From: Bacteroidales bacterium
GTDB lineage: Bacteria; Bacteroidota; Bacteroidia; Bacteroidales; CAIWKO01
Direction: 5' to 3'
NCBI GenBank assembly: GCA_035389045.1
Contig: DAOORA010000024.1
Span: 1-54,632, forward strand
Length of the DNA: 54,632 bases
Below are positions 1-54,632 of this stretch, piece by piece (position 1 is the stretch's first letter; each line of letters opens with the position of its first letter). Under the pieces are notes generated by a model. The model worked only from the letters and a program-made list of their open reading frames with translations. It did no database searches and was not told where the DNA came from. Position numbers and translations under genes: made by a program.

Positions 1-83
1 TGCCCGTTACTGATTAAAATATTTCTGTAAGATTATCTCCTATAAAAAATCGCTGTTCCAGTCGGGCAAGGTTACGCTTGCTC

Positions 84-240
84 CAAAAATGCTTGCTTCG
101 GTAAACCCGGCACTACGCATTTACCAAAGCAAACTCCGTTTATTGTCGCTTCGCAAACCCGCCTGAATGAGGCAGAAGGGCAAGCATCGAAACTGAACTT
201 TTCGATTCAGACACCGGTTTTCCACTCAAAAACTAAGTAG
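84..240 (+). repeat. Dispersed non-coding repeat (MITE/REP-like), copy 1
   Basis: 84-148 aligns without gaps to 6667-6731, starting with an identical CAAAAATGCTTGCTTCGG. 187-240 matches the reverse complement of 48075-48128 at 45/54 nt. Confidence 0.75.
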
Positions 241-398
241 TTGAAACACAACTATATGAAGTACTCACTAAGTCCACTGAGGCGGACATAAAGGCAAAAT
301 ACACATAAATTTTGATTTTTTAAGGCAGCCTCTTTGTCCTCATTTAAACCTGTCTGAAGAAAGAAAAGAACGATTTGTATATTGGGATAGCATCTTCC

Positions 399-1613
399 TT
401 AAAGCGCGCCTTCGTCGTAAGCACGTTCTCCGTGCAAAGAAACATCAAGGCCTTCTTTTTCGTGTGTTTCTGAGACTCTAACGGGAGTGATTAAGTTAAT
501 TAATATCAGCATTATGTAGGTAAAAATAAATGCATAAGCCGCGGCAATAAATACAGCTACAATTTCTTTTCCCAAAAAGCCGGCACCGCCGAAAATCAGA
601 CCGTCTGCACCAGCTGAATTAACAGCTTTTGAAGCAAAGACTCCGAGTAGAATTGTACCTAATACTCCTCCAATACCGTGAACTCCCCAAACATCCAGTG
701 CATCATCCCATTTCATTTTATTTTTCAACTGAACTGCAAGATAGCAGACAACACCTGCGGTAACCCCGATGATGGGAGAAGCCCAGAGCGGAACAAAACC
801 TGCACAGGGCGTTATTGTTGCCAATCCTGCAATAGATCCCGTCAGAAGTCCGACAAACTTCGGTTTTCGTTCGCGGATCCATTCAATTACTACCCAGGCA
901 ATGGTAGCAAAAGATGCGGCAATATCCGTATTTAAAAATGCGGTTGATGTGATAAAATCAACGGCTACTTCACTTCCGGCATTAAAACCATACCATCCAA
1001 ACCAAAGCAAGCCGCTTCCAATCGCAACCAAAGGAATGCTGTTAGGAGTGGAGTTTTTATCGACTCTTGCCCCCACATAAAATACCGATGCTAACGCTGC
1101 AAAACCTGCTGTGGCATGAACCACAATACCGCCTGCAAAATCAAGAACGCCCCATTCTGCCAGTAAACCACCGCCCCAAATCATGTGGACAAACGGATAG
1201 TACACCAGGATCTGCCAGAATGTTAAGAAAATCATGTATGATTTAAATGATACACGGTTTACAAAAGCCCCGGTGATGAGTGCCGGAGTAATAATGGCAA
1301 ACATCATCTGATATGCGATGAAAACCACCTCAGGTATTTTTCCATTACTAAACATTGAATCAATACCTACTCCATGTAAAAATACTTTATCGAAGTTGCC
1401 AATAATGCCTCCTTCTCCACCACTGAAACATAATGAATAACCAAAGGCAATCCATAATACTGTTGTCCATCCTAATGAAACAAAGCTTTGAATCATTATA
1501 CCAAGGATGTTGCGTTTTGTGGCTAACCCACCATAAAAAAATGCCAAACCCGGTGTCATTAGCATAACTAAGCTGCTGGCCAGCAGCATAAATCCGGTTG
1601 AACCAGTGTCCAT
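399..1613 (-). CDS. amtB: Ammonium transporter, Amt family
   Basis: LMTPGLAFFYGG, DFAGGIVVH, WFGWYGFNAGS and DDALDVWGVHG motifs; both pore His residues present; about 11 hydrophobic segments. Confidence 0.97.
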   Translation of the reverse strand: MDTGSTGFMLLASSLVMLMTPGLAFFYGGLATKRNILGIMIQSFVSLGWTTVLWIAFGYSLCFSGGEGGIIGNFDKVFLHGVGIDSMFSNGKIPEVVFIAYQMMFAIITPALITGAFVNRVSFKSYMIFLTFWQILVYYPFVHMIWGGGLLAEWGVLDFAGGIVVHATAGFAALASVFYVGARVDKNSTPNSIPLVAIGSGLLWFGWYGFNAGSEVAVDFITSTAFLNTDIAASFATIAWVVIEWIRERKPKFVGLLTGSIAGLATITPCAGFVPLWASPIIGVTAGVVCYLAVQLKNKMKWDDALDVWGVHGIGGVLGTILLGVFASKAVNSAGADGLIFGGAGFLGKEIVAVFIAAAYAFIFTYIMLILINLITPVRVSETHEKEGLDVSLHGERAYDEGAL

Positions 1614-1649
1614 AAAATTCCTCCTGAAATTTTTAATTAATATTATTGT

Positions 1650-2483
1650 TTATAAAGTAAGGCCGAAAACAAAGTGAAATCCGGAAGTTTGCGGATTAAA
1701 TATCAATGATGCCTTTAAGGGCAGACTGAAATTTTCACTGATTTTAATACTCTTATATCCTGTAATTCCAGTATTAACAACTGCAAAACCTCCGTCGTAA
1801 GCCGGAGTGCTGTATACACTTGAAAATGGTGTAGCTCCTACAAATATATCAAAGTTAAAATCCTTGATAGTAAAAGGGTATCCTAATTCAATATAGGTTG
1901 AAAACCGGTTTTTATATTTTATACTTTGAACGGAACCACCCGGTGTGAAAACAGTATCCTGAGGGCTTTTGTCATTTCCATATACAAAAGTTCCCACCAG
2001 TATACTAACAGGAAATTTTTCGGGGCCTTTGTATTGTAATGTTGCTTCTAAAGAATGACAGCTGTATTTATTAAGATTTTCACCCGTAGTGGTGTCAAAA
2101 TCAATTTTATCCGGGTTTTTGCAATACGAAAATCTTGTATCGTTTACATTAGATGCAAGGGCAGGGATATAATAATCCGTTAAAATAACAGAAAAACCTT
2201 TAATTGTATATTTGGCATATAAGTCTGTTTCAACATAATTATTGGCAAGAGCAATAGCGCCCCAATAACCGATTTCAAAATCCCCCAGCCCAAAAGACAG
2301 TGTGGGTTGAATACTTGGTGAACCTCCATAATCAAGCCCGCGCCAGACATAGCGGCTCATTATATCAGCGCCAACGTTCAGCTTAAAAGGCATATTACAT
2401 TTCTTTTCTGTGGGCTCCTGAGCATTGAGAAGATAACTGTTCAAAAGAAAAGCCACAAGCATCAGTGTAATGATCTTTTTCAT
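1650..2483 (-). CDS. Putative outer-membrane beta-barrel/porin (TorF-like) upstream of amtB
   Basis: Signal peptide (..LLNA-Q), GADIMSRYVWRG motif, C-terminal alternating beta-signal FVFGLTL; this porin type commonly neighbours amt genes. Confidence 0.75.
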   Translation of the reverse strand: MKKIITLMLVAFLLNSYLLNAQEPTEKKCNMPFKLNVGADIMSRYVWRGLDYGGSPSIQPTLSFGLGDFEIGYWGAIALANNYVETDLYAKYTIKGFSVILTDYYIPALASNVNDTRFSYCKNPDKIDFDTTTGENLNKYSCHSLEATLQYKGPEKFPVSILVGTFVYGNDKSPQDTVFTPGGSVQSIKYKNRFSTYIELGYPFTIKDFNFDIFVGATPFSSVYSTPAYDGGFAVVNTGITGYKSIKISENFSLPLKASLIFNPQTSGFHFVFGLTL

Positions 2484-2524
2484 AAATAATAGTTTTAAAA
2501 TAATTTCGGGATAAAATTATATAT

Positions 2525-2600
2525 TAGGGTAACGCCCGTAAATAATGGATTTAGCGTAATTTACAGTAAAATAAACACCTAGGGATAGGTAATTTACCTA
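2525..2600. promoter_or_regulatory. Three related palindromic sites upstream of porin-amtB; candidate NarL/LuxR-type operators
   Basis: TAGGTAATTTACCTA (2586-2600, 7-1-7 palindrome), TAGCGTAATTTACAGTA (2552-2568), TAGGGTAACGCCCGTA (2525-2540). Confidence 0.5.
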
Positions 2601-2608
2601 ATGGGATC

Positions 2609-3268
2609 TTACTTGATCTCGATTATTTTATTTTTAATTCCATAAATGATAAGCTCAGCAGTGGACTTGAGTTTTAGCTTATTCATAATATGGTTTTTAT
2701 GGCTGTCGACGGTACGCACACTAATAAAAAGTTTATCGGCAATTTCCTTGTTTGTCATTCCATGCCCTACCAGCTCGATAATTTCTTTCTCTCTCTGGGT
2801 GATGGGTTCATCTTTTTCATACCTGTCATTGCCGTATTGCGTTTTTCGGATATAGCTCTTCAATATGTTGGTTGAAATGAGCTTGCCCAAATATTCCTCA
2901 CCGCAGGCGATAGAATGAATGGCGTCAAGTAATTCATTTCTGGAAGTATCTTTTGGTAAATACCCTTTTGCCCCGCTGATAATTGCATTAACCACGAAAT
3001 CATCATTTTTATGCATAGAGAGTATCAGTATCTTTATATCAGGATACTGCTCATTGATAATTTTGGTCATCTCGATTCCGGAAAGTTTTGGCATAGTTAT
3101 ATCAAGCACCAAAATATCTGGTTGCATAATTTTAAGCAAACTCATCAGTCCATCACCGTTTGATGCTTCCCCAATCACTTCAAGGTCATGCTCATCGGTA
3201 AGCAACGATTTTATTCCATCACGGAAAATCTGGTGGTCATCAGCTAATATAATCCTGATTTTTTTCAA
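2609..3268 (-). CDS. NarL/FixJ-family response regulator (REC + LuxR HTH)
   Basis: ADDH..LDITMP receiver domain; TQREKEIIELVGHGMTNKEIADKLFISVRTVDSH HTH; TTG start. Confidence 0.95.
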   Translation of the reverse strand: MKKIRIILADDHQIFRDGIKSLLTDEHDLEVIGEASNGDGLMSLLKIMQPDILVLDITMPKLSGIEMTKIINEQYPDIKILILSMHKNDDFVVNAIISGAKGYLPKDTSRNELLDAIHSIACGEEYLGKLISTNILKSYIRKTQYGNDRYEKDEPITQREKEIIELVGHGMTNKEIADKLFISVRTVDSHKNHIMNKLKLKSTAELIIYGIKNKIIEIK

Positions 3269-3274
3269 ATGAAG

Positions 3275-5086
3275 TTATTTGGTATCAAAATTAGTATTAT
3301 TATTTGTCTCCAGAAAAATGTTTAATACAGTTCCATTACCGGGACTGGATTTTATATCAAATCCACCACCTAATATTTCGGTACGGCTGCGGATGTTGTT
3401 AATACCATTTGCCCCGGAGCGAATATTGTTTTTGTCAAATCCTTTACCGTCATCAGCGATGGAAAGGTTTATTATATTGTTTTCAAAGGTTAAATTTATT
3501 TCCGCATGGTTTGCCTCTGAATGTTTTACAATATTAGTTAATGCTTCCTGGATTATACGGTAAGTATATGTTTTTATATCTCTGCTGCAGTTTGTGGGTA
3601 TTTGGTTGTAATTAAAATTAATTTTTATTCCGTTTATATTTCTGCTTTCTTCGCAAAGGTTTTCTATGGCACTTATAAGACCGAACTCACTTAGAACCTG
3701 CGGCATAAGGTTTTCCGACATACTAACTACCTCTTTTGAAACGGATGCCAGCATTTTTTTTGCATCATCAATAAGTTTTTGTTTTAATCCAGCATCAGCA
3801 TTATCAAGGCGTTCGAGCTGCATCTTAATTGCTAGTATGCGTTGGCCAAGGCCATCATGTAATTCACGTGCCAGGCGCTGGCGTTCCTGCTCCTGACCAT
3901 CATAAACAGATGTCATTCGTTTCGATCGTTCATCATACAAATCCTTTGTCTGTTGCTTAATTTTTGCTGCCATTTCGTTAAAAGCCATGGTAAGTTCACC
4001 AATTTCATCATCAGAGGTTTTTTCAAGAAATACATCATAATTGCCTTTGGAAATGTACCCTGCAGCTTGCTTTAACTTGATGACCGGCGATGAAATTCGT
4101 CGTGAAATAATCAGAACAATGCCAAAAAGAAGCAATGAAATAATAATGGCTAGAATGATAATGCTGTTTCGTAATGTATAAATCGGAATCATGGCTTCAT
4201 GGGTATCAATTTCAGCTGTTATTACCCAGTTAAGTCCGGTGATGTTTAGTTTTCCATAAGCACCCATCACTTTTATTCCTCTGTAGTCCGGGTACTCATT
4301 TGTGCCTGAAATGTTTTTTAAAGCGCTTTGTACTCCAGCTGTGTTTACTTGAATTTTATTAGCCGAATTTTCCTTAAAGCGTGATGTGGTTTTCATCAGT
4401 AAATCATCACCTACAATATAGGCTTCGCCGGTTTCTCCCAATCCATTCATTTTATTGGTGTTGAACATCATGGTATTTACCACAGACATATTTATTTTTA
4501 AAAATATTTTGATAAAGATTTTTTCTGAAGAATCCTTTTTTATGGGAATTTCAATTAAGATGTCTTTATTTATACCCGATTCAATGAATTTAATATCATC
4601 ACTGGCGTTAATTTCATAAGTTGTTTTTTCTTTACGGCAGATTTTTGAAAATTCAATGTTTTGTTCATTAAATTTGTCTGAAATATTCAGATTAATTTTT
4701 AAATCCTGCCATTGGATATCAGCAGACGTATAACATCCGTTGTCAAGAATTTTTTTTAAGTGCAAATTGTATTCTTCTGTAATTGAGGATTTTATTATTT
4801 TTTCCGGGGTTTTGCCATCATTGAATAATGCTAAAACATTTAAAATTTTGACCCAATTATTATAATTTGAAATAATTTTTGCTTCATTCAAACGGTCATT
4901 AAAAAACCGCTCAATATTTTGTTGTTTTTCAAATTTAACTGAGTTTAATTGCTCATACGTTCGGGTCATTAATGCATTTTTTGCTGAAAAATATGAGTAT
5001 AGACTCAAAACCAAAATTGTGAGCATACTTAACGAAAAAAAATAGGCGAATAATTTTTGATTAAGGTTTATTTTGTTTTTTACCAT
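3275..5086 (-). CDS. Sensor histidine kinase (periplasmic Cache-like domain, HAMP, HisKA_3, HATPase)
   Basis: Two TM helices, HAMP (DEIGELTMAFNEM), RLARELHDGLGQ H-box, EALTNIVKHS and DDGKGFD boxes. Confidence 0.93.
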   Translation of the reverse strand: MVKNKINLNQKLFAYFFSLSMLTILVLSLYSYFSAKNALMTRTYEQLNSVKFEKQQNIERFFNDRLNEAKIISNYNNWVKILNVLALFNDGKTPEKIIKSSITEEYNLHLKKILDNGCYTSADIQWQDLKINLNISDKFNEQNIEFSKICRKEKTTYEINASDDIKFIESGINKDILIEIPIKKDSSEKIFIKIFLKINMSVVNTMMFNTNKMNGLGETGEAYIVGDDLLMKTTSRFKENSANKIQVNTAGVQSALKNISGTNEYPDYRGIKVMGAYGKLNITGLNWVITAEIDTHEAMIPIYTLRNSIIILAIIISLLLFGIVLIISRRISSPVIKLKQAAGYISKGNYDVFLEKTSDDEIGELTMAFNEMAAKIKQQTKDLYDERSKRMTSVYDGQEQERQRLARELHDGLGQRILAIKMQLERLDNADAGLKQKLIDDAKKMLASVSKEVVSMSENLMPQVLSEFGLISAIENLCEESRNINGIKINFNYNQIPTNCSRDIKTYTYRIIQEALTNIVKHSEANHAEINLTFENNIINLSIADDGKGFDKNNIRSGANGINNIRSRTEILGGGFDIKSSPGNGTVLNIFLETNNNTNFDTK

Positions 5087-5127
5087 TATTCGTTTTGATT
5101 AAGCCCTGTAAAATTAAACAATTTGCA

Positions 5128-5155
5128 ATAAAAAAGCCGGCCAAACGACCGGCTT
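5128..5155 (-). terminator. Rho-independent terminator after the DUF2892/SOD unit
   Basis: On the minus strand: AAGCCGG-TCGTTTGG-CCGGCTT followed by a T run. Confidence 0.7.
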
Positions 5156-5181
5156 GTATGCACAACCAAAATTTGTTACGC

Positions 5182-5400
5182 TTATTGTGCTTTTTCACAG
5201 CTTTTGCAAATGGTTTTAATTCCAAAAGGCAGATAGAGCGGACAAAAGCCAATAATGCTGGTAAGAAGAAATATTCCGGCTAAAATCAGAAGAATTGTTC
5301 CCCATATTCCGCTCAAAACACCTGTAGCAAAAAGGATAATAAATGTGATGGCTAAGAGTGTCCTGATAATCCTGTCGGTTATTCCCATGTTCTTTTTCAT
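5182..5400 (-). CDS. DUF2892 (YgaP-like) small membrane protein
   Basis: MKKNMGxxDRIIR, two TM helices, GFCPLY motif. Confidence 0.9.
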   Translation of the reverse strand: MKKNMGITDRIIRTLLAITFIILFATGVLSGIWGTILLILAGIFLLTSIIGFCPLYLPFGIKTICKSCEKAQ

Positions 5401-5411
5401 AGTTGTAAATA

Positions 5412-6146
5412 TTATTTGTTTATAGCTTTATGATACCGTTCTTCAACCACTTTCCAGTTGATAACGTTCCAAAAGGAACTGATATAATCAGCCCGCTTGT
5501 TCTGGTATTTTAAATAATAAGCATGTTCCCACACGTCCATGGCAAGTACCGGTGTTCCTATTTTTTCTGCGACATCCATCAAAGGGTTATCCTGGTTGGG
5601 TGTAGAACTTATAAACATACCTCCTTTATCATCAACGCAAAGCCATGCCCAGCCACTGCCAAAACGTGTCATTCCGGCATTGATAAAATCTTCTTTAAAC
5701 GTTTCGAGTGACCCAAAATGCATAATGAGCAGGGTTTTAAATTTTTCTGACATCCCGACACCATTTGGCGCCATGTTTTCCCAGTAAAGTTCATGGTTGA
5801 AATACCCGCCGCCGTTGTTACGCACAGCAGCAGGGAATTTACTCACTCCGGCAAATATTTCTACTAAGGTCATCTGCTCCATCGGAGTGCCGCTTATGGC
5901 TTTTACAAAATTATCGAAATAGGCTTTGTGATGCCTCGAATAATGGATTTCCATGGTCATTTTGTCAATAAATGGTTCCAGTGCGTCATAGCTGTATGGC
6001 AGGGATTTGAATTCAAATTCCGTTGCATTTATGTTTTCTTTTGTTTCCATAATACTGTTTTTTAAGTTTGTTGTTCTGTTGTTTTGTTCATTTGTTATCT
6101 CCGACAAATTAAGCGCTATTAATAGCGCCATGATAATTGTGTTCAT
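5412..6146 (-). CDS. sodA: Fe/Mn superoxide dismutase (Mn/cambialistic-type signature) with N-terminal extension
   Basis: LPYSYDALEP, HYSRHH, NNGGG..NH, FGSGWAWL, NQD, DVWEHAYY. Start placed at ATG 6146 because the 6191 ATG lies inside a promoter-like motif; a later start at METKEN is possible. Confidence 0.92.
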   Translation of the reverse strand: MNTIIMALLIALNLSEITNEQNNRTTNLKNSIMETKENINATEFEFKSLPYSYDALEPFIDKMTMEIHYSRHHKAYFDNFVKAISGTPMEQMTLVEIFAGVSKFPAAVRNNGGGYFNHELYWENMAPNGVGMSEKFKTLLIMHFGSLETFKEDFINAGMTRFGSGWAWLCVDDKGGMFISSTPNQDNPLMDVAEKIGTPVLAMDVWEHAYYLKYQNKRADYISSFWNVINWKVVEERYHKAINK

Positions 6147-6175
6147 GTTATTTTTATTTAGACTGTTTCTTAATA

Positions 6176-6190
6176 ACAAATAACATGCCA
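6176..6190 (-). promoter_or_regulatory. Candidate sigma54 (-24/-12) promoter for the SOD gene
   Basis: Minus strand TGGCATGTTATTTGT (GG-N10-GT); palindrome TGACAAACTGTCA at 6203-6215 just upstream. Confidence 0.45.
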
Positions 6191-6238
6191 TAATTCCTTA
6201 TCTGACAAACTGTCAAAAAAACGGATTTAAAAGATTAA

Positions 6239-6493
6239 TCAGGTGATATGTTCCGACCTATTATTTCTCCGGTCTGCTTTTTTTTTCTCGTACGACCGCG
6301 TATCTATTTTTAAGGGCCGGTAAAGCGGGCAAAAGCCCAATAAACTGGTTATGGCAAAAAACAGTCCGATCAAAAGAAGGGCGTAGCTCCACCATTCGTT
6401 GTTGGGTATAACTTTTATCGCAAAAAGTATAATAATGACAATTGCTAAAATAAACCTGATGCCTTTATCAATGATTCCCATATTAGTTTTCAT
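6239..6493 (-). CDS. DUF2892 (YgaP-like) small membrane protein
   Basis: MKTNMGIIDKGIR, two TM helices, GFCPLY motif; TATCTTTG promoter at 6548-6555. Confidence 0.88.
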   Translation of the reverse strand: MKTNMGIIDKGIRFILAIVIIILFAIKVIPNNEWWSYALLLIGLFFAITSLLGFCPLYRPLKIDTRSYEKKKADRRNNRSEHIT

Positions 6494-6666
6494 GGTGCTA
6501 CGATTTATAAGTTAATGTTTTTGACATTAATAATTATTTATCAAAAACAAAGATAAAGTATTTACAAAATGAAATCAAGTTATTTTTTATATTTCTAATG
6601 AATGACTGATAAGCAGAAATATAAACGGTGTCCGCAAGAAAACGCAGATTTTTGTTGTGTTTGCTG

Positions 6667-6731
6667 CAAAAATGCTTGCTTCGGCATGTTCAGCAGCACG
6701 GATTTATGACAGAAAAATCCGTTTTTTGTCG
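6667..6731 (+). repeat. Dispersed non-coding repeat, copy 2
   Basis: Ungapped similarity to 84-148 (CAAAAATGCTTGCTTCGG...ATTTA...TCCGTTT.TTGTCG). Confidence 0.7.
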
Positions 6732-6846
6732 GTAAGTCCAGAAACTGGCGTTTTCATTGCGCAAAATGTTTCTTTTTTATTTGCATAGTTCAGAGCCTGA
6801 GGATCTGTTTTGAATTGATGAATTATTTTTTTATTCTTTTTTTAAA

Positions 6847-6893
6847 GAAAATCAATTTGTTGGCACTTAATCCCACAGGACAAATTGATTTTC
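6847..6893. repeat. Perfect 14-bp inverted repeat with 19-nt spacer
   Basis: GAAAATCAATTTGT (6847-6860) / ACAAATTGATTTTC (6880-6893). Confidence 0.75.
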
Positions 6894-7084
6894 CCTACAT
6901 ATTTCAGGAATAGGAAGAGTGACTCAAAGAAAAAAAATTTTAAACTTGTCTCCGTTCGACTTCGATCAAAACTTCCTTCACTGATGTTTCAGAAGTTTCA
7001 GCGCAATCTGGCCGGAAAATTATTCTTATGAATTAACGCAGAAATACAGATTTCGGAACATGGGAAATTTATCCGTTTCAAACA

Positions 7085-7861
7085 TCATTCTTCAAACTCG
7101 AACCGGATCGGGTCGTAAATATTCAATCCGAGCAGATTACGCGCGCTGCCTTTGCTGAGGGCTATTTCAAGCAATCCTGTGGTTCCGAAAACAAGGACGA
7201 TTTCGCCATCGGCAACCTCAGAATAGGTGTTCTTTATTTCGCGTTGTTCCTCATTTCTGAAAAAAGCAGTAAACTTACGCCCGTTCCCGACCTCATTGAA
7301 TATTTTTTCTGAAATATTGGTAATTGCATTATCGTATGAATCAAAATAAATAACAATGCCCTTGATGGCATTAGGTTCGTTAATAGGCAGATAGCTGGAT
7401 AGTTTGAACAGTTCACTGCCGCTCTCACCGAGCCTTTCAGCATCTTTACCTTCGATCAGATGGCATGCAGCCGGGGCATAAATATCCAGCGAAGGAAAGG
7501 TCTTGTATTTCGGAGCAGGCAAGTTGCTTATTTTGATTATTTTACCAGGTTTGGTTTCGCACAAAAGTGAAAAAATTCCGTTGTCGGCGCCGATAAAATA
7601 GTGTCCGTCGTAAAATACGATAATGTGTGAAGAACCTTTTGTTTCATCAGAATTAACTCCAACGATATGAATGGTGCCCTGAGGGAAATTTTTGTAGGCA
7701 TTCCTGATAATGTAGGCCGTTTCGGCAAGGCTGTATTTTGTAATACTATGGGTAATATCCACGATGGTGGTACCGGGCGAGGCACTCAGAATGGCGCCTT
7801 TAACAGCTGCAACATAATGATCGGTCAAACCCCAGTCGCTGGTTAATGTTACAATAGCCAT
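7085..7861 (-). CDS. SAM hydrolase / SAM-dependent halogenase family (DUF62)
   Basis: TLTSDWG..DHYVAAVKG, IVDITH, FPQGTIH, FIGADNGIFS, YFDSYDNAITN; TATTTTTG promoter at 7884-7891. Confidence 0.92.
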   Translation of the reverse strand: MAIVTLTSDWGLTDHYVAAVKGAILSASPGTTIVDITHSITKYSLAETAYIIRNAYKNFPQGTIHIVGVNSDETKGSSHIIVFYDGHYFIGADNGIFSLLCETKPGKIIKISNLPAPKYKTFPSLDIYAPAACHLIEGKDAERLGESGSELFKLSSYLPINEPNAIKGIVIYFDSYDNAITNISEKIFNEVGNGRKFTAFFRNEEQREIKNTYSEVADGEIVLVFGTTGLLEIALSKGSARNLLGLNIYDPIRFEFEE

Positions 7862-7961
7862 GTATCCTGAAATATAATGGCTTCAAAAATACAAATTTTA
7901 AGGCGCTGCAAAGCAAATTTTATTAATTTTGTTCAAAATTTATCCATTTTTCAGGTATTTG

Positions 7962-8906
7962 ATGAGCGAAAAAATCATAACATTAGAATTTATCGACCCC
8001 GTAGATTTTTTTGGCGCCCACGATCAAAACCTTGAAATTCTTAAAACTCATTTTTCAAAAATCAAGATCATCGCCCGCGATAATACCCTGAAAATCATAG
8101 GCGACAAAAATGAGCTGAAATCCTTTGAGCATATCGTAGACAGCCTCATAAAACAATACAACAGCAAGGGTTTTATCTCTCCTGAGATCATCGGGGAAAC
8201 CATAAATCCCGGCTCGGCTATTTCCGGGAATGAAGACAAGACAGACGATAACCTTATATTACACGGACAACGAGGCACCCTGATAAAAGCCCGCACTGCT
8301 CATCAGCAAGTGATGGTAAACAGCAGCCCGCATAACGACCTGATATTTGCCATTGGCCCTGCGGGAACAGGCAAGACCTATACTGCCGTGGCGCTGGCCG
8401 TTCGCGCTTTACGCAACAAAGAGGTAAAACGTATCATACTCACCCGTCCGGCTGTGGAGGCCGGCGAAAATCTTGGCTTTCTGCCCGGCGACCTTAAAGA
8501 AAAACTGGACCCCTACCTGCAACCTTTGTATGATGCACTATGGGATATGTTACCCACGCAGAAACTCAGCCAGTACATCGAAGAACGGATCATAGAAATT
8601 GCCCCGCTGGCATTTATGCGTGGCCGCACCCTCGACAATGCATTCGTCATACTCGATGAGGCCCAGAACTGCACCATCAGCCAGATGAAAATGTTTCTTA
8701 CCCGCATGGGACGCTCGGCAAGGTTCATCGTCACAGGAGACATAACACAGATTGACCTTCCGAAAAACCAAACCTCCGGACTGGTTCATGCCCTTGACAT
8801 TCTTAAGAAAATCAAAGGGATCGACATAATTTATTTTGATAATACTGATATCATCCGGCATAAACTTATTACAGAAATCATTAATGCATATTCTTCAGAA
8901 CTATGA
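7962..8906 (+). CDS. phoH: PhoH-family ATPase
   Basis: GPAGTGKT, RIILTRPAVEAGENLGFLPGD, MRGRTL, DEAQN. ATG 7962 follows a TAATTTTG promoter at 7924-7931. Confidence 0.96.
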   Translation: MSEKIITLEFIDPVDFFGAHDQNLEILKTHFSKIKIIARDNTLKIIGDKNELKSFEHIVDSLIKQYNSKGFISPEIIGETINPGSAISGNEDKTDDNLILHGQRGTLIKARTAHQQVMVNSSPHNDLIFAIGPAGTGKTYTAVALAVRALRNKEVKRIILTRPAVEAGENLGFLPGDLKEKLDPYLQPLYDALWDMLPTQKLSQYIEERIIEIAPLAFMRGRTLDNAFVILDEAQNCTISQMKMFLTRMGRSARFIVTGDITQIDLPKNQTSGLVHALDILKKIKGIDIIYFDNTDIIRHKLITEIINAYSSEL

Positions 8907-9400
8907 AAAGTGTTTTATTGCCAGTTCTTTTAGCCATTGTTTTTAATTCCTGCAATAAGTATGAGGACGGTCCTGCCGTGAGTCTCCGCTCTGCCGAAAA
9001 AAGGCTGACGGGTAAATGGGAAGTCACCGATATTTTGTTCGATGAAAAAAATATTTCAACAGGATTTTTCTCAAGTCACCTCGAATTATATCCCTTCAGC
9101 ATATACTCAGATTGGGGCGGGGATTATTTTATAAGCATATCTCATACCGATGGCAACCTTATTGCCAATTCCGATCTTATCCTGAATGAGAAGAAAGACA
9201 AAATCACTTTTGCGATGTTGCCGCTGGCTCCTTACGAATCTATTTCCACCGATATTTTTTGTACCGTTCCGGTGCTAAGTAAGTCAACAGAATGGAAGAT
9301 CTTGCGCCTGAAAAATGATGAACTCTGGATATCCACAGATTTCTCGGCAGGCAATTATGAACTCCATTTCAAACTTCTTGCTGATTACACGGATTATTAA
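8903..9400 (+). CDS. Hypothetical lipoprotein (lipocalin-like)
   Basis: Lipobox FNS-C; KYEDGP..SLRS..RLTGKW and [12 protein letters not shown] motifs; ATGA overlap with phoH. Confidence 0.8.
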
Positions 9401-9416
9401 AAAACATCATCGTTCT

Positions 9417-10370
9417 ATGAACCATGCCATAACAAAAACGAATTTTAACTTTCCCGGACAAGTCAGTTTTTACCAGGGAAAAGTCAGAGATGTCTATAAT
9501 ATTGATGATAAATTGCTGCTGATGGTTGTGACCGACCGCATATCGGCTTTCGATGTGGTGATGCCTGAAGGTATACCCTATAAAGGCCAGGTACTGAACC
9601 AGATCGCTGCCAGGTTTCTGGATGCTACAGAAGATATTGTCCCCAACTGGAAAATTGCCGTTCCTGACCCTATGGTCACGGCAGGCATCAGGTGCGAGCC
9701 TTTTAAGGTGGAAATGGTCATCAGGGGATATCTCTCAGGACATGCCTGGCGCGAATATAAAAGCGGAAAACGCATTCTGTGCGGGGTTGCCATGCCCGAC
9801 GGCATGAAAGAAAACGATAAATTTCCCTCGCCCATCATCACCCCTACCACCAAAGAATCCGCAGGGCATGATGAAGACATATCGAAAGAAGCGATCATCC
9901 GTCATGGGCTTGTTTCAGAGGAGGATTATGAGCAACTCGAAAATTATACATACCGGCTTTTTCAGCGGGGTTCGGAGATCGCTGAAAGAATGGGGCTGAT
10001 ACTCGTTGATACCAAATATGAGTTCGGGAAAAAAGATGACAGGATCATCCTGATCGATGAGATACACACCCCGGATTCCTCACGGTATTTTTATAAGCAG
10101 GGTTACGAAGACCTGCAGAATGAAAACCTGCCACAGAAACAGCTTTCCAAAGAATTTGTAAGGGAATGGCTGATGGAAAATGGGTTCCAGGGCAAGGATG
10201 GCCAGCAGGTTCCTGAAATGACCGGACCAATCATCAGCAATATTTCTGATCGGTATATTGAACTGTTCGAGAATATTACAGGAGAAAAATTTGTTAAGGA
10301 AGATTCCGCAAATGTTTTGCGCAGGATTGAAGATAATCTGAACCATTTTTTGCAGAAACATAAGTTCTGA
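9417..10370 (+). CDS. purC: Phosphoribosylaminoimidazole-succinocarboxamide synthase
   Basis: [34 protein letters not shown]; start moved to ATG 9417. Confidence 0.97.
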
Positions 10371-10658
10371 CCTTTACAGAGTATTAGGCCATTTAAACTT
10401 TCGAATACCACGCAGGAAAAGTATTGACAGGTATTATGAGAGGTAATCAAATACGATGCTGCTTACGATGCATGTTTCCGATACGACCCGGCAGGATGTG
10501 CAACATCCATAATGACTATTCATTTTGGGCATTTGAGATCATTTTCAGGACATCTGATTCGGTTTACCACCAATGGAACAAATTGTGTCCGGGAAATAAT
10601 AACAGCTTATTAGCTGTAAGTATTAATGCTGCATAATGTAATAAAGCAGGAAAGAACC

Positions 10659-10970
10659 TTAAGCCTGCGCCGTAGGCCCGCCAAAGGTCAAATTGGACAG
10701 ATCCATAGGATTGTCATCATCTATGGTTCCGAAATTATCTTCAAATTTTGAGATATTGTCTTTCAGGGCATTAAGCAGGCGCTTGGCATGTTGCGGGGTG
10801 AGGATGATACGTGATTTTACTTTGGCCTTAGGAATTCCGGGCATAATTTTCACAAAATCCACAATAAATTCCGAATGGGAATGGGTAATAACCGCCAGGT
10901 TTGAATAAATACCTTCTGCAATATCTTCAGAAAGTTCGATGTTCAGTTGTTGTTCGTTTTTCTTTTCCAT
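10659..10970 (-). CDS. DUF3467 family protein
   Basis: IELSEDIAEGIYSNLAVITHS..EF..DF..PKAKVKSRIILTPQHAKRL; usual position after rpoC in Bacteroidota. Confidence 0.92.
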   Translation of the reverse strand: MEKKNEQQLNIELSEDIAEGIYSNLAVITHSHSEFIVDFVKIMPGIPKAKVKSRIILTPQHAKRLLNALKDNISKFEDNFGTIDDDNPMDLSNLTFGGPTAQA

Positions 10971-10981
10971 GGTTAAGCTTT

Positions 10982-11014
10982 AAAAAAGCATCACCGGACA
11001 TGATGCCCGGTGAT
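10982..11014 (-). terminator. Terminator-like hairpin after rpoC
   Basis: ATCACCGG..CCGGTGAT stem followed by GCTTTTTT on the minus strand. Confidence 0.65.
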
Positions 11015-11031
11015 ACAACATCATAATAATA

Positions 11032-14000
11032 CTATTCCTTATCTGTTCTGATATCTTCTTTTTCTTTGGAAGCTAACAGATTTTCATATTCTTCCCTGGT
11101 GCTGACGATAATTTTATCGTACTCGCGTAAGCCCGTACCCGCCGGTATCAGGTGTCCGACAATAACATTTTCTTTCAACCCGAGGAGATCGTCTGACTTG
11201 GCATACACGGCAGCATCGGTAAGTACTTTTGTAGTTTCCTGGAACGAAGCTGCTGATATCCAGCTTTTTGTCTGTAACGAGGCCCGGGTAATACCTTGTA
11301 ATACCTGTCGGGCTGTAGCCGGGCGGGCATCACGGGCTTCAATCAGTTTTTTATCCTTACGTTTAAGCACAGAATTCTCGTCTCTCAGTTTACGCGCAGG
11401 GATGATCTGTCCGGGTTTATAGTTGGTTTCATCGCCCGGAAAAACGATAACTTTTTTACCGTAGATCCAGTCATTTTCTTCCTGAAAATCTATCTTATTC
11501 ACGAGCTCTCCTTCGAGGAAACGGGTATCTCCCGGATCTTCGATCTCCACTTTACGCATCATCTGGCGCACAACCACTTCAAAATGCTTGTCGTTGATCT
11601 TTACACCCTGTAAACGGTAAACTTCCTGAATTTCGTTAACAATATATTCCTGAACATTGGTAGGACCTTTAATGGCAAGAATATCAGCAGGAGTAATTGC
11701 TCCATCAGACAGTTTATCACCGGCTTTTACATAATCATTTTCCTGTGCCAGTATCTGTTTGGTAGTTGCAACGAGATAACTTTTGCTTTCGCCGGTTTTG
11801 GAGGTAATAATAATCTCCTTGCTTCCGCGTTTGAGTTTTTTGCCGAAAGATACTACGCCGTCAATTTCGCTAACAATAGCGGGTTCAGAAGGATTACGTG
11901 CTTCAAACAATTCGGTTACCCTCGGCAGACCTCCGGTAATGTCACCGGATTTACCTACAGACCTGGGTATTTTGCACAAAACATCCCCTGCTTTCAACTT
12001 CTGGCCTTCGGTTACCTTGATATGCGCGCCTACCGGCATATCATACTGTTTAATAACCTCTTTGGTTTTTTCATTTACGATCTTTATCAGCGGATTTTTG
12101 GCCTTGTGCCTGGTTTCAATGATGACTTTGTCATGGAAACCTGTCTGTTCATCAGATTCTTCACGGAAAGTAACATTTTCTATGATATCTTCAAATACCA
12201 CTTTGCCGGGCACTTCGGAAACGATCAACGCATTAAAAGGATCCCAGTCACAGATCAGGTTCCCTTTTTTCACAAGGTCGCCGTTTTTGAAAAACAGGTT
12301 TGAACCATAGGGAATGTTTCCGGAAGTAAGGACAGTTTTGGTGTTCTGGTCCACAATTTTCATTTCGGCAGAACGGCCGATAACGATATTAAAATCTTTG
12401 CCCTGATCGTTGGTATAATGCACCGAACGAAGTTCTTCTATTTCAAGCATACCGTCGTATTTTGCTTCAATTTTTGATGATGAAGCAATGTTCACACCGG
12501 CCACACCTCCAACGTGGAAAGTCCGGAGTGTCAACTGTGTACCTGGTTCACCGATAGACTGTGCTGCAATAACCCCGACGGCCTCCCCTTTCTGGACAAG
12601 TTTACCCGTGGCGAGGTTTCTTCCGTAACATTTAGCGCATACCCCGTGGTGTGACTCGCAGGTGAGAACAGAACGAATTTCAACGCTGTCAAAAGGAGAC
12701 TGGGCAATAATATCACAAAAACTTTCTGTAAGTTCTTCCCCTGCCTTGATAATAAGTTCTCCGGTTTGCGGATGATAGATATCGTGCAGTGTCACGCGTC
12801 CGAGAATACGGTCATGCAATGTTTCCACAACATCTTCGTTCTTTTTGAGTGCGGTGATGGTAAGTCCTCTTAAGGTACCACAATCCTGTTCGGAAATAAT
12901 CACATCCTGTGTAACATCTACCAGGCGTCGTGTGAGGTAACCGGCATCAGCAGTTTTCAGAGCGGTATCGGCAAGACCTTTGCGGGCGCCGTGCGTAGAA
13001 ATAAAATATTCCAAAACCGATAAGCCTTCCCTGAAGTTTGACAAAATCGGGTTTTCGATGATTTCGCCGCCTGTGGCTCCTGATTTCTGTGGTTTTCCCA
13101 TCAGCCCCCTCATCCCGCATAACTGACGTATCTGTTCTTTAGAACCACGGGCGCCTGAGTCAAGCATCATGTATACCGGGTTAAAACCCTGCATGTGATT
13201 GGCCAGCTGGTTCATAAGAGTTTGCGTAAGACGGGAGTTGGTATGTGTCCACACGTCAATGATTTGGTTGTATCGTTCACTGTTGGTGATCAATCCTGCG
13301 CCATAATTACTTTTTATTTCAGCGACCTCAGTTTCAGCTTTTGCGATCATCTCAGGTTTTATCTGAGGCACTACCAGATCCCCCAGATTAAATGATAATC
13401 CACCCTTAAAAGCCATGGTGAAACCAAGTTCTTTGATATCATCGAGAAACTGCGCCGTACGGGCTGTTCCTGAAATCTTGAGAATTTCGCCAATGATATC
13501 GCGTAAGGCTTTTTTAGTCAGCAGTTGATTGATATATCCATATTCTCTGGGAACAACCTGGTTAAACAATACTCTTCCGACGGTGGTTTCAATAAGCTTA
13601 TTAACAATTTTACCGTCTTCCTTCACATTCACTTTTACTTTGATAAAAGCATGAAGGTCAACTCTCTTTTCATTATAGGCAATAATCACTTCTTCAGGAC
13701 CATAGAAAGTGAAACCTTCTCCTTTAACAGGATTTTCGGGTATGCTTTTTCTTCCCTTGGTGGTATAGTACAATCCCAGTACCATGTCCTGTGAAGGGAC
13801 TGTCACCGGGGCGCCGTTGGCCGGATTGAGAATATTGTGTGATGCGAGCATCAGTATCTGGGCTTCGAGCACGGCAGCATTTCCCAACGGCACATGAACG
13901 GCCATCTGGTCACCGTCGAAGTCGGCATTAAAAGCCGTACAGCACAGGGGGTGCAGCTGTATAGCCTTGCCTTCGATAAGTTTAGGCTGAAACGCTTGTA

Positions 14001-15336
14001 TCCCAAGGCGGTGCAAGGTCGGGGCGCGGTTGAGCATCACAGGGTGTCCCTTGAGAACGTTTTCAAGGATATCCCATACCACCGGATCTTTGCGGTCGAC
14101 AATCTTTTTTGCCGATTTCACTGTTTTCACAATACCTCTTTCCAGCATCTTCCTGATGATGAACGGTTTGAACAGTTCGGAGGCCATTTCCTTGGGGATA
14201 CCACACTCATTCAGTTTAAGTTCAGGGCCCACCACAATGACCGAACGTCCCGAATAGTCGACACGTTTTCCAAGTAAATTCTGACGAAAACGTCCCTGTT
14301 TACCTTTGAGGCTGTCGCTCAAGGATTTCAATGCACGGTTGGATTCTGTTTTGACTGCTTTTGCTTTTCTGGAATTGTCAAATAAAGAATCGACGGCTTC
14401 CTGAAGCATACGCTTTTCATTTCTAAGGATGACATCAGGAGCTTTGATCTCTATAAGCCTTTTCAGGCGGTTATTTCTGATAATAACCCTGCGGTACAGA
14501 TCATTAAGGTCGGAGGTGGCAAATCTTCCACCATCAAGTGGCACCAGCGGACGTAGTTCGGGAGGTATCACCGGGACAACTTTGACAATCATCCATTCGG
14601 GGTTATTCTCCATACGGAGGTTGGCTTCCCTAAATGCTTCCACAACCTGCAGGCGTTTCAATGCGTCCTGTTTACGTTGCTGTGAAGTTTCGTTGTTCGC
14701 TTTGTCTCTTAAAGTATAAGACAAACTATCGAGGTCGAGGCGCATTAAGAGATCATAAATTGCATCGGCGCCCATTTTTGCAACAAATTTGTTGGGGTCG
14801 GTGTCTTCGAGGTACTGATTTTCCTTTGGAAGTTCTTCAAGCACATTGAAATATTCTTCTTCAGTGAGAAAATCGAGATAGTTCAACCCCTCCTTGATCC
14901 CGGGATTTATTACGACATAACGTTCGTAGTAAATAATTGTTTCGAGTTTTTTGGAAGGCATACCCAGCAGCGCGCCGATTTTATTAGGCAGCGATCTGAA
15001 AAACCAGATATGCGCCACCGGAACCGTCAGCTGAATATGTCCTACACGTTCTCTTCTTACTTTTTTTTCTGTAACTTCAACTCCGCAACGGTCACAGACG
15101 ATACCTTTGTAACGGATACGTTTATATTTTCCGCAATGACATTCCCAGTCTTTCACCGGACCAAAAATACGCTCACAGAACAAACCATCGCGTTCGGGTT
15201 TGTATGTGCGATAATTAATGGTTTCCGGCTTCAGCACCTCGCCGCTTGAACGTTCAAGTATATGTTCAGGCGAGGCTAAACTTATTGTTATTTTAGAAAA
15301 ATTGCCTTTGGTGTTTAATTCTTTTCTAAAAGCCAT
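11032..15336 (-). CDS. rpoC: RNA polymerase beta' subunit
   Basis: [12 protein letters not shown] catalytic motif, Zn-finger CxC..Cxx[17 protein letters not shown]. Confidence 0.99.
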
Positions 15337-15374
15337 ATATTTATATTTCTATTTCCAAAATTCAGGAACAAACA

Positions 15375-18300
15375 TTATTCTTCAAAAGTGATATTAAGGC
15401 CTAAGCCTCTCAGTTCGTGAACGAGTACGTTAAAAGATTCGGGCACACCCGGTATGGACATGTTTTCTCCTTTCACGATCGCCTCGTATGCGCGGGCACG
15501 GCCGGTGACATCGTCTGACTTTATGGTCAGCACTTCCTGCAGAATATTAGCGGCTCCAAAAGCTTCGAGCGCCCAGACTTCCATTTCACCGAAACGTTGT
15601 CCTCCGAACTGTGCTTTACCACCGAGCGGTTGCTGCGTAATCAGTGAGTATGGGCCTATTGAACGGGCGTGCATTTTATCGTCAACGAGATGATGGAGTT
15701 TCAACATATAGATGACGCCTACGGTTGCCGGCTGGTCGAAACATTCTCCGGTTCCGCCGTCGCGCAGATATACTTTGCCGTTTGCCGGTAAACCTGCTTT
15801 CGCCATATAATCATTGATATCTTCAAGGGTAGCTCCGTTAAAAATGGGGGTATCGAATGACATTTGGAGTTTTTGCCCGGCCCATCCCAGAACAGTTTCA
15901 TAAATCTGTCCCAGGTTCATACGCGAAGGTACGCCGAGGGGGTTAAGCACCACATCAACAGGGGTTCCGTCATCAAGGAAAGGCATATCCTCATCGCGCA
16001 CGATACGGGCAACAATACCTTTGTTTCCGTGACGTCCTGCCATTTTATCACCGACCTTGAGTTTACGTTTCTTGGCTACATAGACTTTGGCCAGTTTAAC
16101 AATGCCTGATGGCAAATCATCACCCACTGTTTCTATGAATTTATTCCTGTTAAAAATTCCGAGCAGTTCACGATATTTTATGGTATAATTGTGGAGCAAC
16201 TGTTTGACAAGCTCATTAACATCCTTGTCGGCCGTCCATTTGGTAGGGTTAATTACCGTATAATCCAAAGCCATCAGCGCTTTGTGTGTGAATTTCGCCT
16301 TTTTGGGGATCAGTTCTACCTTAAGATTATCATAAACACCGTGAGAAGTTTTATTCTCAAGGATATCAAGTAATTTATCCACCAGCTTTTGTTTCAGGTC
16401 GTATGAAGATTTATTAAACTGGTCTTCAAAATCCTTCAGGGTTTCCTTTTCTTTTACCCTGTCTTTTTTATCCCTGATAACCCGTGAAAAAAGTTTTTTG
16501 TCGATCACGACACCTTTCATAGATGGTGGCGCTTTTAATGATGCATCTTTTACGTCGCCGGCTTTATCACCGAATATGGCACGCAGCAGTTTTTCTTCAG
16601 GGGTAGGGTCTGTTTCACCTTTGGGAGTGATCTTACCGATAAGGATATCGCCTTCATTCACTTCTGCTCCGATTCTGATGATACCGTTTTCATCGAGGTT
16701 GGCAGTGGCTTCGAGGCTGACATTGGGAATATCGTTGGTCAGTTCTTCCATGCCTCGTTTGGTTTCGCGAACCTCCAGAACAAACTCCTCAACATGCAGC
16801 GAAGTAAAAACATCTTCACGCACCACACGTTCTGAAATTACAATAGCATCTTCAAAATTATAACCTTTCCAGGGCATGAACGCCACTTTGAGGTTGCGGC
16901 CTAATGCCAGTTCCCCGTTTTGGGTGGCATAACCTTCACACAGCACATCACCTTTTTTAACTTTCTGGCCTTTACGGACAATGGGTTTAAGATTTATACA
17001 CGTGTTCTGGTTGGTTTTAACGAATTTGGGCAGGGCATATCTTTTAATATCGTCTTCAAAGCTGACTTTTCTTTCCCTGTCGGAACGTTCGTATTCGATG
17101 ACGATCTCTGTTGCGTCAACAATTTTCACTACGCCGTTACCTTCAGCATTGATGAGCACCCGTGAATCTTTTGCAACTTTTCCTTCCAGTCCGGTTTGAA
17201 CAATAGGAGCTTCAGGCACCATTAAAGGAACAGCCTGCCGCATCATGTTTGAACCCATGAGAGCCCTGTTGGCGTCGTCATGTTCAAGAAATGGGATCAG
17301 CGAAGCGGCAATAGAAGCTATCTGGTTGGGCGCCACATCCATCAATCCTATTTTCGTCGGTTCAAGAATAGGGTAATCAGCCTGAAACCTCGCTTTAACC
17401 TGCTCATTAACAAACTTCCCTGAGGTTTTGTCATAAGGAGTACTTGCCTGTGCAATCACTTTGTCTTCTTCTTCTTCTGCGGTAAGGTATACCGGCTTAT
17501 CATTCATTTTCACCTTGCCATTTTCGACAATATTATAAGGTGTTTCGATAAACCCGAGCTTATTGATCTTTGCATAAACGCAGAGTGAGGAAATAAGTCC
17601 TATATTCGGACCTTCGGGAGTCTCAATCGTACACAAACGTCCATAATGGGTGTAATGAACGTCACGGACTTCAAAACCGGCTCTTTCACGCGACAAACCT
17701 CCGGGTCCCAGGGCAGAAATCCTTCTCTTATGAGTAAGTTCTGATAGGGGGTTTGTCTGATCCATAAATTGCGATAGCTGGTTGGTTCCAAAAAAGGTAT
17801 TGATGACCGACGACAGTGTTTTGGCATTGATCAGATCCGCAGGAGTAAACACCTCATTATCACGCACATTCATTCTCTCACGGATGGTACGGGACATACG
17901 TGCCAGGCCAACACCGAATTGTCCATACAATTGCTCTCCAACAGTACGAACCCGACGGTTACTTAAATGGTCGATATCATCAACCTCAGTTTTCAGATTC
18001 TGAAGTTCAACAAGATACTTTATGATGGAGATAATATCTTCTTTGGTGAGTACTTTGGTAGTTACATTATCATCAAAATTGAGTTTTTTATTGATTCTGT
18101 AACGGCCCACATCACCGAGATCGTATCTTTTGTCGGAGAAAAATAATTTATCAATGATACCTCTTGCGGTATCTTCATCAGGAGGTTCGGCATTTCTGAG
18201 CAGCCTGTAGATAAATTCCACAGCTTCTTTTTCAGAATTGGCTGTGTCTTTCTGCAGGGTATTAAAAATGATGGAGTAGTCCGTACTGCTGTTGAGTTCG

Positions 18301-19187
18301 CTATGAATGAGTATCGTTTTCACACCGGCGTCAACAATGATGTCGATGTGCTCATTTTCAATCTGAGTTTCACGATCAATAAGCACTTCCGTACGTTCAA
18401 TAGATACGACTTCACCGGTATCTTCGTCAACAAAGTCTTCTATCCAGGAACGTACAACGCGTGCAGCGAGTTTCCGGCCAATAAGTTTCTTTAATGCAGA
18501 ACGGCTGACTTTTATTTCATCTGCCAGTTGGAATATTTCAAGAATCTCTTTATCAGACTGAAAACCAATTGCTCTTAACAATGTGGTGACGGGTAATTTC
18601 TTTTTGCGGTCGATGTAGGCATACATCACATTATTGATATCGGTGGCAAACTCAATCCACGAACCTTTAAAAGGAATAATGCGTGCAGAGTACAAGGTCT
18701 GGCCATTGGCGTGTCTTGTTTTCCCAAAGAAAACGCCTGGTGAACGATGTAATTGTGAAACGACCACCCTTTCGGCGCCATTAATAATAAATGTACCTTT
18801 GGGTGTCATATAGGGTATCATACCAAGGTAAACATCCTGAATGATCGTTTCAAAATCTTCATGTTCCGGGTCGGTACAATAGAGTTTCAGTTTGGCTTTG
18901 AGCGGCACACTAAATGTGAGACCCCGTTCCAGACACTCTTCAATTCCGTACCTCGGAGGGTCGATAAAATAATCCAGAAATTCTAAAACAAAATTATTTC
19001 GTGCATCCGAAATGGGGAAGTTTTCCGCGAAAACTTTGTACAAACCCTCATTTTGCCTGTTTTTAGGAGTGGTTTCTAACTGGAAAAAGTCCTGAAATGA
19101 CTTGACCTGGATATCAAGAAAGTCAGGGTATTCTGCCTGGACTTTTGTGGATGCAAAGTTGATTCTTTCAATTTTATTTGAAGCCAA
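15375..19187 (-). CDS. rpoB: RNA polymerase beta subunit
   Basis: [34 protein letters not shown] start. Confidence 0.99.
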
Positions 19188-19243
19188 AGTCGTAAGGTTT
19201 TAAGTTGAGAAAAAATAATTTAATGAACGTGTATAAAAACAAT

Positions 19244-19275
19244 GTTCAGACACCCTTCAACGAGGGTATCTGAAC
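19244..19275 (-). other. Stem-loop between rplL and rpoB (attenuator/processing site)
   Basis: GTTCAGA.ACCCT / AGGGT.TCTGAAC inverted repeat. Confidence 0.55.
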
Positions 19276-19296
19276 TATTATATTCTTTATTTTTCT

Positions 19297-19680
19297 TTAC
19301 TTAATTTCAACCTCAGCGCCAGCCTCCTCCAGTTGGGTTTTTAATGCGTTAGCTTCGTCTTTGCTGATTCCTTCTTTTATCGCTTTAGGAGCTGCATCAA
19401 CTAATTCCTTAGCTTCTTTTAATCCCAGGCTGGTTAACTCTTTTACAAGTTTTACCACACCTAATTTAGCCTGACCTGCTGATTTTAAAATCACGTCGAA
19501 GCGCGTTTTTTCTTCAGCTTCGGCACCACCTTCGGCGGCTCCGGCTGCCGGAGCGGCAACGACTGCTGCTGCTGCTGCGGGTTCAATTCCGTATTCGTCT
19601 TTCAAAATTTTTGCTAATTCGTTAACTTCTTTTACGGTTAAATTAACTAACTGTTCTGCAAAAGCCTTTAAATCTGCCAT
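19297..19680 (-). CDS. rplL: 50S ribosomal protein L7/L12
   Basis: LTVKEVNEL, Ala-rich hinge, [18 protein letters not shown]. Confidence 0.99.
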
Positions 19681-19729
19681 TTTATTAAAGTTTTAATTGG
19701 TTTACAAAAAGATTTTTTTATTAATTGAT

Positions 19730-20257
19730 TTATTCAGGTTTTTCTGATAATGTTTTCACGATACCTGAAATCGTGTGGCCACCCGACTGCAAAGCACTGA
19801 TAACATTCTTTGCGGGTGACTGCAGTAATCCGATGATATCTCCGATAAGCTCATTTTTGGATTTCAGTGCAACAAGTACTGAAAGCTGATCGTTGCCCAG
19901 ATAAGTTGATTCCTCAATGAAAGCTCCTTTTAAAATTGGTTTTTCCAACCTGAAAGTCTTTCTGAATTCGGTGATCAATTTTGCCGGGACATTTGCGGTT
20001 TCGCACATCATTAAAGAGGTGCCGCCATTCAGCACGGGATATAATGATTCAAAATTCCGTTCGGAACGTTCCATTGCTTTTTTAAGCAATGTATTTTTTA
20101 CAACGGTGAGCTTTATGTTGCGTTTAAAACATAAACGACGAAGTTCGTTCGTGGTAGCAACAGTCAAATCGGAAATATCCGTTACATAAAAGTTACTGGC
20201 AGACTTCAGCGTATTGCTCAAGGCCTCAATAACTTTTTCTTTTTCTTCTTTTTTCAT
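19730..20257 (-). CDS. rplJ: 50S ribosomal protein L10
   Basis: VVKNTLLKKA, LLQSPAKNVISALQS; operon position. Confidence 0.98.
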   Translation of the reverse strand: MKKEEKEKVIEALSNTLKSASNFYVTDISDLTVATTNELRRLCFKRNIKLTVVKNTLLKKAMERSERNFESLYPVLNGGTSLMMCETANVPAKLITEFRKTFRLEKPILKGAFIEESTYLGNDQLSVLVALKSKNELIGDIIGLLQSPAKNVISALQSGGHTISGIVKTLSEKPE

Positions 20258-20285
20258 AAATTTCAGATTATTTCCTTGTTAAAAA

Positions 20286-20978
20286 TTAAATTACTGATTT
20301 TGTGTCGATCTGAATACCCGGGCTCATAGTAGAAGACATATAAATGCTCTTAATATAAGTACCCTTGGCGGATGAAGGTTTCAATCGGAGAATAGTCTGC
20401 AGAATTTCTCTGGCGTTGTCGGCTATTTTATTGCTATCGAACGAAACCTTGGCAATACCGGCATGGATGATACCAAATTTATCGACTTTAAAATCAATTT
20501 TACCGGCTTTGACCTCTTTCACCGCTTTACCAACATCCATGGTGACCGTTCCTGATTTAGGATTCGGCATCAGCCCACGCGGACCAAGGACACGGCCTAA
20601 AGCACCAACTTTCGGCATAACACTCGGCATAGTTATAATGACATCTACGTCGGTCCATCCTTCTTTAATCCTGGCAATGTAATCATCAAGACCGTAATAG
20701 TCGGCTCCGGCATTTTTTGCTTCCTCTTCTTTATCAGGAGTGCACAAAACCAAAACCCTGACCTTCTTGCCTGTTCCGTGAGGTAATGTAACGATACCGC
20801 GTACCATCTGATCGGCTTTTCGGGGGTCAACACCCAGGCGCACGTCAATATCAACAGACGAGTCAAACTTAGTATAGGTGATTTTTTTCACCATTGCAGC
20901 AGCCTCGTCTAAGGATAAAGCCGATTTTTTATCGATGAGTTTTATTGCCTCTTTTCTTTTCTTTGTAATTTTAGCCAT
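20286..20978 (-). CDS. rplA: 50S ribosomal protein L1
   Basis: [28 protein letters not shown]. Confidence 0.99.
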
Positions 20979-21006
20979 TGTTCAAAAGTTAAAAGTTTAC
21001 CACTTA

Positions 21007-21450
21007 TTATACTGTAAAAGGTGGATTTCCCTGAACAGATATTCCCATACTGCGTGCAGTACCCGCAACCATTTTCATCGCCGATTCAAGTGTAAATGAA
21101 TTCATATCCACCATTTTGGCTTCAGCAATTTGTTTCACCTGATCCCAGCTGATGGAACTTATTTTATTCCGGTTGGGTTCTGCTGATCCTTTTTGCTTTT
21201 TGGTTGCTTCGAGCAACTGCACTGCAACGGGGGGAGTTTTGATAATGAAATCAAAGGATTTATCCTTATAAACAGTGATAATAGCAGGGATAAGTTTCCC
21301 TACGCTGTCCTGCGTACGGGCATTGAACTGCTTACAGAATTCCATAATATTCACGCCTTTGGCACCCAATGCAGGGCCTACAGGTGGTGAAGGATTAGCT
21401 GCTCCGCCTTTGATTTGTAATTTGATAATTCCGCTTACTTCTTTTGCCAT
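21007..21450 (-). CDS. rplK: 50S ribosomal protein L11
   Basis: [28 protein letters not shown]. Confidence 0.99.
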
Positions 21451-21485
21451 TTTTTTTTAATTTAGCATAGTAAAACAATAAACCG

Positions 21486-22028
21486 TCATTCTTTTTCAAC
21501 CTGCATAAAACTAAGTTCCAGAGGGGTTTTTCTGCCGAAGATCTTGACCATCACTTTTAGTTTTTTCTTTTCTTCATTCACTTCTTCGATAATACCGCTG
21601 AAACTGTTAAAAGGTCCGTCAATTACCCTTACAGATTCTCCGATGATAAATGGCTCGCTGATTTCTTCCCCTTTTTCGGAGAGTTCGTCAACTTTGCCCA
21701 ATATCCTGTTAACTTCGGCGGTTCTCATTGGAATAGGTTCACCTTTTGAACCCAGGAAGCCCAATACGCCGGGGACATTTTTAATTATATGAGCAACCTC
21801 ACCTACGAGCAAGGCTTCAATCAACACGTAACCAGGAAAAAAATTTCTTTCCTTGCTGATTTTTTTACCTTTTCGTACCTGGTAAACTTTTTCCGTTGGT
21901 ATCAGCACCTGTGATACAAAGTCTTTAAGATTCTGATGATTGATCTCACTTTCAATCAACTCCTTGACCTTCTTTTCTTTACCACTGATGGCTTTTACAA
22001 CATACCATTTTTTAACTTGATCGCTCAT
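21486..22028 (-). CDS. nusG: Transcription termination/antitermination factor NusG
   Basis: [45 protein letters not shown]. Confidence 0.99.
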
Positions 22029-22087
22029 AAATTAAACTCCCTTGGGAGATATATAATGAAATTGACAGAACAACGATTTTGATAAAA

Positions 22088-22279
22088 CTAAAACAGACTG
22101 TAAAACTGTTTCAGCAACGTACTGAATGTCACGTCCATCAGATATACCACAACTGCGATAATCAGGGAAGCAATGGACACGACAATTGCACTATTTTGAA
22201 GCTCACTCCATGTAGGCCATGAGACTTTGTGTACCAATTCGTCGTAGCTTTCTTTAATATAATTTTTTATTTTTTTCAT
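22088..22279 (-). CDS. secE: Preprotein translocase subunit SecE
   Basis: EL.HKVSWPT plus one TM helix; true start ATG 22279 (the longer ORF overlaps tRNA-Trp). Confidence 0.96.
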   Translation of the reverse strand: MKKIKNYIKESYDELVHKVSWPTWSELQNSAIVVSIASLIIAVVVYLMDVTFSTLLKQFYSLF

Positions 22280-22294
22280 AAAAGCTTTTATTTG

Positions 22295-22367
22295 CACGGG
22301 TGGTAGGGATCGAACCCACAACCTACGGTTTTGGAGACCGCCACTCTACCAATTGAGCTACACCCGT
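22295..22367 (-). tRNA. tRNA-Trp (CCA)
   Basis: Cloverleaf ACGGGTG..GCGGT-CTCCAAA-ACCGT..GTTCGAT..CACCCGTG. Confidence 0.96.
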
Positions 22368-22397
22368 TTAAACTCACATAACAAGCTTTATCATAAA

Positions 22398-22431
22398 CAA
22401 AGGTATTCCGGAAAGTACCGGAACACCTTTG
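22398..22431 (-). other. Stem-loop 3' of tuf
   Basis: CAAAGGT.TTCCGG / CCGGAA.ACCTTTG inverted repeat. Confidence 0.55.
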
Positions 22432-22444
22432 CCATCAGTTTATA

Positions 22445-23632
22445 TTAATCAAGTATTTCTATTACCTGACCAGCGCCTACGGTTCTGCCGCCTTCACGGA
22501 TAGCAAATCGTAAGTTCAGGTTCATGGCAATTTCAGAAATCAACTTAACTTCAATAACCAGGTTGTCGCCGGGCATTACCATTTCAACGCCTTCGGGCAA
22601 GGTAACTTCACCGGTAACATCCGTAGTTCTGAAATAAAACTGAGGACGATATTTATTATGGAAGGGGGTATGGCGGCCACCTTCTTCTTTTTTCAGGATA
22701 TAAACCTGTCCTTTGAAATGGGTATGAGGCTTCACTGAACCGGGTTTAGCGACAACCATTCCTCTGAAAATCTGATCTTTATCAATACCTCTGAGCAGTA
22801 ATCCGGTATTGTCACCCGCTTCGCCACGATCTAATATCTTCCTGAACATTTCAACACCTGTGACGACTGATTTCAGCTTTTCAGCACCAAGTCCGATAAT
22901 TTCAACAGGGTCACCTGAGTTGATAACTCCGGTTTCTATTCTACCTGTGGCAACTGTTCCACGGCCTGTAATCGAAAATACGTCTTCAACAGGCATAAGG
23001 AAATCTTTTTCAATTTCGCGGACAGGCATAGGAATATATGTATCGCAAGCTTCCATCAGTTCCATAACTTTTTCCACCCATGTGGGTTCGAGGTTCAATC
23101 CGCCTAAAGCAGAGCCCCTGATGACCGGTGTATTTTCTCCGTCGAAGCCATAAAATGTGAGTCTGTCTCTGATTTCCATTTCAACGATTTCCAGGAGTTC
23201 TTCATCATCAACAAGGTCAACTTTGTTCATAAAAACAACGATCTTGGGAACACCAACCTGGCGGGCCAGAAGAATATGTTCGTTAGTCTGGGGCATAGGA
23301 CCATCGGTAGCTGCAACAACAAGGATAGCGCCATCCATCTGGGCGGCACCGGTTACCATGTTCTTGATATAGTCAGCGTGTCCCGGGCAGTCAACGTGGG
23401 CATAGTGCCTGTTTGCAGTTGAATACTCGATATGGGCGGTATTGATCGTAATACCTCTTTCTTTTTCTTCAGGAGCATTGTCAATTGAATCGAATGATCT
23501 GAATTCTGACAAACCTTTCTGTGACAGAACTAAGGTGATAGCTGCCGTTAAGGTTGTCTTGCCATGGTCGATATGACCTATTGTCCCAATATTAACATGG
23601 GGTTTGGAACGTTCGTACTTTTCTTTTGCCAT
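22445..23632 (-). CDS. tuf: Elongation factor Tu
   Basis: [31 protein letters not shown]. Confidence 0.99.
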
Positions 23633-23691
23633 TTTAATTTAAGTTTGTTAGGTGATTTTAATATATTCTATTTATTTATTATTCAATGTTG

Positions 23692-23763
23692 AGCCATTGA
23701 TGAGAATTGAACTCATGACCCCTTCCTTACCAAGGAAGTGCTCTACCCCTGAGCTACAACGGC
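23692..23763 (-). tRNA. tRNA-Thr (GGT)
   Basis: Anticodon arm CTTCC-TTGGTAA-GGAAG; acceptor GCCGTTG/CAATGGC. Confidence 0.96.
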
Positions 23764-23768
23764 TTATT

Positions 23769-23844
23769 TGGAGCGGAAGACGGGGCTCGAACCCGCCACC
23801 TAAAGCTTGGAAGGCTTTCGCTCTACCAAATGAGCTACTTCCGC
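23769..23844 (-). tRNA. tRNA-Gly (TCC), CCA encoded
   Basis: Anticodon arm AAAGC-CTTCCAA-GCTTT; acceptor GCGGAAG/CTTCCGC-TCCA. Confidence 0.97.
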
Positions 23845-23889
23845 CTGTGTAAAAAAACACTTATTGCTAAAACAACGCAATTTGTAATG

Positions 23890-23971
23890 TGGGGAGAGGA
23901 GGAATCGAACCTCCGAAGGCATCGCCAACAGATTTACAGTCTGCCCCATTTGACCGCTCTGGAATCTCCCC
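23890..23971 (-). tRNA. tRNA-Tyr (GTA)
   Basis: GCAGA-CTGTAAA-TCTGT anticodon arm, long variable arm, GGGGAGA/TCTCCCC acceptor. Confidence 0.97.
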
Positions 23972-23992
23972 AAATACGCTTCAAAGAACGTG

Positions 23993-24066
23993 AGCCGAAA
24001 GAGGGATTCGAACCCCCGACCCGCTGATTACAAATCAGCTGCTCTGGCCAACTGAGCTATTCCGGC
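23993..24066 (-). tRNA. tRNA-Thr (TGT)
   Basis: GCTGA-TTTGTAA-TCAGC anticodon arm; acceptor GCCGGAA/TTTCGGC. Confidence 0.97.
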
Positions 24067-24107
24067 AAGGCCACTACTTTTTAATATTGAAAATCAAACA
24101 TTTATAT

Positions 24108-24147
24108 AAAAAAAGCAGTCCTCTTTCAAAAAAGGACTGCAAATTTA
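24108..24147 (-). promoter_or_regulatory. Overlapping raiA terminator and -7 promoter (TAAATTTG) of the tRNA-tuf operon
   Basis: Minus strand TAAATTTG-CAGTCCTTTTTTGAAAGAGGACTGC-TTTTTTT. Confidence 0.65.
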
Positions 24148-24195
24148 CAAAGTATTTAGTTATCAACAAAGAAATTAATTCATTTTTTTTTTTAT

Positions 24196-24495
24196 TTATA
24201 AACCTTTTATTTTTTCTTTGTGTTTAACTAACTGTTTGCGAAGTGCATCAACAGCGACGTCTGTGGCTTGTTCAAAAGAACTTGACTGTTTCCTGGCAAA
24301 CAAATCATTGCCCGGTAACATCAGGCGGATTTCGGTAACTTTATTTTTTTCTTTATCATTTTTTTCAACTCGCAGCGTAACTTCCGAAGCTATTAATCCA
24401 TCGTATAGCCCCGACAATTTTTCAACTTTATCCTGGATATAGTCTTCCAGTTTTTTATCTGTTTTGAAACGAACTGATGTGATGTTGACTTTCAT
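24196..24495 (-). CDS. raiA: Ribosome hibernation factor HPF/RaiA (short form)
   Basis: YIQDKVEKL, GNDLFA, SFEQATDVAVDALRKQLVKHK; conserved rpsU-xerC-raiA order. Confidence 0.93.
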   Translation of the reverse strand: MKVNITSVRFKTDKKLEDYIQDKVEKLSGLYDGLIASEVTLRVEKNDKEKNKVTEIRLMLPGNDLFARKQSSSFEQATDVAVDALRKQLVKHKEKIKGL

Positions 24496-24511
24496 AAAAA
24501 ACCTCCTTTTT

Positions 24512-25396
24512 TTAAGCTTTGGGATGAGCCTGTTTATAAACTGTTTTTAATTTTTCAATAGTATTATGAGTATAAACCTGTGTCGCAGAAAGATTTGCAT
24601 GACCAAGTATTTCTTTTACAGAATTCAGATCAGCTCCGTGGTTGAGCATATGAGTGGCAAAGGTGTGTCTTAGCACGTGCGGACTTTTTTTATCCTGTGA
24701 GGTTATTACGCTAAGATAATATATTACGATACGATAAACAAGTTTTTGATAAACTTTTTTTCCTTTTTCGGTGATAAAAAAATTATCACTACTGTCTATA
24801 AAAGTTTTTGATTTTAAATCAAGATAATCTTTTATAAATTGTTGCAGCCTGTTATTATAAGGTATGATACGTTCTTTGTTTCTTTTTCCGAGAACTTTTA
24901 TGGTCATTTGATACATGTTCACGTCGTTTTCTTTAAGATTTACCAGTTCGGACAAGCGCATACCGGTATCATAAAGCATCTCAATAATAAGATGGTCACG
25001 CATTTTTACAAAATCATTTCCCTGTTCCTGAAAATATTTATCAAGCAGCGCTATCATTTTGTTTTCTTCAACAAACGAAGGAAGTCTTTTTGATGTTTTG
25101 GGCGATAAAACCCTGATCATGGGATTTTCTGACGAAATCCCGTGCTTATTCAAAAATCTGAAAAACGAATTCAGGGCTGCTTTTTTGCGGTTGACCGAAC
25201 GTGCCGATATTTTGTGCTCCATCAATTGCACAAACCACGACCTTATCATAACCGGTGTAGCACCGGAAAGCTCATTTATTCCGTACTGCTGTGAAAGAAA
25301 TTCCGAAAACTGCTCCAGATCGGTTTTATAACTTGTCACCGTATAAGGAGAGAATCTTTTTTCAAACTGCAGATAATGTAAAAAACGCTCCAACAT
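24512..25396 (-). CDS. xerC: Tyrosine recombinase XerC/XerD family (chromosome dimer resolution)
   Basis: YDTGMRLSEL, GKRNKER, SPHVLRHTFATH, LGHANLSATQVYTH; housekeeping synteny. Confidence 0.93.
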   Translation of the reverse strand: MLERFLHYLQFEKRFSPYTVTSYKTDLEQFSEFLSQQYGINELSGATPVMIRSWFVQLMEHKISARSVNRKKAALNSFFRFLNKHGISSENPMIRVLSPKTSKRLPSFVEENKMIALLDKYFQEQGNDFVKMRDHLIIEMLYDTGMRLSELVNLKENDVNMYQMTIKVLGKRNKERIIPYNNRLQQFIKDYLDLKSKTFIDSSDNFFITEKGKKVYQKLVYRIVIYYLSVITSQDKKSPHVLRHTFATHMLNHGADLNSVKEILGHANLSATQVYTHNTIEKLKTVYKQAHPKA

Positions 25397-25504
25397 TAAA
25401 TAAAAAAAGAATAAACCCCGTTTCTTATAAAAGTGAACGTAAAAATATACATTCTATTATAAAAAAGCAAGATTTATTCTTACCTGGTAAAAATTAAGAA
25501 GCTT

Positions 25505-25699
25505 TTATTTGTTTTTTTCGTCGTTGAGCTTCTGGATATAAGCAGCTTTCAAGACTTCTTCCCTGCGTTTTACAGAAGGTTTTGTGAATTTCTGGCGTTC
25601 GCGTAGTTCTTTAACAACGCCGGTTTTTTCAAATTTCCTTTTGTATTTTTTCAGGGCTTTGTCAATGTTTTCGCCTTCTTTTACCGGAATAATGATCAT
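25505..25699 (-). CDS. rpsU: 30S ribosomal protein bS21
   Basis: ENIDKALKKYKRKF, FTKPSVKRR, C-terminal KAAY; TATTTTTG promoter at 25762-25769. Confidence 0.98.
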   Translation of the reverse strand: MIIIPVKEGENIDKALKKYKRKFEKTGVVKELRERQKFTKPSVKRREEVLKAAYIQKLNDEKNK

Positions 25700-25984
25700 A
25701 AAAAAATTCTCTCTTTCTTTTAATGATTAATAAATAATTGAATCCCCAACAATTGGGGCTGCAAAAATAGTAAATATTTTATTTCAATAGAGTTAATTAA
25801 AAAAAATTTTCTTATAAAAACAATAACTTGTTTTCTACCAAACTGAGATTTGTTCCGAACATAACTGCCGGGGTGACTACGCAGAGGCCATTTAAGTTGG
25901 CAGACCCCCCCGACACTTTCAGGGAGAAAATGACAGAATAAGCCGGAACGCAGTCTTACCGCCAACTGGCGAATAGGATGGCTA

Positions 25985-26247
25985 TGACTGACTGCGGGTT
26001 ATCTCGTCACTCAGAGTTCTTTTTCCAAATAAGACTTCATTTACTGTTTAAATCATCGAAAAATGTGTCCCTGCCTGCGTGCCGGGCACTCCGGCAGGCA
26101 GGGACAATCTTCTCCTTTCACTTTGTTTCAGGAGAATCTGCTCTGACTGACAGCATTACTCCTGTCACACTGAGCCGCTTGTCCGGCAGGATTACTAATA
26201 TGGTATAATTCTTAAGAAAAGCGCGTCTCTGACTGACTGCGGGCTAT
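25985..26247. repeat. Cluster of REP-like palindromes and direct repeats
   Basis: TGACTGACTGCGGG(T/C)TAT at 25985 and 26230; CTCTGACTGACAG..CTGTCACACTGAG hairpin at 26141; TGTCCCTGCCTGC..GCAGGCAGGGACA at 26066-26106. Confidence 0.65.
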
Positions 26248-26358
26248 TGTTATATTTTCAGGATAACTAATATTAATTATTTGAGTCCATTCCATAAAAT
26301 CAAACTTCTACCCTCACCCATTCAAGTACTTCTTGATAGAATTTGTACTTTTGTATCC

Positions 26359-26928
26359 ATGCACACCATCGAACCATATTACAACTGGAGACACCTCTAC
26401 ATCGCATCGGAAGACGTACGTTCGCCCTTTTATGGCAACACATACAGTGAATTTGAGTTCTCATATGCTGTGTATAATTATTTAATTCATCCGCAATGGG
26501 ATTGTTTCGGATCGGCAACCCTTTACATTAAATTATTATATGCTGATTACCGGAAAAATTTTGCAATCCTCGAATTTATCGGTGAATGGAATGATTGCCT
26601 GTACAATGATATTAAATTTCTGAAGGAAAATGTCATTGATATTTTAATAGGGAATGGTATCAATAAGTTTATACTGATAGGCGAAAACATCCTGAACTTC
26701 CATTTTTCGGATGATTCGTATTATGAGGAATGGTTTGATGAAATTGAAGACGGATGGATAGCCTGTGTGAATTTCAGGGATCATGTTGTTAAGGAATTTG
26801 AACACGGCCATATTGATTATTACCTGGCCTTTGGTGAAAAATTAAATCAGATACTCTGGCGCAAATCGGATCCTTCCCAATTTTTTGAACTTGTTTCGGA
26901 AATGATGACAAAACGGCTTACACCCTGA
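26359..26928 (+). CDS. Conserved hypothetical Bacteroidota protein
   Basis: MHTIEPYYNWR..YNYLIHPQWD.FGS.TLY.K..IGEWND; ATG 26359 lies directly after a TACTTTTG promoter. Confidence 0.8.
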   Translation: MHTIEPYYNWRHLYIASEDVRSPFYGNTYSEFEFSYAVYNYLIHPQWDCFGSATLYIKLLYADYRKNFAILEFIGEWNDCLYNDIKFLKENVIDILIGNGINKFILIGENILNFHFSDDSYYEEWFDEIEDGWIACVNFRDHVVKEFEHGHIDYYLAFGEKLNQILWRKSDPSQFFELVSEMMTKRLTP

Positions 26929-26931
26929 CAC

Positions 26932-27207
26932 ATGAACATACATTTGAACATTACCGTTTCGGGCAGGGTGCAGAAAATCGGATTTCGTTACAGCACCCTG
27001 GATGTTGCAACACAACTGGGAATACATGGATTTGTCCGCAACCTTCCCAACGGGAACGTATATATTGAGGCCGAAGGCAGGGAAGAAGATGTAAGGGCAT
27101 TTGCAGCCTGGTGCCGCCAGGGGCCTCCCTGGGCCAGGGTAGATGACATTGAGGTTGAAAAATCCGAGATTAAAGGATATCCTGATTTTACGATCAAAAG
27201 AGATTAA
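26932..27207 (+). CDS. acyP: Acylphosphatase
   Basis: VSGRVQKIGFR, GFVRNLPNG.V, W.RQGPPWARV. Confidence 0.95.
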   Translation: MNIHLNITVSGRVQKIGFRYSTLDVATQLGIHGFVRNLPNGNVYIEAEGREEDVRAFAAWCRQGPPWARVDDIEVEKSEIKGYPDFTIKRD

Positions 27208-27248
27208 GAAGTTTTTCAGCTATTCCGGGTAGTATACTAATAAGCGTA

Positions 27249-27911
27249 TCATTTCAATGCCCTTATGAACTCTCTTTTTCCCGGAGGGCCGGGCAGTTTT
27301 TCGATACTGAAACCGGCGGATTTTAATGCTCTTTTCACATCGCCCTTACAGGAATAGGTAACCAAAAAACCTCCTGTTTTCATGGACTGGCAGATCTTGT
27401 CAAAAATCGCTGACGACCATAGCTCCGGGCATACAGCAGGTGCAAAAGCATCGAAATAAACCAGGTCGAAAAAGGATTTTTCAAAAACAATTTCTTCTAT
27501 TTTTTCCTCCCTGACATGTAAAAAGAAATGTTCCGTGATTGGTTGTGCATTGACTGTCTCGTTTATTTCTTTAAAAAACTTATCAGCATCCTGAACCCCG
27601 GTAAGCGCCGGATAATTCAAAGCGGCCAGCAATCTTTTATCCGGGCGGAAAGGCTCAACACCCATATAATAAACATCCCGCTGATCGTTATTGGTTTCGA
27701 TCAATGTCAACAACGCATTCAGCCCCGTTCCGAAACCCACTTCGAGTATGTTTAACGCATCTTTATGTTGAGTTGCATAACGATAACCGGCGTTAATAAA
27801 AATATGTACAGATTCGGTAATGGCACCGTTCCTGGAATGATAACTTTCATTCCATTCAGGGATAAAAATGGTTTCGGAACCATCGGCCGTAATGATGATT
27901 TTGCTTTTCAT
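27249..27911 (-). CDS. mnmD: tRNA mnm5s2U34 methyltransferase (MnmC N-domain / MnmD)
   Basis: TADGS.T, ESYHSRNGA, ILEVGFGTGLN, YFDAFAP, PGPPGKRE. Confidence 0.93.
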   Translation of the reverse strand: MKSKIIITADGSETIFIPEWNESYHSRNGAITESVHIFINAGYRYATQHKDALNILEVGFGTGLNALLTLIETNNDQRDVYYMGVEPFRPDKRLLAALNYPALTGVQDADKFFKEINETVNAQPITEHFFLHVREEKIEEIVFEKSFFDLVYFDAFAPAVCPELWSSAIFDKICQSMKTGGFLVTYSCKGDVKRALKSAGFSIEKLPGPPGKREFIRALK

Positions 27912-27913
27912 GG

Positions 27914-29206
27914 TCAATCCCTGTTATAAACCGGCAGTATTGCAATGACCGTATCCTGAAAATTAAATGAGTTTAATGTTCCGTTGGGCCAGAACCGGTT
28001 TTTTCTCACTGTAAAGAAGTTTTCAGAAAAGTAGTAACAGCCTTCGGTTTCATCATATACGATGCAGCAGGGATTCTGGGCATTTGCCCATTGTTCACAG
28101 TTTACCTGATCGTATCCGAAATACCAGACACCATTACCCGACAGGAAAAGATATGCTGAGGGTGCAATGCATACCACATCAGTGAAAGTCCCGTTTGCAA
28201 AAACATATCTGTCAGTGACCATACCTGTAGAAAGTGAAAAGAGCTTTATCACCCCCTGACCCTGAAAGTTGCAAAACAATAAAAACAGATCATCGCCTAA
28301 CGGGAACATCTTCTGGATTTCATAATTTATCTGGATTTTTTTATAAATGGATAAGGAGCTCTTATAATAAGCGACAAGATGCTTGTGTATCCCGTCGGGA
28401 CTTATTTCATAGGTAATCAGGTATTCGTTATACGGCAAAAAAACAAACGGATATTCACCGTTTCCAATCACGCGTGAGGCAATTATGCTGCCCGTTTCAT
28501 TATATATGGCAAATCTGCCTTCACGGAAGGAAACGTACAGACGGGAATCATAAATGGCTATGGCAACGAAATACGGAAAAGGCGGACTGACTATCACCGG
28601 GACATTCCACAGCATTTGCCAGTCAAAGATGCTGTAAACAGATATATCACCGGTGCTTCTACCAGCGATATAAAGCTGCTGTGCATCAGAACTCACTCCG
28701 GATCCGCAATAATCGGAAGCAAGGGATTGAATACAGCTTATATTATTCAGGCTGTCAATTTTATTTATTGTAATATGGTTGCCGTTTTTGGTCAGCGCCA
28801 ACACAAATTTCAGTCTTTTCGCAACCTGCCGAACTCTGATCTTTCTGAATTCATTTGTTACATTACTGCCGTCAGAAGCAGAAACCACAATGTAGTAAGA
28901 TCCGGTGGGTAACAATAAATCATCTATCAGGATACCCTTATTGATATCTGAACAATTGTGTTCAGGATAAAAGGTATATGCGGTTGAAACAGCCGAATAA
29001 AATTCATTCAGAAGTTTCACCGATACATACTCCAATCGCCGGTCGTCGCAAACATTCGTACTAACATGTATAGTTTCACCGACATTAAACTGTTGATTTT
29101 CATAAGGCATAGTAATGACCACCTGCGGCGCAAGCTTGTCGTTTTCTTTTTTGCAGGAACAAAAGAACAAAACCGGAAGGAGTATCAGAACCAATCTTTT
29201 ATACAT
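27914..29206 (-). CDS. Hypothetical lipoprotein (N-terminal Ig-like domain, probable beta-propeller)
   Basis: Lipobox FCS-C, D..AP.V.I..P Ig-like start, repeated beta-rich blades. Confidence 0.75.
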   Translation of the reverse strand: MYKRLVLILLPVLFFCSCKKENDKLAPQVVITMPYENQQFNVGETIHVSTNVCDDRRLEYVSVKLLNEFYSAVSTAYTFYPEHNCSDINKGILIDDLLLPTGSYYIVVSASDGSNVTNEFRKIRVRQVAKRLKFVLALTKNGNHITINKIDSLNNISCIQSLASDYCGSGVSSDAQQLYIAGRSTGDISVYSIFDWQMLWNVPVIVSPPFPYFVAIAIYDSRLYVSFREGRFAIYNETGSIIASRVIGNGEYPFVFLPYNEYLITYEISPDGIHKHLVAYYKSSLSIYKKIQINYEIQKMFPLGDDLFLLFCNFQGQGVIKLFSLSTGMVTDRYVFANGTFTDVVCIAPSAYLFLSGNGVWYFGYDQVNCEQWANAQNPCCIVYDETEGCYYFSENFFTVRKNRFWPNGTLNSFNFQDTVIAILPVYNRD

Positions 29207-29444
29207 ATAACAAAAATATTAAAAATATAAATGCCCAGGGCTATTTCAGGTTAATATTTTGACGATAAATCATTCAAAAACAATTCCGGTTTTTTCCGAA
29301 AAAGGCAAAATAGTTTGTATCACATCATTATACACCGCATTAAAGATTGAAATTTATGATAATAACTTGGAAATATGAAAAAAAAATTGTAATTTTATAG
29401 TAAATAATGAATTACCATCAATAATATCATTAAAAAGTGAATTT

Positions 29445-29837
29445 ATGGAAAATTATATTTGCCCTTATTGCAAAGGCCATCTGAATGTGAATGACAACAT
29501 CGTTCTGATTGTAAGAAATAAAAAAGACAAACAAGGGTTGGTTTTTCTCAGTACCGAACTCGGAAATTATTCCAGCCACATGATCTCATCGCTGGAGATC
29601 GAAAAAGGCGATGCGGTGGACTTCTTTTGCCCTTATTGTCATACCAACATTGAGTTTCATAAAGAAAAAACCAATCTGGTCCGGCTGACGCGGGAGGACA
29701 AACACGGCAAAAAATCCCAGGTTATTTTTTCAAAGATTTACGGTGAAAAAGCCACGTATCACATTGATGAACACAAGGTAATGTCGTATGGGGAACATGC
29801 CAAACAATATATGGACCCTGAATGGTTTTTAAGGTAA
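29445..29837 (+). CDS. Hypothetical protein with two CPYC motifs (putative metal-binding)
   Basis: YICPYCKGHL and FFCPYCH; 130-aa ORF in AT-rich flanks. Confidence 0.8.
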   Translation: MENYICPYCKGHLNVNDNIVLIVRNKKDKQGLVFLSTELGNYSSHMISSLEIEKGDAVDFFCPYCHTNIEFHKEKTNLVRLTREDKHGKKSQVIFSKIYGEKATYHIDEHKVMSYGEHAKQYMDPEWFLR

Positions 29838-29850
29838 GCGGTATAATACT

Positions 29851-31866
29851 TTAGTGTTTATCCCATTTGACCAATTTTTCGGATGCTGCTACTTTTCCGT
29901 CCATCTTCACCAGCAGGTAATACACACCCGGGCTGCATTCACCCAGGTTAATGCTATGCTGAATGTCGCAAGCCTGTTTCTCTGAATGATAAATGATCTT
30001 ACCCAATCCATCATAGACCGATATCTCAACCGGTGATAGCCGGCATACCGGGTCCACCTGTATATTAACCACATCCGTAAAGGGATTGGGAAATACGGAA
30101 ACCAGGCTGCCTATATCCTGAACATTGTCGATACCACTACCTGAACAGGTAACATCAAATTCCAAGGTATTTGTCATTATATTTCCATTAATATCAGCAA
30201 TATCTGAAATGAAAACCGAAATTGTATTCCCGGTAATGAGTGCAGGGTGGACTACCAGCAAAACAGTGTTTTGTACCTGTCCGAAAAATACAGTGTCAAT
30301 ATTGTTTCCTGAAGAGAAAACATAGGTTGCGGGGCTGAGCGCTGAAGAATCGACCAATTCATTGAAGACAACCTCCACGGTATCGCAGGATATCGCTGAC
30401 ACGGCTGTGACCACAGGAGGAATATCATCAGGCGCAAAAGTACCGGTAATTAAAATATCATCAATCCTGTTCTGTCCTGAAGTTACCGTATCGCCGGCAG
30501 CCGCAGAATCAGAAGTCATGATCCAGCGTATGAACACTTTTTCCTGTTTATTGCAGGCCGGAGGCAGGCTCAAACAAAAAATAGTTCCGGAAACAAAGTT
30601 GTCATTCAGTGCCTGAATCCCAGAACCCGCAACAGGGTGCCATGTAATAGTATCTAAACTATATTCTGCTACAAAATCGCGGGGGCCTGCGTTGGTACTT
30701 TTCTGACGTGAAAATAGTGTAAGATCGGTGTATCCTTCATCCGCTCCCGTTTTGCATGTAAATTCAGCAATCCAGTATTTGGTTCCTGCACCTGATGTCC
30801 ATCCGGAAGTACTCAGGCAGGGACCTGTAACACCTGAAGAATAAGAATATGTTCCGGTAAACCCGTTTTGTCTCTTGACAGCCTTACCGGCATTTTCCGG
30901 AATACCCACATCAGCAAAGCGGTTTGAATCAACAAAATTCCAATAGACAAGCGTATCGACAATTGAATATAGAACCGGAAACTTCTGGGGGCCGGTCATG
31001 ATATTTCCGGCAATATCTGCAATATTATCCACATACAGTGTATCCTGTATATTTATTATCAATGGTACAGATAGTTGCAGGAGAACCGTGTCGGGGGGGA
31101 TCAACGCAGCTGAATTGCAAATCGCATATTCTGAAAAGGTATAATTTGTAAATTCCTGAGCAGACAGCGGTTCGAGCGCTTCATTAAAGATGACCTCCAT
31201 GGTTGCCGGACCAAGAATTCTGATTTGGGTTACGGATGGCGGTATCGTTTCCGGCGGTAAAGGATACTCCTGACCAGAAATAAGTATGTCATCTATTCGG
31301 TTGTAACCCGTTGTGGTCAAACCTGTCCCGGCGGCATTGGAATCGGAAGTCATTATCCAACGGAGGTAAACAACAGGCTGAGTATCGCAAGCCGATGGAA
31401 GGGGAAGCATGGATACCGTTCCTGAAACAAAGTTATCATTCAGCACTTTAGTATCGGATCCGGGAACAGGAAACCAGTTGATGGTATCCAGACTGTATTC
31501 CACCTTAAAATCACGGGGGCCCGCATTGGTAGACTGCTGCCGTGAAGACAGTTTCAATGAAACATACCCGGTACCCGGACCTGTTTTAGTGGTAAAACCG
31601 ACCATCCAGAATTTTGTGGCAGCACCTGACGACCATGCCGAAGTACGCAAGCCGGGACCTGTGACACCCGCATCATAATAATATGTACCGGAAAATCCGT
31701 TCTGACGTTTTATTTTCTGGTTCAGGTTCAAAGGAATCCCCTTGTCGGCTATACGGTTGGAATCAGCAAATTCCCAGAATACAAGTGTATCCGTCTGTGA
31801 AAATGCCGAATTTACAAATAGTAATGCTGCAGACAGCGCCAGGAGGAATTTGATCTTTTGTATCAT
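29851..31866 (-). CDS. T9SS-secreted protein with a tandemly duplicated beta-sandwich + Ig-like module
   Basis: Signal peptide (AFS-Q); two ~278-aa repeats (DTLVxWxF..STNAGPRDF..NRIDDILI.G..PP.V); CTD VFPNPF..GVYYL..KLVK. Confidence 0.88.
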   Translation of the reverse strand: MIQKIKFLLALSAALLFVNSAFSQTDTLVFWEFADSNRIADKGIPLNLNQKIKRQNGFSGTYYYDAGVTGPGLRTSAWSSGAATKFWMVGFTTKTGPGTGYVSLKLSSRQQSTNAGPRDFKVEYSLDTINWFPVPGSDTKVLNDNFVSGTVSMLPLPSACDTQPVVYLRWIMTSDSNAAGTGLTTTGYNRIDDILISGQEYPLPPETIPPSVTQIRILGPATMEVIFNEALEPLSAQEFTNYTFSEYAICNSAALIPPDTVLLQLSVPLIINIQDTLYVDNIADIAGNIMTGPQKFPVLYSIVDTLVYWNFVDSNRFADVGIPENAGKAVKRQNGFTGTYSYSSGVTGPCLSTSGWTSGAGTKYWIAEFTCKTGADEGYTDLTLFSRQKSTNAGPRDFVAEYSLDTITWHPVAGSGIQALNDNFVSGTIFCLSLPPACNKQEKVFIRWIMTSDSAAAGDTVTSGQNRIDDILITGTFAPDDIPPVVTAVSAISCDTVEVVFNELVDSSALSPATYVFSSGNNIDTVFFGQVQNTVLLVVHPALITGNTISVFISDIADINGNIMTNTLEFDVTCSGSGIDNVQDIGSLVSVFPNPFTDVVNIQVDPVCRLSPVEISVYDGLGKIIYHSEKQACDIQHSINLGECSPGVYYLLVKMDGKVAASEKLVKWDKH

Positions 31867-31950
31867 ATTGCTGAATTTTATTATACTGAACTTTACTTAC
31901 ACGGTTCAAAAATACAACATTGAGTTCACTCAGAAAAGTCACAATTGAAT

Positions 31951-32036
31951 ATTTTCAGCGCCTTTTGCCCCTGAACCCTAAAGGGAAAGACGCTGAAAAT
32001 CAGCCTCTCTTTAGAGACGGAGCAATGCTGATTTTC
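31951..32036. repeat. REP-like element with two overlapping inverted repeats
   Basis: ATTTTCAGCG..CGCTGAAAAT and GAAAATCAGC..GCTGATTTTC share the central arm. Confidence 0.6.
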
Positions 32037-32066
32037 AAGAATCATACTTTTCGGACTCATAATTAT

Positions 32067-32095
32067 AAAAAAAGCCGGATTGTTTTCCGGCTTTT
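32067..32095 (-). terminator. Terminator of the sdh operon
   Basis: AAAAGCCGGA..TCCGGCTTTT stem with a T7 tail on the minus strand. Confidence 0.8.
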
Positions 32096-32109
32096 AACAT
32101 AACACCTTA

Positions 32110-32268
32110 GAAACTGTTTTGATTTTATGTTACATAAGATTTATGATGGATTTTTTAGCGAAACGAGGCAGATTTTGCAGACATAGTTTATCCTATGTCG
32201 AAAAATCTAACGAAGTTGCAGCAAAAAAGACGCATAAAGATTTGAAAAGATAAAATCAAAACAATTTC
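32110..32268. mobile_element. MITE (159 bp) with 19-bp TIRs and TTA target duplication
   Basis: GAAACTGTTTTGATTTTAT / ATAAAATCAAAACAATTTC (18/19); TTA on both sides (32107-32109, 32269-32271); internal GACATAG..CTATGTC hairpin; no ORF. Confidence 0.8.
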
Positions 32269-32280
32269 TTAAATTTTATT

Positions 32281-33048
32281 TTAGTAGCTTTTTACCTCAT
32301 ACTTTTCTGCACACACCTTCGCTTTTAAAAATTGCCGGTTCAGTCGTGCGATGTTGGTCACCTTGATTTCCTTAGGACATTCGGCCTCACAGGCGTATGT
32401 GTTGCTGCAGTTTCCAAATCCCAGCTCATCCATAATGGCCACCATTTTCTGAACACGGTCGGCGGCTTCAATTTTTCCCTGGGGCAATAACGCAAACTGA
32501 GAAACTTTTGCGCCTACGAACAACATAGCCGACGCATTGGCACAGGCCGCCACACAGGCGCCACAACCAATACAGGCTGCGGCATCCATGGCAAGTTCCG
32601 CTTTGATCTTTGGTATGGGAATGGCGTTGGCATCAGGAATACCTCCGGTATTTACCGAAACATAACCTCCTGCCTGAATGATCAGATCAAGAGCCGAGCG
32701 GTCGACGACCAGGTCTTTTACGATCGGGAAAGGCTTTGCGCGCCAGGGTTCTATCACTATGGTATCCCCGTCGCTGAACGAGCGCATATGCAGCTGGCAT
32801 GTGGTAATACCGCGTTTAGGACCGTGCGGCCTGCCGTTGATATACAAACTGCATGTTCCGCAGATCCCTTCACGGCAGTCGTGATCAAATGCTACGGGGT
32901 CATTGCCATTCTCAATGATTTGTTGATTAAGGGTGTCGAGCATTTCAAAAAAAGAACTGTCGGGAGAAACTCCTGTAACTTTATAGGTTTCAAATGTCCC
33001 CTTTGTTTGGGCATTTGCCTGACGCCAGATTTTTAAGGTTAGGTCCAT
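32281..33048 (-). CDS. sdhB: Succinate dehydrogenase/fumarate reductase Fe-S subunit
   Basis: [38 protein letters not shown]. Confidence 0.98.
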
Positions 33049-33063
33049 AATTTTAGTTTATTT

Positions 33064-33091
33064 ATCAGCCAAAAGCCATCAGCCATCAGCC
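33064..33091. repeat. Heptamer tandem array, 4 units (ATCAGCC/AAAAGCC; GGCTGAT on the mRNA strand)
   Basis: ATCAGCC AAAAGCC ATCAGCC ATCAGCC read directly. Confidence 0.9.
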
Positions 33092-33104
33092 ATTATTTTT
33101 CATA

Positions 33105-33470
33105 TTATTGATTACTGTCCAATTTATTTATTAAAGAGTTAATCATTTTCGATAGTGATGATATTTTATTGAAAATATCTTCACAATTTTCTTTTAAATA
33201 TCCAACTTTATTTGCAATAATTAATTCTGTTTCCAACTCATACAGGGATCCTCTGGCTTGTTTCAAAAATAAAGAATATGATTTCGTTGAATTCCTACCC
33301 CATCCTTCTGTAATATTTATTGGCACTGAACTGGATGCACTTCTTACCTGAGCTGTAATTCTATGACGTTCTTCCACCGGAAAATCCTTACTCAATTTAT
33401 AAATATCAACAGTCAGTTCAATGCCAAGCTGCCATATTTTTAAATCTTTGTACGAATTTATATTTCCCAT
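33105..33470 (-). CDS. Four-helix-bundle protein (23S rRNA IVP-like / Avd-like fold)
   Basis: SYKDLKIWQ..L...IY.L...FP.EE....Q....SV..NI.EGWGR.S.K....FL..ARGSLYELETEL family pattern; start ATG 33470. Confidence 0.92.
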   Translation of the reverse strand: MGNINSYKDLKIWQLGIELTVDIYKLSKDFPVEERHRITAQVRSASSSVPINITEGWGRNSTKSYSLFLKQARGSLYELETELIIANKVGYLKENCEDIFNKISSLSKMINSLINKLDSNQ

Positions 33471-33523
33471 ATTGTTTTTAAGGCTCAAATATATTTTATA
33501 ATGTCTTATTTATCGGTGCTCAT

Positions 33524-33565
33524 GACTATTGGCTATTGGCTATTGGCTATTGGCTATTGGCTATT
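33524..33565. repeat. Heptamer tandem array (GGCTATT)5 + GACTATT (AATAGCC on the mRNA strand)
   Basis: Five perfect copies at 33531-33565; the outermost contains the sdhA TAG stop. Confidence 0.95.
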
Positions 33566-35501
33566 TATAACTCCTCTGCGATGGTTTTGCAACCTCAAAA
33601 GTAAGTTCTTCCTTGTGCAATTCAGGTTCTGTACCTTCGCCTTTATATTCCCATGCCGACACAAATGTAAAGTTCTCATCATCACGTTTTGCTTCGCCTT
33701 CTTCGGTTTGCATTTCCTCGCGGAAGTGTCCTCCGCATGATTCTCGGCGCTGCAGGGCATCTTTCATGATCAGTTCACCCAGTTCGATAAAATCAGCTAC
33801 CCTGCTTGCTTTTTCGATTTCAGGATTAAAATCATTCAGTTCACCGGGGATGAACAGGTCGTTCCAGAATTCTTTTTTAATTTCGGGTATCATGGCCAGG
33901 CCTGCCTTCAGCCTTTCCTCTGTGCGTCCCATGCCACAGTGCTCCCACATCAGTTTTCCGAATTTCTTATGAATAGAATCAACCGATTGTTTGCCTTTGA
34001 TATTTTTCAGCATTTCGAGCTGCATTTTAATATCATTTTCAGCCTGTACAAATTCAGGGGCATCGGTCGGTATCCTCTTGGTATGTATTTCGGCTGACAA
34101 ATAATTCCCGATGGTATAAGGCAGAATAAAATAGCCGTCGGCGAGGCCCTGCATCAGTGCTGATGCGCCAAGCCGGTTAGCTCCGTGATCGGAGAAATTA
34201 CATTCACCAATGGCATAAAGGCCCGGAACTGTTGTCATCAGGTCATAATCAACCCAGAGTCCACCCATGGTATAATGTATGGCCGGATAGATCATCATAG
34301 GGGTTTCATAAGGGTTTTCATCAATAATCTGTTCGTACATCTGGAAGAGATTACCATAACGCTCTTCGATAACATTTTTTCCAAGCCGTGCTATAGAGTC
34401 TTTGAAATCGAGGTAAACCGCCAGGCCGGTACGGCCAACACCAAAACCGGCATCGCAGCGTTCTTTGGCGGCACGTGATGCCACATCGCGGGGTACGAGG
34501 TTTCCGAAAGCAGGATATCTTCTTTCGAGGTAATAATCACGGTCTTCTTCTGAAATATCGGAAGGTTTTATTTCTTTTTTGCGGAGTTTTTCAGCATCTT
34601 CTTTCTTTTTTGGCACCCATATCCTGCCGTCGTTACGCAAGCTTTCACTCATCAGGGTAAGTTTCGACTGGAAATCCCCGTGCACAGGGATACATGTCGG
34701 GTGTATCTGTGTAAAACAGGGATTGCTGAAGAATGCGCCTTTTTTATAAGCTCTCCATACAGGAGTGGCATTGGATCCCATAGCATTGGTTGACAGGAAA
34801 TAGGTATTGCCATAGCCGCCGGTTGCCAGCACAACGGCATGTCCGAAATATTTTTCTATTTCTCCGGTTACTAAGTTCCTGACAATGATACCGCGTGCTT
34901 TGCCGTCAATAAGGACTATATCAAGCATATCGCGGCGGTTGTAAAGTTTAACGGTGCCTTTTTTTATCTGGCGGCTCAGGGCGCCGTATGCGCCAAGCAA
35001 CAACTGCTGGCCGGTTTGTCCGCGTGCATAAAAAGTACGTGATACCTGGGCGCCGCCAAACGAACGGTTGTCAAGCAATCCGCCATAATCCCGGGCAAAA
35101 GGCACGCCCTGTGCCACACACTGGTCGATGATGGCATTGCTGACTTCGGCAAGACGGTATACATTGGCCTCGCGAGCACGATAATCGCCGCCTTTTATCG
35201 TATCGTAAAACAAACGGTAAACGCTGTCGCCGTCGTTCTGATAATTCTTTGCTGCGTTGATCCCGCCCTGTGCGGCGATACTATGCGCACGACGGGGACT
35301 GTCCTGATAACAAAACACTTTCACATTATATCCCAACTCGCCCAGAGATGCGGCAGCCGAAGCTCCGGCAAGGCCGGTACCCACTATAATAATATCAAGT
35401 TTACGTTTGTTGTTGGGATTGACTAATTTACAGGTTGATTTATAATTTGTCCATTTTTCAGCTAAGGGACCTTCAGGAATTTTTGAGTTTATTTTTGTCA
35501 T
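33561..35501 (-). CDS. sdhA: Succinate dehydrogenase/fumarate reductase flavoprotein
   Basis: [21 protein letters not shown] (FAD-His), [26 protein letters not shown]. Confidence 0.99.
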
Positions 35502-35574
35502 AGCTGCCGGGGGATTTAATTTTGATTTTAAAATACTAAGATCTTTATATGTAAAAAATTTATACTAACAAATT

Positions 35575-36237
35575 TTAACTGTAGAAAAACATGAAATAAA
35601 CCGGGATCAGCGAAAAACCACCTGCGACCACAATGGCATAAATCAAACTGACGGCTTTTATGGCCTGGTTATATTTACTATGATTCAGCCCTAAAGTCTG
35701 ACAACCGGATAGTATGGCGTGATTTAGATGAAAGCCGAGAAAAATAAAAAAGGCAATGTACAAAAATGAATAAACTTTATTCTGAAATAACAGGATCGCC
35801 ATTTGGTAAAAATCATGAGTGTCCATTCCTGCAGGTGGTTGTACTATACCTGCTTTAATGAAAAAGAAATGCATAAAATGAAGGATCAGAAAGATGAAAA
35901 TAATTGCTCCCGTATATATCATATACTTTGAGAAAAACTCAGTATGTGATTTATTGACAACATGATAACGTACAGGACGGGAAGCCCAGTTTTTCAATGT
36001 AATGATAATGCCTATAATTATATGAATTATGAATCCTCCAAATAACACATACTCAAATATTTTAATGAAAATATTGGTAGTCATAAAATTTGAAGCGGCT
36101 GTAAATATTTTTCCGTCGTCGCCGGCCAGCATGGTAAGATTAATGGTAAGATGCACCAGTAAAAACAATGCCAGGAAAAGTCCGAAGGCGCCCATAACAA
36201 TCTTCTTGGTAATGGATGAATACATTAATTTGCTCAT
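35575..36237 (-). CDS. sdhC: Succinate dehydrogenase cytochrome b subunit (5-TM type)
   Basis: SSITKKIVMG..GLFL..FL.VHL; four TM His; TATCTTTG promoter at 36316-36323. Confidence 0.95.
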   Translation of the reverse strand: MSKLMYSSITKKIVMGAFGLFLALFLLVHLTINLTMLAGDDGKIFTAASNFMTTNIFIKIFEYVLFGGFIIHIIIGIIITLKNWASRPVRYHVVNKSHTEFFSKYMIYTGAIIFIFLILHFMHFFFIKAGIVQPPAGMDTHDFYQMAILLFQNKVYSFLYIAFFIFLGFHLNHAILSGCQTLGLNHSKYNQAIKAVSLIYAIVVAGGFSLIPVYFMFFYS

Positions 36238-36393
36238 AATAGTTGATTTTTCAAAAAAAACTAAAAAATTCCGTTAAATTTATAAAAAATTTTTTTCTTT
36301 GTACTTTATCTATGACAAAGATAAAAGTAGAATTTATTTTTCCAAATAAAAAAGTAAATTTTTTTTTAAAATATAATAATTTAAGCAAATAAT

Positions 36394-37686
36394 ATGAGAT
36401 ACAAACAAATAAACCCGGAACTTTTTGTCCGGAACAGAAAAAAACTCCTGAAAAAGCTGAAACCAAATTCTTTGGCCATCGTACTTTCTAATGATGAGTT
36501 TCAGAGAAGCGGAGATCAGTGTCATCAATTCCGGCAAAATTCCGACCTGTTCTATCTGACCGGGTTAGATCAGGAAAAATGTATACTCTGCCTTTGTCCC
36601 GATCATCCCAAAGAAGACATGCGGGAAATTGTTTTTACCGTTCAGACCAGCGAAAAAATGGTTACCTGGTACGGACATAAATACACGCTTGAACAGGCGA
36701 AACAGGTTTCGGGCGTTAAAAATATAAAATGGCTCGACAGTTTTGAAGACACGTTGAAAGAACTCGTGTTGCGCGCTGAAAATATTTATATCAATCTATA
36801 TGAAAACGCACGATTCTCATCGGAGGTTCCTTCAAACGAACTACGCTTTTCGCAACGTATGAAAAATGAGTATCCCCTGCATAAATTTGAGCGGCTTCAC
36901 CCGATAATTACCGAATGCCGGTTATGCAAAGAACCCGAAGAACTGGAGATGATGCAGCAGGCCTGCGACATCACCGAAAAAGCATTCAGGAGAATCTTAA
37001 AGAAGATACAACCCGGAATGATGGAATATGAAGCCGAAGCTGAAATCACCTATGAGTTTATCAGAAACGGCGCCAGCGGACATGCATACGCGCCGATTGT
37101 TGCTTCAGGAATTAATGCCTGCGTTTTACACTACATAAAAAATGATGTGAAAATTGGTAAAGGAGACCTCGTATTATTTGATATCGGAGCTGAATATGGC
37201 AACTACGCTGCCGATCTTACCCGCACCATCCCTGCTGACGGTCATTTTTCCAAACGTCAGAAAGATTGCTACAATGCTGTTCTTAATGTGCAAAAAAAAG
37301 CTAAACAACTGATCGTTCCGGGAACCACGATAGAGAAAATCAATAAAGCTGTGACAAAACTGATGGAAACCGAGATGATAAAGCTCGGACTGTTCACTGC
37401 ACAGGATGTTAAAAATCAGGATCCTGATAATCCTTTGTATTTCAAGTATTATATGCACGGCAATTCGCACTTTATCGGACTTGATGTGCATGATGTCGGT
37501 ACCCGTCAGATGGAACTTAAACCCGGAATGGTACTGAGTTGCGAGCCCGGTCTCTATATTAAAGAAGAAAACATCGGTATCCGGATTGAAAACGATATAC
37601 TTGTAACCGCTAAAGGCCCGTATGACCTAATGAAAAACATTCCCGTTGAGGCCAATGATATCGAAAAATTAATGAAAGGCAAATAG
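36394..37686 (+). CDS. pepP: Xaa-Pro aminopeptidase (M24B)
   Basis: FRQNSDLFYLTG, LHY, DIGAEY..YAADLTRT, HFIGLDVHD, EPGLY, GIRIENDI. Confidence 0.93.
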   Translation: MRYKQINPELFVRNRKKLLKKLKPNSLAIVLSNDEFQRSGDQCHQFRQNSDLFYLTGLDQEKCILCLCPDHPKEDMREIVFTVQTSEKMVTWYGHKYTLEQAKQVSGVKNIKWLDSFEDTLKELVLRAENIYINLYENARFSSEVPSNELRFSQRMKNEYPLHKFERLHPIITECRLCKEPEELEMMQQACDITEKAFRRILKKIQPGMMEYEAEAEITYEFIRNGASGHAYAPIVASGINACVLHYIKNDVKIGKGDLVLFDIGAEYGNYAADLTRTIPADGHFSKRQKDCYNAVLNVQKKAKQLIVPGTTIEKINKAVTKLMETEMIKLGLFTAQDVKNQDPDNPLYFKYYMHGNSHFIGLDVHDVGTRQMELKPGMVLSCEPGLYIKEENIGIRIENDILVTAKGPYDLMKNIPVEANDIEKLMKGK

Positions 37687-37790
37687 CAACAACAAGGATG
37701 CAACGAAAGGCAATTCCCGGCTTCATGTTGTTTTATCCTGATAATTAAGTCAAATTCATAAATTATTAATAAATATAAATATTAAAAAAC

Positions 37791-39179
37791 ATGTTTCAGG
37801 CAAGTGTATATACCGACAGAAGAAAGCAATTAAAAAAGCTGGTAAAAAGCGGAATTCTGGTTTTTACAGGCAATACGGAACTACCCATGAATTATCCTCA
37901 AAATACGTATCATTTCAGGCAGGATAGTTCATTTTTGTATTTTTTCGGCCTCGACGAACCCGGATTAGGGGCTGTCATAGACATTGACAACAATAAAGAG
38001 ATCCTTTTCGGTGATGATGTTGATATTGAGGATATCATATGGACTGGCTCCCTGCCATTACTTTCGGAAAAAGTAAAAAAAACGGGGGTCAAATATTCTG
38101 CACCTTTTTCCGAATATGCCTCATATATTGCTGAGGCAAAAAAACAAAAGCGAAAAATTCATTTTCTGCCGCCTTATAATCCCAACACGAAGATATTTTT
38201 GAGCGATTTGCTGAATATTCCGGTACCAAAACTAAAAGAAAAAGCGTCACTTGAACTGATGCAGGCAGTTATTGGACTCAGGTCGGTAAAAAGCAATGAA
38301 GAAATTGCAGAAATTGAAAAAGGCCTGGAAACGGCATATGAAATGTTCACCACGGGGATCAAACATGTTAAACCCGGAAAATACGAATATCAGGTTGCCG
38401 GAGTTATGGAAGGCATCGCACTGGCTAACAACGGCACATTGTCTTTTCCGACCATATTATCCGTAAGGGGTGAAATACTTCACGGGCACGACCATAGCAA
38501 CAAAATGAAAAAGGGTGACCTGCTGCTGATGGATGCCGGCTTTGAAACGCCGCAACATTATGCAACCGACCATACCCGCACGGTACCTGTCGGCGGGTCA
38601 TTCACTGAGAAACAAAAAGACATTTACCAGATAGTTCTCGATGCGCAACTTGCTGCAATAAGGGCTATTAAGCCAGGTGTGCCGTATCAGGATATCCATT
38701 TGCTTTCCTGCAGGGTGATTGCCGGCGGCCTGAAAAACCTCGGCTTGATGAAAGGCGACACCGATGAGGCCGTCAGACAGGGGGCACATGCGTTTTTTCT
38801 GCCTCACGGCCTGGGACACATGATGGGAATGGACGTTCACGATATGGAAGATATCGGACAGATCTATGTGGGTTATGACGATGAAGTCCGCCCGATAGAC
38901 CAGTTCGGCACAGCTTATCTGCGACTCGGCAGAAAACTTCAACCGGGATTTGTACTTACGGTTGAACCCGGAATATATTTCATCCCTGAACTGTACAAAT
39001 TGTGGAAATCAGAAAAAAAATTCAAGCAATTCATCAATTACGACAAGGTGAAAGAATATCTTGATTTCGGCGGTATCCGTATTGAAGACGATGTACTGGT
39101 CACAGAAAAAGGACTCAGGGTTCTGGGAAAGCCTATCCCAAAAACGATTTCGGAAATTGAGAAATTGATGCGTTCATAA
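37791..39179 (+). CDS. Xaa-Pro aminopeptidase/prolidase (M24B), second subfamily
   Basis: FRQDSSFLYFFG, DAG..YATDHTRT, HGLGHMMGMDVHD, EPGIYF, GIRIEDD. Confidence 0.93.
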   Translation: MFQASVYTDRRKQLKKLVKSGILVFTGNTELPMNYPQNTYHFRQDSSFLYFFGLDEPGLGAVIDIDNNKEILFGDDVDIEDIIWTGSLPLLSEKVKKTGVKYSAPFSEYASYIAEAKKQKRKIHFLPPYNPNTKIFLSDLLNIPVPKLKEKASLELMQAVIGLRSVKSNEEIAEIEKGLETAYEMFTTGIKHVKPGKYEYQVAGVMEGIALANNGTLSFPTILSVRGEILHGHDHSNKMKKGDLLLMDAGFETPQHYATDHTRTVPVGGSFTEKQKDIYQIVLDAQLAAIRAIKPGVPYQDIHLLSCRVIAGGLKNLGLMKGDTDEAVRQGAHAFFLPHGLGHMMGMDVHDMEDIGQIYVGYDDEVRPIDQFGTAYLRLGRKLQPGFVLTVEPGIYFIPELYKLWKSEKKFKQFINYDKVKEYLDFGGIRIEDDVLVTEKGLRVLGKPIPKTISEIEKLMRS

Positions 39180-39183
39180 CCTG

Positions 39184-40062
39184 CTATTTAAACGATATCT
39201 CCATCATTTTCTTCAAAGCATACAGGTGAATAAGTTCGTAAATCTCCTGAATCAGTTCATCATCAAGGCCATTGACACAGGCGGTCCGGCTTATTGATTT
39301 TTTTATGCTGTTCCAGCGGCCGGGTTCAAAAAGCTGAAGGTCGTTTTGCTTTTTTATCCTGCCCATTAATTCAATCAGTGCAGTCCTTTGTCCGATCGCT
39401 GCGACTATTTTTTTATCAAGGTCATCAACTTTTTTCCGCAGCGCGATAAATCTCTTCAGTAAGTTGTCATCCCCTACCTCGTCAGAACCTTCGCTGGCTA
39501 AGTACCGGCATTGAAACAGCTTTTCGTCGTTTCTGTTTTTTTTATAAGGAACAATGACAGCGGTTATACCCAGCTTATATAAAACATTATTAAATCTTTG
39601 TATATCAAGTATTTTATCTGTTTCACATTCGACCCCGCATGTAATTTCAGGATGATCCGATGCAAAAGCAAAATAATCTCTTAATCTTTTTATCATCCGG
39701 CCCGGGAAATGGTTGTTAATATCCACGGTTTTCAAAGGAAAACTGACAACGATCTTATTTTTCCTGATCGTATTTTTTATATGTTTGAACCCGCCGTGAG
39801 CAACCACAACAAAATCAAATTCAGCAATATTATCAGAGGTTTCAGATTTATCTGGTTTCAGATAACATCCAAGCGGCACACTGTTTTGTATTTTCAGCCT
39901 TTTTAACAGTATTGATGGCGCATCCATCAGGGCGTTACCTGATAAAACCAGTGCATATTCAAGCTCATTTAATCCCTCAATCTGCAAAGCGTCTTCAATC
40001 GAAAACGGCTTTTTTACATGGTAAAAGATTTCAGGCGTCAGCCCGTGTGTGTTTTTAACCAA
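39184..40062 (-). CDS. Chorismate-mutase (AroQ)-domain protein with a degenerate DAHP-synthase-like N-terminus
   Basis: C-terminal LRKKVDDLDKKIV..QR..MGRIKKQND..GRW is AroQ-like. The N-terminus retains only traces such as VAHGGF. The TTG start is uncertain. Confidence 0.7.
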   Translation of the reverse strand: MVKNTHGLTPEIFYHVKKPFSIEDALQIEGLNELEYALVLSGNALMDAPSILLKRLKIQNSVPLGCYLKPDKSETSDNIAEFDFVVVAHGGFKHIKNTIRKNKIVVSFPLKTVDINNHFPGRMIKRLRDYFAFASDHPEITCGVECETDKILDIQRFNNVLYKLGITAVIVPYKKNRNDEKLFQCRYLASEGSDEVGDDNLLKRFIALRKKVDDLDKKIVAAIGQRTALIELMGRIKKQNDLQLFEPGRWNSIKKSISRTACVNGLDDELIQEIYELIHLYALKKMMEISFK

Positions 40063-40158
40063 ACTATTCTATGATAAGTCTACCAAATATTCCGTTTATT
40101 GAAAGCAAGAAATTATTTTACGCAGCGATCCGGCAATATTATGAAACGGAGCCTGACT

Positions 40159-40815
40159 TTATTTACAGCAACTTTTCAACTCCTTGATGGAATCAACAAT
40201 AGTTCCATTTGCAAAAACGCCATTTCCGGCTACAATGATGTCAGCGCCCGAATGGACCACCTGCTTTATATTGCTGATATTGATGCCTCCGTCCACCTCC
40301 ACCAATGCCGCCGACTCAGAGACAATAATAAGTTCTTTTGTTCTGCTGATTTTATCCAGGGATCTTTCAATGAATTTTTGGCCGCCATAACCCGGATTCA
40401 CAGACATTACCAGAACCATATCCACATCAGCAATGATCTCTCCAAGCAATAAAACCGGGGTATGCGGATTTACAGCGACACCTGCTTTTATTCCAAAGGA
40501 TTTAATATGATTCACCGTCCGGTTCAGATGAATATTGTGTTCAATATGAATTGTAAGGTATTCAGGCCTGTATGCTGCAAAACGTTCAATATACCGGTCG
40601 GGATCAGCAATCATCAGGTGTATATCCAACGGTTTCCGGGCATAGGTTACCAGGGAATCGAGTATGGTGAATCCAAAGGAAATATTCGGAACAAAAACTC
40701 CATCCATCACATCGATATGGATCAGGTCGGCGCTGCTGCCGTTGATGGTTTCTATCTGTTCTTTTAGTTTTCCGAAATCAGCAGATAATATTGAAGGTGC
40801 GAGTAGAAAAGCCAT
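40159..40815 (-). CDS. rpe: Ribulose-phosphate 3-epimerase
   Basis: APSILSADF, HIDVMDG.FVPN, DIHLM, MSVNPG.GGQ, VDGG. Confidence 0.98.
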   Translation of the reverse strand: MAFLLAPSILSADFGKLKEQIETINGSSADLIHIDVMDGVFVPNISFGFTILDSLVTYARKPLDIHLMIADPDRYIERFAAYRPEYLTIHIEHNIHLNRTVNHIKSFGIKAGVAVNPHTPVLLLGEIIADVDMVLVMSVNPGYGGQKFIERSLDKISRTKELIIVSESAALVEVDGGINISNIKQVVHSGADIIVAGNGVFANGTIVDSIKELKSCCK

Positions 40816-40856
40816 TAGTATGATTTATAATTTTTGCAAAAATACTAAAAGCCAGG

Positions 40857-41720
40857 CTATCCGAGATAAGATTTTAAATTTTTGCTCCGCGAGCTGATCT
40901 TTAGTTTCCGTATGGCTTTTTCTCTTATCTGCCGCACCCGTTCACGGGTAAGGTCGAACTTATCGGCAATCTCATCCAGCGTCAACGGAATGCTGCCTTT
41001 CAGACCATAGGTATATCTTAATATTTCTGCCTCTCTTGATGTTATAGTAGAAAACGCCCTTTCGATTTCTACCCTCAGAGAATCAAGTATTAATCCTGTT
41101 TCCGGATCGTAAAGTTCATCAGTTTTCATCAGGTCCAGCATGGTAGTTTCTTCTTCGGGGGCCACCGGCACATCCATAGAGACGTGCTTGCCGCTGTTTT
41201 TCATCGATTCGCGCACTTCGCTTTCAGAAACGTTTAGTATCTCGGCAATTTCATCAGGATTAGGCTCACGCTGGTGTGTCTGCTCAAAAAGGTTGTAGGT
41301 TCTGTTTATCCGGTTCAACGTACCGATCTTGTTAAGCGGCAGCCGTACGATTCTTGATTGTTCAGCTATGGCCTGAAGTATAGACTGGCGTATCCACCAT
41401 ACTGCATAGGAAATAAATTTAAATCCTTTGGTTTCATCAAAACGCCGGGCAGCTTTTATCAGCCCGACATTGCCTTCGTTTATCAGATCGGGAAGGCTTA
41501 ATCCCTGGTTCTGGTATTGTTTGGCCACCGATACCACAAACCGCAGATTGGCCCGGGTAAGTTTGTGCAGGGCCGCCTGATCTCCCTGTTTGATACGCTG
41601 TGCCAGAAACACCTCGTCATCCGGTGTGATCAGGGCTTCTTTACTTATTTCCTGAAGGTATTTGTCGAGTGACGCCGTTTCCCGGTTGGTCACCTGCTTT
41701 GCAATCTTTAATTGTCTCAT
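40857..41720 (-). CDS. rpoD: Primary sigma factor, Bacteroidota type (no region 1.1)
   Basis: MRQLKI.KQVTNRE..SLDKYL, ANLRFVVSVAKQY, FISYAVWWIRQ, LTRERVRQI; pnp-rpoD-rpe synteny. Confidence 0.93.
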   Translation of the reverse strand: MRQLKIAKQVTNRETASLDKYLQEISKEALITPDDEVFLAQRIKQGDQAALHKLTRANLRFVVSVAKQYQNQGLSLPDLINEGNVGLIKAARRFDETKGFKFISYAVWWIRQSILQAIAEQSRIVRLPLNKIGTLNRINRTYNLFEQTHQREPNPDEIAEILNVSESEVRESMKNSGKHVSMDVPVAPEEETTMLDLMKTDELYDPETGLILDSLRVEIERAFSTITSREAEILRYTYGLKGSIPLTLDEIADKFDLTRERVRQIREKAIRKLKISSRSKNLKSYLG

Positions 41721-41893
41721 AAACGTTCCCCCTTATGTTTAAAACATTACCGGAATCCCATGCAGATACAAATAACTTAAACAGGTCGATTATAAAAACC
41801 ACCTGTTTGAATTATTTGTCTGTACCTGTAAAGATTAAGACAATGATCCTTGAAAAAAGGTTGCCTGACAAAAAAGAAAAGCTGACCGTAAAA

Positions 41894-44017
41894 CTATTGT
41901 TTTACCGGTTTGGGCAATAATACTTTACGTGAAAGTTTCAGTTTTCCTGTTTTTTTGTCAATCTCGATAAGTTTTACCTGGACTTCGTCACCGATTTTAA
42001 GGACTTTTTCCACATCGTCGGTTCTTTTCCAATCTATTTCAGAAATATGGAGCAAGCCATCTTTTCCGGGGAGTATTTCGATAAAAGCTCCGAAGGGTTG
42101 AATGTTGCGGACTTTGCCGGTGTAAATCTCTCCAACTTCCGGTACGGCTACAATTTTTTTGATCCAGTTCATGGCTTTTTCGGAGGATTCTTTGTCGTTT
42201 GAAACAATATCCACGATTCCGAAATCGCCTTCTTCTTCGATCACGATGGTGGCTCCTGTAGAATTTTGTATTTCCTGAATGATCTTTCCTCCCGGTCCGA
42301 TCACAGCGCCGATGAATTCTTTGGGAATCGTCATCTGAACGATTCTGGGGACATGGGGCTTGTAGTCTTCCCGTGGTGCAGCGATGGTCTTTCCCATTTC
42401 GTTCAGGATATGTAAACGTCCGGCCAGTGCCTGGTTCAGCGCCTCAGTGAGTATTTCATACGGCAGTCCGTCAACTTTAATATCCATCTGACAGGCGGTA
42501 ATTCCGTTCCTGGTGCCGGTAACTTTAAAGTCCATATCACCTAAATGGTCTTCGTCGCCTAAAATATCCGAAAGAATAGCATATTTCCCGTCTTTTCCGC
42601 TGATGAGCCCCATCGCAATTCCCGAGACGGGCTTTTTCAGCTTCACACCGGCATCCATCAGCGCCAGCGTGCCGGCACATACGGTCGCCATAGAGGAAGA
42701 ACCGTTCGATTCAAGGATGTCGGAAACGATTCTGATGGTATACGGGTTTTCTTCACCCCAGGGGATCATATTTTTCAGGGCACGATGTGCAAGGTTTCCG
42801 TGTCCGATCTCCCGGCGTCCGGTTCCACGCAGCATTTTTACCTCACCGGTGGAGAAGGGTGGGAAATTATAATGAAGCATAAATTTATTCTTGCCGTCGA
42901 AAATCACGCCGTCAATAATCTGTTCATCGAGTTTGGTTCCTAAGGTCACCGTAGTGAGGGACTGTGTTTCACCTCTCGTAAATATTGACGAGCCATGAGC
43001 AGCAGGCAGGTAATCCACTTCAGACCATATCGGGCGTATCTCATCGAGTTTCCGTCCGTCGAGCCGTTTCCTGTCGTTGAGCATCATATGGCGGACGGCT
43101 TCTTTTTCTATCTGAAAATAGTAGCGGTTGATCATGGGGCCTTTTTCGTCACGTTCTTCTTCTGACAAGGTTTCGAGGAAGTCGGCTTTTACTTTTTCGA
43201 AGGCTTCTGAACGTTGGTGTTTGGCGGAAGCCGTGCTGGCAATATCATAAATTTTCTGATAGGCAAAATTTCTGAGTTTTTCCTTTATAGTTTCGTCATT
43301 TTTTTCGTGACAATACTGGCGTTTTGATTTTGATTTTTCGATCATTTCGGCCAGTTCGAGCTGTGCCCTGCATTGCAGGCGAATGGTTTCATGAGCAAAT
43401 TTCAATGCGTCCACGAGTTCACTCTCAGAGACTTCTTTCATCTCTCCTTCCACCATCATGATATTATCCATTGAAGCAGCCACAATAATGTCAAAATCGG
43501 AAGACACCATATCGGAGGTGCTCGGATTAACAACGAATTTGCCATCGATCCTGCCCACCCTTACTTCAGAAATAGGACCATTAAAAGGTATATCGGAGAT
43601 GGTAAGCGCTGTAGAGGCTGCCAGACATGCCAAGGCATCGGGCATACATTCTTTGTCGCCCGATATCAGTGTGACCAGCACTTGTGTTTCTGCATGGTAG
43701 TCATCGGGAAACAATGGACGTAAGGCCCTGTCGATCAGGCGCGACACAAGAATTTCATATTCTGACGGCCGGGCTTCGCGTTTAAAGAATCCACCGGGAA
43801 AGCGGCCTGTGGCAGCATATTTTTCCTGGTAATCCACCGAAAGAGGCATAAAGTCAACATTTTCGGCAGCATCTTTTTTGGAGACCACCGTGGCAAGCAG
43901 CATGGTATCACCCATTTTTACCACCACCGAACCATCGGCCTGTTTGGCGAGTTTTCCGGTTTCAATGTTGATCATTCTTCCATCGCCTATATCAAATGAT
44001 TTATTTATTCCTGTCAT
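41894..44017 (-). CDS. pnp: Polyribonucleotide nucleotidyltransferase
   Basis: [25 protein letters not shown] and S1 domains. Confidence 0.99.
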
Positions 44018-44073
44018 GAGTTTTGGGTTTTATATATATATATTGTATCTATATAAGAACATTCTTAATAAAT

Positions 44074-44103
44074 AAAAAAAGGCAATTCGCATTGCCTTTT
44101 TTT
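44074..44103 (-). terminator. Terminator after rpsO
   Basis: A7-GGCAAT-loop-ATTGCC-T7. Confidence 0.85.
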
Positions 44104-44117
44104 GAATGTCTGAGAAA

Positions 44118-44393
44118 TTATTTTCTTATCTTGAGTTCTTTTATGCTGATTAGGTTCCTGTACCGCTCAATATCCCTGTCTTTCAGATAGTCGAGCAGAC
44201 GTCTTCTTTTGCCTACCAGGCGAACCAGCGACCTTCGTGTAAAAGCATCTTTGTCATTACTTTTCAGATGTGCTGTGAGATGCTGTATCCTGTATGTGAA
44301 CAATGCAATCTGACCTTCTGTGGAACCTGTATCAAATTCTGATTTACCGTACTGTTTGAAGATATTTTTCTTTACTTCGCTTGTTAAATACAT
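44118..44393 (-). CDS. rpsO: 30S ribosomal protein S15
   Basis: DTGSTEGQIALFT.RI.HLT.HL, LVGKRRRLLDYL; TACTTTTG promoter at 44421-44428. Confidence 0.98.
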   Translation of the reverse strand: MYLTSEVKKNIFKQYGKSEFDTGSTEGQIALFTYRIQHLTAHLKSNDKDAFTRRSLVRLVGKRRRLLDYLKDRDIERYRNLISIKELKIRK

Positions 44394-44475
44394 TTTTTCT
44401 TAAATATTAAATTTGGAGTGCAAAAGTACAAAAATTATTAATATGAAAACAAATATCCCGATTTTTTTAAAAAAT

Positions 44476-45486
44476 TTATTCAAAACCAAGATTTGAAGTA
44501 TATGCTCCGTTGATCAGGTTTTCTTTGGAAAAAGTGGTCAGGTTGTAAGAATATTTTTTGGTATAGCGGCATGAAAAAATCCCCAGGCCGTTAGAAATAT
44601 TTGTATATACAGGCCTTTCCTGGATGACCGAGGTTGAGGGTTTATTCAAATCTATATAGATACTGAGTTCATCGCCGCCGGCAGAAATAATAAAATCCAC
44701 CTTACCAATCAGCCGGGAAACATTGTAATCGACCGGAACCCTGGCTGCAATATTTCTGTAGAACTCCTCAGAATTATAATTCGTAAACAACACTTCCCCG
44801 CCGTCGAGTTTTTCAGATTTGACCCTGCTCAAATGCCAGTCCACATATTTGTTTACCGTATCATGTGTGGTGTTGTTGACTTCGCGGTAATGAAAACGGA
44901 ACAAGGGTTCATAAATACGTCCGTTTTTTGCTGATTTCCAAGATGCTTCAAAAATCGAGTACTCCAGACTTGGCCCGACGAGTCCCAACTGGGGATTGTC
45001 GGGGTTATACAAGGGTTTTGTGATGCTGAAATCGTGTATCATGTTTGTTGAAGCCGTAACGACGTTCCCGGTGTATATGTTGTTAATTCTCAGCCGGAAC
45101 GAATCATTTGAAACAGCCGCAGGGTTGGGGAAATTAAATTTATACACCTCCTGCTGTGGGTAATAGAACATCCCGGAATCTTTACCGGAAACCAGGGTTT
45201 TCTGCAGGGTAAGGGTTCCGGTTTCATTACCGTTGTGTATCTGGGTGACGGTAACCTCAAGCTCATCGCCATAAGAACCTGATTCCGGATCGCGGGCCAT
45301 TTCAAGGGCATTGCCCTCGCAAAGGAACGCCCTGGTGATCTTTACATATTGAACTGTATCGGTCTGATCGAGCAGTCCATAAACGATAGCTATATCTTTT
45401 TTATCCGCATTAATGTCAAAATCTGTTGAACAGGAATAAAAACACATTAAGGATAACAACAAAAGCGGGAAAAATATAGGGCGCAT
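44476..45486 (-). CDS. Hypothetical lipoprotein (DUF4249-like)
   Basis: Lipobox FYS-C, IVYGLLD..QYVKI..AF, YTNISNGLGIFS; start ATG 45486 after TACTTTTG at 45508-45515. Confidence 0.78.
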   Translation of the reverse strand: MRPIFFPLLLLSLMCFYSCSTDFDINADKKDIAIVYGLLDQTDTVQYVKITRAFLCEGNALEMARDPESGSYGDELEVTVTQIHNGNETGTLTLQKTLVSGKDSGMFYYPQQEVYKFNFPNPAAVSNDSFRLRINNIYTGNVVTASTNMIHDFSITKPLYNPDNPQLGLVGPSLEYSIFEASWKSAKNGRIYEPLFRFHYREVNNTTHDTVNKYVDWHLSRVKSEKLDGGEVLFTNYNSEEFYRNIAARVPVDYNVSRLIGKVDFIISAGGDELSIYIDLNKPSTSVIQERPVYTNISNGLGIFSCRYTKKYSYNLTTFSKENLINGAYTSNLGFE

Positions 45487-45781
45487 AAGAACAAATAGAA
45501 TTTGATACAAAAGTAAAAATAATTTGTAAAACATAACAATTATTCTTAGCTTAATAATTCAAAAATTGTTTCAACTAATTGCTTATCTTGATGTTACTTT
45601 GTAGGTAGTTTGTGCGATATGGTGTTAAAAACTATCAGCCAATGAGATCAACAAGGTTTGCACTTAGATTCTCTAAGTATGTGAATTAATCAGGCTAAGG
45701 AATTTTTCAGCAGGATAAAAAAGCGATAATTCAATGGTTTTTTACATGAACTTCATAACTTTGCAAAAAAATATCAAGATC

Positions 45782-46600
45782 ATGACAACAGAACCGGGCA
45801 AAATTGCAAAGATCACTACCCATGTTTTACGGGAAATGAAATTACGCGGAAGGAAAATCGCCATGCTCACCGCCTACGATTATTCTTTTGCAAAAATCCT
45901 TGACGCTGCTGAAATTGACATCATCCTTGTCGGCGATTCTGCATCCAATGTGATGGCCGGCCATTCCTCCACCCTGCCAATCACGCTCGACCAGATGATC
46001 TACCATGCCGCATCGGTGATGCGTGGAGTAAACCGTGCTCTTGTAGTGGTTGACCTGCCTTTCGGGACTTACCAGGGAAATTCCATGGAGGCATTATCCT
46101 CTGCCATCCGGATCATGAAAGAAACCGGGGCAGACGCCGTAAAACTTGAAGGAGGCAGGGAGGTACTGGAATCTGTTGAACGGATACTATCCGCCGGCAT
46201 CCCGGTGATGGGGCACCTTGGGCTTACACCGCAGTCCATACACAAATTCGGCACGTATGTTGTCCGTGCCACGGAAGAAAAAGAGGCTCAGAAACTCATT
46301 GAAGACGCACACCTGCTTGATGAAGCGGGATGTTTTGGCATCGTCCTGGAAAAAATTCCTGCCAAACTGGCGGCACAGGTCACCCGTGAAGTGAAGACCC
46401 CCATCATTGGCATAGGCGCCGGCAGGGAAGTTGACGGACAAGTGCTGGTACTGCATGATATGCTGGGAATCAACATGGATTTCTCTCCGCGTTTTTTACG
46501 CCGCTACCACAACCTGCAGGAAGAAGTGATGGGCGCCGTGGCCGCTTACATCACTGATGTGAAATCGGGTGATTTCCCGAACGAAAAAGAGCAATATTAA
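45782..46600 (+). CDS. panB: 3-methyl-2-oxobutanoate hydroxymethyltransferase
   Basis: [46 protein letters not shown] promoter at 45756-45763. Confidence 0.98.
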
Positions 46601-46602
46601 AC

Positions 46603-47292
46603 ATGCTTTTCGATATCCCCTCGCAGATACTTTACGAGGACAACCACCTGATAATCATCAATAAAAGGCCGGCACAGCTTGTACAGCCCGACAATTCAGG
46701 CGATGACTCCCTTGAGGCAGAAATAAAACTATTTATTAAACAAAAATATCACAAGCCCGGTGAGGCCTTTCTGGGTGTGGCACACCGGCTTGACCGGCCG
46801 GTGAGCGGCGTGGTGGTGTTTGCCAAAACAAGCAAGGCGCTGGTCCGCCTGAACGAAATGCTGAAAAATCATCAGTTAAAAAAAACTTATTGGGCTGTGG
46901 TAAAGAACAAACCTCCGCAGGAAGCGGGCTTGCTTTCGCAATATATTTTAAGAAATCCCAGGCAGAATAAAAGCATGGTTTATGATCTGCCGGTGAAAGA
47001 CGCACAGTCCGCGACTCTTGCCTATAAGGTACTTGCCGGCAGCGAACGGTATTATTTGCTGGAAATAGACCTGATGACAGGCCGTCACCACCAGATACGG
47101 GCGCAACTGGCCGCTATGGGCTGCCCGATAAAAGGCGATGTCAAATACGGTTTTGCCCGCACCAACGCCGATGGTTCGATATGCCTCCATGCCCGGAAAA
47201 TCGAATTTGCGCACCCGGTAAGCAAAGAATTACTGAGTGTGACAGCGCCGGTACCGGAAAGTGATATCTGGAAAATCTTCTGCGGGGTTTAG
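46603..47292 (+). CDS. RluA-family pseudouridine synthase
   Basis: YEDNHLIIINK, HRLDRPVSG, TGRHHQIR, PIKGDVKYG, LHA. Confidence 0.95.
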   Translation: MLFDIPSQILYEDNHLIIINKRPAQLVQPDNSGDDSLEAEIKLFIKQKYHKPGEAFLGVAHRLDRPVSGVVVFAKTSKALVRLNEMLKNHQLKKTYWAVVKNKPPQEAGLLSQYILRNPRQNKSMVYDLPVKDAQSATLAYKVLAGSERYYLLEIDLMTGRHHQIRAQLAAMGCPIKGDVKYGFARTNADGSICLHARKIEFAHPVSKELLSVTAPVPESDIWKIFCGV

Positions 47293-47552
47293 TAATTCTT
47301 TGATGAAGGTCAGAAATTAGTTTCACAAAAATCAATATGCAGCTTACTTTTTTGTTTGACCCCTTACCTTTGGAGAGGCAGAGAAAAAAAGTAAGAAAAA
47401 ATGTAAAAAAAGCATCAAATGTCTATAATATAAGGTTTTATGCATTAATAAAAAATAATTAAATAATTTTTTGCTTTTCGGAAAACACCTTGTATATTTA
47501 TACAAATTTTATTCATAACTGGATGGCAGTATTATAAAAAATTAATAAAGCA

Positions 47553-47733
47553 ATGACAATAACTAAATTACTAATTGTATGGATTTCTATTTCAATTTTT
47601 TCACTTCTGTTTATAACAAACATAAAAGCCCAACAAAATCAGCATAAACGGAGCATCGTATAAGAGCGGTTGCTATTTATTAAGAGTGAAATCAGATAAC
47701 AGCATATGTACCGGAAAATTTGTAAAGCAATGA
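47553..47733 (+). pseudogene. Internally deleted T9SS cargo gene: signal peptide joined out of frame to a CTD tail
   Basis: From ATG 47553: MTITKLLIVWISISIFSLLFITNIKAQQ.. (stop 47663). The +1 frame 47635-47733 reads KISINGASYKSGCYLLRVKSDNSICTGKFVKQ*. Confidence 0.7.
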
Positions 47734-47918
47734 TATGTAAAAAATCCGGGGCAATTATCTGTTTAATAATAATGCTAATAACTGCAAAGAACAGTTCTGA
47801 ACTTAACTGTTTACCAATGGATGATGGTGTGGTGGAAATTGGTTTGAATTAAAAATAATCAAATATTTATATTTACAAATAATGAATAATACTTAGGGTA
47901 TCTCTATTAATCCTGATC

Positions 47919-48065
47919 GGGCGCTTCTAAAAACAAAAAAGTTTAGGGCAGTCGAAGTTATGAACCCGAAGTGTACTGGGCATACATGCCAGTGCCGGGC
48001 CTTTTGAATGCAAGGATTTGAAGAACGAAGAAGAACAAAGAAATTTGAAGTTTTCAGATGTGTCC
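47919..48065. mobile_element. Degenerate MITE with imperfect TIRs
   Basis: GGGCGCTTCTAAAAAC / GTTTTCAGATGTGTCC (12/16 inverted match); followed by TTA; non-coding. Confidence 0.5.
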
Positions 48066-48074
48066 TTAAATCTT

Positions 48075-48174
48075 CTACTTTATATTTGAGCGAAAACCCA
48101 GTGTTTGAATCGAGAAGTTCAGTTTCGAGGCCTGTCTGACTGGCCAGCCAGGAAGGCTTGCGAAGAGACAAAAA
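48075..48174 (-). repeat. Dispersed non-coding repeat, copy 3 (inverted relative to copy 1)
   Basis: Reverse complement matches 141-240, with 45/54 identity over the TCGAAACTGAAC..AAGTAG block. Confidence 0.75.
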
Positions 48175-48211
48175 TGCACATCCGGTTGTATAAAAAAATC
48201 CATTTATTTGA

Positions 48212-48973
48212 TCAATACCTCACTCCCCAGGGAAACTCTTCGGCCTGACGTTTATCGTCGTAAAACTTTTTCAGGACGGCTTCATAATCTGTGGTGTTTA
48301 TCTTTTTACCCTTCAGTTTCTTGGGCAGGTCAAACTCATGGGTGAGAGGCCTCATTTCGATATTTTCTGCGGCAATCACCATAGCCCCTTTGTTAATGTT
48401 GATCTCCAGTATGATCCCCGGCAGCCCGAAAAAGCGGTCGGGACCGGCCTGTACCGGTATATCGAGGGCAAACCAGGCCACCACTTTCTGGTTTCTGAGG
48501 GTGTCTTTCAGCGTAGCATTCATACAAACATGGCCTGCCACCTCTTTCAGGTCGTTCAGTATCTTCCAGTCCGGGGTTTTAAGCGAGTCAGTGATGAGAT
48601 AGGTTTTTCCGAGTACTTCCAGTGCATGAAAGCAGGTATTATTCTCAAAGTTACAGGTCATGACAAAGGTCTCTTTGCGCCCTGCATAACTTCCGTCATC
48701 CTCCGGATCGGCCTTTTCCTCTGAATCTTCGTATTTGGAACGTGTTGCTGAAAAATACAAATTGTTATACATCTTCCATTCCGAATCATTGCCCCACATA
48801 TAGGCCGTCCTTTCTTTACGTTCTTTACTCAGGTAATCACAGGCATTCAGCATTTTCACCCAGTCGTAGGTGGTCAGGTATGTTATCCGGCCTTCAGCCT
48901 GCTGAGGATAAGTCACTTGTGTTACGGACAGGAAAAAAGAGTAAATAAGTGTGATCAGGAAAACTTTTTTCAT
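48212..48973 (-). CDS. GLPGLI family protein
   Basis: Signal peptide, WKI..D.KEVAG..C..AT, AWF..DIPV.AGP..F.GLPGIIL. Confidence 0.92.
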   Translation of the reverse strand: MKKVFLITLIYSFFLSVTQVTYPQQAEGRITYLTTYDWVKMLNACDYLSKERKERTAYMWGNDSEWKMYNNLYFSATRSKYEDSEEKADPEDDGSYAGRKETFVMTCNFENNTCFHALEVLGKTYLITDSLKTPDWKILNDLKEVAGHVCMNATLKDTLRNQKVVAWFALDIPVQAGPDRFFGLPGIILEININKGAMVIAAENIEMRPLTHEFDLPKKLKGKKINTTDYEAVLKKFYDDKRQAEEFPWGVRY

Positions 48974-49000
48974 AGAATTTGATTTAGACTTTTAAGAAAA

Positions 49001-51838
49001 TCACCAGAAATGCCGGTCTTTTTTGAGTTTGGTTTCATAACCCCTGATATTGTAACTGACGCTCAGCATGAAATAACGCGCCAGCGTTCCGGCCACACTC
49101 CGCACGAAGTAGTTCTGAGAGGCATATTGCCTGATGTATTGCCGCTGGTTAAAAATATCGAAGGCGGCCAGGCGTATCTCAAAGTGGTTCTTTTTACCAA
49201 TAAGCTGGCGTACCGAAGCATTGAGCACCGGGATATTTTTATCAAAATCATACTGCGAATTTCTGTAAAACTCATAATCAAAATTACCTTCAAAATAGGT
49301 TTTAGCCGCAAACTGCCATTTTACGGACAATCCGGCATTGTATTCCTGGGCAATCTGATTTCGCTCATTATTCATAGAAAATTTAACATCAGAAATTGAT
49401 GCATCGCCCGATACCGTCATCACCAGCCGCTGCCCGGGTGTAATATTGAACGAGGTTCTTAACTGATAGCTGTTGGAATTGTTTTTATTGAAAACATTGT
49501 TGATATAAGAACCGGACTTGTTATAAGAATATCCGAAATTCCAGTCGTTAGTAAATTTTGTTTTTATTATTGGGTACCCTAACCAGACCCAGGTACTGAC
49601 ATGGTGCGATTCGGAATTGTTATCGGGAACAGAAACCGTCATGATGCCCAGAGAATCCACCCACGTCATGTTTTGATTATACGTAATATTATTAGCACAA
49701 TAACTGTAATTGGAATATACACCGGCATGAGAGAAGCTGGCCGGGTTATAATAATTATAATTGGCGCTTACATTATGGGTCCGTTCGGGTTTTAAATTGA
49801 TATTCCCTTCGACACGGTAGAGCGGGTTGGAAACATCAGGCACGGGCTGCAGGTAGTCGAAGGAGGGCTCAGAAACATCATAGCCGTAATCAAATTCGAG
49901 CCACATATGGTTGGGGAACTCGCAGGTAACATTGAATTTCGGGCTCAGGCTCCAGTAGGTTTTATCAATGGGGTTGGCCAGCAGGGGCATACCTTCGTCC
50001 ACGGCATATTCGCCATTCATCACCAGGTATTGTCCGGCGGCGCCCAGCATCATGTTCAAGCCGTTGAATGAATAACGGAAAGCCGTTCCCAGGCGGTTGA
50101 TCATCACCTTATTGGTATAATAAACACTAAGGCTGTCAATCCGTACATCGCTGTTCAAGAGATCGGTGATCTGCCTGTTGACTTTGTTATCTGACGTGTT
50201 GAAGTTATAAAATACCTCCATAAAAAACTTTTTTGACAGCGGCTCGGTGTAAAGCAAACTTGATTTGATCTGTTGTTTGTCGTAATACCTGGCCGACTTG
50301 CGGTGCAATACCTCGGCATAGGATGGTATAACGTGGTTGTTCAGGGAAAACAGGTTTTCATTATCATCACCCGGGTTCCTGTTGTATCCGGCACTCACGG
50401 CAAACGATCGTCCCCTGACTTTGAATTTGTGCCTGTATATGGCTGCACTCGTGAGTCTCCAGGCATTATTGGCATTAGTATTACCGGTATAAAGATCATT
50501 GATCAAACTTCCCCCGGACAATGAAAAATAATCTCTTTCGATGTCTGTTTTGTGGATATCATTGAATCTGAAGTTGGCTTTTACAATTATTACATTGTTC
50601 GAATCGAGATTCTGTTCAATACGTGCGGCTATGGTGTGACTCTGCCTGTTATCGGAATACGCGGTGGTGTCATTATTGAAAAAGGAGCTGTCGTCGACAA
50701 AAGTTTCCTTATAATCAAACTGGTCGTATTTCAACCTGTTATTTTTATAAAAATATGATATATTAAATTTTGTCTTCGTGTTATCGAAATTGTAGTTTGC
50801 ACCGCCACCGTAGTTCTCGGTAAACCCGCGCCCGTCGAAGTAACTCATGGGCGATTCATCATCGGCCATATAGTAATACCGTCCTCTGCCGCTGCTGAAC
50901 CCGAAATCGCCGTTGTCGTACTGATCGAAGGTTGATTGTCCTTTGAATTCGCTGTAATCTTCCCAGTTGACACCGGTTTCATTGATATTATTGCCATATG
51001 CAATAAAAGACAATTGCGATTTTTTGTCGAAGCGGTTATAGTTGGCGCGTCCGGCCCAGCGCAGGACGCCTTCTTCGTTGGCGCCGCCGGCTACGGTGGC
51101 TTTTCCGAAGGAACCCTTTTTGTACTCGCCCTTGAGTTCTAGGTTCATGGCTTTTTCTTTCACCCCGTCGTCAATGCCGGTGAGTTTTGACTGTTCGGAT
51201 TTCTCATCAAAAACCTGTACTTTCGAAACGGCGTTGGCATCCAGGTTTTTCGTTGCCCCCGAAGGATCATCGCCAAAAAAAGTCTTGCCGTCCACGTACA
51301 CCCGTTTTACATCTTTGCCCTGTGATTTCAGGTTTCCCGCGACATCTACCTCTATGCCGGGGAGCCGCCGCAATAAGTCTTCGACGGTGGAACCGGGAGG
51401 CGCTTTGAATGTGGTAGCATCGTATTCAATGGTGTCGCCGCGTATGGTCAGCGGCGCTTTGGCTTCGCGGATAACCACTTCAAAAAGTTCTTTGGCTATC
51501 GGCTTTATGGATACAATGCCAAGATCATTTAAGGATGTACCGGCTGGTTCCACCATTTGCTGAAGAGGCAAAAAACTGATGTGCGATACTTTCAGCAGGT
51601 ATGCCGTATTTTTAACATTATTAAACCCAAAAGCGCCATGCACATCACTTTGCGTAAAATTCTGCAGCGTGGAATCTTTGGGGTTTAGCAGCATGACGGT
51701 GGCAAATCCGGCCTCATTATTATTATTGTCTTTAATAACACCTTTAATGGTCACCCGTGCAGGTATCTGCGCATAGGCGCTACCTGAAACCAACAGTATG
51801 AACAGCAGGAATAGTTTACAAGCGTATTTCATGTTCAA
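49001..51838 (-). CDS. Outer-membrane beta-barrel (TonB-dependent receptor-like) with N-terminal carboxypeptidase-regulatory-like domain
   Basis: GDTIEYDA..VEDLLRRLPGIEVD, VYVDGKTFFGDDP plug; GN..LKPE; C-terminal RYFMLSVSY; typical partner of GLPGLI genes. Confidence 0.9.
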   Translation of the reverse strand: MNMKYACKLFLLFILLVSGSAYAQIPARVTIKGVIKDNNNNEAGFATVMLLNPKDSTLQNFTQSDVHGAFGFNNVKNTAYLLKVSHISFLPLQQMVEPAGTSLNDLGIVSIKPIAKELFEVVIREAKAPLTIRGDTIEYDATTFKAPPGSTVEDLLRRLPGIEVDVAGNLKSQGKDVKRVYVDGKTFFGDDPSGATKNLDANAVSKVQVFDEKSEQSKLTGIDDGVKEKAMNLELKGEYKKGSFGKATVAGGANEEGVLRWAGRANYNRFDKKSQLSFIAYGNNINETGVNWEDYSEFKGQSTFDQYDNGDFGFSSGRGRYYYMADDESPMSYFDGRGFTENYGGGANYNFDNTKTKFNISYFYKNNRLKYDQFDYKETFVDDSSFFNNDTTAYSDNRQSHTIAARIEQNLDSNNVIIVKANFRFNDIHKTDIERDYFSLSGGSLINDLYTGNTNANNAWRLTSAAIYRHKFKVRGRSFAVSAGYNRNPGDDNENLFSLNNHVIPSYAEVLHRKSARYYDKQQIKSSLLYTEPLSKKFFMEVFYNFNTSDNKVNRQITDLLNSDVRIDSLSVYYTNKVMINRLGTAFRYSFNGLNMMLGAAGQYLVMNGEYAVDEGMPLLANPIDKTYWSLSPKFNVTCEFPNHMWLEFDYGYDVSEPSFDYLQPVPDVSNPLYRVEGNINLKPERTHNVSANYNYYNPASFSHAGVYSNYSYCANNITYNQNMTWVDSLGIMTVSVPDNNSESHHVSTWVWLGYPIIKTKFTNDWNFGYSYNKSGSYINNVFNKNNSNSYQLRTSFNITPGQRLVMTVSGDASISDVKFSMNNERNQIAQEYNAGLSVKWQFAAKTYFEGNFDYEFYRNSQYDFDKNIPVLNASVRQLIGKKNHFEIRLAAFDIFNQRQYIRQYASQNYFVRSVAGTLARYFMLSVSYNIRGYETKLKKDRHFW

Positions 51839-51860
51839 TGATCGTTAAAAACGGGTTTTT

Positions 51861-51886
51861 GACAGTACAAAATCCTGTTTGTTACA
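51861..51886 (-). promoter_or_regulatory. Candidate ECF-sigma promoter
   Basis: Minus strand TGTAAC-N17-GTC, about 22 nt before the ATG. Confidence 0.4.
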
Positions 51887-52152
51887 AATTTTTCAAATAT
51901 ATAACTTTATTTTAATATTAAAATTGTTTAGTTTGGAAAAAAGGTGGTGATAAAAAATCAACATTTCCCCAAAGATACCGTTAGAAATCCGGCAGCGGCG
52001 ATTTGTTGTTGAACTTTGACCCCTGAGAGTTAACCAAGAGCATTGCATATCAAATGATTAAGATAAAAACGGTGTCCGCGGCGGTCGACACCCGGGTAAA
52101 CTCTGACAAAAATATCTTTGGGGACTCCCTCAAAAACCTACCAAAAAAACAT

Positions 52153-53289
52153 TTATTTTTGAATGACAATATGTTTTGAGAAATTAACCGATGCTCCGGA
52201 TACTCTCAACAAATACACACCATTATGGAAATTATTACCATTCAATGAAATGTGATGAAATGTATCCTGGATTTGTTGGGAATACACCGAAGCTCCATAA
52301 ATAGAATATAATTCGACTTTTATTTTTTCTGATGTCCGGGCTAAGATCACGTTAATAAAATCTGATGCAGGATTTGGATAAGCCTGAATATTTTTTTCAA
52401 TATTCTGCAAAGCAACCTGTGAGGGTATTGTTTTTTGATGACGCCTGAAAAACATCCAGACTTCCATACATTCCGAAAAATCGTTTTCAGGAAGAGTCAA
52501 GATCGTATGTCCAGCGCCATTCATTCTATAAAACAACACTTCGGAATCCGGGTCACCATTAGTATAGGCATACTTATCTATGGTAATATTATCAGCCACT
52601 GCATCAGGTAAAACGTTATATTCCGGAACGGGATTGCACCCATTATTCAGCACCCAGAACTTCACCAGCGAATCTGCATCAATTCCGTAGGGATTTAGTA
52701 AATAAAAAACAGTATTGTCGAGTGTGCCATGAAAATGTGCAACAGGCAAACTGCAGCCGGGTTCAAACTGAGTAATACCGTACCCGATAGTTCCTGACAT
52801 GGACGCAAAAGCGGCAAATTTCTGATTGGATTGCAGGGCCATGCGTTCAGTCATAAAGCCCCCCATCGAAAACCCGCATATATAAATACGCGAAGGATCA
52901 ATAGCATAATTTGCCTCTGCCGTATCTACAAGAGCATTAATAAACCCGACATCATCAACGGAAGGATTAGGATAATACCCAAGATTACCGGCGCCTGAAT
53001 TCCATGCAGTGCCGACTATCGGATCAGCAATAGCCTGCGGGCTGATGACAATCATATTTGCCGTATCTGCTATGTTACTAAATCTGTCGCCAAAATACGA
53101 CATATCGTTGGCCAATCCATGAAGGGTAAGCACAAGTGACGCCGGAATCAAAGGATCATAATCTGCAGGTTGATATACCTTGTATTCTCTGTTTATGGAC
53201 CCAAAAATAAAAGATTTCGTCGACCACTGTGCGCCTGCATCCTTGCAGAGAAAAACAATCAGTAGCATTAAAAATATTTTCCTGACCAT
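52153..53289 (-). CDS. T9SS-secreted PHB-depolymerase/LpqC-like alpha/beta esterase, paralog 2
   Basis: LHGL, AWNSG, DDVGFI, GFSMGG nucleophile, HGT.D, GH; CTD YPNPA..GVYLLRV; start ATG 53289. Confidence 0.9.
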   Translation of the reverse strand: MVRKIFLMLLIVFLCKDAGAQWSTKSFIFGSINREYKVYQPADYDPLIPASLVLTLHGLANDMSYFGDRFSNIADTANMIVISPQAIADPIVGTAWNSGAGNLGYYPNPSVDDVGFINALVDTAEANYAIDPSRIYICGFSMGGFMTERMALQSNQKFAAFASMSGTIGYGITQFEPGCSLPVAHFHGTLDNTVFYLLNPYGIDADSLVKFWVLNNGCNPVPEYNVLPDAVADNITIDKYAYTNGDPDSEVLFYRMNGAGHTILTLPENDFSECMEVWMFFRRHQKTIPSQVALQNIEKNIQAYPNPASDFINVILARTSEKIKVELYSIYGASVYSQQIQDTFHHISLNGNNFHNGVYLLRVSGASVNFSKHIVIQK

Positions 53290-53349
53290 ATATTGGTTCG
53301 TATTTTTTATTATATCTGAAAAAATTAAGTTCTGCAAAAACCCAAAAAA

Positions 53350-54522
53350 TTACTTTTGTATCATAATTTGTTGAGTGAAATTAACAGAAACGCCGGATAC
53401 TCTTAACAAATACATCCCATTATGTATTTTATTACTATTCAGAGGAATATGATGAAAAGAATCCTGAATCTGCCCGGTATAAACCAATGCTCCCTGAATG
53501 GTAAATATTTCGACCTTTATTTTTTCAGATGTCCGGGGTAAGATTATATTGATAAAATCAGCAGCCGGGTTGGGATAAACCTGAATACCCTTTTCGATTT
53601 GCTGCTCCGGGACTTGTGCTGTAAGGTTGTGATGGCGCCTGAAAAAAGACCAGACTTCCAGAATTTCGGTCATATCATTGCCTGGTTGATATAATACGGT
53701 ATGCTCAGCGCCATTCATCCTGTAAAACAATACTTCAGCATCATTACCAGCACCATTATAGGTAAATTTATCAACGGTAATATTGTCGGCGGCTGCATCC
53801 ATAAAACGGACAGAGTCGGGAACCGGGTTGCATCCATTGTTTAAAACCCAGAAATTGATCAGTGAATCCGGATCTATGCCATATTCATTTCCGATATAAA
53901 ATACGGTAGAATCAGCCGTACCATGGAAATGTGCAATAGGTACAGCGCGTCCGGGATTATTGGATGTGATGCCGGAGCCAATCGTTCCGGACATGGAGGC
54001 AAATGCAGCAAAAGCCGTATTAGACTGCAGCGCCATGCGTTGTGTCATAAACCCACCCATAGAAAAACCGCATACATAGATGCGCGACGGATCGATGGAA
54101 TAATGTGCCCTCACAGTATCGGCAAGAGCATTGATAAACCCAATATCATTCACGCTTGCATTCGGGAAGTACCAGTTGCCCAGATAATTCACACCGGCCC
54201 CCGAATTCCATGCAGTACCATTACCAAATATGGCCGAAACCAGAGGGTCTTCAACAGCCTGAGGACATATCACTATTATGTTTGCTGTATCCGCAATATA
54301 ATTAAATCCCAGGGTGCTGAAATTTGCCATATTATCACCCAGGCCATGCAGCGTAAATACCAGCGATGCCGGGTTTGCCGGGTTATAACCTGGCGGCACA
54401 TACCTCATGTATGCTCTGTTCAACGAACCGAAAACAAATGTATTGCTTGTCCATTGTGCACTCACATTCAGACAACACATCGCAATAATTACAACTAAAA
54501 AAATTTTATTTAACATTTTCAT
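53350..54522 (-). CDS. T9SS-secreted PHB-depolymerase/LpqC-like alpha/beta esterase, paralog 1
   Basis: Signal peptide VSA-Q, LHGLG, GFSMGG, HGTAD, AEH; CTD VYPNPA..GMYLLRV; TAATTTTG promoter at 54558-54565. Confidence 0.9.
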   Translation of the reverse strand: MKMLNKIFLVVIIAMCCLNVSAQWTSNTFVFGSLNRAYMRYVPPGYNPANPASLVFTLHGLGDNMANFSTLGFNYIADTANIIVICPQAVEDPLVSAIFGNGTAWNSGAGVNYLGNWYFPNASVNDIGFINALADTVRAHYSIDPSRIYVCGFSMGGFMTQRMALQSNTAFAAFASMSGTIGSGITSNNPGRAVPIAHFHGTADSTVFYIGNEYGIDPDSLINFWVLNNGCNPVPDSVRFMDAAADNITVDKFTYNGAGNDAEVLFYRMNGAEHTVLYQPGNDMTEILEVWSFFRRHHNLTAQVPEQQIEKGIQVYPNPAADFINIILPRTSEKIKVEIFTIQGALVYTGQIQDSFHHIPLNSNKIHNGMYLLRVSGVSVNFTQQIMIQK

Positions 54523-54632
54523 AGTCCTGCCTATTTATTGTTCGCAAACCGTTCCTACAAAATTAGCACAATTCATTTAACATAGATTTTCATGTCAATA
54601 ATAGACCGTATTTATCTTTATAGATTTTACAA

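Follow-up and report, generated by a model that had tools for sequence, protein, structure and literature searches.

A four-helix-bundle gene between sdhA and sdhB of a Bacteroidales genome, bounded by complementary heptamer arrays: a candidate intervening-sequence cassette

Introduction

Between sdhA and sdhB of a Bacteroidales sdhCAB operon lies a small gene with a tandem heptamer array on either side, the units of one array being able to pair with those of the other. What is this insert, and what might its arrays do? The original prediction was that gene and arrays together form an intervening-sequence cassette acting at the level of the mRNA. We studied the locus in the window, by which we mean the whole 54.6-kb stretch of DNA that was analysed, and compared it with loci of the same protein family in other genomes.

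Intervening sequences (IVSs) of rRNA have been known since about 1990. The IVS of Coxiella burnetii is described, in the sections of PMC4990558 available, as 428-444 nt long; its stem measures 28 bp, and 2-3 tandem heptamers precede an S23p ORF that is decaying and probably untranslated. RNase III cuts this IVS in vitro, its ends have been mapped and its heptamer copy number varies between strains (same sections of PMC4990558). Leptospira, Brucella and Xanthomonas-type S23p are cited there as further ORF-bearing 23S rRNA IVSs. The available text of PMC10053308 states that PF05635 'resembles the Avd protein' and reports 2GSC and 4DWL as aligned, whilst the available part of PMC3936711 records 23S_rRNA_IVP genes inside cas operons, for example between cmr3 and cmr2, and reads them as CRISPR-Cas-linked.

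Tandem repeats of the heptamer TAACTGA have been described in Bacteroidetes, Cyanobacteria and Beggiatoaceae by MacGregor 2015 (PMC4679880), which, in the text available, also cites 'long simple sequence repeats' as a related class. The terms 'intervening', 'four helix' and 'S23' are not found in that available text. In the literature surveyed, some of it as partial texts, no paper was found that makes a general connection between heptamer arrays on the flanks and this protein family; the Coxiella note is a local one.

Results

The cassette fills the sdhA-sdhB spacer

The features of the locus are given below, starting from the first gene of the operon.

35575-36237, minus strand: sdhC, cytochrome b558 subunit, first gene of the host operon (TIGR02046, E 2.7e-54)
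33561-35501, minus strand: sdhA/frdA, flavoprotein subunit (NF005749, 1185 bits; ORF list)
33524-33565, minus strand: 5' arm, five AATAGCC units and one AATAGTC (sequence; TRF; predicted to pair with the 3' arm)
33471-33523, minus strand: leader, 53 nt, AT-rich, from the 5' arm to the ATG; carries GATAAATAA at 33506-33514
33105-33470, minus strand: four-helix-bundle (23S rRNA IVS protein/Avd-like) gene, 121 aa plus stop (PF05635, TIGR02436)
33064-33091, minus strand: 3' arm, units GGCTGAT, GGCTGAT, GGCTTTT and GGCTGAT (sequence; TRF; predicted to pair with the 5' arm)
33049-33063, minus strand: spacer, 15 nt, from the 3' arm to the sdhB start; overlapped by the second GATAAATAA copy (33058-33066)
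32281-33048, minus strand: sdhB/frdB, iron-sulfur subunit (NF005746, 427.8 bits; ORF list)

The sequence agrees with the predicted layout, in which an AT-rich four-helix-bundle ORF (33105-33470) lies between sdhA and sdhB with a heptamer array on each side. The cassette, of about 508 bp, takes up the whole of the 512-nt sdhA-sdhB spacer and runs in the same direction as sdhCAB. The sdhA TAG stop (33561-33563) falls within the first AATAGCC unit of the 5' array; the 3' array starts 13 nt past the stop of the four-helix-bundle ORF and ends 15 nt upstream of the sdhB ATG (33046-33048). TRF placed the 5' array at 33526-33565 (period 7, 5.7 copies, 100% matches) and the 3' array at 33064-33093 (period 7, 4.3 copies). 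These two were the only period-7 arrays amongst its 35 rows for the window. A Rfam scan of 32800-33800 gave no family matches, the cassette sitting between sdhA and sdhB and not in an rRNA helix.

A 9-mer, GATAAATAA, had also been noted after each array. It is exact at both sites but its 5'-side copy is not kept in three orthologous cassettes, and we therefore give it no weight as a functional element. It occurs 181 times on the two strands of the 4.46-Mb genome.

The encoded protein is a conserved member of the IVS protein family

The 121-aa protein matched PF05635 over the full profile (positions 1-106 of 106; 110.6 bits, cut-off 33.8; E 5.4e-32) and TIGR02436 at 107.5 bits (cut-off 24; E 3.9e-31). 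Together with the anatomy of the locus, these profile matches confirm the prediction of a self-contained cassette that belongs to the 23S-rRNA-IVS protein family and has complementary heptamer arrays at its two ends. Residues 8-117 also matched, by sequence, Xanthomonas Xcc0516 (PDB 2GSC; E 2.7e-20), which is a pentamer of four-helix bundles as cited in the available sections of PMC4990558. The family motif given in the available part of PMC3936711 is GxxRxxxSxxxNxxE. Its S-x3-N-x2-E core is present (S48, N52 and E55, invariant or nearly so in a 21-sequence alignment), and the spacing of the upstream G and R of the printed motif fits inexactly. The ATG start is common to the orthologues and, judging by a dN/dS of 0.04-0.19 among them, the cassette protein is under purifying selection. 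A suspected connection of the family with HEPN was not found among the papers listed and was dropped.

The arms are predicted to pair

When the two arrays are set unit against unit, six of the seven positions can pair, as predicted, with five Watson-Crick pairs, one U.G and one A.A. Each unit of the predicted stem thus carries a mismatch. Folding of the minus strand of 33040-33580 with RNAfold placed the arrays in paired regions of both the MFE and the centroid structure, again as anticipated, at -120.5 kcal/mol (z -3.95; equalled by 0/100 shuffles). The isolated arms gave -39.3 kcal/mol in sense and -36.5 kcal/mol in antisense, a difference of 2.8, and none of 500 shuffled 3' arms matched the sense value. 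As DNA hairpins, the two strands were alike at -18.7 and -18.6 kcal/mol.

Complementarity was also scored by aligning the 200 nt of upstream flank locally with the reverse complement of the downstream flank (+1 per match, -1 per mismatch of any kind). The sdh cassette scored 18. Random 366-nt intervals of the same genome reached at least 18 in 3/1494 cases and at least 15 in 18/1494, and intervals with AT-rich flanks reached at least 18 in 10/600. On the folding models, we consider it fairly likely that the stem forms in the sdh operon RNA.

The sdhA-sdhB site is occupied in some relatives and empty in others

In related genomes, 29 of the 30 loci allowed both the end of sdhA and the start of sdhB to be located. 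The cassette was present in four of the 13 same-genus loci (our own, L012, L013 and L018) and in none of the 16 outside the genus. The search for empty alleles at the same site succeeded in three same-genus genomes (L011, L014 and L017), with spacers of 26-33 nt and a TAA stop. In a tree built from 1350 nt of sdhA and sdhB, the four carriers and two empty genomes formed one clade (99/99), and the empty L014 was sister to the occupied L018 (99/98). At least two events are thus needed, either gain and loss or allele exchange. Identities along the sequence, compared to see whether the empty L014 allele arose by recombination, were too noisy at about 80% to choose between these, with only sdhB 1-150 leaning to L011. 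It is solely this presence and absence at the sdh site that suggests the cassette may be mobile. Unrelated gene-less arrays were found in the sdhA-sdhB spacer of L015/16/19/22, L021 and L023, and a gene-less complementary array pair lies at sdhA-sdhB in L038, which belongs to another family.

As had been proposed, orthologues show co-variation of the units in their arms. Our genome and L018 have AATAGCC as the 5' unit, L013 has ATTAGCC and L012 has ATTGGCC, the 3' units of the carriers are GGCTGAT, GGCTTAT or GGCCATT, and L012 shows a double change from A-U to G-C across the arms. On the evidence of these sequences, the arms are constrained to remain complementary. In folds of the four orthologues, the arms were paired in the MFE of three sense and four antisense strands; the L012 5' arm has two units only, and its arms are unpaired in the sense MFE. 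The leader is not conserved between orthologous cassettes, and the L013 gene copy is truncated at 102 codons.

The layout is general in the family and extends to rRNA

The host genome has nine family genes, and the family was also detected in Bacteroides thetaiotaomicron, which served as a control. Six of the nine have flanking arrays that seem complementary by eye, with a unit that differs per locus, whilst the paralogue C49 has an identical 8-mer in direct orientation on both sides, with which no pairing in sense RNA is possible.

The wider sample took in 41 genomes of the same order and 121 family loci, 112 of these loci with both flanks at least 100 nt long. Locus counts from these related genomes are not independent and ORF calls were crude. 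Own flanks scored at least 15, an arbitrary threshold calibrated against control intervals and swaps, in 76/112 loci and at least 18 in 64/112. Swaps that matched an upstream flank to the downstream flank of an unrelated locus reached the same scores in only 138/3000 and 43/3000 cases. The arms of one locus thus match each other and not a common motif. Homologues of the gene had been expected to carry complementary arrays on their flanks, and this locus-specific match (76/112 own flanks versus 138/3000 swapped and 18/1494 random) bears the expectation out.

Arrays lay on both sides at 77 of the 121 loci, on one side at 37 and on neither at seven. The best array per flank had a period of 7 in 79, of 8 in 44 and of 14 in 12 of the 191 array-bearing flanks. 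Over the 76 loci with complementary arms, the typical cassette has a median length of 532 nt (IQR 485-582) and arms of 39 nt that are 82% Watson-Crick. Complementary arms were missing at threshold 15 from 36/112 loci, 32 of which also had no direct arrays; direct arrays occurred in 19/112, some loci having both kinds. Five complete genomes from other families of the order scored at least 15 in 16/30 loci.

A tblastn search found 44 named plasmid records, mostly of Cyanobacteria, of which eight stretches were examined. Complementary arrays were present in seven of the eight, from Cyanobacteriota, Flavobacteriales, Gemmatimonadota and Alphaproteobacteria (Geminocystis, Stanieria, Anabaena sp. 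90, Pseudanabaena, Riemerella, Gemmatirosa and Azospirillum lipoferum 4B). The array-flanked gene lies between cas6 and cas4 in Anabaena sp. 90 and Pseudanabaena, and the Riemerella cassette lies between a Fe-S assembly gene and sufB. One locus of a relative sits between two tRNA genes. On AZO_p2 of Azospirillum lipoferum 4B, the insert interrupts an LSU rRNA gene whose Rfam match spans it (RF02541, 614.5 bits), and it is a true 23S IVS, with arms of GAGGACG/GAGGACA-type heptamers. The proposed kinship with rRNA IVSs thus extends to the design itself, heptamer-array arms being found in a genuine member of that class. The sdh feature is very probably an IVS-type cassette, a typical member of a class found inside and outside rRNA.

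Transcription of the cassette

No terminator-like or promoter-like site stood above chance in 32900-33700 (sigma-70-type scan). TAnnTTTG, which we take to be the Bacteroidetes-type promoter motif, lies about 20 nt before the cassette ATG and is missing at the matching place in three orthologues. With the scan at chance and this motif absent from the orthologues, an internal cassette promoter was rejected. With neither a terminator nor a promoter prominent within it, the cassette is most likely transcribed with the operon. An RNase III gene was found in the host genome.

In metatranscriptome X1, contigs that agreed letter for letter with the window fell on sdhB, on sdhA and on the cassette ORF (33310-33495), and none bridged an array. 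One X1 piece had been assigned to 33526-33565; it really comes from the array at C19:2931, where its loose ends match. A contig of X2 that skips 506 positions was considered as a re-joined RNA and rejected, as it has 24 other letters between and 63 mismatches in 827. It is from a relative with an empty site, like L014.

The arms at RNA level or DNA level

The wobble pair in each sdh unit is U.G on the transcribed strand and A.C on the other, and this had been read as a sign of selection at RNA level. The reading fails on a larger sample. Across the 76 loci with complementary arms, the sense strand has 140 G.U against 156 A.C (with 429 transversions), so that the strand-biased G.U pairs expected in the arms of homologues are not seen. 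Locus by locus, G.U exceeded A.C in 25, the reverse held in 26 and 25 were tied. Optimised duplex energy was better on the sense strand in 18/34 loci and on the antisense strand in 16/34, and antisense folds paired the arms no worse than sense folds. With no strand preference in wobble or energy, complementarity by itself does not discriminate between RNA and DNA, and it is equally compatible with a DNA-level role.

The arms could thus be terminal inverted repeats, or hairpin or cruciform ends, of a mobile or excisable DNA cassette. Recombination or replication slippage on the arms would then insert or delete the gene, and the RNA stem would be a by-product. Symmetry between strands in wobble, duplex energy and DNA hairpin energy fits such ends, as does an occupancy of the sdh site that is not single-clade, with the empty L014 sister to L018. 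The gene-less arrays at that site in L021, L023 and L038 point the same way, and the unit family of the sdh cassette itself recurs in the host genome at C19:2931-3028, where it forms an array, and at C14:78978-79085, where it forms a hairpin with no gene. The polarity of the arms is also fixed, as for oriented ends, the 5' arm having more G than C in 65/76 loci.

Other observations argue against DNA ends. The cassette contains no transposase or recombinase, its sole ORF being that of the 121-aa PF05635 protein. Recent copies are absent: only 2 of 118 within-genome paralogue pairs reach at least 60% identity, with a top value of 76%, and with paralogues of such age nothing points to recent transposition. 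Nor is a target-site duplication clear, as ATAAATA[AG] stands at both borders in only two of the four orthologues (L010 and L018) and is of low complexity, with ATAAATA found once per ~1.5 kb. Finally, family genes were co-directional with both neighbours in 21/30 loci and opposite to both in 3/30 (from crude ORF calls, with some loci orthologous), and such co-orientation with host operons would be superfluous for a DNA-only element. On balance, we find it rather unlikely that the arms are primarily DNA ends.

Dispersed arrays and the link between protein and repeat

The host genome has 64 clean 7/8-mer arrays, 11 of them within 700 nt of the nine family genes and 53 elsewhere. In 28 of these 53 dispersed arrays the unit is at most one mismatch from a flank unit of the genome's own family genes, whilst letter-shuffled units averaged 4.6 dispersed matches and never exceeded 13 (300 shuffles). 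The other 25 match no family gene's flanks. With re-called flank units, own-genome matches were 25/53 for the host genome (G000) and 14/25 for G040, and units of other genomes gave 0 to 11/53.

The arrays may on this evidence be binding sites, in RNA or DNA, of the encoded protein, serving autoregulation or propagation in the manner of RAYT/REP. The dispersed arrays favour this, both in the excess of cognate units over shuffled ones and in their closer match to flank units of their own genome than to those of others. Each locus has a unit of its own, and there are cases in which proteins at seemingly different sites are related and their units are too (L052/L074, of one genome and 76% identical; the L129/L140/L141/L147 group). 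The family proteins are mostly basic (median pI 8.76, n = 116), and their homology to Avd is in print (PMC10053308, in the text available).

Identical correlations are, however, predicted by simple co-inheritance of gene and arms, and 25 of the 53 dispersed arrays have no cognate gene. The link is also weak at genome level. Repeat density was compared in 100-kb samples, taken at arbitrary coordinates, from 12 gene-bearing and 12 gene-free genomes. The gene-free genomes had two arrays in 1.14 Mb, one each in two of the 12, and the gene-bearing genomes had 38 in 1.2 Mb, confined to four of the 12 and with 25 of the 38 in one genome (Spearman 0.35, p 0.09 for gene family against repeat density). 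A clean link between gene and repeat density in a first 4-versus-4 sample was thus not upheld at 12 versus 12, and the genome-wide link of the gene family with dispersed repeats is weak. The REP/RAYT-like pairing of protein and repeat that the cognate dispersed arrays suggest is weakened by this larger sample, and we regard binding sites as an unlikely primary role of the arrays.

Chance, in the form of slippage-prone repeats of an AT-rich, repeat-rich genome lying beside a small gene, is highly improbable: 53/64 clean arrays do lie away from family genes and unrelated arrays do occur in the sdhA-sdhB spacer of other species, but 11 of the 64 lie within 700 nt of the nine family genes, complementarity is locus-specific in far more loci than under swapping or at random, and rRNA and other phyla contain cassettes of this design.

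Discussion

We prefer an RNase III stem over DNA ends or protein-binding sites as the account of the arms, and the three readings are not exclusive. The best explanation as a whole would be a cassette of IVS design whose arms form an RNase III stem in the operon RNA, to which, arguing in part by analogy, we give a probability of about 0.5. The arms would pair in the operon RNA as a stem of ~24-31 bp that loops out the gene, so that ~15 nt and the base of the stem would separate the stop of sdhA from the start of sdhB. As in rRNA IVSs, by analogy, this stem would be a substrate of host RNase III and the insert would be cut out of the transcript or insulated within it. Such processing would account for tolerance of the insert inside essential operons and rRNA. 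A role in RNA is favoured by the presence of the design in rRNA, where removal of IVSs by RNase III is established, by the RNase III gene of this genome, by the lack of terminator-like or promoter-like sites above chance in the spacer, and by the co-orientation of family genes with both neighbours (21/30 loci, against 3/30 opposite to both). That RNase III does cut the cassette stem is a possibility that we put forward tentatively. Arrays, unlike unique inverted repeats, would stay pairable in any register after gain or loss of whole units. The protein may act on the arms or RNA of its own cassette as a nucleic-acid-binding oligomer similar to Avd. Counting against the RNase III stem are the symmetry between strands in wobble and duplex energy, the 36/112 loci with no complementary arms at threshold 15, the direct 8-mers of C49, the unpaired arms in the sense MFE of L012 and the mismatch in each unit; cleavage by RNase III would also separate sdhA from sdhB mRNA.

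Amongst the closest known systems is the Coxiella IVS, which, as described in the available sections of PMC4990558, has the same protein family in the loop, stem arms of ~28 bp and tandem heptamers by the ORF. The sizes are also alike, with 428-444 nt in Coxiella, 508 nt here and a median of 532 nt over 76 loci. The two differ in that the host transcript here is the sdhCAB mRNA operon and not rRNA, and in that the arms here are entire arrays with one mismatch per unit. Our ORF is also under purifying selection, unlike the decaying ORF of Coxiella, and RNase III excision, which in Coxiella is known in vitro from the sections available, is here proposed by analogy. With Avd of diversity-generating retroelements (BPP-1 Avd, PDB 4DWL), the cassette protein, which matches 2GSC, shares a homologous four-helix-bundle fold. 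Unlike Avd, it has no reverse transcriptase, template or variable repeat nearby, its neighbours being sdhA and sdhB.

RAYT transposase genes sit among REP sequences, and MITEs offer a related comparison. Like REP/RAYT, the cassette has a gene flanked by an inverted short repeat that is also dispersed (28/53 cognate arrays). It differs from both REP/RAYT and MITEs in having no transposase fold, tandem arrays in place of a fixed palindrome, and old paralogues, and from REP/RAYT in that dispersal of the unit was seen in just four of the 12 sampled carrier genomes.

The repeats of PMC4679880 resemble those studied here in being intergenic tandem 7-mers, often just 5' of start codons, in the same phyla and of variable copy number. 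That paper, in the text available, treats direct repeats of a single unit, whereas here the units differ per locus, pair as complements and enclose a gene. Flanking repeats are not mentioned in the available part of PMC3936711; if the genes in cas operons are cassettes of the present kind, they would be insertions.

A wider proposal, which we offer as speculation and think improbable in full, is that the four-helix-bundle proteins are partners, in a sequence-specific way, of short tandem repeats, every paralogue recognising a 7-8-base unit of its own and contributing to its upkeep or spread. On this view the cassette would represent a widespread element in its autonomous form, and the heptamer repeats known from Bacteroidota and Cyanobacteria would be arrays and hairpins of that element without the gene. 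The element would survive in rRNA, tRNA clusters and essential operons because its arms allow host RNA to be processed around it.

If true, this would join three strands: an orphan protein family that the annotation of thousands of genomes names just 'four helix bundle protein', the IVSs of rRNA, and the heptamers of Bacteroidota and Cyanobacteria. The annotation of operons would also be affected, as family genes in cas loci have been taken for CRISPR-associated. The cassette is small and self-contained, and the idea is thus open to direct testing. If the arms do direct RNA processing, then sdhCAB, suf and cas operons and tRNA clusters would hold an intron-like insert that is tolerated via RNA cleavage instead of splicing.

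Base polarity of the array arms

Among the 112 loci of the 23S rRNA intervening-sequence protein family (PF05635/TIGR02436) from 41 same-order genomes, 76 carry complementary arms, and in 65 of these G exceeded C in the 5' arm. The bias persisted when counted per protein cluster (39/45; binomial p about 1e-7). The G/C polarity of an inverted repeat is the same on both strands, and it is therefore a marker of the hairpin and not of gene direction. The sdh cassette, which lies between sdhA and sdhB, belongs to the minority type with a C-rich 5' arm, as do two of its three orthologues (L013 and L018).

Arrays elsewhere in the source genome

The source genome (G000; C numbers denote contigs) holds a paralogue flanked by direct arrays, together with arrays placed around other ORFs or palindromes:

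C49:31041-31755, family gene L001 with flanking arrays
C9:32629-34187, complementary heptamer arrays, AGTCGGA-type and TGACTTC-type
C22:47250-48250, 134-aa ORF with 8-mer hairpins
C10:92400-93076, C70:22459-23098, C45:9871-10405 and C1:33250-33800, GGGAGTC/GGGAGTT-type arrays

Long arrays of one 8-mer, AACAGCCT, lie on both sides of L001 in direct orientation. No pairing between them is possible on the sense RNA, whilst the antisense strand can pair via G.U (pairing energy -81.9 antisense vs -13.6 kcal/mol sense). The same 8-mer also makes 11 dispersed arrays in this genome.

In place of a four-helix-bundle gene, the C9 heptamer arrays enclose an ORF of 433 aa, encoded at 32692-33993 on the opposite strand. 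On C22, a hairpin of CCTATGTG / CACATAGA 8-mer arrays stands both before and after the 134-aa ORF, the upstream hairpin module being present in duplicate. The long GGGAGTC/GGGAGTT-type arrays on C10, C70, C45 and C1 are each split by a CCCGATAGCTATCGGG-type palindrome. Arrays of this type also form contig ends (C31, C56, C59 and C121), indicating that the assembly was broken by arrays.

Genomic settings of cassettes and arrays

The sdhA-sdhB spacers of other species contained unrelated gene-less arrays (L015, L016, L019, L021, L022, L023 and L038). In L023 and L021 the array units begin at the sdhA stop codon, and the L038 spacer carries a complementary pair, GCTxTTA / AAAAGCT, without a gene. 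The sdhA-sdhB spacer appears to be an array hot spot. Two further repeats near sdhC were detected in the window by TRF:

36316-36376, 25-27-nt unit, 2 copies, upstream of sdhC
35533-35575, 14-nt AT-rich unit, 3 copies, sdhC-sdhA interval

Cassettes and family genes also occur in other settings. In genome G027, a cassette with complementary CAATGAT/CAATGAA-type arrays (L060, contig C126) is flanked by one tRNA gene on each side. Six family genes lie inside 24 kb of the complete genome G053 (C1:938389-962472). In Anabaena sp. 90 pANA02 (L191) and Pseudanabaena galeata pPg_01 (L193), a family gene with arrays is placed between cas6 and cas4, a position that fits insertion into an operon better than a CRISPR function.
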